The notes under the pieces are model-generated. The model did not search any database. It saw only the letters and a program-made list of their open reading frames with translations, and was not told where the DNA came from. Of a stretch of DNA of 39,674 nt, positions 1-39,674 are shown piece by piece. Location: assembly GCA_037141555.1 (NCBI GenBank), contig JBAXCI010000001.1, positions 1 through 39,674 of the forward strand, in the 5' to 3' direction. The position numbers and the translations under genes were made by a program. This stretch comes from Verrucomicrobiota bacterium. Its GTDB lineage: Bacteria > Verrucomicrobiota > Verrucomicrobiia > Chthoniobacterales > Chthoniobacteraceae. Numbering within the stretch: the first letter of the stretch is position 1; the number at the start of each line of letters is the position of its first letter.

Positions 1-774
1 ACGCAGCTCAAGGAAATCCTCGACCTGCTCGAACGGCTCGACAAATTCAGCGAAGCCGTGCGGCGGCATGGCGGCGACTTCGAGAAATACTTGGCGGCGC
101 GCGATTTCAAGACCGGCAAGCTCCCGACCTACCTCGTCAAAGTGCGCGAAGGCAACGACGAGAGCGTCAGCTTTTTCCACGACGAAGACGAAGTGCGCGG
201 GTTCCACCTGGAAAACCTCGACCTCGCGCTCTTCGAGCAGGAACCTGAAGCGGAACTCCTCCCGCCCAACGAAGATGGCACGCCTGCGGCTCCCGCAGCC
301 CCCTCGGCACCCACTCCGCGCAGCAACGGCGGCGTTCGGCGTCGCGGCAAACTCGTCGAGTTGCACGAATCGTCCTCCTTGCAGAAAATCATCGCCGAAC
401 TGGCGCGCAAAGGGCTCACCATCGAGCACTACGCCGACAGCGATCACCCGATCTTCGAACTGGTCGAAGGCGAAGGCGAAAAAGCGAACGTCACCCCCAT
501 CTTCGCTGTCCCGCAAATTCTGAGCGGCGTGAAGGAACTCGGGCGGCGCGGCGTGCAGATCAAGCGATTCAAAGGCTTGGGTGAAATGAACGCCAAGGAA
601 CTCTTCGAGACCACGATGAACCCGGACAAGCGCAAGCTGTTGCGGGTGGAGCTCAACGAAACCAACGCCGTCGAAGCCGACAAGATGTTCAACATCCTGA
701 TGGGCGACGTGGTGGAACCCCGCCGAGCCTTCATCGAAGACAACGCGCTGAACGTGCGGAATTTGGACGTTTAA
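1..774 (+). CDS. gyrB: DNA gyrase subunit B, C-terminal part (5' end lies outside the window)
   Basis: Frame 1 is open from base 1 to the TAA at 772-774. The C-terminal motif [27 protein letters not shown]...[12 protein letters not shown] is the conserved GyrB/ParE tail, and gyrA lies downstream. Confidence 0.95.
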
Positions 775-793
775 ACAAGATTTTTGCAAATAG

Positions 794-1228
794 ATGGTCA
801 CAGCCAGCCAAGATGAACTGACAGAACAGGTGATTGGACTCGCCATGAAAGTTCATCGGGCCTTGGGGCCGGGCTTCGTTGAGTTTGTCTATCGCAACGC
901 CTTGATCCATGAACTGAAGAAAAATGGCATCAAGGTGGAACCTGAAAAACCGCTAAAGGTTGTTTATGACGGGGCTATTGTTGGAGATTTCAAAGCGGAT
1001 TTGTTTTTGGATGAATGGTTGCTTTGTGAACTCAAAGCTGTCCGCAACCTGTTGCCCGAACACGAGGTGCAGCTCGTCAATTACCTGGCGGCTTTGAACC
1101 TGGATTTTGGCCTATTAATGAATTTTGGCGGATACAGCTTGGATTTTAAGCGGAAATACCGCCGGAATGGATCTGAGAAGACAGGATTCAAGAAAAGGAA
1201 AAGCGAAAGCCTTCTCTCTGATTTATGA
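794..1228 (+). CDS. GxxExxY family protein (PD-(D/E)XK nuclease-like fold)
   Basis: Carries the motif GPGFVEFVYRNAL (G-x-x-E-x-x-Y) plus ...DFKADLFLDEWLLCELKAV...EHEVQLVNYLAALNLDFGLLMNFG, typical of this family. GC content is visibly lower than in the flanking gyrase genes. The last ~22 aa (RNGSEKTGFKKRKSESLLSDL) read into repeat-like sequence and are probably not part of the family core. Confidence 0.85.
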   Translation: MVTASQDELTEQVIGLAMKVHRALGPGFVEFVYRNALIHELKKNGIKVEPEKPLKVVYDGAIVGDFKADLFLDEWLLCELKAVRNLLPEHEVQLVNYLAALNLDFGLLMNFGGYSLDFKRKYRRNGSEKTGFKKRKSESLLSDL

Positions 1229-1260
1229 TGCCGTCTGACCGTGAGGCGTTTATTTTCTGA

Positions 1261-1509
1261 GACAGGATGAACATGATTAAGAAGATTAAGAAGATTCGGG
1301 ATCGCAAGGGCCCTTTGGGCCTCATGCGGAGCTTTGCCAAAACACCTTTTCCCAAAAGAAACTCCAACTCGGCGGACCTGCCGTGGTTTTTGTGGATCGA
1401 AATGACGGACAAATTCTCGGCAAATATCTTGGAAAGCAACAACCTATTCGATGCAAAATCTTGTTCTTCCAAAAATCCTCTTAATCTTCTTAATCCCTTT
1501 AATCCTGTC
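1261..1509. repeat. Imperfect inverted repeat with arms containing tandem ATTAAGAAG units, enclosing ~176 bp
   Basis: The left arm 1261-1297 (gacaggatgaacatgattaagaagattaagaagattc) matches the reverse complement of the right arm 1474-1509 (gacaggattaaagggattaagaagattaagaggatt) at 31 of 36 positions. A third, degenerate arm-like copy (agacaggatt...) lies at 1179-1200 inside the GxxExxY tail. Confidence 0.8.
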
Positions 1510-1602
1510 TAAAAAATGATGCCGCCCCGCCGCGCCAACACCCCACGAACTACCGGACGCAAAACCTAATTTCTTAATCTTGTCCCAGAATCCTTTCCCG
1601 CA

Positions 1603-4206
1603 ATGTATACCCTAAACGAAAAAGTCGAGCCGATCAATGTAGCCGAGGAGATGAGCAAATCGTTCCTCGATTACTCGATGTCCGTCATCATTTCCCGCGC
1701 GTTGCCCGATGCGCGCGACGGGCTGAAACCGTCCCAACGGCGCATCCTCTTCGCGATGCACGATCTCTCGCTCTTCCCCAACCGGCAGCATCGTAAATGC
1801 GCCAAGATTTGCGGTGACACCAGCGGCAACTACCATCCCCACGGCGAAGCGGTCATTTACCCGACGCTCGTCCACATGGCCCAGTCCTGGGCGATGCGCG
1901 ACTGCCTGGTGGACGGCCAGGGGAACTTCGGTTCGGTCGAAGGCGATCCGCCCGCCGCCATGCGTTACACCGAGGCCAAGATGACCCATTTGGGCGCGGC
2001 TTTGATGGACGACATGGACAAGGACACCGTCGATTTCGTCCCCAACTACGACGAAACCCGCACGGAACCGACCGTGCTTCCCGCCGCGTGGCCCAACCTG
2101 CTCGTCAACGGCGGCACCGGCATCGCCGTCGGCATGGCCACCAACATGCCGCCCCATAACTTGATCGAAGTCGTGGACGGCATCTGCGCGCAGATCGACG
2201 ACCCGGACATCACCGTGGAAGGGTTGCGGCAGTTCGTCAAAGGCCCCGACTTCCCCACCGGTTGCACCATCTGCGGCACCGCCGGGATCAAGAACTACAC
2301 CGAGAAAGGCCGCGGCAGCATCAAAGTGCGCGGCAAAGCGGGCGTCGAAGAGATCAAAGGCGGGCGCGAACAGATCGTCGTCACCGAGATCCCTTACAAT
2401 GTCAACCGCGCGACCCTGGTTGAGCGCATCGCGGAACTCGTGAACGAAAAAGTGCTCACCGAGATCAGCGCCATCCGCGACGAATCCGACGAGAACACGC
2501 GCGTGGTGATCGAGCTCAAGCGCGACGGCAACCCCAAGGTCGTCATCAACAACCTTTACAAGCACACGTCGCTGGAAAGCTCCTTCTCGGTGACGATGCT
2601 CGCCATCGACCACGGGCGGCCGAAGCTCCTCTCGATCAAGGAAGCCAACACCGCCTACATCGAACACCGCCGCGAGGTCGTTCTGCGCCGCACGCGGTTT
2701 GAACTGCGCAAGGCCGAAGACCGCGCCGAGACGCTCGAAGGGTACCTGCTCGCCCTCGCGAACATGGACGACTTCATCCGGATCATCCGGGCGTCTTCCA
2801 ACCGCGACGAGGCCAAGGTGAAGCTGCTCGGGTACGAGTTCACCCGCGCCAATGTCGAGAAACTCGGCATCCTGATCCGCAGCGAAGCCCGCCTCAGCGA
2901 CGGCATCTACCGCTTCAGCGACCAGCAGATCAACGCCATCCTCGACCTGCGCCTCTACCAATTGACCGGGCTGGAGCAGGACAAGATCGAGGGCGAATAC
3001 AAGATCCTCATCGAGAAGATCAAAGATTTGCTGGATATTCTCGCGAAGGAATCGCGCGTGCTCCAGATCATCAAAGACGAGCTGCGCTTGATCCAGGCCA
3101 AATACGGCACGCCGCGCCTCACACAGATCGTCCCCGACGAAGGCGAAATGTCGCTCGAAGACCTGATTTCCAACGAAGGCACCATCATCACCATCACCCA
3201 CAAGGGTTTCATCAAGCGCACCGCCGTGAGCTCCTACCGGGCACAACGCCGGGGCGGCAAGGGCGTCAAAGGGATGGTCACGCGCGACGGCGCCACGGAC
3301 GAGGAGGAAGACGATTTCGTCGAGCACCTCTTCACCGCCACCACGCACGATTACCTGATGTTCTTCACGCAAACGGGCCGCTGCTACATCGAGCGCGTTT
3401 ACGAGATCCCCGAGATGGGCCGCGCCGCCAAAGGCCGCTCCATTGCGAACCTCCTCGAATTGCGCTCCGAAGAACAGATCGCGGCGACCATCCGCATCCA
3501 GGCCAAGAGTTCCGGCACCGGCCCTGCGGCCATTGACAACACTTGGGACAAGGAACTCCATATCGTCTTTGTCACCCGCTCGGGCATTGTCAAAAAATCC
3601 AACCTCGCCGATTTCCAGAACATCCGCAAAGGCGGCCTCATCGCGATCAAGATCGAAGAAGGCGACCGCCTCATCGACGCGAATCTTACGAACGGCCAGG
3701 ACGAAGTAGTCCTCATCACCAAGAACGGCATGAGCCTGCGCTTCCACGAGGAAGAACTCCGCGATCAAGGCCGCGACACCGTGGGCGTCTGGGGCATCCG
3801 GCCCGAGAAGAAGGATTTCGTGGTAGCCATGGCGCTGGTGAGCGCCGACGCGCAACTGCTCGTGGCGGGCGAAAACGGCATCGGCAAACGCACACCGTTC
3901 AACGGCGACAACGGCTATCGCGTCCAGGGGCGCGGCGGCAAAGGCATCATCACCATGAAAACCGGCGACAAAACCGGCGACGTGGTGGGCGCGCTGACCG
4001 TCACCGACAAGGACGAGTTGATGCTGATCACCAACAAGGGGCAGATGGTGCGCACGCGGGTTCGCGAGATCCGCGAGACCAGCCGCAACACCATGGGCGT
4101 GAAGCTCATTGATTTGCACCCCGGAGAGAAACTCCAGTGCATCGCCCCGGTGGTGGCTGACGAAGAGGAAAACGAGACCACCCCCGAACTGCCGTTGACG
4201 GAGTAA
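1603..4206 (+). CDS. gyrA: DNA gyrase subunit A
   Basis: 867 aa. Has the catalytic-Tyr motif [10 protein letters not shown], the QRDR-type [10 protein letters not shown], and C-terminal beta-pinwheel repeats. It is partnered with gyrB. Confidence 0.97.
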
Positions 4207-4227
4207 AGGCGCCCTGAAGGGGCGCTT
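4206..4227. terminator. Possible bidirectional hairpin between the convergent gyrA and deacetylase genes
   Basis: An 8-bp stem (aggcgccc / gggcgctt) with loop tgaag sits immediately after the gyrA stop. The T-tracts are weak on both strands. Confidence 0.45.
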
Positions 4228-4236
4228 CGATTCCTT

Positions 4237-5481
4237 TTAATTCTTCCCGGCTGCCGGGTCGAACTTGAAGCTCCAGCGGGCCTCGGTCCGTTTGCCTCCC
4301 ACTTTGGCGGAGACGATGACGGTGTATTCCTTATCGCGCAACGGCTGAGCCGTGGGCTGGAAGCTCACGGTCTGGGTGGCGCTGTCGTATTTGACCGGAA
4401 CCGCGCCAAAGCCGCTGATGCGCATCTCGACGCTCCCGTCATCAATGGCACCCATCCCGGTGAGCACTGCTTTGATCAACGGTTTGGGATCGGACACGGT
4501 CGCGCCCGATGCCGGCTCGGATTGCAGCGAACTGGAAACCTGCGGTGCGGCGGGCGCTTCAACAGCCATTGCCATGCCCGGCCCGACTCCGCCACCGACC
4601 ATCGCCATGGCATCCTGGAAGGTCTTGGGTTTGTTGGCTTCGATTCCGTAGCGTCCGATTTCGTCGAAACCGGGGCTCGCGAAGCCGTTGCGCTTGCCGT
4701 AGGTGATAAAGGCTGCTTCGTAACCGGCTTCCTTGATGACCGCGCGCACGGCTTCGTTGTAGAAGCCGCCGGGATAGGCAAAGGTGGAGACTTTGATGCC
4801 CAGTTGACGCTCGATGAGCTTTTTGGAATCGATCATTTCCTTGCGCGCCCAAGCGTCGTAGCCGATGCGCTTGACTTCTTCGGCGGCTTGTTTGCTAAAG
4901 AGAGCCCCTTTGCCCCGCAAGTTCTGGTGACTGTAGCTGTGGCAGCCGATCTCCACGCCCGCATCGCGCATCTCGGCAAGCTGCTCCCATGAGACGGATT
5001 TGCCACCGGTGCCGATGTAGTTGATGTACACGAACATCGTGAACGGGTAGCCGAATTTCTTCAGGATGGGCCAGCCGGTTTCGTAGGCGGAGACGTAGCC
5101 GTCGTCGATGGTGATCAAGGCGCTTTTGGCGGGGATTTCCTTTTCATCGCGACGCCAGGCCAGGAAATCCTGCATGGAGATCACCGTGAAGCCGTTGTCC
5201 TTGATTGCCTGCATCTGCTGCTCAAATTCCGCAGGCTTCAAGATCATCGAGCTATTTCCCGATTCCTCAAACCGGTGGTAGCAGAGCACGACGACCCCGG
5301 CGTTGCGGTTGGCGGTGGGTTTGGGGGTCGGCGTGGGCGTCGCAGGCACCGGCGTCGGGGTGGGCGTGGAGACGACCGGGGGAGCCTTGGGCGTAAGATG
5401 CAGGGTTTTCTTGATTTTATCGCAACCGGTGAAAGCGACAGCGGCGGCGGCAAGGCAGGTCAGAGCAAAACGGAATTTCAT
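4237..5481 (-). CDS. Polysaccharide deacetylase (NodB homology domain) lipoprotein
   Basis: Lipobox-like signal MKFRFALTCLAAAAVAFTGC, a PT-rich linker, then NodB motifs ITIDDGY and HSYSH. The ATG at 5481 is preferred over the TTG at 5493 used by the ORF track. Confidence 0.85.
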   Translation of the reverse strand: MKFRFALTCLAAAAVAFTGCDKIKKTLHLTPKAPPVVSTPTPTPVPATPTPTPKPTANRNAGVVVLCYHRFEESGNSSMILKPAEFEQQMQAIKDNGFTVISMQDFLAWRRDEKEIPAKSALITIDDGYVSAYETGWPILKKFGYPFTMFVYINYIGTGGKSVSWEQLAEMRDAGVEIGCHSYSHQNLRGKGALFSKQAAEEVKRIGYDAWARKEMIDSKKLIERQLGIKVSTFAYPGGFYNEAVRAVIKEAGYEAAFITYGKRNGFASPGFDEIGRYGIEANKPKTFQDAMAMVGGGVGPGMAMAVEAPAAPQVSSSLQSEPASGATVSDPKPLIKAVLTGMGAIDDGSVEMRISGFGAVPVKYDSATQTVSFQPTAQPLRDKEYTVIVSAKVGGKRTEARWSFKFDPAAGKN

Positions 5482-5550
5482 GAGGTCAAACAAATTGGGT
5501 GTGCCCTGAAGTTACAGTATTTTCCCCGATGGCAAACCGCATTTTCAAGA

Positions 5551-5590
5551 AAATCAAAAAAGCCCGTTCCGCACGTGGGCGGAACGGGCT
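5551..5590 (-). terminator. Intrinsic terminator of purB
   Basis: A 12-bp GC-rich stem (agcccgttccgc / gcggaacgggct, 5561-5572 with 5579-5590) is followed on the minus strand by TTTTTGATTT. It lies 27 nt after the purB stop. Confidence 0.8.
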
Positions 5591-5616
5591 TTGAAGTTTG
5601 CAACAGGCGCAGGCTT

Positions 5617-6909
5617 CTACAACCCGAGCTTGCGGAACGTCTCGTCGATGTGGCGGAAGTGGATGTCGAGCGAGCAGAACTCTTCGATTTCCGCCGGGGT
5701 CAGTTTCGCCATGATCTCTGCCTCCTCCAGCAGGTTTTGCTTGAGCGTCTGGTCGCCCTGCCAGGTCTTCATGGCGGCGCGTTGCACGGCTTCGTAGGCG
5801 GTTTTGCGTTCGATGCCGCGCTCGGTGAGCTTGAGGAGGATCGTCTGGGAGAAATAGAGCCCCTTGGTGATCTCCATGTTGCGCTTCATGTTCTCGGGAT
5901 AGACGATGAGGCGGTCCACCAGCTTGGTGGTGATGCTGAGCATGTAGTTGAGGAGGATCGTCGAGTCCGGCATGATGACCCGTTCCACGCTGGAGTGCGA
6001 GATGTCGCGTTCGTGCCAGAGAGCGACGTTTTCCAGGGCGGCCATGGCGTTGCCGCGCAGCAACCGGGCGAGGCCGCTCAGCTTTTCCCCGGTGATCGGG
6101 TTGCGCTTGTGCGGCATGGCGGAGCTGCCTTTCTGCCCGGGCGAGAAATATTCCTCCACTTCGAGCACTTCGGTGCGCTGGAGGTGGCGGAATTCCGTGG
6201 CCCAGCGGTCGATGCTGGAGCCGATGAGCGCGAGCGTCTGCTGGAACTCGGCGTGGCGGTCGCGCTGGACGACCTGCGTGGACAAAGCGGCGGGAATGAG
6301 CCCGAGCTTGCGGCAAACCATCTCTTCCACGCGCGGGTCGAGGTGGGCGTGCGTGCCGACCGCGCCGGAAAGCTTGCCGACGCGAACGCGTTCGCGGGTC
6401 TGCTTGAGGCGTTCGATGGCGCGGCCAAATTCGTCATACATGAGGGCCATTTTGAGCCCGAAGGTGATCGGCTCCGCGTGGATGCCGTGGGAACGCCCGA
6501 TCATCGGCGTGAGCTTGTATTCGTGGGCTTTTTTGGCGATGGCGACGCGCAAGGCTTCGAGGTCTTCCAGGAGCATCCCGCAGGCTTCGTTCATCTGAAC
6601 GGCCAGGGTGGTGTCGAGCACGTCGGAGGAGGTCATCCCCTGGTGAATCCAGCGCGAGGCGGGCCCGACATAGCTGGCGACGTTCTCCAGGAACGCGATC
6701 ACGTCGTGATTGGTCCGCAGCTCGATCTCCTGGATCTTGGCCAGCTCAAACTGGGCCTTTTGACGAATGGTCACGGCGTCTTCTTTGGGGATCACGCCGA
6801 TCTCGGCCTGCGCTTCGCAAGCGAGAACCTCGATTTCGAGCCAGATTTCGTATTTGTGCTGTTCGTCCCAGAGGGCGCGCATCTTCGGAAGAGAATAACG
6901 GTCAATCAT
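5617..6909 (-). CDS. purB: Adenylosuccinate lyase
   Basis: 430 aa. N-terminus MIDRYSLPKMRALWDEQHKYEIWLEIEV and the fumarate-lyase signature SSAMPHKRNP. Confidence 0.96.
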   Translation of the reverse strand: MIDRYSLPKMRALWDEQHKYEIWLEIEVLACEAQAEIGVIPKEDAVTIRQKAQFELAKIQEIELRTNHDVIAFLENVASYVGPASRWIHQGMTSSDVLDTTLAVQMNEACGMLLEDLEALRVAIAKKAHEYKLTPMIGRSHGIHAEPITFGLKMALMYDEFGRAIERLKQTRERVRVGKLSGAVGTHAHLDPRVEEMVCRKLGLIPAALSTQVVQRDRHAEFQQTLALIGSSIDRWATEFRHLQRTEVLEVEEYFSPGQKGSSAMPHKRNPITGEKLSGLARLLRGNAMAALENVALWHERDISHSSVERVIMPDSTILLNYMLSITTKLVDRLIVYPENMKRNMEITKGLYFSQTILLKLTERGIERKTAYEAVQRAAMKTWQGDQTLKQNLLEEAEIMAKLTPAEIEEFCSLDIHFRHIDETFRKLGL

Positions 6910-7050
6910 GCCGCGGAGGATATGGGGTCAGAGCGCACAGAAAAGGAAAAATTTACTCCATTTGGAAACGAGGCGGAGAGTCCACCACGGAGCGCAACGG
7001 ATTTCAGTTGAGTTTTCCCTTCACCTCTGAAAAGTTACCCCACTTCCATT

Positions 7051-7656
7051 ATGACGCCCGAATCTGCCCAGACCGTTCATCTGACCCCGCTTGAGATTTG
7101 GTATATGTACAAGACCAAAATCTTGACGTATGCCGGGATCATTACCGCCGCTCTGGCCTCCTTCGCCGCATACCAGCTTTACGACTACCTGCGCACCTCC
7201 GGTTCGCAGAACCTCTACGCGAAAGCCGAGACGGTGGCCGATTTCGAGGCGCTCGTGAAGCAATATCCCGGCACGCCTGCGGCCGGCAACGCGGCGCTGC
7301 GCATGGCCGAAAAACTCCGCGCGGAAAAGAAATACGACGCATCCGCGGCTGTGCTGCGCAAATTCGTCGAGAAATTCCCGGCGCATCCGCTGGCTGCCGG
7401 TGGCTGGACGAGCCTCGGCGCGACTTACGAGATGCAGGGCAAACTGGACGAGGCTTTCGAAGCCAACGCGAGCGCGATTTCCAAATATCCCGATGCCTAC
7501 ACCACGCCCATCGCCATGATGTCGCAGGCGCGGATTTATCTGCTCAAAGGCAAAAGAGACAACGCCCGGCAGATTTACCAGGATGTTGCCGCGCGTTATA
7601 AGCAGAACCTCTACGGACAAGAGGCGTTGCGGGAACTCCATTTCCTCAAGAAGTAG
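7051..7656 (+). CDS. Membrane-anchored TPR-like protein (YfgM/YbgF-like)
   Basis: One N-terminal TM helix (ILTYAGIITAALASFAAYQLY) is followed by TPR-like helical repeats (AALRMAEKLRAEKKYDASAAVLRKFVEKFP..., LGATYEMQGKLDEAFEA...). Confidence 0.7.
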   Translation: MTPESAQTVHLTPLEIWYMYKTKILTYAGIITAALASFAAYQLYDYLRTSGSQNLYAKAETVADFEALVKQYPGTPAAGNAALRMAEKLRAEKKYDASAAVLRKFVEKFPAHPLAAGGWTSLGATYEMQGKLDEAFEANASAISKYPDAYTTPIAMMSQARIYLLKGKRDNARQIYQDVAARYKQNLYGQEALRELHFLKK

Positions 7657-7696
7657 AAACGCCCTCTTTCGCTCCCTGAATCGATTGGATTGAGGG

Positions 7697-7978
7697 ATGA
7701 TGAACGAATATTCACGCAGATGGTGGTTCTGGGGATTGGCGGGAGCGGTCCTCTGGCCTGTGCTCCTGTTGGCTGCGGACGCCCTGTTGCATCGCCGATT
7801 CGCCGGGCACAGCTTTCAGCCTTACTTTGATGCGCTCGCTTTCGCCTTCGCGGGGAGCGTGGGCGCAATCGCCGTCCCGGCCCTGCCGGTTCGCCCGTGG
7901 CTGCGGCTGGTTCTCTTCTTTCTCTACATCCCGCTCTTTCTCTGCGCGGTGTATTTCTTCGCCCCGTGGGTCTGGTAG
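7697..7978 (+). CDS. Small hypothetical membrane protein (about 3 TM segments)
   Basis: 93 aa and hydrophobic, with an ATG start, followed directly by a terminator hairpin. No family recognised. Confidence 0.5.
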   Translation: MMNEYSRRWWFWGLAGAVLWPVLLLAADALLHRRFAGHSFQPYFDALAFAFAGSVGAIAVPALPVRPWLRLVLFFLYIPLFLCAVYFFAPWVW

Positions 7979-7989
7979 ACTAAGCAAAA

Positions 7990-8030
7990 AGCCCGGCGGG
8001 AACGGATTCCCACCGGGCTTTGAATTTTTT
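7990..8030. terminator. Bidirectional intrinsic terminator (small membrane gene on the plus strand, kdgK on the minus strand)
   Basis: A 13-bp stem with one mismatch (agcccggcgggaa / ttcccaccgggct) has A5 upstream and TTGAATTTTTT downstream. Confidence 0.75.
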
Positions 8031-8044
8031 CGCTGTTCGGAAGC

Positions 8045-9061
8045 TTACCGCTGCACGCGGCCGCTGCCGTCGCCTTTGACGAGCGCTTCCACCTCTTCAA
8101 GTGTTGCGCGGTTGTAGTCGCCGGGGATGGTGTGCTTGAGGGCGCTCGCCGCCACGGCAAACTCGATGGCTTGCTGCGGTGCGTCGCCGCGCAACGAGGC
8201 AAAGATCAACCCGCCGCCGAACGAATCGCCGCCGCCCACGCGGTCGATGACGTTCAGGTCAAACTTGCGCGAGTAATACGCTTTGCCGCCGCTCCAGAGC
8301 ATCGCGCTCCAACCGTTGTGGCTGGCGGAGTAGGATTCGCGCAGCGTGATGGCCACCTGCTTGAAGCCGAACCGCTCGGTGAGCTGCCGGGCCACGTCTT
8401 CATATTGTGCGTGCTCGATCTTGCCGCTGGTCACTTCCGCGCCGTGGATGCCAAAAACGCTCTCGGCGTCTTCTTCGTTGGCGATGCACACGTCCACGTA
8501 TTGCATGAGCTTGCCCATGACCTCGCCCGCTTTTTGTTTGCTCCAGAGTTTTTTACGGTAGTTGAGGTCCGTGCTGATGGTGAGGCCCATTTGCCTGGCC
8601 ACCTTGCAAGCTTCCTCCACGACCGCCGCCGCGTTGTCGGAGAGGGCCGGGGTGATGCCGGTCCAATGGAACCAGCGGGCGCCTTTGAAAGCGGCTTCCC
8701 AGTTCACCTCGCCCGGCTGGATCTCGGCGATGGCCGAGTGCGCGCGGTCGTAAGTCACCTTGGAAGCGCGCTGGCTGGCGCCGGTTTCCAGGAAATAGAT
8801 GCCGATGCGCTCGCCGCCGCGCGCGATGTGGCCGGTGCCGACCCCGATGCCGCGCAGTTCGTTGATGGCGCGCTGGCCCATGTCGTTCTTGGGCAGCCGG
8901 GTCACGAAATCAGCCGAGAGGCCGTAGTTCACCAACGAGACAGCCACATTCGCCTCACCGCCACCGTAGGTCAGTTCAAGGGCGGAGGTTTGAGCGAAGC
9001 GGAGGAAGCCGGGCGTAGCCAGGCGCATCATGATTTCACCAAAAGTTACAACGTCAGACAT
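8045..9061 (-). CDS. kdgK: 2-dehydro-3-deoxygluconokinase / PfkB-family sugar kinase
   Basis: Begins MSDVVTFGEIMMRLATPGFLRFAQTS...GGGEANVAV and has the PfkB C-terminal motif DRVGGGDSFGGGLIFA. The ATG was verified at 9061-9059. The 92-aa upstream extension in the ORF track overlaps prcA and has arginine-rich junk composition. Confidence 0.88.
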   Translation of the reverse strand: MSDVVTFGEIMMRLATPGFLRFAQTSALELTYGGGEANVAVSLVNYGLSADFVTRLPKNDMGQRAINELRGIGVGTGHIARGGERIGIYFLETGASQRASKVTYDRAHSAIAEIQPGEVNWEAAFKGARWFHWTGITPALSDNAAAVVEEACKVARQMGLTISTDLNYRKKLWSKQKAGEVMGKLMQYVDVCIANEEDAESVFGIHGAEVTSGKIEHAQYEDVARQLTERFGFKQVAITLRESYSASHNGWSAMLWSGGKAYYSRKFDLNVIDRVGGGDSFGGGLIFASLRGDAPQQAIEFAVAASALKHTIPGDYNRATLEEVEALVKGDGSGRVQR

Positions 9062-9123
9062 AGAGCAGGGGAGAGTAGGGAATATCGAATCAAATCGCAA
9101 GGCGTTTTGACTACCGAATCTCA

Positions 9124-9861
9124 TTACGGCTTCACTGCGCGGAAGGTGGCATTGGAAGGGGCGCGACGGTCCAGCAGCACGGCTTCCACCGTTCCCGTGC
9201 GCAGTTGCTCCTGGCGATGCTCGGCGATTTGCTCGGACCCGGGAAGCTCTCCCTCCTCGCGCGCCAGCGTCAGATGCCCCACGGTCCACGCCTCCAACGC
9301 AACGGGCAGCGCCTCGGCGCTCGACAAATGCGCGCATTTTTTCCCGCTCAGGAATTTTTCCATCATCCTGGTGGAATGCTCCTTGCCCGAGATCGCCGCG
9401 AACCGCTCCACCGCTCCCGCCTTGGTCTGGAAAGAGCCGTCGTAGTCCAAACGCAACAGCAGATCGGGTTCGCCGTTGCGGCCCAGCTCCGCGAAAAGCA
9501 TCCGCGCCAGAAAAGGCGGGCCGTAGATTTGCTCGAACGCGTTTTTGAGCACCGGGCTCAGCGAATAAGCGGCCATCCGGCGCAGCGAAACGTCGTTGGC
9601 AGACCGGTTAAATCCTTCCGCGCTTGCCACCTCGATCGCGCTCATCCGCAGCCGTTCGATGTCGCCGGGATGGCCGATCCCGCCCATGGCGATCCGGTCA
9701 TAAATCTCAAAGAGCTTCTGTTGCTCGCGGCTCACGGTGACGAAGAGCACGCCGTCCGCGCAACTGAGCGCGGCGATGGGACTCCCGGCGGCGAGCTGAT
9801 TTTCAATGTATTCGCGGCGGTTGGCAATCGCCTCGACCCAGCGGTATGGTTCTTCTGTCAT
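9124..9861 (-). CDS. prcA: Bacterial-type 20S proteasome alpha subunit
   Basis: 245 aa. ...GVLFVTVSREQQKLFEIYDRIAMGGIGHPGDIERLRMSAIEVASAEGF... and the C-terminal VEAVLLDRRAPSNATFRAV parallel actinobacterial PrcA (ELYDRVGFAAAG..., LEVAVLDANRPRRAFRRI). Its ATG overlaps the prcB TGA (ATGA at 9861-9858). Confidence 0.88.
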   Translation of the reverse strand: MTEEPYRWVEAIANRREYIENQLAAGSPIAALSCADGVLFVTVSREQQKLFEIYDRIAMGGIGHPGDIERLRMSAIEVASAEGFNRSANDVSLRRMAAYSLSPVLKNAFEQIYGPPFLARMLFAELGRNGEPDLLLRLDYDGSFQTKAGAVERFAAISGKEHSTRMMEKFLSGKKCAHLSSAEALPVALEAWTVGHLTLAREEGELPGSEQIAEHRQEQLRTGTVEAVLLDRRAPSNATFRAVKP

Positions 9862-10736
9862 TCGGTTTCGACCAGGGTAAGAGCGTTTTTGGGGAGCGAC
9901 TGGAGATCGCGTTGATAAGCCTTCACCAACACCGCCTCGGGCAGCGTGGAAATGCCGGATTGGTTGACGATTTTGACCAGCGGATAGACGCGTCCGTGGC
10001 GGTCCACCCCCCCGGTGGCAGTGTCGTTCTCCGCCGCCGTATCAAGCGCCCGCAATGCCATGAGCACCGCCTCCTCCTCGTTCATCTTTGCCAGAGGACG
10101 CGGTCCGTAAGCGTTCGCGTATTGCAACACCGCCCGCACAGAGGGGGAGCCGGAACCGGAGGCCGCGAAGTCCGCCACCTCAAATTTTGCCCCCATCACG
10201 TCGTAGAAATAAAGGCGCGGCACGGCCTCCTCTGTATCATAGGCGGCAAAGAGCGGCACCACGACGCCCACCCCCTGCATCGCCATCCCGAGATTGTCGC
10301 GCAGCAGCTTGGAAAGCGCGCGCACCTTGCCGTCCATGCTCAACTCCTGGAGCTGGCTGCGGCGGTAAAACTGGAACGAATGCTCCAGCGTCCGCGCCAT
10401 TTCCCAAGCCGTCGCGGGCACCCCGGCAATCGCCATCAGGGAATGGCGGTCGATTTCAAGCACCTTGTCCGCGCGATCGTACACCACGAGATTGCCCGCC
10501 GTCGCCCGGCGATCCCCCGCCACGAGCACGCCGCTGCAAAACTTGAAGGCGAGAATCGTCGTCGCCTGCGTTTGCAACCCGGCGAGCAATGGGTTCTGCG
10601 CCTGGGCGGCTGCACTGGCCTGCACCGGAGTCGGCTCCGGGATCACCCCATAGCGGCGCAACACCGAGGTAAAATCGGGCATTGCCCCCGGGAGGTCCCC
10701 TCCCCCGCTCCCCGTTCCAAAGTTTTCCATACTCAT
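9858..10736 (-). CDS. prcB: Bacterial-type 20S proteasome beta subunit, with propeptide
   Basis: A propeptide of about 58 aa is followed by the catalytic N-terminal Thr context QA/TTILAFKFCSGVLVAGDRRAT. An alternative ATG at 10730 is preceded by GGAG. Confidence 0.9.
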   Translation of the reverse strand: MSMENFGTGSGGGDLPGAMPDFTSVLRRYGVIPEPTPVQASAAAQAQNPLLAGLQTQATTILAFKFCSGVLVAGDRRATAGNLVVYDRADKVLEIDRHSLMAIAGVPATAWEMARTLEHSFQFYRRSQLQELSMDGKVRALSKLLRDNLGMAMQGVGVVVPLFAAYDTEEAVPRLYFYDVMGAKFEVADFAASGSGSPSVRAVLQYANAYGPRPLAKMNEEEAVLMALRALDTAAENDTATGGVDRHGRVYPLVKIVNQSGISTLPEAVLVKAYQRDLQSLPKNALTLVETE

Positions 10737-10909
10737 TCTCCGGTGCGTTGGCGGTAGCGTTTGGATTGATCGGGATCGACTCTACGCATCCTCTTTAATA
10801 AATCCTTCGTGTCGGGTTTCGAGACATCGGGCGATTTTGGCCCACCGCTGTCTCCCTCTTTGGGCCCCCAAGGAGCAGGGGCAACCGGGCGTTGAGTCCT
10901 CTCTGGCAT
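10733..10909 (-). CDS. Ubiquitin-like modifier of the Pup/UBact type (58 aa, C-terminal Gly-Glu)
   Basis: Hand-translated base by base: ATG at 10909-10907 through TGA at 10735-10733 gives MPERTQRPVAPAPWGPKEGDSGGPKSPDVSKPDTKDLLKRMRRVDPDQSKRYRQRTGE. It is absent from the ORF track because it is shorter than 60 aa. The stop overlaps the prcB ATG (ATGA). It has a disordered P/G/K-rich N-terminal half and a helical basic C-terminal half ending in GE. Confidence 0.82.
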   Translation of the reverse strand: MPERTQRPVAPAPWGPKEGDSGGPKSPDVSKPDTKDLLKRMRRVDPDQSKRYRQRTGE

Positions 10910-10979
10910 AATCGGGTAGGGTTAAAAGTCCAAATTGCAGGGCTTGCCTTCGCTGCGCAGCCGTGAGAAAAGTAGAGCC

Positions 10980-11615
10980 ATGCACCGTTGGTTTCGTTTC
11001 TGCGCTGGGATCGCGCTTATGGCTTTTGCACAAAGCGCCATGGCACAATCGACTGCTTCAAACGCCCCTGGAAAAGCCGGGGCGGGCGACGAAGTACCGA
11101 TCTCCAAACACCAACTCAAAGCGACCCCCACGCAGATCCTGCAACACAACCTGGACCAGCAGGGCAAACAGATGGAACAATTGAGCGGGCTGATCGAGGC
11201 GCAGACCAAGCAAATCGAAGAGCTCACCAAGCGGGCCGAGTTGCAAACCAAGCAAATCGAGACCCTCAACGCCGACTTGAACCGCCTCACCGGCATCCTG
11301 CTCTCGCGCAACGCCGAGCCCGCCGCGCCCAGTTCCCAACAGCGCCCTGCGGCCGCTCCCACCGTCCAAACCGCCGAACCACCCGTAGCCAAAGCGGAAC
11401 CCGTTCCCGCAGAGCCCGAGGCGACCACGGCCCCCGACGGGACGCCCACCCACGTCATCAAGCGCGGCGAAAACCTCATTTCCGTCGCCCGCCAGCACGG
11501 CACGACGGTTTCCGAACTGCTCAAGCTCAACAAAATCGAAGACGAGCGAAAGCTGCAAATCGGCCAGACCCTTCTCCTCCCAAAACCCACCTCCCCCAAA
11601 ACAGATAGCCAATAG
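10980..11615 (+). CDS. Secreted coiled-coil protein with a C-terminal LysM domain
   Basis: Signal peptide MHRWFRFCAGIALMAFAQSAMAQS, a heptad-like region (QMEQLSGLIEAQTKQIEELTKRAELQTKQIETLNADLNRL), and LysM (THVIKRGENLISVARQHGTTVSELLKLNKIEDERKLQIGQTLLLP). Confidence 0.8.
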   Translation: MHRWFRFCAGIALMAFAQSAMAQSTASNAPGKAGAGDEVPISKHQLKATPTQILQHNLDQQGKQMEQLSGLIEAQTKQIEELTKRAELQTKQIETLNADLNRLTGILLSRNAEPAAPSSQQRPAAAPTVQTAEPPVAKAEPVPAEPEATTAPDGTPTHVIKRGENLISVARQHGTTVSELLKLNKIEDERKLQIGQTLLLPKPTSPKTDSQ

Positions 11616-11619
11616 CAAC

Positions 11620-12147
11620 ATGGACGATTCACCTAGATGGTTTCTCATGAAGCAGGCAGACGGCGCCGTATTCGGCCCGATGCCCCTCAGCCAACTCCGC
11701 CAATGGGCTCTGGATGCCTGCATTTCCCCGCTGGACAAAGTCTCCAGCGACGAAATCAACTGGATGAAAGCCCCGATGCTTCCCGAGTTGGACATGGATT
11801 TCCTCCTGGAGGTCGAACCCGGCCTTTTCTACGGCCCGACCACCATCGGCACCGTCCGCGAGTTTTTGACCAGCGGCGAAATCTCTTTGGAAGCCCTGCT
11901 CACCAACTGCCACACCGGCGAGCAAAAACCGCTGCGGGAATTCCCACAGATATTCCAAGCTCCAGAAAAGAAGAGCGATGCTCCGATCATCCGCGTGAGC
12001 GCCCGGGAAAATCTGCAAGCGCGCATCCGTCAACTCGAAGAAACCCTGCTCCACGAGCGGCTTTTGCGGAAAACCTCCGAAGAACTCCGGAGCAAGGCCG
12101 AAGCGCGCGTCGCCGAACTGGAAGATATTCTGGGAATCGGGGGCTGA
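11620..12147 (+). CDS. GYF_2 (DUF4339)-like domain protein with a C-terminal coiled coil
   Basis: RWFLMKQADGAVFGPMPLSQLRQWA... and a second similar segment (FYGPTTIGTVREFLTSGEISLEALL) resemble GYF_2 repeats. It starts 5 nt after the LysM gene stop. Confidence 0.6.
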   Translation: MDDSPRWFLMKQADGAVFGPMPLSQLRQWALDACISPLDKVSSDEINWMKAPMLPELDMDFLLEVEPGLFYGPTTIGTVREFLTSGEISLEALLTNCHTGEQKPLREFPQIFQAPEKKSDAPIIRVSARENLQARIRQLEETLLHERLLRKTSEELRSKAEARVAELEDILGIGG

Positions 12148-12181
12148 CATCCCCCTCGCCTGGCATTAGAATTTCACACAG

Positions 12182-12985
12182 ATGTTTTCCCGTATTTTAT
12201 TCCTACTCCTGCTGGCGGGAACGCCGTTCGCGACCGCAGCCCCTTCGCCGCTGACGGCGAGGGAACTTGCCGCCGTTACCAAGGTCGAATCGGTCTCCGT
12301 GCCGACTCCAGCCGAAGCGATGGCCGCCTTGGGCAAGGTCGCCAAGCCGAACTGGCAATCCCGCTACCGCGCCCCCATTCCCACCACCTTTTCCAACCGC
12401 GCGCAGATCGCCCTCAACATCGGCGGGCTCATCGCCGACGGCTACATCGCCGTGGAAGCCGAGGATGCCCAGCAAGTCAAAAACACCGGCAAAGACATCA
12501 TCGCTTTGGCCAAATGCCTCGCCATCAGCGAAACCGTCATCGCCAGGGGCAACAGCATCTTTGAATTCGCCGAGCGCAACGAGTGGAACACCCTCAAGGA
12601 AGAACTCGAAGCGACCCAAAACGACGTCAAACTCTCGCTCCAACAACAGCACGACGCAGATCTCGTCTGCCTGGTGAGCCTTGGAGCGTGGATTCGCGCC
12701 ACGGAGATCCTGAGCGGCTGGATCGCGGAAAACTACACCCCCGCCGCCGCCAAGCTGCTGCGCCAACCCGAGATCATCGCCCTCATGCGGGCCAAACTCG
12801 AGGGCCTGCCAGCCAAGGCCAAGGAAGACCCGCTCGTCGCCGACCTCATCACCGGGCTACCCGAGTTGGAGGCACTGGTCTCTTTTTCCAGCGACAAAAC
12901 GCCCACTCAAAACGATGTTAAGGCGGTGAAGGAAATTTCCACCAAGCTCATGAAACGCATTTCCACCAAACCCAACGCGAAATGA
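12182..12985 (+). CDS. Hypothetical secreted all-alpha protein
   Basis: Signal peptide MFSRILFLLLLAGTPFATAAP and good coding composition. No family recognised. Confidence 0.6.
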   Translation: MFSRILFLLLLAGTPFATAAPSPLTARELAAVTKVESVSVPTPAEAMAALGKVAKPNWQSRYRAPIPTTFSNRAQIALNIGGLIADGYIAVEAEDAQQVKNTGKDIIALAKCLAISETVIARGNSIFEFAERNEWNTLKEELEATQNDVKLSLQQQHDADLVCLVSLGAWIRATEILSGWIAENYTPAAAKLLRQPEIIALMRAKLEGLPAKAKEDPLVADLITGLPELEALVSFSSDKTPTQNDVKAVKEISTKLMKRISTKPNAK

Positions 12986-13013
12986 ATTCAGAAGAGGGAA
13001 GAAGAGAAATGTT

Positions 13014-13037
13014 ATCAGGAAATCAGGAAATCAGGAG
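13014..13037. repeat. Solo arm of the CAGGAA octamer repeat (atcaggaa x3)
   Basis: atcaggaaatcaggaaatcaggag lies in the short gap before the probable ATG at 13069. The unit is the same as at 27934-27957 and 35494-35507. No inverted partner is nearby. Confidence 0.75.
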
Positions 13038-13068
13038 AGGAAAGGGAATTTCGGTACGCACGGTTGCC

Positions 13069-13497
13069 ATGCTTTTCGTATGCGCCGCTGCCCTGCCAGC
13101 CTTCGGCGCGCCGGAACCGGCCAATTCGCCCACCGACGCCGAGGTCCAAGCGCGAGCCAGCGCCCTTGAAGTCGCGGGAGCTTTTTCCAACGAAGGCTTC
13201 AAAAGCCGCGACGGCCACACCTTCGGGAAAATCGCCACCAAGGAACCGAAGTTCATCCAGGTCAACCTGTACTCCGGCAACCAATACTGGTTCATCGCCG
13301 CCGCCAGCGGTCCCGCCAAACGGATCGCGGTCGCCGTCTTCGACGAGAAAGGGAAGTTCGTTCCCACCGAGCTTTACGAAAACAACGCCCAAGCGGCAGC
13401 GGGATTTTCTCCCCAGGCGAGCGGCCCCTACATCATCCGCGTCGAAGAACTCAGCGGCGAACCCGCCACCTTCTGCCTGCTTTACAGCTACAAATAG
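13069..13497 (+). CDS. Hypothetical secreted protein
   Basis: MLFVCAAALPAFGAPEP is a signal peptide. The track's longer ORF (from 12982) would translate the octamer repeat, so the start at 13069 is preferred. Confidence 0.6.
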   Translation: MLFVCAAALPAFGAPEPANSPTDAEVQARASALEVAGAFSNEGFKSRDGHTFGKIATKEPKFIQVNLYSGNQYWFIAAASGPAKRIAVAVFDEKGKFVPTELYENNAQAAAGFSPQASGPYIIRVEELSGEPATFCLLYSYK

Positions 13498-13509
13498 AGG
13501 GCAATCGCC

Positions 13510-13977
13510 ATGGAATCTGCCACAACGACCACCGAAAAAATCTCCGGGCCACGGGTCAAACAGTTCTCCGTATTCCTGCCCAACAAAGTCGGCGCCCTCT
13601 CGGAAATCGTCAAACTGCTCCATGAGCACAACATCGACGTTCTGGCCCTGGATGTTCAGGACTCGGCGGATTGCGCCATTGTCCGCATCGTCGTAAGCGA
13701 CCCGGAACAGACGCAGGAGCTTTTTGGGCTGCACGACATCCCGCTTGCCATGAGCAGCATCGTCGTCGTGGAACTGCGCGGAGGTGCCAGCGAACTGCCC
13801 AAACTCCTCGCCGCCCTGCTCATGGCCGAAGTCAACATCCACAGTTGCTACGGCCTTTTGACCCGTCCGCGCGGCAATACCGCCCTGGCCCTGCATGTGG
13901 AAGACAACGATTGCGCGGTCGCCGTCCTCACCAGCCACAGCTTCCGGGTTTTGAGTCAGCTCGATATTTCGCGTTAG
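13510..13977 (+). CDS. ACT domain-containing protein (tandem ACT)
   Basis: VKQFSVFLPNKVGALSEIVKLLHEHNIDVLALDV... and a second ACT-like half (IVVVELRGGASELPKLLAALLMAEVNIHSCY). Confidence 0.7.
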   Translation: MESATTTTEKISGPRVKQFSVFLPNKVGALSEIVKLLHEHNIDVLALDVQDSADCAIVRIVVSDPEQTQELFGLHDIPLAMSSIVVVELRGGASELPKLLAALLMAEVNIHSCYGLLTRPRGNTALALHVEDNDCAVAVLTSHSFRVLSQLDISR

Positions 13978-14064
13978 CTTGGTTCAGTGACACAGGCAAA
14001 GGAAAACTTTTTTCGGAAACTTGCCGCTTGATGGGGGAAGTTCCGTCCGGTACAGGTTAGGGCA

Positions 14065-14376
14065 ATGGCTGAAGTCCAATCCACCACTGTTTCCGGCGAG
14101 ATGACGCTGCGCTTTATTGAGTTCGTGCGACTGCACTCTCAAAACGCCGCGTTTTGCCTCGGCCTCATCCCCCACCCCACGACGGGCAAGGCGGAACCGA
14201 ATCTGGCGCTCGCGCGGATGCTCATCGACCAGCTCGCGGCCATTGCCCACAAAACCAAGGGCAATCTCACCGTGGACGAAGAAGCCGTGATCAACAACGC
14301 CCTCTCCAACTTGCAAACGGCTTACGTGGAGGCTCAACGCAACGCAAAGAACCCCGCAAACGACGCGGCTCAATAA
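14065..14376 (+). CDS. DUF1844 domain protein
   Basis: FIEFVRLHSQNAAFCLGLIPHPTTGKAEPNLALARMLIDQLAAIAHKTKGNL matches my recollection of the DUF1844 pattern. Confidence 0.65.
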   Translation: MAEVQSTTVSGEMTLRFIEFVRLHSQNAAFCLGLIPHPTTGKAEPNLALARMLIDQLAAIAHKTKGNLTVDEEAVINNALSNLQTAYVEAQRNAKNPANDAAQ

Positions 14377-14382
14377 AACAAC

Positions 14383-15201
14383 ATGGCGGCAAAGTCTCTT
14401 AAAATTGGGGCGCTCACCCTCGGCGGGCGCAAACCGGTATTCCTCCTCGGTCCGTGCGTCATCGAGTCCGAGGCGTTTGTGCGCCGGATGGGCAAAAAAC
14501 TCAAAGCCATCTGCGACGACCTCGACGCGCAATTCATCTTCAAGGCTTCCTACGACAAGGCCAACCGCACCTCGGTCGATTCCTTCCGCGGGATGCCACC
14601 GCGCGACGGGTGCGAGCTGCTCGCCTCCATCGGAGCCGATCTCGGCGTGCCCGTGACCACCGACGTGCATTCGCCCGAGGAGGCGCATATCGCCGGGGAA
14701 TACATCGATGTGCTCCAGATTCCCGCGTTTCTCTGTCGCCAGACGGACCTGCTCCGGGCAGCCGCCGAGACAGGCCGCGTGGTGAACGTCAAGAAGGGGC
14801 AGTTCCTCGCGCCGTGGGACATGAAAAACGTCGCGAAAAAGCTCGAACGCTTTGGCTGCCACAAATTCTTTTTTACCGAACGCGGGGTCACTTTTGGCTA
14901 TAATAATCTTGTGGCCGACATGCGTTCGTTGTATTGGTTAAGAGAAGGCGGTTACTTGGTCATGTTTGACGCAACTCACTCCGTTCAGCGCCCCGGCGGC
15001 GCAGGAGAAACCACTGGTGGCGACGGCGTTCTCGCTCCGGTGCTCGCACGCGCGGCAGTCGCCGCGGGCTGTGATGGTGTTTTTATCGAAACCCACGAAA
15101 ATCCCGCCAAAGCTCTCTCGGATGGGCCCAATCAAATCCCGCTGGCGAAATTGCCCGCGTTGTTAAAGAAGCTGATAGCGATCCATGACTTGGCGCGATA
15201 A
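14383..15201 (+). CDS. kdsA: 3-deoxy-8-phosphooctulonate (KDO-8-P) synthase
   Basis: GPCVIES..., FKASYDKANRTS, and QIPAFLCRQTDLL are conserved KdsA blocks. Confidence 0.95.
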   Translation: MAAKSLKIGALTLGGRKPVFLLGPCVIESEAFVRRMGKKLKAICDDLDAQFIFKASYDKANRTSVDSFRGMPPRDGCELLASIGADLGVPVTTDVHSPEEAHIAGEYIDVLQIPAFLCRQTDLLRAAAETGRVVNVKKGQFLAPWDMKNVAKKLERFGCHKFFFTERGVTFGYNNLVADMRSLYWLREGGYLVMFDATHSVQRPGGAGETTGGDGVLAPVLARAAVAAGCDGVFIETHENPAKALSDGPNQIPLAKLPALLKKLIAIHDLAR

Positions 15202-15205
15202 TTTG

Positions 15206-15751
15206 ATGGACCGGCATTTCACCAGATCCCGCACGGTGCTGAAACTGGCATTGGCCATGCTCGTGCTTGCAATGGGATGCGGCCCGATGGAGGCAAAGAC
15301 GAAGAAAAACAGGAAAAGCGATTTCCCGACGCCCACACCTTCTGACAAACCGGCCAAGGGAGAGAAAGATTTCGACGTGCCGATCCCGATCAATCACGAC
15401 GCCAAGGGAGTCCGCATTCCCATCTACACCGATGGCGCGCTCCAGATGATGTTTGAGAGCGAAATCGCCTTCCGCGTCGATGCGCGGCAACTCCGTTTGA
15501 CGCAACTCAAAATCGAAACTTACGACGAAAGCGGAAAGCCGGAAATGTCCATCGACATGCCCAAATCCCTGTTCGATTTGAAAACCCGGGTATTTACCAG
15601 CATCGATCCCGTGACCGTCCGGCGGACGGATTTTGAAGTCACCGGAGGGAACATGACCTTTGACACAGAGACGCGCCTGGGGAAATTCACCGGCCCGGTC
15701 CGTATGTTGATCTATAAACCCGACGATGGCGAGAGCGCTCCCAATGAATAA
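15206..15751 (+). CDS. lptC: LptC-like LPS export periplasmic protein (lipoprotein-like signal)
   Basis: Its position between kdsA and the lptA/lptB genes, the signal LALAMLVLAMGCG, and a beta-jellyroll-like repeat pattern (GNMTFDTETRLGKFTGPVRM). The assignment rests mainly on context. An alternative start lies at 15185. Confidence 0.55.
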   Translation: MDRHFTRSRTVLKLALAMLVLAMGCGPMEAKTKKNRKSDFPTPTPSDKPAKGEKDFDVPIPINHDAKGVRIPIYTDGALQMMFESEIAFRVDARQLRLTQLKIETYDESGKPEMSIDMPKSLFDLKTRVFTSIDPVTVRRTDFEVTGGNMTFDTETRLGKFTGPVRMLIYKPDDGESAPNE

Positions 15752-15770
15752 TCTGAACCTCCACTGCAAC

Positions 15771-16469
15771 ATGAAATGGGCGTTTATCGCCCTCTCCGCA
15801 TCCCTTCTTTCGGCATCCAGCTTATTGGCCCAGAATGGCTTCCGGGTATCCACGGAAACGGGCTTGGAAACTGGGAGCGATGCACCAAAACCGGTCGGCG
15901 ACAAAAAGCCGAAACCGGCTCCCGTGGCTGCGGTGGAGAAAAAGGCGACGGAGATCACATGCACCGGGGAAACGACTTTTGACGCGAAAGCGGGCATGGT
16001 GGTTTTCATCAAGGAAGTCAAAGTCAATGATCCCCAATTTGGGCTGACAGCGGACAAACTGACCGCCTATCTCAAAAAAGCTGCCAAGGAAGTCGCCAAA
16101 GACGGGACCGCCACCCCTTCGCCGACGCCTGTGGCTTCACCAACTCCCGCAGCCAAGACCGACGGCTCGCCCGCCAGCGGTTTGGAACGCGCCGTCGCGG
16201 AGGGCAACGTCGTGATCTCCCAAGACAAGGTGGATGAAAAAACCGGCGAGATCACCCATTACATCGGCAAGGGAGCCAAGGCGGATTTCAATGCCATTAC
16301 CAACGAAATGACCCTTTCAGGATGGCCGCAAATCCAGCAAGGGTTCAACACCCAGGTTGCCACCGAGGAAAACACCGTCATGATCATGGACAAGGACGGC
16401 CATCTTCACACCAAAGGCCCGAGCATGACCGTCATCAAGTCCGAGACCAAGCCCGCTAAAACACCGTGA
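15771..16469 (+). CDS. lptA: LptA/OstA-like periplasmic LPS transport protein
   Basis: Signal MKWAFIALSASLLSASSLLAQ, OstA_N-like strands (ITCTGETTFDAKAGMVVFIKEVKVNDPQFGLTADKLTAYL; AVAEGNVVISQ...ADFNAITNEMTLSG), and a position upstream of lptB. Confidence 0.7.
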   Translation: MKWAFIALSASLLSASSLLAQNGFRVSTETGLETGSDAPKPVGDKKPKPAPVAAVEKKATEITCTGETTFDAKAGMVVFIKEVKVNDPQFGLTADKLTAYLKKAAKEVAKDGTATPSPTPVASPTPAAKTDGSPASGLERAVAEGNVVISQDKVDEKTGEITHYIGKGAKADFNAITNEMTLSGWPQIQQGFNTQVATEENTVMIMDKDGHLHTKGPSMTVIKSETKPAKTP

Positions 16470-17236
16470 GCACCGCTTCTGCAACTCCCCAACCGACCGC
16501 ACCGACGACTCTTGAGCCGATCCTGAGGACGGAAAAACTCGTTAAAATTTACGGTGGCCGCGCTGTGGTCAACGGCGTGGAAATCAACATCAAGCCCGGC
16601 GAAGTCGTCGGCGTGCTCGGCCCCAACGGAGCGGGAAAAACCACGACGTTTTACATGGTGGTCGGCCTCGTCCGGCCCAACGGCGGCCGGGTGATTTTCA
16701 AAAACGAAGACGTCACCGATTTCCCCATGCACCGCCGCGCGCGGATGGGGATGGGGTACCTGCCTCAGGAAGAATCGATCTTCCGCAAGCTCACAGTCGA
16801 GGAGAACATCATGGCCATCCTCGAAACCACCGGCAAAAACAAACGGGAGCGCCGGCAGCGGTGCGAGGAATTGCTCGAGCAGTTTGGCATCGAACACGTC
16901 GCCAAACAGCAGGCATTGACGTTGAGCGGCGGCGAGAAACGCCGGTTGACCATCGCCCGCTCGCTGGTGAGCAACCCGAGCTTGCTGATGTTGGACGAAC
17001 CGTTCAGCGGCGTCGATCCCATCGCCGTTTACGACGTGCAGCAGATCATCGTCAACCTGCGCAAGACCGGCCTGGCGATCCTCATCACCGACCACAACGT
17101 CCGGGAGACCCTCTCCATCGTCGACCGCGCCTACCTCGTCTTTGAAGGACGGATCGAGAGCGAAGGCTCGAAAGAGTTCTTGGTCAATGACCCGATCAGC
17201 CGCCAGTTGTATCTGGGCGAACGCTTTTCAATGTAG
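16466..17236 (+). CDS. lptB: LPS export ABC transporter ATP-binding protein
   Basis: Walker A GPNGAGKTT, signature LSGGEKRR, Walker B LLMLDEPF, and the LptB-type C-terminus. The GTG start overlaps the lptA stop (GTGA). Confidence 0.92.
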   Translation: MSTASATPQPTAPTTLEPILRTEKLVKIYGGRAVVNGVEINIKPGEVVGVLGPNGAGKTTTFYMVVGLVRPNGGRVIFKNEDVTDFPMHRRARMGMGYLPQEESIFRKLTVEENIMAILETTGKNKRERRQRCEELLEQFGIEHVAKQQALTLSGGEKRRLTIARSLVSNPSLLMLDEPFSGVDPIAVYDVQQIIVNLRKTGLAILITDHNVRETLSIVDRAYLVFEGRIESEGSKEFLVNDPISRQLYLGERFSM

Positions 17237-17272
17237 CAATGTAGTCAACCCCAAACAGGAGGAAAAAACCAA

Positions 17273-17845
17273 ATGCAAGTAGCGAATGTAAACCTGCCCA
17301 TCAAAGTCACCGGCCGGCACGTGAACGTCACGGAACCGATCAAAGACTACGCCGTCAAGAAGGTGGAAGGCCTTCACCTCGATTACCCGCGCATCATCGA
17401 AGCGCAGGTCATCCTGGACGTTCAAAAATACCGTCAACTGGCCGAAGTGATCCTCCACTGCGCCAACCACATCACCATCGAAGCGACCGCCGAGTCCACG
17501 GACCTGTACGCCTCCATCGACGAAGTGATGAACAAGATCGCGCAGCAGATGCGCAAGTACAAGACCCGGATCATGCGTCAACACCGCCCCCGCCACGGCG
17601 AGGTGCAGCAAATCGACGCCCAGATCCTCAACGTGGAAGGTTTTGAAGAACACGAGATGATCCCGAGCGTCATCCAAACCGAGAAATACTCGGTCAAGCC
17701 GATGTTTCTCGACGAAGCGGTCCTCCAGTTGGAAGTATCCGATCGTCCGCTGGTTGTCTTCACCAACGCGGAGACAAACAAGATGAATGTGGTTTACCGC
17801 CGCAAAGACAAACGCATCGGGCTCATCGAGCCGAACCTCCCCTAG
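17273..17845 (+). CDS. hpf: Ribosome hibernation promoting factor (long form)
   Basis: PIKVTGRHVNVTEPIKDYAVKKVEGL...DLYASIDEVMNKIAQQMRKYK plus a C-terminal dimerisation domain. AGGAGG lies upstream. Confidence 0.92.
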   Translation: MQVANVNLPIKVTGRHVNVTEPIKDYAVKKVEGLHLDYPRIIEAQVILDVQKYRQLAEVILHCANHITIEATAESTDLYASIDEVMNKIAQQMRKYKTRIMRQHRPRHGEVQQIDAQILNVEGFEEHEMIPSVIQTEKYSVKPMFLDEAVLQLEVSDRPLVVFTNAETNKMNVVYRRKDKRIGLIEPNLP

Positions 17846-17873
17846 GCAGATTGCCCCCCGCAAAAACGCCTGG

Positions 17874-18827
17874 ATGAAACCCAAGGGAAAATACCCGACG
17901 ATCACCGTCGGCGAGTTCTATACCCGCCACGCCGAGGAGCTCTCCATGAGCCTCCTCGGTTCGGCGTCCGGTTTTGACCGGATGATCAAAGAACCGACGA
18001 TCAATCGACCGGGCCTCGCGCTCTCGGGATTCTTCGACTACTTCGCCGCAAAGCGCATCCAGGTATTGGGAAGCGCGGAGTTGGCCTACCTGCGAAAACT
18101 CTCGACACAGGAGGTGCGGGAACGGATCAAAGAAGTCGTCCGCCGCCGCATCCCCTGCCTCGTCATCGCCCGGGGAAACCGGCCTCCCAAACATCTATTG
18201 GAAGTCGCGGAGGCCGGGGGCATTTCCGTATTCCGGACCAAGCTGGTAACGATGAATTTCATCAACGCCGCCACCCTGGTTCTGGAAAGCGCCTTTGCCC
18301 CCACCACCACCGAGCACGGCAGCATGGTGGACATCCTGGGCGTGGGGACGCTCGTGCGAGGCTCCGCGGGGATCGGCAAGAGCGAATGTGTTCTCGGGCT
18401 GCTCGAACGCGGTTATCCGCTCGTCAGCGACGACGTCACCCGCTTGCGATTGCTCGACGGGCGGCATCTCGTGGGCACCGCGCCGGAATTGACGCGCCAC
18501 CACATGGAGGTGCGCGGAGTAGGCATCATCAACGTCTCCTCCATGTTCGGCATCCGGGCTGTCCGGGTGGAAAAGATGCTCGATCTCATTGTTACTTTAA
18601 AAGACTGGCAAGAACTGGAAGAGCCGGATAGAATAGGCCTCAACCAACAATTTCATGAGATATTGGGCGTTCAAGTCCCGCATATAACCATTCCCGTGCG
18701 TATCGGCCGCGATCTATCGCGCCTCGTAGAGGTCGCAGCTCTGGATCAGAAGCTCAAAAGCATGGGAGAAAACAGTGCGAAGGAATTTAACGACCGCCTC
18801 TTGAATTCAATGCAAAGAAAACGGTGA
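17874..18827 (+). CDS. hprK: HPr kinase/phosphorylase
   Basis: P-loop GSAGIGKSECVLGL and MEVRGVGIINV. The ATG at 17874 lies just after the hpf stop. Confidence 0.92.
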   Translation: MKPKGKYPTITVGEFYTRHAEELSMSLLGSASGFDRMIKEPTINRPGLALSGFFDYFAAKRIQVLGSAELAYLRKLSTQEVRERIKEVVRRRIPCLVIARGNRPPKHLLEVAEAGGISVFRTKLVTMNFINAATLVLESAFAPTTTEHGSMVDILGVGTLVRGSAGIGKSECVLGLLERGYPLVSDDVTRLRLLDGRHLVGTAPELTRHHMEVRGVGIINVSSMFGIRAVRVEKMLDLIVTLKDWQELEEPDRIGLNQQFHEILGVQVPHITIPVRIGRDLSRLVEVAALDQKLKSMGENSAKEFNDRLLNSMQRKR

Positions 18828-19135
18828 TGGGCCTATTAAGCCGCAAAACAACAAGTAATCAGGATCAAACGATCGCCAAAGAGTTCACGATTTTGAACCG
18901 ACTCGGGCTGCATGCGCGCCCCTCGGCGATGTTTGTGAAAATCTCCAACCGGTACAAATCGGAGATCTGGGTGGAGAAAGACGGAGAGCAAGTCAACGGC
19001 AAGAGCATCATGGGACTCATGATGTTGGCTGCCGGGCAAGGCTCCAAACTGCTGGTCACCTGCGAAGGAGGAGACGCCGAACAGGCGTTGGCTGAAATCG
19101 AGGCGCTCATTATCCGGCGTTTCGACGAAGAATAG
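18827..19135 (+). CDS. ptsH: Phosphocarrier protein HPr
   Basis: GLHARPSA (His15 context) and NGKSIMGLM (Ser46 context). The ATG overlaps the hprK TGA (TGATG). Confidence 0.92.
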   Translation: MGLLSRKTTSNQDQTIAKEFTILNRLGLHARPSAMFVKISNRYKSEIWVEKDGEQVNGKSIMGLMMLAAGQGSKLLVTCEGGDAEQALAEIEALIIRRFDEE

Positions 19136-19192
19136 GGCTGAATCGGCGGCAGGGGCGGCACTTGTGCTGCCGGTCGCTGCCCGAGCCTCCAG

Positions 19193-19423
19193 TCAGACCC
19201 TGTCGTGGATTCCCACCACTCCGGCATGGGTGGCGCAGTGGGCGCAACAATAGACCTCGTCCCCGGATTGGACGCCGTGCCCTATCACCTTGCACCCGCA
19301 GCGGGCGCACTCGGGCGCGAGCGCGTGAATCGCACACTCGAAGCTGTCGTAGTGGTACCTATTGCCCTCCACGATCACCTCAATGGGCTTGTCGTAATCG
19401 TTACCGCAAACTTCGCATTTCAT
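19193..19423 (-). CDS. Small Cys/His-rich putative metal-binding protein
   Basis: 76 aa: MKCEVCGNDYDKPIEV...DSFECAIHALAPECARCGCKVIGHG...YCCAHCATHAG, with 10 Cys including paired CxxC-type motifs. I recognise it as a recurrent conserved hypothetical but cannot name the family. Confidence 0.7.
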   Translation of the reverse strand: MKCEVCGNDYDKPIEVIVEGNRYHYDSFECAIHALAPECARCGCKVIGHGVQSGDEVYCCAHCATHAGVVGIHDRV

Positions 19424-19496
19424 ATACCCACACTACGGCAGGGCGGCCCGAACCGGGTGCACTCTCCTCCTCGTCGGTATTTCCCCGAGCGCTAGT

Positions 19497-19925
19497 CTAA
19501 CCTTTGGCCATCGGCCAGAAAGTCGGCAACTGGCGACACCGTCTTCTGAAACGGTTCTGCGGGTTGTACCAAAGCAGGATCGCCAACACCGCGAAAACGT
19601 GAAACACGAACCCGCTCAGGAACCAGAGGATCGTGTTGCGCTGGCAGTTCCGGGCCCATATCGCACAAAACGCCCCAAACAAGAACATCACCACGAACGC
19701 AGTGGCAACATGGCAAACGAGTTTGTTTTCCGCCGCGGCCCGGGTTTCGATCAGCCGCAATTGAGCCGAACTCTGCTGTTCCGGCGAGACAGGGTGCACC
19801 TCGTATTTAAGAACCTCTGTGCCGGGCTCATCCCGCAAAGCCGCGCCGACGGTCAAACAAAGCGCGAAGAGAACCGTGCAGAATACCGAGAGAACCCTCG
19901 CAATAAGATGGGTGGAGCGGCTCAT
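19497..19925 (-). CDS. Hypothetical membrane protein
   Basis: About 3 TM helices. The ATG at 19925 (MSRSTHLIARVLSVFCTVLF...) is preferred over the GTG at 19964. Confidence 0.5.
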   Translation of the reverse strand: MSRSTHLIARVLSVFCTVLFALCLTVGAALRDEPGTEVLKYEVHPVSPEQQSSAQLRLIETRAAAENKLVCHVATAFVVMFLFGAFCAIWARNCQRNTILWFLSGFVFHVFAVLAILLWYNPQNRFRRRCRQLPTFWPMAKG

Positions 19926-20027
19926 CTCCCGCTTTTTAAAAACGATTTTGAAATTTCTTCCCACAAGCGCGGACTTGTAAGGGGGTTTCGTTCAATTATC
20001 AACTCCGAATTAACCAAAAGAATCCCC

Positions 20028-20921
20028 CTATTCTCTCGGTTCTGTTCCCTCGGCTCTCTCGGCCAGGATCTCCGCCTGGGCGGCACACCAGCATCCGCCA
20101 AAAATGATCACCGTGCCGGAGAGATAAATCCACATCAGCACCGCCACCACGCTGCCCAGGGTGCCGTAGAGGGCGTTGAATTTGGCGAAATTGGCGGCAT
20201 AGAAAATGAAGCCCTTGATGAGCAACTGCAACAACAGCGATACCAGCAAAGCCGCAATCCAGACTTCCTTGAGCGCGGTTTTTCGCCGGGGTGCGTATTT
20301 GTAGAACATCACCAAACCGTAAAAAAGCACCAGCCAGGGGAGCGTAAGCCGGGTCAGCCGAAAAGAATATTCGACCACTTCATAACCGGCGTGCCCGTGC
20401 CAATACGCCTCAATGCCTTTCATCACCACCGGGGCGACCACGCCGAGCAAAAGCGTGCTGCCCAGAATCGCCACCATCCCCAAGTTTGCCAGCGGCAGAT
20501 GCCACCAGGCGTATTCTTTGGTGCCCCACGCCCGGTTGACCCCATGCACCAGCGCCTGGAAAAAGCGGAGCGAACTCCACGCCAACGCCAGCAATGCCAC
20601 GACTCCCGCTTGCCCGCGCGATTGCAGCACGCCATTGAGGGTCTGGATGACGACATTCTGCTCGTTCGGGCTGACCGGGATGTAGGTGCTCACAAACCCG
20701 AGCACCTGGCTGGCAACGACTTCCTTATTTCCCAGGATCATTGTCCCCACCGAAATGAACAGCAGCAGCAGCGGGAAAAGCGCAAAAAAGGCATAGTAGG
20801 CGAACGAGGCGGCGCGAAATTCGCCGTCCGTCTCGACGTATTTGGAAACCGTCCGAACGATGATTTTCCAGACACACAGGCTCCCATCGGCCACTTTTGT
20901 CCAGACTCTCTTAAGACTCAT
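20028..20921 (-). CDS. YihY/BrkB family membrane protein
   Basis: FAYYAFFALFPLLLLFISV..., multiple TM helices, and the typical YihY length and topology. Confidence 0.85.
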   Translation of the reverse strand: MSLKRVWTKVADGSLCVWKIIVRTVSKYVETDGEFRAASFAYYAFFALFPLLLLFISVGTMILGNKEVVASQVLGFVSTYIPVSPNEQNVVIQTLNGVLQSRGQAGVVALLALAWSSLRFFQALVHGVNRAWGTKEYAWWHLPLANLGMVAILGSTLLLGVVAPVVMKGIEAYWHGHAGYEVVEYSFRLTRLTLPWLVLFYGLVMFYKYAPRRKTALKEVWIAALLVSLLLQLLIKGFIFYAANFAKFNALYGTLGSVVAVLMWIYLSGTVIIFGGCWCAAQAEILAERAEGTEPRE

Positions 20922-20990
20922 TTTGAGCCATTATAAGAGTCTTTGTGGACGTGGCGAGAGGTTTTGCTACCCGCCCCCGGGGCAACCACC

Positions 20991-21512
20991 TTAACTTTCC
21001 GATCCCGCCTTCCGCTTTTCTCCGAAAAACGACCGGAGCAGCCCCCGGCATTCCTCAAACCGGACGTTGTTTGTGATCTCGCACTGATGGTTGAGGCTCG
21101 GGTTTTGCAAAATATTGAAGAGCCCGCCCGCGCCGCCGCCCTTTGCGTCCGGGCAGCCGAAAACAACCCGCGCCAGCCGCACGTGGACGATCGCCCCGGC
21201 GCACATCGGGCACGGCTCCTTGGTCACGAAGAGCTCGCACTCGTTGAGCCGCCAGTTGCCGATGACGCTCTCCGCCTGCGTGATGGCCAGCATTTCGGCG
21301 TGCGCCGTGGCGTCCTGGAGCTGCTCGACCTGGTTGAACGCCCTGGCGATGATCCGCCCTTTGTGGGTGATGACCGCGCCGATGGGCACCTCGTCCGCCG
21401 CGTAGGCGCGCTGGGCCTGGCGGAGCGCTTCGCCCATGAAATAGGTGTCGCTTCGCAGGTCGATGATCGGCTCGCAGTCGGGGCTCAGGCCGGGGTTGAG
21501 TTCGAAATCCAT
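20991..21512 (-). CDS. tadA: tRNA-specific adenosine deaminase
   Basis: Deaminase motifs HAEMLAI and PCPMCAGA. The start is ATG 21512 or ATG 21527. The longer track ORF is an upstream extension with poor composition. Confidence 0.9.
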   Translation of the reverse strand: MDFELNPGLSPDCEPIIDLRSDTYFMGEALRQAQRAYAADEVPIGAVITHKGRIIARAFNQVEQLQDATAHAEMLAITQAESVIGNWRLNECELFVTKEPCPMCAGAIVHVRLARVVFGCPDAKGGGAGGLFNILQNPSLNHQCEITNNVRFEECRGLLRSFFGEKRKAGSES

Positions 21513-21556
21513 GCCTCTCTCTACCATATTTTTTACCCTTGGAGAGCGATTTCTAT

Positions 21557-21584
21557 TTGCTAAGGGGTGAAAATGGGTTAAATA
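21557..21584 (+). promoter_or_regulatory. Candidate sigma-70-type promoter for rplS
   Basis: TTGCTA (21557-21562), a 16-nt spacer, then TAAATA (21579-21584), about 35 nt upstream of the rplS ATG. Sequence pattern only. Confidence 0.4.
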
Positions 21585-21618
21585 ACCCGGCTCTTTTCCA
21601 ACTTTAGAGCCCACGACC

Positions 21619-21966
21619 ATGAATATCATCCAGACGATCGAAAAGGAACAACTCAAACCCGAAGTAACCGCTTTCAAAGTGGGTGACAGCGTCCGGGTCC
21701 ACACACGCGTTGTCGAAGGCGACAAGGAACGCATCCAGATTTTTACCGGCATTGTGATCGCCCGCAAAGGCTTTGACTTGAACGCCTCCTTCACCGTCCG
21801 CCGCATTTCCTACGGCGAAGGCGTGGAACGCGTTTTCCCGGTCCACTCGCCCCGCATCGCGAAGATCGAGGTCGAAAAAGCCGGCATCGCACGCCGCGCC
21901 AAGCTGAACTACCTGCGCAACCGCAAAGGCAAGTCCGCTATGGCCGTTCGCGAGAAGGGCATCTAA
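21619..21966 (+). CDS. rplS: 50S ribosomal protein L19
   Basis: [51 protein letters not shown] matches the L19 pattern. Confidence 0.96.
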
Positions 21967-21975
21967 ATTACCGCC

Positions 21976-22599
21976 ATGCGGTGTTCATTCCGGCACGAGC
22001 GCGCACTGCGCAGAGCGGGGGTGGAGATCATCGCGGGCATTGACGAAGCGGGCCGCGGCCCACTGGCAGGTCCAGTGGTCGCGGCTGCTGTCGTTTTGCC
22101 GGAACGCTTCCGGCACAAGTCGCTCACCGATTCCAAACAACTCAGCGCGGCAGTCCGCGAGGAGATTTACGCGGAGCTGACGGCGGAGGGTCGCGGCATC
22201 ACCTGGGCCGTTTCCGTCGCCGGGCACGAGGAGATCGACCGCATCAACATTCTGCGCGCCACGCATCAGGCGATGCGCCGGGCCGTGACCGCGCTCGCGC
22301 TCGCGCCCCAACACGTCTTGATCGACGGCCTGCCTGTCCGCCCCTTCCCCATCCCGCAAACGGCGCTGGTGGGCGGCGACGGCCTGAGCCTCTCCATCGC
22401 GGCGGCGAGCGTCATCGCGAAAGTCACGCGCGACCGGATCATGCAGGAGATGGACGCGCTCTATCCCAAGTATCAATTTTCCCAACACAAAGGCTATGGA
22501 ACCGCGCTGCATCTTGCTATGCTGCGCGTCCATGGGCCTTGTCCGATCCATCGTCGCAGTTTTCTCCCGGTTCGCCAGGCGCAGCTCGAGCTTCTCTGA
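21976..22599 (+). CDS. rnhB: Ribonuclease HII
   Basis: AGIDEAGRGPLAGPVVAAAV, DSKQLS and HKGYGT motifs. Confidence 0.93.
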   Translation: MRCSFRHERALRRAGVEIIAGIDEAGRGPLAGPVVAAAVVLPERFRHKSLTDSKQLSAAVREEIYAELTAEGRGITWAVSVAGHEEIDRINILRATHQAMRRAVTALALAPQHVLIDGLPVRPFPIPQTALVGGDGLSLSIAAASVIAKVTRDRIMQEMDALYPKYQFSQHKGYGTALHLAMLRVHGPCPIHRRSFLPVRQAQLELL

Positions 22600-22975
22600 T
22601 CCGCGCCACGCGTTGGGCCATCGCGGCGAGCAGATTGCAGCCAAACATTTGCGCCGCCTCGGCTACAAGGTGCTTTATCGCAACTACCGCGCGCCCAAAG
22701 GCGGCGAGGTCGATCTGGTCTGCCGCGAAGGCGACACGCTGGTTTTTGTGGAAGTGAAAACGCGCAGCTCCGAAGCGTTCGGCGCGCCGGCGCAAGCGGT
22801 GACGCGCCCCAAACAACGGCTCATCGCGCGGGGAGCGCTCGCCTGGCTCAAGCTGCTCGGCAACCCGGATATTTGCTTTCGCTTCGACATCGTGGAGGTG
22901 CGCATGACCGGCAAAAAAGCGGAAGCGAGCGTGATCCGCAACGCCTTCGGGCTGCCGGAGCCGTATCGGTATTAA
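22532..22975 (+). CDS. yraN: YraN family (UPF0102) endonuclease-like protein
   Basis: LGHRGEQIAAKHLRRLGYKVLYRNYR...GEVDLVCREGDTLVFVEVKTRS...FDIVEV. The start is uncertain: ATG 22532 overlaps rnhB by 68 nt, and an in-frame TTG at 22613 is an alternative. Confidence 0.85.
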   Translation: MGLVRSIVAVFSRFARRSSSFSDPRHALGHRGEQIAAKHLRRLGYKVLYRNYRAPKGGEVDLVCREGDTLVFVEVKTRSSEAFGAPAQAVTRPKQRLIARGALAWLKLLGNPDICFRFDIVEVRMTGKKAEASVIRNAFGLPEPYRY

Positions 22976-22982
22976 ATAAGGA

Positions 22983-23009
22983 AGCCTTGCCGGACGGTCC
23001 GGCAAGGCT
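22983..23009. terminator. Hairpin between the convergent yraN and H1-like genes
   Basis: Stem agccttgccgg / ccggcaaggct. On the minus strand it is followed by CCTTATTTAAT. There is no T-tract on the plus strand. Confidence 0.55.
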
Positions 23010-23037
23010 TGTCTAAAACAGTATTACTTTGAATCGA

Positions 23038-23775
23038 CTAAGCGGCTTCCAGCTTGTATTTCGCCGGGCCGACTTTCTTGATTGCGGCGACCTTTTTGCC
23101 GGTCGTTACAAACCAGACATAGACGTTCTTGTAGTTGGCGTTGAGCTTTGCAGCCAGGTCTTTGATCGTGATGCCAGCCGCGCCCGCATTCTTCAATTCG
23201 TCAAGAATCTGCGCTTTCAACTGACCGCGTTCCGCCTTAACAACTTTGCTTTTTTTAACAACCTTGGTGGCTTTGGCGGGCTTGGGAGCTTTGGCTGCTT
23301 TGGCTGCTTTGGCTTTCTTTACAGCTTTGATTTTCTTAGCTGGTTTCGGAGCGGCAGCGGGTGCTTTGCCGTTGAGTGCATAGCGAGCGGCGCCGACTTT
23401 CTTAAGCCCCGCAATTTTCTTAATATTAGCGGCGAACCAGGAATGTATATTGGCTGACTTAATGCCAATGCGTCCGGCCAATTCCTTTACACTGGCGCCC
23501 GCGCTTCCCGAGGCATTCAACATCTCCAGTATCTGGCCTTTCAATTCGCCACGGCCCTTGCGCTGCTGTTTGAATGTTGTCTTTTGCGCAGGAATCCGCA
23601 GTGCCTTAGCGGCGCCAGTTCCATAAAGCTCGTCTTGAATACGGGCGAGCCGCTCATTGACCACAGTGATGTTACTGACCAACGAGGCGCGTTTTTCCTC
23701 AAGAGCAATCATCTCTTTGAGGCGTGCGATTCGGATATTGGGATGCTTCATGGGGGAGATATATTTCAAACTCAT
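23038..23775 (-). CDS. Lys/Ala-rich histone-H1-like protein with two tandem winged-helix-like repeats
   Basis: 245 aa with an N-terminal coiled coil. Repeat 1 (aa 75-134) and repeat 2 (aa 182-242) share RGxLKxQILxxL...AG..(V/I)K(E/D)LA...WF...KK(I/V)A..KKVG.A(R/K)Y.L. The linker is KAPAAAPKPAKKIKAVKKAKAAKAAKAPKPAKATKVVKKSKVVKA. Confidence 0.75.
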   Translation of the reverse strand: MSLKYISPMKHPNIRIARLKEMIALEEKRASLVSNITVVNERLARIQDELYGTGAAKALRIPAQKTTFKQQRKGRGELKGQILEMLNASGSAGASVKELAGRIGIKSANIHSWFAANIKKIAGLKKVGAARYALNGKAPAAAPKPAKKIKAVKKAKAAKAAKAPKPAKATKVVKKSKVVKAERGQLKAQILDELKNAGAAGITIKDLAAKLNANYKNVYVWFVTTGKKVAAIKKVGPAKYKLEAA

Positions 23776-23989
23776 ACATATCTAGCAAGCTATTTTTAAT
23801 AGTAATTAATGTGATCCAGCGACGCATTGGCTTTCAATTTATGTTTTAAGCAGCCCCCACCGTTTTGCATTACGGGTGAATAAATGGGCGTTGCCAAAAA
23901 TGCTGTTCCGCCTGCTTTTGCGGACTGTTGCATGCGGAAGGCTTGCAGAAGCGGCGGTTTCGGCGCAATAGTAAGCTAACTTTTTAACT

Positions 23990-24211
23990 ATGCCGACTTA
24001 CATTTACGAGACCGTTGAAGAACCGAACACCCGGTTTGAGCTGAAACAAAGCATGCACGAGGAAGCGTTGACGCATCATCCCGAAACGGGCGCCCCTGTT
24101 CGCCGGGTGATTTCCGGCGGCTATGGAGTCCTTCAAAAAAGCGGCCCTCCGGCTCCCTCGAAACCCAAGGGCCACGGCTGCTGCGGGGGATCATGCGGGT
24201 GCGGTCACTAG
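23990..24211 (+). CDS. FmdB-family-like small protein lacking the zinc-ribbon cysteines, with a Cys-rich tail
   Basis: MPTYIYETVEEPNTRFELKQSMHEEALTHHPETGAPVRRVISGG aligns to the FmdB pattern MP.YEY.C..CG..FE..Q.M.....CP.CG..V.R.IS, but with T, E, H and T at the four Cys positions. The C-terminus is GHGCCGGSCGCGH. Confidence 0.65.
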   Translation: MPTYIYETVEEPNTRFELKQSMHEEALTHHPETGAPVRRVISGGYGVLQKSGPPAPSKPKGHGCCGGSCGCGH

Positions 24212-24221
24212 TCCCAAGGGC

Positions 24222-25415
24222 ATGTCGAAATCACGCTCGCCCCTCTATTTGATTTTCCTGACGGTCTTTATCGACCTGGTCGGGTTTGGCATCGTCATCC
24301 CCGTGCTTCCGCTGTATGCCAAACATTTCGGGGCAAGCGAAATGACGAATGGCTGGTTGGTAGGCATCTACTCGGCCATGCAGTTCCTGGCGACCCCGCT
24401 GCTGGGCAAGCTTTCAGACCGCGTGGGGCGGCGTCCGGTGTTACTGGTGAGCCTGCTGGGAACTGCCGTGGGCTTCTTCATCATGGGCGGCGCGCGGACG
24501 CTGGCCTGGTTATTTATCGCGCGCGTCATCGACGGCATCAGCGGCGGGAATATCTCCACGGCACAAGCCTATATCGCCGACGTGACCAAACCCGAAGAGC
24601 GTTCGAGGGCGATGGGGATGATCGGAGCGGCATTCGGCCTCGGCTTCATCTTTGGTCCGGCCATTGGCGGGGTGCTGGCTCAGTTTTCCATCAGCGCGCC
24701 GTTTTATTTCGCGGGGGCGCTGGCGGCTGTCAACGCCGTGCTGGTCTACTTGCGCCTGCCGGAAAGTCTGGCCCGCGAACACCGGGTCGCGCACGAAGAA
24801 ACCGCCTCGTTGCGCGAAGTTTTCCAACACGGCTGGCATCTGCCGGTGTTGATGGGAAGTTATTTTTTCGCGATCACCGGCTTCTCGATGATGACCACGA
24901 ATTTTGCGCTCTTTACTTCGGAGCGCTTCGGTTATGACGCCCGGCATAATGGCTATATCTTTGCCTTCGTCGGCCTGGTGGGAGCGGTGATGCAGGGCGG
25001 GGTGTTGCGCCGCGTATTAAAATATTTTACCGAGAAGAGCATCGCCGTTGTGGGGTGTGCCGTGCTGGCGCTGGGCCTTGTTTTCCTGCCGTTGAGCGGC
25101 GACTTGTCTTCGCTGCTCCTCTTTACCGCAGCCGTCGGCATAGGCAATAGCCTCATCACGCCCACGCTCAACGGGCTCGCCTCTCAAAGCGCCGACCGCA
25201 AATGGCAGGGCCGCGTGATCGGCTTGATGCAGTCGGCGGGAAGCCTCGCCCGCTGGGTGGGGCCGTTTTTGGCCGGATGGTTGCTTTCGCGGGATGCGGG
25301 CCACGCCCATCAACTCTACGGACGCACGCCGTTTTGGGCCGCAGCCGCGATTCTAGTTGTGGCGCTGCTTTGCACCCTGCGGTTGCCTTCAAAACCGATC
25401 AAAGCCAAGGAATAA
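24222..25415 (+). CDS. MFS transporter (DHA1/tetracycline-efflux-like)
   Basis: 12-TM profile and MFS motif A GKLSDRVGRRPVLL. The ATG at 24222 lies 10 nt after the preceding stop. Confidence 0.88.
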   Translation: MSKSRSPLYLIFLTVFIDLVGFGIVIPVLPLYAKHFGASEMTNGWLVGIYSAMQFLATPLLGKLSDRVGRRPVLLVSLLGTAVGFFIMGGARTLAWLFIARVIDGISGGNISTAQAYIADVTKPEERSRAMGMIGAAFGLGFIFGPAIGGVLAQFSISAPFYFAGALAAVNAVLVYLRLPESLAREHRVAHEETASLREVFQHGWHLPVLMGSYFFAITGFSMMTTNFALFTSERFGYDARHNGYIFAFVGLVGAVMQGGVLRRVLKYFTEKSIAVVGCAVLALGLVFLPLSGDLSSLLLFTAAVGIGNSLITPTLNGLASQSADRKWQGRVIGLMQSAGSLARWVGPFLAGWLLSRDAGHAHQLYGRTPFWAAAAILVVALLCTLRLPSKPIKAKE

Positions 25416-25419
25416 TGAG

Positions 25420-26220
25420 ATGCCGAAGATACCCATGGAGGACAACTTTGCCGACGTGGTGGGCAAAGCGCAACGCGGGTTGAACATAAAAGATCGCGAC
25501 TTGATGGCGCGCGCAAAAATCACCCTGCCGGAGTTGACCCGGGTCAAGGGTGAAACATTCGATGCAGCGCTGCTCCATAAGCTCGCGCCGGTGCTCGGGC
25601 TCAATGCGCGGGCGCTTGCCGAGCTTCCCAAATACCGTCCGGCAGCAGCGGAAGTGGAAGGGCTCACCATGTTCAGCACGGCTTACGGGGCGATGGCGGT
25701 AAACTCCTATCTCGTTGCCGATAGCGGCGAAGCGGTCGCTTTTGACACGGGAACGGATTGCACGGCGATGTTGACCGCTCTGCGGTCCAAACAATGGAAG
25801 CTGCGCGGGATCTTTCTCACCCATACCCACGGCGATCATCTTGCCGACCTCGCGCGTCTGCAACGCGAGACCGACGCGCCGGTTTATGTGTCGGACCGGG
25901 AACCGTTGCGCGGGGCGGAAAAATTCGAAGCCGGGCGCGAATTCACCTGTGGGCGGCTGCGGATCGAGACGCGCTCGACCTGGGGGCATAGCCGGGGCGG
26001 GACCACGTACGTCGTTCATGGGCTCAAGCGCCTCGTGGCCGTGGTGGGGGACGCAATGTTTGCCGGGTCGATGGGCGGCGGGATGGTCTCCTATGCCGAT
26101 GCCCTGCGCACGAATCGCGAGCAGATCCTGACCTTGCCGCCGGAGACCGTGCTCTGCCCGGGGCACGGACCGCTCACCACGGTGGGCGAAGAGCGGGAGC
26201 ACAATCCCTTTTTCGCGTAG
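25420..26220 (+). CDS. MBL-fold metallo-hydrolase with an N-terminal HTH-like extension
   Basis: HxHxDH motif THTHGDH and a later GH (CPGHGP). A region of about 70 aa N-terminal to the MBL core is helical (GLNIKDRDLMARAKITLPELTRVKGE...LHKLAPVLGLNARALAEL). Confidence 0.82.
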   Translation: MPKIPMEDNFADVVGKAQRGLNIKDRDLMARAKITLPELTRVKGETFDAALLHKLAPVLGLNARALAELPKYRPAAAEVEGLTMFSTAYGAMAVNSYLVADSGEAVAFDTGTDCTAMLTALRSKQWKLRGIFLTHTHGDHLADLARLQRETDAPVYVSDREPLRGAEKFEAGREFTCGRLRIETRSTWGHSRGGTTYVVHGLKRLVAVVGDAMFAGSMGGGMVSYADALRTNREQILTLPPETVLCPGHGPLTTVGEEREHNPFFA

Positions 26221-26225
26221 CGCGA

Positions 26226-27869
26226 CTACTGCACCTGCGGCAGCAGAATGCTTAGCAGATCGCTGATTTTCACCCGTTCCTGCTTCATCGAGTCGCGGTG
26301 GCGCAGCGTGACGGTTCCTTCGAGCTCGGGGCCGTTCTCGCCGATGGTGTCGAAGTCGATGGTGACACCGAACGGCGTCCCGGCTTCGTCCTGGCGGCGG
26401 TAGCGGCGTCCAATGGCCCCGCCATCGTCGTAGAAGACGTTCATGAAGGGACGGAGCAAGTCGCGCACTTGAATGGCTTTCTCGACGAGCGCCGGCTTGT
26501 TGCGCAGCAGCGGGAAGACGCCGACTTTGATCGGGGCCACGCGCGGGTGGAACCGCATCACGGTGCGCACCTCGACCTTGCCCTTCTCGTCGGTGACTTC
26601 TTCCTCGTCGTAGGCGTTGCAGATCAAGGCCAGCAGCAAGCGATCCACGCCCGCCGACGGTTCAATGACGTGCGGAATGTATTTCGCGGTCGCTTCCTGG
26701 TCGAAATATTCCATCGACTTGCCGGAATGCGTCTGGTGCTGGGTGAGGTCAAAGCAGCCGCGCGCGGCGATCCCTTCGAGTTCCTGCGTGCCGAACGGAA
26801 ATTTGTAAAGGATGTCCACCGTGGCGCGGGCGTAGTGGGCGAGTTCCTCTTTTTTCTGCCAATATTGTTCGAGCGTGTCGCGGCTCAGGCCGATGCTCTC
26901 GTACCAGCGCATCCGCTGCTCGACCCAATAGCCATGCCAGACTTCCCAGCCCCAGTTGGGCTGCGGCGGATCGGTCGGCGCGCCGTTTTCCGGCAACGCT
27001 GCCACGGAGCCGCACTGTTTTTCCACCACCTCGTCGGGCTTGATGAAAAACTCGAGCTCCATCTGCTCGAATTCACGCGAGCGGAAGGTGTAGTTGCGCG
27101 GGTTGATCTCGTTGCGGAACGCCTTGCCGATCTGCGCGATGCCGAACGGGACTTTCTGGCGCGAGGTTTCCAGCACGTTCTTGAACTGCACGAAGATGGC
27201 CTGGGCGGTCTCGGGGCGGAGATAAACGGCGTTTTCCTCGCTCTCCACCGGACCCGCGTGGCTCTTGAACATCAGGTTGAACATGCGCGGTTCGGTGAGC
27301 AGGGCGCCGTTCTCGGGGTTGTAGTGCGTGGAGTTCTCCACTTTCTCGGTGCGTTCGCCCAAGAGCGCGACGTTTTGCAATCCGCGCTGGGAATAAAACT
27401 GGGTGGCGACTTTGCGGGCGCTCTCCGCCGGTTTGCCGGGGGCGAGCAAGGCCGAGAACGGCTCGCAGACTTCCTTGCCGCTCACTTCGTCTTTCGCGCC
27501 GCTCCAGAAGTAGGCGACGCCGCTCTGTGGCTCGATCTGGTCGGCCCGGAGGCGTTTTTTGGTGAGCAAACAGTCCACCATCGGGTCGGCGAACGTGTCG
27601 CAGTGGCCGGAGGCTTTCCAGATCGCCGGGTGCATGATGATGCTGGCGTCCAAGCCCACGACGTCCTCGCGCATCTTGGTCATGCTCTTCCACCAAAGCT
27701 CTTTCACGTTGCGCTTGAGCTCCGCGCCGAGCGGACCGTAATCCCAAAAGCCGTTGATGCCGCCATAAATTTCGCTCGATTGAAAAATGAACCCGCGGCG
27801 TTTGCACAACGACACGATCTTTTCCATCCGTTCGGTGGGTTTCACTGGCTGATTGGCAGGCTGACTCAT
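26226..27869 (-). CDS. glyQS: Glycine--tRNA ligase (alpha2 class II type)
   Basis: RRGFIFQSSEIYGGINGFWDYGPLG and class II motifs. The ATG was verified at 27869-27867. Confidence 0.95.
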   Translation of the reverse strand: MSQPANQPVKPTERMEKIVSLCKRRGFIFQSSEIYGGINGFWDYGPLGAELKRNVKELWWKSMTKMREDVVGLDASIIMHPAIWKASGHCDTFADPMVDCLLTKKRLRADQIEPQSGVAYFWSGAKDEVSGKEVCEPFSALLAPGKPAESARKVATQFYSQRGLQNVALLGERTEKVENSTHYNPENGALLTEPRMFNLMFKSHAGPVESEENAVYLRPETAQAIFVQFKNVLETSRQKVPFGIAQIGKAFRNEINPRNYTFRSREFEQMELEFFIKPDEVVEKQCGSVAALPENGAPTDPPQPNWGWEVWHGYWVEQRMRWYESIGLSRDTLEQYWQKKEELAHYARATVDILYKFPFGTQELEGIAARGCFDLTQHQTHSGKSMEYFDQEATAKYIPHVIEPSAGVDRLLLALICNAYDEEEVTDEKGKVEVRTVMRFHPRVAPIKVGVFPLLRNKPALVEKAIQVRDLLRPFMNVFYDDGGAIGRRYRRQDEAGTPFGVTIDFDTIGENGPELEGTVTLRHRDSMKQERVKISDLLSILLPQVQ

Positions 27870-27912
27870 AGGGGCGTTAAACCCAACATCCCGCCCGCCG
27901 CTTTGCAAGAGG

Positions 27913-28050
27913 AAAATCAGGAAGTGGAAATCTATCAGGAACTCAGGAAATCAGGAAAAATTCAGATCCACTCCAGCGCCTAACCCGGACTTTGCATTGT
28001 CTGTATTCCTGAGTTCCTGAGTTCCTGATCCGCTTTTCTGAGTTCCTGAT
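27913..28050. repeat. Palindromic element built from tandem CAGGAAnT octamers
   Basis: The left arm 27934-27957 (atcaggaa ctcaggaa atcaggaa) matches the reverse complement of the right arm 28006-28029 (ttcctgag ttcctgag ttcctgat) at 23 of 24 positions. Extra units lie at 27916-27923 and 28036-28050. The element fills most of the glyQS/ispA divergent intergenic region. Confidence 0.85.
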
Positions 28051-28090
28051 TGCCAATCGCCCCGGGGTTCCCTCAAATGGCGGCAGCGTT

Positions 28091-28972
28091 ATGATACTGA
28101 AGGATTACCTCATCGAACGAAGCGCCACCGTGGATCGGGCGCTCGACCTGTTCCTCCCCAAAGCGACCGCCAAACCGGCCACGATCCACAAGGCGATGCG
28201 CTATTCCCTTTTCGCGGGCGGCAAACGGCTGCGGCCCGTCCTGTGCCTCGCGGCCGCCGAGGCCTGCGGGGGCGCGCTCGAACCGGCCTTCCCCGCCGCC
28301 TGCGCCGTGGAATGCATCCACACCTACTCTCTCATCCATGACGACCTCCCCTCCATGGACAATGACGACTTCCGCCGGGGCCGCCCGACCAGCCACAAGG
28401 TCTTTGGCGAAGGGATCGCCGTGCTGGCCGGTGACGCGCTGCTCACCGTCGCTTTTGAAATCCTGACCGCCGCCAAGGGCACCGCGCGTTATCCCGTCGC
28501 CGCGCTCCTGCGGGAACTCGCCCAAGCCGCCGGGAGTCGCCAACTCATCGCAGGCCAAGTCGCCGATCTGGAAGGCGAAGGCAAAAAACTCACGTTGCGC
28601 GAATTGCGGTTCATCCACGAAGCGAAAACCGCCGCGCTGCTCACCGCCTCCATCCGGCTCGGCGGCATGAGCGCCAACACCACCCCGGCGAAGCTCGAAG
28701 CCCTGACGGCGTTTGGGATGAACCTCGGGCTGGCCTTCCAGGTCATCGACGACATCCTCGATGTCACGCAAACCAGCGAAAAACTCGGCAAGAGCGCCGG
28801 GAAGGATGTGGCCGCGCAAAAAGCCACCTACCCCGCCCTGCTAGGGTTGGAGAAATCGCGCAAAGAAGCCCAGCGCCTGACGGCAGCCTCGCTCGCCGCG
28901 CTCAAACCGTTGGGCAAGAACGGCGACACACTGCGGGCTATGGCCGAGTATTTGTTGCAGCGGGAGTATTGA
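28091..28972 (+). CDS. ispA: Polyprenyl (farnesyl/geranylgeranyl) diphosphate synthase
   Basis: First Asp-rich motif LIHDDLPSMDNDDFRRG and second Asp-rich motif FQVIDDILD. Confidence 0.93.
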   Translation: MILKDYLIERSATVDRALDLFLPKATAKPATIHKAMRYSLFAGGKRLRPVLCLAAAEACGGALEPAFPAACAVECIHTYSLIHDDLPSMDNDDFRRGRPTSHKVFGEGIAVLAGDALLTVAFEILTAAKGTARYPVAALLRELAQAAGSRQLIAGQVADLEGEGKKLTLRELRFIHEAKTAALLTASIRLGGMSANTTPAKLEALTAFGMNLGLAFQVIDDILDVTQTSEKLGKSAGKDVAAQKATYPALLGLEKSRKEAQRLTAASLAALKPLGKNGDTLRAMAEYLLQREY

Positions 28973-29144
28973 AGTGAAGGGGGGAGGGAGGCGCGGGCGC
29001 GGGCGGAAAGGGAGAATGACCCAGCGTCTCCGGCGGCTTATCACCCCCGCCCACTTCGGTTTTTGGGTCAACCAGCCCCCAACCCAGAGCAATTACGCCA
29101 AGTATCGATAGACCGAGGTAGGCCAAGCCAAACCAACAGAACAT

Positions 29145-29179
29145 TGACAGACAATGTCAGACGTTGGCTGACCGTGTCA
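29145..29179 (+). promoter_or_regulatory. TGACA-N5-TGTCA palindrome plus a third TGTCA: candidate operator upstream of the RHH gene
   Basis: TGACA at 29145-29149, TGTCA at 29155-29159, and TGTCA at 29175-29179, in an AT-rich region just upstream of the candidate promoter. Confidence 0.35.
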
Positions 29180-29193
29180 ATATTTTGTTTAAT

Positions 29194-29221
29194 TTGTAAA
29201 ACCAACGCAATCGGTTAGAAT
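29194..29221 (+). promoter_or_regulatory. Candidate sigma-70-type promoter for the RHH gene
   Basis: TTGTAA (29194-29199), a 16-nt spacer, then TAGAAT (29216-29221). The second in-frame ATG (29229) would lie about 7 nt after the -10 box, which suggests a leaderless mRNA. Confidence 0.4.
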
Positions 29222-29492
29222 GGTAGCAATGCCCAAAGATACCAGAATCACTGTCAGGCTCTCCCCCCAGCTTGCGGCCCATTTGGAGGCAACGTGCAAG
29301 ATTACCGGGCTTGATGTCTCCACGGTTTGCCGCGCCTGCCTTGAAGCCTATGTAGAGCATGTCAAAACGCACGGGGAGATTCGCTTGCCGCTAGCCATTG
29401 CGGCTAAAAGCGATCTCGTGAAACCCGTCCCGGTTCGCTATTCCACACCCAAGGCTCGTTCGCGCATCTCCCCTGTCGTCAGGGAAGAGTAA
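29220..29492 (+). CDS. Ribbon-helix-helix (CopG/Arc-like) DNA-binding protein
   Basis: KDTRITVRLSPQLAAHLEATCKITGLDVSTVCRACLEAYVE has the beta-strand/helix/helix RHH pattern. An alternative start lies at 29229. There is no adjacent toxin-like partner. Confidence 0.65.
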   Translation: MVAMPKDTRITVRLSPQLAAHLEATCKITGLDVSTVCRACLEAYVEHVKTHGEIRLPLAIAAKSDLVKPVPVRYSTPKARSRISPVVREE

Positions 29493-29501
29493 CTTGGGGG
29501 C

Positions 29502-29840
29502 TTACCGCAGCACCTCCTGCACCCACATCGCGTAGTTCAGGTTGACCCAGACTTCCGGCGTTCCGGGCGGTGTCATCCAGCCCCCATTCGGATTTCTCAC
29601 CGCCATTCGCAGGCGATACCATTGTTGATCTCCCGCAGACCCGAGCACCCGGTAAGTTGCAACGCCTTTGGCTATGCCCGAGCCCACGGTCACCGTGTCC
29701 GGAAATCCGATAGCGTACAGCCAGCCCTGTTTGAGGACAACGCCTCCCGTCGGCGGACTTTGGGCCAGTAAGGGCGACCCCATGCCAGCCAACACCGCCA
29801 CCGCTCCCAGCATGCGCGCCTTGCGGCTAAATCGATTCAT
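29502..29840 (-). CDS. Small hypothetical secreted protein
   Basis: Signal peptide MNRFSRKARMLGAVAVLAGMGSPLLAQ followed by beta-rich sequence. No family recognised. Confidence 0.55.
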   Translation of the reverse strand: MNRFSRKARMLGAVAVLAGMGSPLLAQSPPTGGVVLKQGWLYAIGFPDTVTVGSGIAKGVATYRVLGSAGDQQWYRLRMAVRNPNGGWMTPPGTPEVWVNLNYAMWVQEVLR

Positions 29841-29936
29841 AACGCCTCCTCTGCTCCCGTCATCAAACGGGGTTACGGAGATGCGTTATGCCGCGAGCGG
29901 GCAAGTTTTACCGTGTGAGGGAGGGGGTTCAGGCGT

Positions 29937-30125
29937 GTCATCCTAAATCCGGAATTGAGGCTCGCGCAAAGAACGCAAAGGCCGCAAAGAGAGAATCTTA
30001 CACAAGGCGCTTCTCTCACCCGATTGGTGATATTCATTTGGTCGGGTTCTCTTCAGAACTTCCTGTTTTTGCGTTCTTTGCGAGTCTTTGCGCGAAATCC
30101 CATTGCAGGATTTAGGGTCATCCCG
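29937..30125. repeat. Imperfect palindrome of about 190 bp with GCAAAGA-unit arms
   Basis: cctaaatcc (29942-29950) pairs with ggatttagg (30108-30116). cgcgcaaaga (29963-29972) pairs with tctttgcgcg (30085-30094). Further gcaaag(a/g) units lie at 29975-29981 and 29984-29990, mirrored by tctttgc at 30075-30081 and 30085-30091. Confidence 0.8.
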
Positions 30126-30215
30126 AGCTGGCGAGGGAACTCCCAAGCGATTCCACGCTCGCTGAAATGGCTGCCTTGGAATGGCTTGCGAGGTCCCTCA
30201 CTGCGTTCGGGATGA
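30118..30215. repeat. Second long imperfect hairpin immediately downstream of the rho stop
   Basis: tcatcccga (30118-30126) pairs with tcgggatga (30207-30215). Inner pairings are gaggga/tccctc and ccaagcgattcca/tggaatggcttg. It may act as the rho 3' terminator or stabiliser on the minus strand. Confidence 0.6.
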
Positions 30216-30247
30216 CAAGCACGTTGGCCAGACTTTAGGCATCTCGT

Positions 30248-32050
30248 CTACCCCGGAATTTCCCGCAGCATCTGCGCGTTGGTCGGGAATTTCTTCAGGA
30301 AGAAGAGCAACCGCTCGATGGCTTCCGCCGGTTTGTGGCCGGAGAGGCCGCGCCGGATGATGTTGATTTTGTGCAGGTCGGTCTCGGGCAACAAGAGTTC
30401 CTCGCGCCGGGTGCCGGACATGAAGATGTCCACCGCCGGGTAGATGCGCAGGTCGCTGATCTTGCGATCCAAGACCAACTCCATGTTGCCGGTGCCTTTG
30501 AATTCCTGGAAAATCAACTCGTCCATGCGGCTGCCGGTCTCGACCAACGCCGTGGCGACGATGGTGAGCGAACCGGCCTCCTCCGTGTTGCGCGCGGAGG
30601 CGAAGAGTTTGCGTGGAATCTCAAGCGCGCGGGCATCGACGCCGCCCGACATGGTGCGCCCACCTCCGGCCATCGCGTTGTTGAAAGCGCGGCCGACGCG
30701 GGTGATCGAGTCGAGCAGGATGAAAACGTGCTTGCCAAGCTCCACCAGCCGCCGGGCGCGCTCAATGGCCAGTTGCGCGATGCGCGTGTGGCATTTGATG
30801 TCCTGGTCGTTGGAACTGGCCATCAACTCCGCCTGCGGGACGGCGCGCCGGATTTCCGTCACTTCCTCGGGCCGTTCGTCGACGAGCAAAATGATGAGCT
30901 TCATGTCGGGGTGGTTCTTCACCACGGCTTCGGCGATGTGCTGCAAATAGGTGGTCTTGCCGGTGCGGGGCGGGGCGACGATCAAGCCGCGCTGGCCGCG
31001 TCCGATGGGGGCCATCAAGTCGATCACGCGCGTGGTGAACCGCTCCGGGTCGGTTTCGAGCTTGATGAACCGGTTCGGGTTGATGGTCGTCAACTCGTCA
31101 AACAGCGGGGCGTTTTTGAAATTCTCGGGGTCCTCGCCCTCCATCTCGGTCAGCTTGTAGAGCTGCGGGCCGCGATTGCCCCGGCGGATTTCCCCGCGAA
31201 TCCACATGCCGTCGCGCAAATTGTAGCGGCGGCACACTTCGGGGGTGACAAAAATATCGGACGGATGCTGGGCGTATCCGCGTTTCGGGTCGCGCAGGAA
31301 TCCGAACCCTTTGCCCGAGACTTCCACGATCCCTTCGGCAAAGACGGGCTCGGGGCGGGGCTGTTCGGGCATGGGGGGCTGTTCCCCCGTTGCGGGTTCC
31401 GGCATGCGCGCTTCGGACGGCGCAAACTGCTGGCGCGCGGCGGCGATCCGCTCTTCGCGGGTCATGTGCTCCTGGCCTTGGCGGCGCGGGATGATGAGTT
31501 CTTCGGGCTGGGGCCGGGCCGGGGCTGCGGGAGCTTGCTGCGGTGCGGGTGGCACGGGTGCTTTTTCAACAGCGGGCGCGGAAGACCTGCCGGGCGACCA
31601 TTCCTCAACCACCGCGCCTGCGAGCGAAGCTGGCTGCGGGACGACCACCGCGCCGGGCGCGCCCTGCTGTGGCTGGCGTCCCCTGGAGCGCTGTCCGCCC
31701 CGGTTATTTCTGCCGCGTTGGCCTCCCTCCCGGCGTTCGCGGGCTGTTGCCGGTGCGGGTTCGGCGGGAGCAACAGGCGCAATCGGCTCGGCTGGCGAGG
31801 GCTCGGCAACCGCTTCGGCAACTTTCTTCACTGCCTTCTTTCGGATGGCAGCCGTCTTTTTGGCGGGTTTAGCCGGTTCTGCGGCTTTAGGAGCGGCAAC
31901 TTTTTTTGCTGCGGGCGTTTTTTTAAGCGCGGCGGCGGCTTTGGTTCCTTTGCGGGGAGCGGCTGGAGCAGCGGCGGATTTCCGTCGAACCGTTTTTTTG
32001 GGAGTTTCCTCCTCCGGGAACAACGACGGGGTATCGGTAGATTCAGTCAT
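30248..32050 (-). CDS. rho: Transcription termination factor Rho with a long low-complexity N-terminal extension
   Basis: CSD-like RNA-binding region GKGFGFLR..., Walker A APPRTGKTT, and SLTIVATALVETGSRMDE. The first ~236 aa are K/A/P-rich followed by RGG/Q-rich low complexity. Confidence 0.95.
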   Translation of the reverse strand: MTESTDTPSLFPEEETPKKTVRRKSAAAPAAPRKGTKAAAALKKTPAAKKVAAPKAAEPAKPAKKTAAIRKKAVKKVAEAVAEPSPAEPIAPVAPAEPAPATARERREGGQRGRNNRGGQRSRGRQPQQGAPGAVVVPQPASLAGAVVEEWSPGRSSAPAVEKAPVPPAPQQAPAAPARPQPEELIIPRRQGQEHMTREERIAAARQQFAPSEARMPEPATGEQPPMPEQPRPEPVFAEGIVEVSGKGFGFLRDPKRGYAQHPSDIFVTPEVCRRYNLRDGMWIRGEIRRGNRGPQLYKLTEMEGEDPENFKNAPLFDELTTINPNRFIKLETDPERFTTRVIDLMAPIGRGQRGLIVAPPRTGKTTYLQHIAEAVVKNHPDMKLIILLVDERPEEVTEIRRAVPQAELMASSNDQDIKCHTRIAQLAIERARRLVELGKHVFILLDSITRVGRAFNNAMAGGGRTMSGGVDARALEIPRKLFASARNTEEAGSLTIVATALVETGSRMDELIFQEFKGTGNMELVLDRKISDLRIYPAVDIFMSGTRREELLLPETDLHKINIIRRGLSGHKPAEAIERLLFFLKKFPTNAQMLREIPG

Positions 32051-32258
32051 AACAAAACTAATAAAGATTGGAACCCGCCATACGGGGTTAAAAGATACGA
32101 GAACGCGCCGTCAACCATTTGCTCCCAGGGTTTGTGCCCGTGGGTTTCACGGCATCGTGAGCCGTTGTTGCGAAGGAAGTTTGGCCAAGCAAAAGGCCAA
32201 ATAGAACGCGAATCTACGGCATAACAAACCAAAAAAACCGCCGCTTGTCAACGGGCAT

Positions 32259-32885
32259 TTACTCCGCAAATTCCAATACGCCAAACCGCGCCGGGACATG
32301 GAATTGCTGCCGCCCGGTGGGCGACCAGGCGCTGAGTTCCATCGGCACTCCCTGCGGGCGGTCGATGCGGTGGAAATTCGCGCGCCAACTCCCTTGCGGG
32401 GCCGCTCCCATGCTGGCGAACGGGATGGAAAGCTCGGCGCACCAACCCACCGGACCGCGCCGCACCGCCGTTTGCAACCCGTCACATTGCCACTTGAAAT
32501 CCTTGAGATACCCTTCTCCCTCGCGCCGGAGCACGAGGTCGAGCACGGCGTTGAGGGGGTTCACCTCGAACTCGAAATACCGTTCCAAATCGCCCACGGG
32601 GTCCAGAAACACCTCGACGACTTCTTCTTCAAAAAGCAGGGCATCCCGTTCGGTCAGGGTCGCCCAAACGTCGTTGTCTTCGATCCAAAACAGCACGCGC
32701 AGCTCCTGCGCGCTCCAGGCCGTCTTAAACCACGTCGCCTGTTGGGGCTTCCCGCCGGACCCGGTTTCCCGCAAAACGATCGGCGCCAGCCCGGCCCACG
32801 GCGCAGCCTGCGGGTCCGCCGCCACTGGCCCGAATTGGCGCTTCGGACAACAAAGCACCGGCAAATCGTCCCAGGGTGAACTCAC
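32259..32885 (-). CDS. Carbohydrate-binding family 9-like (CBM9/DOMON-like) domain protein
   Basis: WFKTAWSAQELRVLFWIEDNDVWAT...EEVVEVFLDP...YFEFEVNPLN...WCAELSIPF...WRANFHRID fits the CBM9-like pattern. GTG start. Confidence 0.65.
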   Translation of the reverse strand: MSSPWDDLPVLCCPKRQFGPVAADPQAAPWAGLAPIVLRETGSGGKPQQATWFKTAWSAQELRVLFWIEDNDVWATLTERDALLFEEEVVEVFLDPVGDLERYFEFEVNPLNAVLDLVLRREGEGYLKDFKWQCDGLQTAVRRGPVGWCAELSIPFASMGAAPQGSWRANFHRIDRPQGVPMELSAWSPTGRQQFHVPARFGVLEFAE

Positions 32886-32894
32886 GAAAAAACC

Positions 32895-33404
32895 TTAAAA
32901 CACGGGCAACTTCAAAGAAAGGGCGAAATAGAACGCCACGAGGAAAGCGACAATGGCGATGCCTCCCGTGACCAAGGCCGCTGTTTTCACCGTATCGGTT
33001 TTTGCGGCTTTGCGGGCGAACGGAGAAGCGTTCCCGAAATCGCTGGGACGCTGGCTCTGGCCCGCAGGCACCGGGAGCGTCTCCTCGCGGGGAGGCAGCG
33101 GCTGGGCGGGGCCTTTCACGTCGGGTTCATAGACCCCTTCCACACTTCCAAACCGGATGCGGTCTCCAGGGCACAGCTTGGCTTCGTTGACCGGCTTGCC
33201 GTTGACCCGAATCCCATTGGTGGAGCCGAGGTCCCGAAGGACATACTCGCCGCCGCTCAGGACGAACTCGGCGTGTTGAACGGAGACGCTGGCGTCGTTG
33301 ATATGTATGGCGCTTTCGTCTGTTCGACCGACGGAAAGTTTGGCTTCCGTCAACTCGTGAACGACTTCGCCGACATCCGGGAGGAAAATGACAAGCTTGG
33401 ACAT
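32895..33404 (-). CDS. FHA domain protein with a C-terminal TM anchor
   Basis: LSVGRTDESAIHINDASVSVQHAEFVLSGGEYVLRDLGSTNGIRVNGKPV, and a C-terminal hydrophobic helix AALVTGGIAIVAFLVAFYFAL. Confidence 0.82.
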   Translation of the reverse strand: MSKLVIFLPDVGEVVHELTEAKLSVGRTDESAIHINDASVSVQHAEFVLSGGEYVLRDLGSTNGIRVNGKPVNEAKLCPGDRIRFGSVEGVYEPDVKGPAQPLPPREETLPVPAGQSQRPSDFGNASPFARKAAKTDTVKTAALVTGGIAIVAFLVAFYFALSLKLPVF

Positions 33405-33424
33405 GGGGAGAAGGCAGGAATGTA

Positions 33425-34603
33425 TCAGGCGTTGCGGCTCTCTTCAATGAGTTTGCTGAACTCACCGAAAAAGTAGTCCGCGTCGTGCGGTCCGGGCGCC
33501 GCTTCCGGGTGGTATTGCACGCTGAAAATCGGCATCTCGGTGTGCCGCATCCCCTCGACGGTGCCGTCGTTGAGGTTGAGGTGGGTGACCTTGACGTTGG
33601 AGGGCAGCGTGTCGGGGTCGGTGGCGAAATTGTGGTTCTGCGAGGTGATGGCGACCCGGCCGGTCTCCAAATCCTTCACAGGCTGGTTGCCGCCGTGGTG
33701 GCCGAACTTCAATTTGAAGGTTCTGCCGCCGAACGCGTAGCTCAGGAGCTGGTGCCCGAGGCAGATGCCGAAGATCGGCTTGCGCCCCATCAGGTCTTTC
33801 ACGATGGTGTGAATGTAATCCAGCGCGGCGGGATCGCCGGGGCCGTTGGAAAGGAAAATGCCGTCGGGATTAAGCGCGAGCGCCTCGCTGGCCGGGGTGG
33901 ACGCAGGGACCACCGTCACCTGGAAGCCTGCCTGCCGGAGCTGGCGCAGGATGTTGAACTTGATGCCGAAATCGTAAGCCACCACGCGGTGTTTCACCAG
34001 CGGCAGCGCCTCGTAAATCTCGCCGTCCTCTTCGCGCACGGTTCCGCTGCCGTCGCCCTTGAGGATCGTCCACTTGCGCGAAAGCGTCCCCTCGGGGTCC
34101 CAGTCGTAGGCTCCCTTGGCGGTGACTTCCTTCACGAAATCCATCCCGACCACTCCGGAACCGCCCTTGGCGCGTTCGATCACGTCGGCCACGGAGAGAG
34201 CCGGGTCGCTGGAAAGGCAGCACTTCATGGCCCCTTTGACGCGCAGATGGCGGGTCAAAGCGCGGGTGTCGATCCCCTGGATGCCGGGGATGTTCCAGCT
34301 CGCGAGGTATTCGCCCAAGCCCATGTGCGAGCGCCAGTTGCTCGTGAGCGGGCTGAGTTCTTCGATGATGAAGCCGCGCACATGCGGCTGCAAGCTCTCC
34401 TGGTCCAGCGGGTTAACGCCGTAGTTTCCGATCAAAGGACAGGTCATGGCCACCATCTGTCCACGGTAGGACGGATCGGTGACCACCTCTTGGTAGCCGG
34501 TCATCGAGGTATTAAAAACCACTTCACCCACGCTCGTTCCGGTTGCCCCGAACGACTCACCCTCGAAAAAACGGCCGTCTTCTAAAGCCAAAATCGCACG
34601 CAT
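33425..34603 (-). CDS. carA: Carbamoyl-phosphate synthase small (glutaminase) subunit
   Basis: [20 protein letters not shown]..., catalytic [10 protein letters not shown], and VQYHPEA. Confidence 0.96.
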
Positions 34604-34655
34604 TGCGGGGGAAGGTAGTTCGACAACGGCTCGGGGAAAAGCGGAAAATGGGGGG

Positions 34656-34688
34656 AATTGCTAATTGCTAATTTTCGATGGCTAATTT
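34656..34688. repeat. Direct GCTAATT heptamer repeats in the carA/rph divergent region
   Basis: GCTAATT at 34660-34666, 34667-34673 and 34681-34687, just upstream of the rph RBS (ggaaggag) and 53 nt upstream of the carA ATG on the other strand. Confidence 0.7.
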
Positions 34689-34700
34689 ACGGAAGGAGCC

Positions 34701-35474
34701 ATGACCACTCCGAACAGCCCCTTCGCCGCGCTCCGCAACGACAGCCGCCAGACCGATCAACTCCGGCCACTCTCGTTCACCCCCCATTTCGCCCCCCATG
34801 CCACCGGCTCCGTGCTGGTGGCCGCTGGCAACACGCGGGTCATCTGCTCGGCGTCGATCCAACCCGAGGTGCCGCGCTGGATGAAAGAGCAACGCGTGCC
34901 GGGCGGCTGGCTCACCGCCGAGTATTCCATGCTCCCCTACTCCACCCTCGACCGCAAACCGCGCGACATCTCCAAAGGCAAGCTCGATGGCCGTTCTTCG
35001 GAGATCCAGCGCCTCATCGGCCGGGCGTTGCGCGCGGCAATTGACCTGAGGGCGCTGGGACAAAACACGCTTTGGGTCGATTGCGACGTGCTGCAAGCCG
35101 ACGGCGGCACCCGCACCGCCTCGATCACCGGGGCCTGCGTGGCGAGCGCTTTGGCGTTTGAAAAGCTCATCCGGGCAGGCAAGCTCGCCAAATCGCCGCT
35201 CAAATCGCTCGTGGCCGCCATCAGCGTCGGCGTCGTGGACGGCGTCCCGATGCTCGACCTGAACTACTGCGAGGACAAAGACGCCTCCGTGGATATGAAC
35301 CTCGTCATGACGGAGGAACTCGCCTTCGTGGAACTCCAGGGCTCCGGCGAAGAAGCGGTCTTCAGCGACGCCGAACTGGCTTCGATGCTTACTCTGGGCC
35401 GCAAGGGCATCCGCGAACTGCTCACCGCCCAGCGCGCCGCGATCCAGGCCGGAATCGAGACGCTTTGCGCCTAA
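34701..35474 (+). CDS. rph: Ribonuclease PH
   Basis: GSVLVAAGNTRVICSAS, DGRSSEIQRLIGRALR and DGGTRTASITGA. Confidence 0.95.
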   Translation: MTTPNSPFAALRNDSRQTDQLRPLSFTPHFAPHATGSVLVAAGNTRVICSASIQPEVPRWMKEQRVPGGWLTAEYSMLPYSTLDRKPRDISKGKLDGRSSEIQRLIGRALRAAIDLRALGQNTLWVDCDVLQADGGTRTASITGACVASALAFEKLIRAGKLAKSPLKSLVAAISVGVVDGVPMLDLNYCEDKDASVDMNLVMTEELAFVELQGSGEEAVFSDAELASMLTLGRKGIRELLTAQRAAIQAGIETLCA

Positions 35475-35493
35475 GAAAGCCCTGAATGAAGAT

Positions 35494-35558
35494 GATCAGG
35501 AACTCAGCAAGGCAGGAATAAAGACCGAGATTCCTCTGTTTTTCCTGAGTTCCTGATC
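35494..35558. repeat. 65-bp palindromic CAGGAA-family element after rph
   Basis: A perfect 14-bp inverted repeat: GATCAGGAACTCAG (35494-35507) and CTGAGTTCCTGATC (35545-35558). An inner aggaat/attcct pair is also present. It starts 20 nt after the rph stop. Confidence 0.85.
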
Positions 35559-35653
35559 GTCTTTTCCGCGTCTATTGACCGAATTCTCTAAAAACGACTT
35601 GACCGTTTGCCCGTTAGCGGACAGTTTTAGCGCCCTTTTAGAGGAAAACAGCT

Positions 35654-35917
35654 ATGTCAAAGATTTGCACCATCACTGGAGTCGGCGTTACCCGCGGCAG
35701 CATCATCCACCGCCGCGGTATGGCCAAAAAGAAAGGCGGCGTCGGACGTCACGTTACCAAGAACGTGCCGCGCACCTTCACACCCAACTTAAAAACCAAG
35801 CGCCTCTGGGTGCCGGAGCTCGATTCCTTCGTCGTGATCAAGCTTTCCGCCCGCGCGTTGAAGACCTGCACGAAGAACGGCGCTTTCGCGACCTTGCGCA
35901 AAGCCGGCCTCCTCTAG
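35654..35917 (+). CDS. rpmB: 50S ribosomal protein L28
   Basis: MSKICTITGVGVTRGSIIHRRGMAKKKGGVGRHVTKNVPRTFTPNL matches the L28 pattern. Confidence 0.93.
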   Translation: MSKICTITGVGVTRGSIIHRRGMAKKKGGVGRHVTKNVPRTFTPNLKTKRLWVPELDSFVVIKLSARALKTCTKNGAFATLRKAGLL

Positions 35918-35954
35918 GCGCTTCGTCCAACCCAATTCCCATCGCACTCAGATT

Positions 35955-36164
35955 ATGGCTTACAGCGTAAAAAGCGTAAAAAGCGGCAAAGAATATTTTC
36001 TTCACGAGCGCAAGCAGCAACTCAAGGGCGGTCAGCAAGTGACCCTTTACTACTTCGCCGGCGTTGCCGGGGAAGCCGCCATCAACCAACTTCCCACAGG
36101 CTACGAAGTTTCGGAAAACAAAAATACCGGGCTCCCTCTCTTGAAAAAGAAGGTGCAGAAGTAA
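35955..36164 (+). CDS. Small conserved-looking hypothetical protein, apparently co-transcribed with rpmB
   Basis: 69 aa (MAYSVKSVKSGKEYFLHERKQQLKGGQQVTLYYFAGV...LPTGYEVSENKNTGLPLLKKK). It starts 37 nt after rpmB and is followed by a strong terminator. Confidence 0.55.
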   Translation: MAYSVKSVKSGKEYFLHERKQQLKGGQQVTLYYFAGVAGEAAINQLPTGYEVSENKNTGLPLLKKKVQK

Positions 36165-36193
36165 TCCTGCTTCCAACGGATTTCCTTTTCAAA

Positions 36194-36219
36194 GGCGGCT
36201 CTTCGGAGCCGCCTTTTTT
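36194..36219 (+). terminator. Intrinsic terminator of the rpmB operon
   Basis: Stem ggcggctc, loop ttcg, stem gagccgcc, followed by TTTTTT. Confidence 0.85.
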
Positions 36220-36256
36220 GTGCCAAAAACGGGACGGCACGGAGTGCCATCCCTAC

Positions 36257-37600
36257 CTACCCGTATCTCAACGCCTCGATCGGGTCGAGCGTGGAGGCCT
36301 TCCACGCGGGATAGAGCCCCGAGAGAATCCCGATTCCCACGGCGAAACCAAAGGAAACCAGGACCGCCGAGGAGGTGATGATCGGCGCGTTCTCGGTGGG
36401 CGATATCAGGATGAGCAACTGGATCATCCCCCCGGCCGCCGCGAGCCCCAGGAGCCCGCCGATGAAGCCGATGACGCCGCTTTCCACGACGATTTGAATG
36501 AAAATATCCCGCTGGCGCGCGCCGATCGCCCGCCGCACGCCGATTTCCCGGATGCGCTCGGTAATGCTCGCCAACATGATGTTGGTGATGCCAATGCCTC
36601 CCACGAGCAAGCTGATCCCCGCAATAAAGCTGCCGCTCAAGCGGGTCGCCCGCACGCTCGACTCGATGCTGTCAAACCACTCCTCGCGCGTGTCGAAACC
36701 GAAGTCGTCGATGCCCCTATGCGTCCGGATCAGCACCGCGCGCACTTGGTTGAGCGCTTCTTCAAACAGCGACAGGTCTGCGACGCGCACCGAAAGCCGG
36801 TCAATCCTCCGGTTGGCGCTCGCATCGGCATTCGCTGCGCTTCGGAAATCGAAAAAGAGTGTCGAGGAAGGAATGATAATGGCGTGATTTTTCTGCCAAT
36901 AAGGGTCGTACCTGTTGGCCTTGGCCTTCTTTTTACCGACCCGCCGAATCCGCCGCTCGTCTTGCGCCGCGTGAACTCCCGCCTCCCGTTTGCGCTTGGT
37001 TGAGTCGCTTTCACAAATGGCAAATGTGCCGATGATGCGGTAGGGCACGCCGTTGATCCGAACCGTTTCGCCCAACGGAACATATTCCGGACTCTCCGGC
37101 CAAAGCTCTTCGGCAACGCTTGCCCCGATCACCACCACCCGGCTCACGCGGTCGACATCTGCTTGTCCAATCATCCGCCCGGCATCGATCTCAAATTTCC
37201 CGATTTCCTTGAACTCCGGGCAAACTCCCGAAACACTGAGGCGAATGGTTTTGTTGGAGCGGCTGATCGCGGTATTACCCATGACCAGCTCCGGCGAAAC
37301 GAGATCGATCAAGGGAGCACCCTTGCGCAAGGCGTCCATGTCGTCCATGGTGCGGCCCGGCGAGAGAAAGGCCAAATCCTGAAGTTCCTCGGAGGGGTCT
37401 TTGTTGTTGATTTCCACCCGTTCGACGCCGCCTGTCGCGGCCAGCATTTCCCTCATTCCCTGCGCGATCCCCTCGGTGAGGGCGAACATCGCCAGCAAGC
37501 TCGCCACACCCAGGATGATGCCGAGCATCGTCAGAAAACTCCGGAATTTGTGGGCTCCGATTTCCTTGAGGCCGATGAGAAGTCCAAACCAAAAGTTCAT
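36257..37600 (-). CDS. ABC transporter permease (MacB/FtsX family)
   Basis: An N-terminal TM helix, a large periplasmic domain, and a C-terminal FtsX-type 3-TM bundle (ERIREIGVRRAIGARQRDIF...). Its ATG overlaps the ATPase stop (ATGA). Confidence 0.9.
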   Translation of the reverse strand: MNFWFGLLIGLKEIGAHKFRSFLTMLGIILGVASLLAMFALTEGIAQGMREMLAATGGVERVEINNKDPSEELQDLAFLSPGRTMDDMDALRKGAPLIDLVSPELVMGNTAISRSNKTIRLSVSGVCPEFKEIGKFEIDAGRMIGQADVDRVSRVVVIGASVAEELWPESPEYVPLGETVRINGVPYRIIGTFAICESDSTKRKREAGVHAAQDERRIRRVGKKKAKANRYDPYWQKNHAIIIPSSTLFFDFRSAANADASANRRIDRLSVRVADLSLFEEALNQVRAVLIRTHRGIDDFGFDTREEWFDSIESSVRATRLSGSFIAGISLLVGGIGITNIMLASITERIREIGVRRAIGARQRDIFIQIVVESGVIGFIGGLLGLAAAGGMIQLLILISPTENAPIITSSAVLVSFGFAVGIGILSGLYPAWKASTLDPIEALRYG

Positions 37601-38331
37601 AACGTGGCGGGCTGCGTTGAAGATGGCGCGAGGGGTGCCGTGTTGGAGACCTGCGCTTCGACGCCGATGCGAATGCGACCGTCGCGCATCTCGATGCGGC
37701 GGGGCAGGCGGGCGGCAATGGTATTATCGTGAGTGACGATTACGATGGTGCGCCCACTCGCCGCCAATTCGCGAAACAGCGTCAGAATCGCCTCGCCGGT
37801 GTGCGAATCGAGGTTGCCGGTCGGCTCGTCGGCAAAAACGATTTTTGGGTTGTTCACGATAGCCCGCGCAATCGCGACGCGCTGGCATTGGCCGCCGCTC
37901 AACTGGAGCGGAGTGTTGTGGATGCGATTGGTGAGCCCGACGCGTTCGATGGCTTCCATCGCCCGCTCGCGGCGCACTTTCGCATTTACTCCGGCATAAA
38001 CCATCGGCAGTTCAACATTGCGGAGCACGTCAAATTTCGGCAGCAAATTGAAAGACTGAAAGACGAAGCCGATCTTCGAGTTGCGCATCGCCGAGAGCTG
38101 GTTGTTGCTGGCTCGCGAGATGTCGACGCCGTCAATGACCAGTCGCCCGCTGGTGGGGGTGTCGAGGCAGCCGAGCAGATGCATCAAGGTCGATTTCCCC
38201 GAACCGCTGGGCCCGATGATCGCAAGGAATTCACCCGCTTCAATGGAAAGCGTCACGCCGTCGAGCGCCGCGATCTCTTGATCGCCTACGCGGTAGGTTT
38301 TTCGAATATCGTAGAGTTCAACGAGGGCCAT
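37597..38331 (-). CDS. ABC transporter ATP-binding protein (MacB/LolD-like)
   Basis: Walker A GPSGSGKST, signature LSGGQCQRVAIARA, and Walker B IVFADEPTGNLD. Confidence 0.93.
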   Translation of the reverse strand: MALVELYDIRKTYRVGDQEIAALDGVTLSIEAGEFLAIIGPSGSGKSTLMHLLGCLDTPTSGRLVIDGVDISRASNNQLSAMRNSKIGFVFQSFNLLPKFDVLRNVELPMVYAGVNAKVRRERAMEAIERVGLTNRIHNTPLQLSGGQCQRVAIARAIVNNPKIVFADEPTGNLDSHTGEAILTLFRELAASGRTIVIVTHDNTIAARLPRRIEMRDGRIRIGVEAQVSNTAPLAPSSTQPATL

Positions 38332-38384
38332 TGGGGGGAAAGATAATAGAACGAGAGAGACGATAGAGGGAGAGGGGCGGGCGG

Positions 38385-39491
38385 CTACGATTTCTTTCCC
38401 AGCACGCGCGGCTCGACGGAGAGAATTTTGTCCCCGAGCTGCAAGCCCTTTTTGATTTCAATAAAGTCGAGCCCTGCGACTCCCAACACCACCTCGCGCG
38501 CCACCGGCTTGTTGTCTTCCAGCACGTAGACCACCCGGCGTTCGTTTGCCCCGCGAAACACGGTGGCGATGGGAACCGTCACGGCCTGATCCACATGCGC
38601 TATGGGAACGGTCATGTTGACCATCATCCCAGGCCGCAGCCGGGGGCTCGGTTTCAAAATGGCTGCCTGGACCTGGAAGCCTTTGACGCCGTTCTTAACG
38701 GTTGCCACCGGCGCGATAAAAGAAACCCGGCCTTCCATGGTCTCCTGCTTTACGGATTCCATCGTCAGTTTCACCATCTGCTTGAGTTGCAGCATGGCCA
38801 CATCGACCTGGTTGATGTTGGTGGTGACGAGCAGTTTGGACAAATCGGCCACGATCATCAAGGTGGTCCCGGAGTTGACGCTCGCCGCAGACACCACCAC
38901 CTGCCCCTCGATCACCAGCACCTGCAACACCGTCCCGTCCGAAGGCGCGATAATCCGCGCTTTGCTGATCTGATCGACCACGGTTTGGAGTTTGCGCTGG
39001 GATTTGGCCAGTTCGTTTTTCTGAATCGCGAGTTCGCTTTCCAGGTTATCGAACGCCTCTTTGGTAATCAGCTTGGCCTTAAAAAGTTCCCGCCCCCGGT
39101 TGAAATGGTCTTGGGCGCGTTTCACCAACAACTGCCCGCCGTCGATCTCCGCCATGACGCTGGCCTTCTGGTTTTGCAAATCGGTGTCGTCGATCTCGCA
39201 AAGGGCTTCCCCCGCCTTCACTGTCTGCCCCGGCTCCACATGCAGCGCTTTGACTTTGCCCCCGACCTCCGACTTCACTTCGAGCTGAAATTCCGGGGCG
39301 ACGTCCCCGGCCACGTCGATCGAGTAATCGACGTCGCGGCATTCCGCTGTCGTTACATATTTCTCTGGGATTTCCTGAACGCGAGGCGCAGTCATCCGCC
39401 TCCAATACGAGCCAACGGATTTGCTGCCTGTGGCGAACCAGAGAGCGAGGAGAATGAGGGGAATGAGGGAGAACGCGAAAACCTTCTTCAT
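38385..39491 (-). CDS. Efflux transporter periplasmic adaptor (HlyD/MacA family)
   Basis: N-terminal anchor, a lipoyl/barrel-sandwich segment (GGKVKALHVEPGQTVKAGEALCEID), a coiled-coil hairpin, and a beta-barrel. It is the first gene of the three-gene efflux operon. Confidence 0.88.
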   Translation of the reverse strand: MKKVFAFSLIPLILLALWFATGSKSVGSYWRRMTAPRVQEIPEKYVTTAECRDVDYSIDVAGDVAPEFQLEVKSEVGGKVKALHVEPGQTVKAGEALCEIDDTDLQNQKASVMAEIDGGQLLVKRAQDHFNRGRELFKAKLITKEAFDNLESELAIQKNELAKSQRKLQTVVDQISKARIIAPSDGTVLQVLVIEGQVVVSAASVNSGTTLMIVADLSKLLVTTNINQVDVAMLQLKQMVKLTMESVKQETMEGRVSFIAPVATVKNGVKGFQVQAAILKPSPRLRPGMMVNMTVPIAHVDQAVTVPIATVFRGANERRVVYVLEDNKPVAREVVLGVAGLDFIEIKKGLQLGDKILSVEPRVLGKKS

Positions 39492-39572
39492 TGAGACAAC
39501 TTAAAGCATACTCTCGGGAAAAGTGGCAGCAAAAGATAGGAGAAACTCGGTTTTGTTTTCACCCCTCGCCGA

Positions 39573-39674
39573 TCACCCCAACTGCTCCAAAAATCCCTTA
39601 TAAAACCCCACTCCTCTGTTGAGTTCCTCAATCGACATCCATTCATCGTTGGTGTGCGCTTGGGCAATGGAACC
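39573..39674 (-). CDS. C-terminal fragment of an M20-family peptidase/deacylase (ArgE/DapE-like); the 5' part lies outside the window
   Basis: The minus strand is open from the window edge: GSIAQAHTNDEWMSIEELNRGVGFYKGFLEQLG, then a stop at 39575-39573. AHTxDE near the C-terminus is typical of M20 enzymes. Confidence 0.55.
   Translation of the reverse strand, partial: GSIAQAHTNDEWMSIEELNRGVGFYKGFLEQLG

What the first reader, a model, noticed from the sequence alone, without database searches (positions are those of the whole stretch)
10733..10909. Hidden 58-aa ORF encodes a Pup/UBact-type modifier translationally coupled to the proteasome genes
Seen in the sequence:
- The minus strand between prcB and the divergent LysM gene reads ATG (10909) to TGA (10733). 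The product is MPERTQRPVAPAPWGPKEGDSGGPKSPDVSKPDTKDLLKRMRRVDPDQSKRYRQRTGE.
- At 58 aa it is below the 60-aa threshold of the supplied ORF track, so automated calling would miss it too.
- Its TGA shares ATGA with the prcB ATG, and prcB and prcA overlap the same way. This makes a three-gene coupled unit.

Established knowledge:
- Pup-family modifiers are about 60-aa intrinsically disordered proteins encoded directly upstream of prcB-prcA. They are ligated through a C-terminal Glu.
- The tail here (LLKRMRRVDP..RYRQRTGE) is not the actinobacterial ...YVQKGGQ/E. It matches what I recall of UBact, the Pup homologue reported around 2017 for Gram-negative phyla including Verrucomicrobia and Nitrospirae. 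That recollection is from memory and needs verification.

Inference: the terminal Glu implies no deamidation step is needed before conjugation.
Basis: partly seen in the sequence, partly recalled or inferred. Interest (0 to 1): 0.85.

Follow-up and report, generated by a model that had tools for sequence, protein, structure and literature searches.

The report
Uncalled UBact gene heading proteasome operon
The 58-codon reading frame is a real, strongly conserved gene for UBact, a small Pup-like protein tag already described in 2017, placed directly in front of the two proteasome genes; it is a routine member of a known family that gene callers skipped in this sequence.

Summary

- **The ORF:** window 10733-10909 (-) encodes the quoted 58-aa peptide. 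It scores 88.4 bits on NCBIfam NF033388 (cut-off 35) and 82.8 bits on Pfam PF20513 (cut-off 27.8), both UBact models.
- **Conservation:** it is intact in 83 of 84 related Chthoniobacterales loci. Selection is strongly purifying (dN/dS about 0.06).
- **Position:** it sits directly upstream of prcB-prcA. The UBact stop overlaps the prcB start in 68 of 84 loci.
- **"Hidden" is literally true here:** two public assemblies 99-100% identical to the window leave it uncalled. NCBI does name orthologues "ubiquitin-like protein UBact".

What is not textbook is the layout. The canonical cluster Mpa-Dop-UBact-PrcB-PrcA-PafA is seen in *Methylacidiphilum* and other lineages. It is broken up in this order:
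- the window has no ligase, deamidase or ATPase;
- a PafA-type ligase exists in the order, but mostly as a lone gene elsewhere;
- I found no Mpa or Dop in about 2 Mb of related DNA.

Whether they exist elsewhere in these genomes could not be tested. Conjugation itself is inferred and has never been shown for UBact.

The parts
10733..10909 (-). UBact gene. It encodes a 58-aa, basic (pI 10.1) peptide that is Pro/Gly-rich and probably disordered, ending ...RYRQRTGE.
   Evidence: Translation. NF033388 scores 88.4 bits (cut-off 35) and PF20513 scores 82.8 bits (cut-off 27.8). Intact in 83 of 84 loci, with dN/dS about 0.06. AlphaFold2 gives pTM 0.26, with helices only at residues 34-43 and 48-56.
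9858..10736 (-). prcB, the proteasome beta subunit. It has a propeptide of about 58 residues, and the mature N-terminus is TTILAF... An alternative start lies at 10730.
   Evidence: PF00227 scores 102 bits. TIGR03690 scores 175.8 bits, below its cut-off of 191.9. It aligns to Rhodococcus beta1 2h6j_H and M. tuberculosis PrcB, with Thr1, GDRRAT and DKV in place.
9124..9861 (-). prcA, the proteasome alpha subunit. Its start overlaps the prcB stop (ATGA).
   Evidence: PF00227 scores 31 bits. TIGR03691 scores 73.6 bits, below its cut-off of 139. PDB matches to bacterial 20S alpha subunits at about E 1e-12.
10910..10979 (.). 70-bp divergent intergenic region between the UBact ATG and the LysM ATG. 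It is presumed to hold the promoters of both units.
   Evidence: Coordinates. No sigma-70-like consensus was found there, so the promoter assignment is inference only.
10980..11615 (+). Divergent LysM-domain gene with a predicted signal peptide (MHRWFRFCAGIALMAFAQSAMA). It is a conserved neighbour, and no functional link to UBact is known.
   Evidence: PF01476. A LysM homologue lies on the opposite strand within 900 bp of UBact in 71 of 76 loci. Public callers start the gene at 11040.
11620..12147 (+). GYF_2-domain gene, the second member of the conserved divergent pair.
   Evidence: PF14237 scores 25.4 bits, just under its cut-off. It is present beside LysM in 52 of 76 loci. In Chthoniobacter-type genomes it lies between the PafA-type ligase and UBact.
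8045..9061 (-). pfkB-family sugar kinase, 62 bp downstream of prcA on the same strand. It may be co-transcribed but is not part of the conserved cassette.
   Evidence: PF00294. Gene call in L176/L177. Relatives have an amidase, trmD or a glycosyltransferase at this position instead.

Best explanation
The ORF is the gene for UBact, the Pup-like small protein modifier of non-actinobacterial phyla. The genome belongs to Chthoniobacterales (Verrucomicrobiota).

Shown:
- It is a genuine protein-coding gene under strong purifying selection.
- It is a full-length member of the UBact family.
- It is the first gene of a conserved UBact-prcB-prcA cassette. Overlapping stop and start codons fit coupled translation with a catalytically intact 20S proteasome.

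Inferred from Pup biochemistry and from the canonical UBact clusters:
- The disordered peptide is ligated through the gamma-carboxylate of its C-terminal Glu to lysine side chains of target proteins. The ligase would be a PafA-family ATP-dependent enzyme.
- Because the terminal residue is already Glu, no prior deamidation is needed.
- The two short C-terminal helices are the part recognised by the ligase and by a proteasomal ATPase. The ATPase would then feed the tagged protein into the PrcAB core.

In this genome the ligase, any Dop-type depupylase and any Mpa-type ATPase must be encoded outside the 39.7-kb window.
For: - **Family:** NF033388 88.4 bits against a cut-off of 35, covering the whole profile 1-54/54. 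PF20513 82.8 bits against 27.8.
- **Homologues:** 270 close homologues all carry PF20513, and some are named UBact by NCBI and JGI. An exhaustive search of 1.84 billion representatives finds one compact family of 160 clusters sharing the ...[KR]Y[RK]QR[ST]G[EQ] tail.
- **Real gene:** intact in 83 of 84 loci, always with an ATG at the same Met. Synonymous sites are saturated (pS 0.79, pN 0.13, dN/dS about 0.06), and third-position variability is 5-8 times that of positions 1 and 2. N-terminal extensions in longer gene calls are unconserved.
- **Operon:** UBact-prcB-prcA is present in 82 (prcB) and 79 (prcA) of 84 loci. Stop and start overlap in 68 of 84.
- **Proteasome competence:** propeptide and Thr1/Asp17/Lys33 context are conserved against 2h6j_H.
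- **Link to the pupylation machinery:** M. infernorum V4 (L086) and a second lineage (L091-L094) have Mpa-Dop-UBact-PrcB-PrcA-PafA. A PafA-family ligase is widespread in Chthoniobacter(aceae). It lies 1.2-1.7 kb from UBact in L005, L046, L088-L090, L095, L096, L100 and L107.
- **Shape:** AlphaFold2 shows no globular fold and two C-terminal helices. This matches the bihelical unit plus tail that Iyer et al. 2008 predicted for Pup (PMC2588565).
Against: - No experiment on UBact conjugation was found in the literature held. UBact appears only as a 2017 bioinformatic identification.
- Homology to Pup is not statistically demonstrable here. The recognition region has the opposite charge, so transferring the Pup mechanism is an analogy.
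- The window and 77 of 80 lone-ligase loci show no physical linkage of UBact to a ligase.
- No Mpa-type ATPase or second (Dop-type) ligase paralogue was found in about 2 Mb of Chthoniobacterales DNA around UBact or the ligase.
- None of the 120 best Mpa hits lies on a contig shared with Chthoniobacterales UBact or ligase hits.
- The order's ligase scores below both the PafA and Dop equivalog cut-offs: 320 and 318 bits against 551 and 492.
Confidence: 0.8

Rival explanations
1. UBact here is not a conjugated tag. It is a non-covalent proteasome cofactor, such as an assembly chaperone, gate regulator or adaptor, made in step with PrcB and PrcA. That would explain why it stays welded to prcBA while the ligase is usually elsewhere.
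For: - UBact-prcB-prcA is the invariant unit. The ligase is within 10 kb in only 2 of 84 UBact loci, and UBact is near the ligase in only 3 of 80 ligase loci.
- No Mpa or Dop was found nearby.
- Translational coupling suggests production matched to the proteasome subunits.
Against: - The most conserved part is the extreme C-terminus RYRQRTG[EQ], with free alternation of only E and Q at the last position. That is exactly the signature of a residue used as a gamma-carboxylate donor after optional deamidation.
- A PafA-family ligase is conserved at 65-83% identity across the order.
- In other lineages the same family sits inside complete pupylation clusters.
Confidence: 0.1
2. The ORF is an upstream leader ORF. 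Its translation only serves to load ribosomes onto prcB, and the peptide itself has no function.
For: It is short and directly abuts prcB, with overlapping stop and start codons. No obvious Shine-Dalgarno sequence or promoter was seen.
Against: The amino-acid sequence is conserved, not merely the frame: 24 invariant positions and dN/dS about 0.06. It belongs to a family found in several phyla.
Confidence: 0.03
3. It is a chance ORF in G+C-rich DNA.
For: Many ORFs of 40-100 codons occur by chance in this window.
Against: HMM E-values of 1e-23 to 1e-25, intactness in 83 of 84 loci, and codon-position-specific variation.
Confidence: 0.01

Closest known systems
UBact (Lehmann, Udasin, Livneh & Ciechanover 2017, BBRC 483:946; NCBIfam NF033388, Pfam PF20513)
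   Same: - Full-length match to both curated models.
- The same invariant tail ...RYRQRTG[EQ].
- The same position immediately upstream of prcB-prcA.
- The same phylum as a reference case: M. infernorum V4 (L086) scores 83.6 bits on NF033388.
   Different: The canonical six-gene cluster Mpa-Dop-UBact-PrcB-PrcA-PafA is reduced here to UBact-PrcB-PrcA. A conserved divergent LysM/GYF_2 pair lies beside it. The ligase is elsewhere in the genome, or in some relatives beyond that pair. Mpa and Dop were not found.
Pup, the actinobacterial prokaryotic ubiquitin-like protein (Pfam PF05639; e.g. M. tuberculosis Pup, PDB 7px9_G / 3m9d)
   Same: - About 60 aa with no globular fold.
- A helix-prone C-terminal half.
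- A terminal Gly-Glu/Gln.
- The gene lies directly upstream of prcB-prcA.
- A local pattern TxDLL...[RK]xYxQ[KR]xG[QE] aligns the two C-termini end to end (PMC2588565).
   Different: - No significant sequence match: nothing on PF05639 at E<=10, and hhalign E=0.068.
- Basic rather than acidic: pI 10.1 against 4.05.
- The tail is TGE rather than GGQ/E.
- Rich in proline.
Pup-proteasome gene neighbourhood as defined by Iyer, Burroughs & Aravind 2008 (PMC2588565)
   Same: A small G[EQ]-terminated modifier associated with archaeal-type proteasome subunit genes. Verrucomicrobia are explicitly listed among the lineages that carry it.
   Different: That paper states that Pup is 'invariably' adjacent to a PafA gene. 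In this window and in 82 of 84 related loci, no PafA-family gene lies within 10 kb.

Membership tests
UBact (NF033388 / PF20513) | Score above the curated cut-off of the family HMMs over the full profile | tested here: met
   NF033388 scores 88.4 bits against 35, covering profile 1-54/54. PF20513 scores 82.8 bits against 27.8, covering profile 2-43/43.
UBact (NF033388 / PF20513) | Small protein (about 50-100 aa) ending in the conserved ...[KR]Y[RK]QR[ST]G[EQ] tail with a terminal Glu or Gln | tested here: met
   58 aa ending RYRQRTGE. The tail is shared by the distant family members.
UBact (NF033388 / PF20513) | Gene immediately upstream of prcB-prcA | tested here: met
   Coordinates. Conserved in 82 (prcB) and 79 (prcA) of 84 loci.
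UBact (NF033388 / PF20513) | Embedded in the cluster Mpa-Dop-UBact-PrcB-PrcA-PafA (canonical locus, as in M. infernorum) | tested here: not met
   No PF03136 or Mpa-type protein was found among the window ORFs, and tblastn with the M. infernorum Mpa, Dop and PafA gives no hit in the window. The canonical layout was seen in L086 and L091-L094. This is a feature of the locus, not of the protein family.
UBact (NF033388 / PF20513) | The same genome encodes a PafA-family ligase, a Dop and an Mpa ATPase | not testable with these tools
   Only 39.7 kb of the genome is available. A PafA-type ligase is present in the order. Mpa and Dop were not found in about 2 Mb of related loci, but no whole genome could be searched.
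UBact (NF033388 / PF20513) | Covalent conjugation to lysines of target proteins | not testable with these tools
   This needs proteomics or biochemistry. No experimental report was found in the literature held.
Pup (PF05639) | Match to the Pup HMM or to solved Pup sequences | tested here: not met
   No PF05639 hit at E<=10. No Pup chain was hit in the PDB. hhalign gives E=0.068 with probability 0.8%.
Pup (PF05639) | C-terminal Gly-Gly-Gln/Glu and an acidic helix-forming region | tested here: not met
   The tail is Thr-Gly-Glu. The last 27 residues hold 9 K+R against 5 D+E, where Pup has 2 against 9. Only the looser G[EQ] signature of Iyer et al. is met.
Bacterial 20S proteasome (PrcB/PrcA) | Ntn-hydrolase beta subunit with a propeptide and catalytic Thr1, plus a paired alpha subunit | tested here: met
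   PF00227 hits both proteins. Alignments to 2h6j_H and 1q5q_A. Both score below the actinobacterial NCBIfam equivalog cut-offs, so they are divergent.

The most novel reading that the evidence does not exclude
Chthoniobacterales, including the very abundant soil genus Udaeobacter, may run a stripped-down UBact system of UBact, PrcB, PrcA and a single PafA-type enzyme, with no Dop and no Mpa. Most UBacts in the order end in Gln. The single ligase, or an unrelated amidase, would then have to deamidate as well as ligate. Tagged proteins would reach the 20S core through a different ATPase or without one. The always-adjacent LysM/GYF_2 pair could be part of such a variant system.
Probability: 0.12. 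Interest if true: 0.7.

Novelty: new member of a known kind. Interest (0 to 1): 0.3.

Why it matters
- **For annotation:** a functionally important 58-codon gene is missing from public gene calls of this very sequence and of several related contigs. Any inventory of "proteasome system components" in these soil bacteria is therefore incomplete unless UBact is searched for with its HMM.
- **For biology:** the window adds nothing new about what UBact is. The survey does show that in the whole order Chthoniobacterales the textbook six-gene cluster has come apart. At least 558 matching stretches were found in species genomes of this order, which includes some of the most abundant soil bacteria. UBact stays fused to prcBA, while the ligase wanders.
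- **A testable question:** does a dispersed or reduced pupylation-like system still work, and how? It is relevant that UBact conjugation has never been shown experimentally.

Tried and rejected
- **Pup membership.** Pfam at E<=10, a PDB profile search and hhalign all failed to link the peptide to Pup significantly. I file it under UBact only.
- **Ligase or ATPase in the window.** All ORFs of 400 aa or more, plus the neighbours of UBact, were scanned with Pfam and by tblastn using M. infernorum probes. None was found.
- **ABC exporter mistaken for Mpa.** A 607-aa gene family that recurs upstream of UBact in 55 loci looked like a candidate Mpa. It is an ABC exporter.
- **Finding Mpa or Dop of Chthoniobacterales.** A concatenated M. 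infernorum Mpa+Dop query returned only Mpa hits, and the Dop half was outcompeted. The three hit contexts inspected were canonical clusters of other lineages. A cluster look-up gave no organism names. The metagenome scan with the order's ligase found lone ligase genes beside unrelated housekeeping genes. The question stays open.
- **Genome scan.** The scan of named genomes with the UBact alignment was saturated by Chthoniobacterales, so it gave no cross-phylum view. The exhaustive representative search supplied that view instead.
- **Original paper.** The 2017 UBact paper is not in the library. Its content is cited only through its title and reference entries.
- **Promoter and terminator scan.** It found nothing useful in the 70-bp intergenic region.
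- **4nb5_A.** This DNA-binding protein ends ...RYSQRTGE. At E=0.56 I treat the match as chance.

Full report
**Observation**

The minus strand of the window carries an ORF from ATG (10909) to TGA (10733).

Its stop codon lies inside an ATGA that contains the first ATG of the prcB ORF (9858..10736). prcB and prcA (9124..9861) overlap in the same way. A second in-frame ATG lies 2 nt after the UBact stop, and public gene callers used that one. The nearest relatives have only the overlapping ATG.

Upstream and divergent, 70 bp away, is a LysM-domain gene with a plausible signal peptide.

**Is it a real gene?**

Short ORFs are common in this 60% G+C window, so the ORF alone proves nothing. The following results do.

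- **HMM scores.** The peptide scores 88.4 bits (E 2.6e-25, cut-off 35) on NCBIfam NF033388 'ubiquitin-like protein UBact', over the whole profile. It scores 82.8 bits (cut-off 27.8) on Pfam PF20513.
- **Close homologues.** A search of 5.8 billion proteins found 270 close homologues (74-93% identity among the 120 listed), all carrying PF20513. Several are named UBact in Chthoniobacter or Chthoniobacteraceae.
- **The start codon.** Longer gene calls differ only by unconserved N-terminal extensions. The conserved part always starts at the MPER/MPDR methionine.
- **Spread.** A scan of one genome per species found at least 558 matching stretches. The best 80 are all Chthoniobacterales, Udaeobacter or 'Spartobacteria'.
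- **Integrity.** In 83 of 84 loci the 58-codon ORF is intact and starts with ATG.
- **Selection.** Synonymous sites are saturated (median pS 0.79) while pN is 0.13. dN/dS is about 0.06 where it can be computed. Variability by codon position is 0.07/0.05/0.37.

**Was it hidden?**

Yes, for this sequence.
- Two ENA metagenome contigs match the window: L177 is 100% identical over 16.9 kb and L176 is 99.2-99.4% identical.
- Both contain the identical ORF in a 310-bp stretch with no called gene between LysM and prcB.
- The gene was also skipped in L089, L095 and the locus.
- NCBI and JGI pipelines do call and name orthologues elsewhere. The gene is therefore missed by some callers, not unknown.

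**The operon**

- **prcB.** It has a propeptide of about 58 residues. The mature N-terminus TTILAF...GDRRAT...DKV aligns with the Rhodococcus and Mycobacterium beta subunits.
- **prcA.** It matches bacterial alpha subunits.
- **Divergence.** Both subunits score below the actinobacterial equivalog cut-offs.
- **Conservation.** UBact-prcB-prcA is conserved across the order.
- **Junction.** Across the window plus 83 loci, the junction is TAATG in 49, GTGA in 13 and ATGA in 6 (the window is one of these). Eleven have a gap of 0-15 nt and 5 are unclassified.
- **Downstream genes.** These vary between genomes. The pfkB kinase that follows prcA here is specific to this lineage.

**Relation to Pup**

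- The peptide does not hit Pfam Pup at E<=10, nor any solved Pup chain.
- I recalled the M. tuberculosis Pup sequence from memory and verified it as 100% identical to PDB 7px9_G.
- Against it, hhalign aligns the two C-termini end to end (PDTKDLLKRMRRVDPD----QSKRYRQRTGE against EETDDLLDEIDDVLEENAEDFVRAYVQKGGQ). The result is E=0.068 with probability 0.8%.
- UBact is basic (pI 10.1) and Pup is acidic (pI 4.05).
- AlphaFold2 with 31 homologues gives pTM 0.26, no structure in residues 1-33, and two short helices at 34-43 and 48-56. This resembles the bihelical unit plus tail that Iyer et al. predicted for Pup.
- The resemblance to Pup is therefore one of architecture and terminal chemistry, not demonstrable sequence homology.

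**Family breadth**

An exhaustive phmmer search of 1.84 billion representatives found only 160 clusters at E<=1e-3. All share ...[KR]Y[RK]QR[ST]G[EQ].

**Where are the partner enzymes?**

- **In the window.** It encodes gyrA, a polysaccharide deacetylase, purB, a TPR protein, pfkB, prcA, prcB, UBact, LysM, GYF_2, two hypotheticals, an ACT protein, kdsA, lptC/A/B, hprK, an MFS transporter, a class II tRNA synthetase, rho, carA and a MacB/HlyD pump. There is no Pup_ligase and no Mpa-type ATPase.
- **The canonical cluster.** M. infernorum V4 (CP000975.1, L086) has Mpa-Dop-UBact-PrcB-PrcA-PafA. So do two other lineages.
- **Near UBact in this order.** I used the M. infernorum proteins as tblastn probes. 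Only 2 of the 84 Chthoniobacterales UBact loci (L005 and L046) have a PafA-family gene within 10 kb. None has Mpa or a second ligase paralogue.
- **The ligase in this order.** It is widespread. The 120 best hits are 71-83% identical, and some are named 'PafA2 family protein [Chthoniobacter sp.]'.
  - In Chthoniobacter-type genomes the order is: ligase (plus strand), GYF_2 and LysM (minus strand), then UBact, prcB, prcA and an amidase (plus strand).
  - A metagenome scan returned 80 ligase loci. In 77 the ligase is a lone gene among unrelated housekeeping genes, with no Mpa and no second ligase.
- **Which type of ligase.** It scores 320 bits on the PafA model, matched end to end. It scores 318 bits on the Dop model, where the first 83 model positions are missing. 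Both scores are below cut-off. It is 45.6% identical to the M. infernorum PafA-position protein and 38.7% to the Dop-position protein. It is therefore PafA-type.
- **Mpa and Dop.** Whether the order has them could not be settled.
  - The 120 best Mpa hits share no contig with Chthoniobacterales UBact or ligase hits. That includes the 5.6-Mb and 7.8-Mb complete genomes.
  - This is only suggestive, because more distant homologues would not be listed.
  - Brewer et al. (bioRxiv 10.1101/053942) state that Ca. [quoted passage not shown]

**Terminal residue**

- Among the 120 closest proteins, 89 end in Q and 29 in E. Among the loci, 71 end in Q and 12 in E.
- The state flips between otherwise identical peptides. 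L009 ends in E while L024, L065, L069 and L073 end in Q. L006 (E) and L007 (Q) are 98% identical.
- In established Pup biochemistry, Gln must be deamidated by Dop before PafA can ligate, and Glu is ligation-ready.
- The free E/Q alternation implies that a deamidating activity is available throughout the lineage. This is an inference.

**Mechanism**

- **Shown:** gene reality, family membership, operon structure, a competent 20S core, and the existence of a PafA-type ligase in the order.
- **Inferred:** ligation of the C-terminal Glu gamma-carboxylate to substrate lysines, recognition through the two C-terminal helices, and delivery to PrcAB.
- **Not shown anywhere in the literature held:** UBact conjugation itself. 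UBact appears only as the 2017 bioinformatic identification by Lehmann et al., cited in PMC12751074 and PMC5751360.

**Verdict**

The finding is correct and well read by the first stage, but it is a new member of a known family, not a discovery. The modest added value has two parts:
- documented evidence that gene callers drop this gene;
- the order-wide break-up of the canonical cluster, which departs from the statement in Iyer et al. 2008 that Pup is 'invariably' adjacent to PafA.

Interest: 0.3.

Noticed in passing
window 10980-12147 (+); also L088 11476-12518, L090 12021-13091, L095 11455-12462: A LysM gene (with signal peptide) and a GYF_2-domain gene lie divergently beside UBact. LysM is present in 71 of 76 related loci and both genes in 52 of 76. 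In Chthoniobacter-type genomes the pair sits between the PafA-type ligase and UBact, as if inserted into the old cluster. Its function and any link to the proteasome are unknown.
   Followed up: partly
P0385, on a 286-kb ENA contig: A 1033-aa protein carries Pup_ligase (PF03136), AAA and Prot_ATP_ID_OB_N domains and covers 96% of the concatenated Mpa+Dop query. It appears to be a fusion of Mpa and Dop in one polypeptide.
   Followed up: no
L176 and L177 6001-6177; L089 about 8756-9055; L095 about 12462-12763; locus at 13459-13681: The UBact gene is left uncalled in several public assemblies from ENA, Logan and JGI, including canonical six-gene clusters. Published component inventories probably under-count it.
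   Followed up: yes
L009 vs L024, L065, L069 and L073; L006 vs L007; L070, L077 and L079 vs L064: The last residue of UBact switches between Glu and Gln (a single G/C change in the first codon position) among peptides that are otherwise 98-100% identical. This suggests that neither state is selected against.
   Followed up: partly
L096-L175 (80 soil-metagenome loci): In 77 of 80 loci, the PafA-type ligase of this order is a lone gene. Its neighbours are unrelated genes: a PDZ protease, NAPRTase, thioredoxin, GluRS and an ABC exporter. No UBact, prcBA, Mpa or second ligase lies in the flanks.
   Followed up: yes
window 9124-10736 (-): prcB (175.8 bits against a cut-off of 191.9) and prcA (73.6 against 139) both fall below the NCBIfam bacterial 20S equivalog cut-offs. 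prcA barely passes Pfam Proteasome (31 bits). These subunits are markedly divergent from the actinobacterial ones on which the models were built.
   Followed up: partly
window 7021-7656: The 206-aa minus-strand ORF 7021..7641 has no family hit and is probably a shadow ORF. Public gene calls place a 201-aa TPR protein on the plus strand at 7051..7656.
   Followed up: partly
PDB 4nb5_A, residues 138-163: A 171-aa 'DNA binding protein' ends ...RYSQRTGE and aligns to the UBact tail at E=0.56. This is probably chance.
   Followed up: no
window 12182-13497 (+): Two overlapping hypothetical genes (267 and 171 aa, no Pfam hit) and an ACT_8 gene follow GYF_2. This trio recurs in only 7 of 84 related loci. 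It occupies the place where Chthoniobacter-type genomes have the ligase.
   Followed up: no
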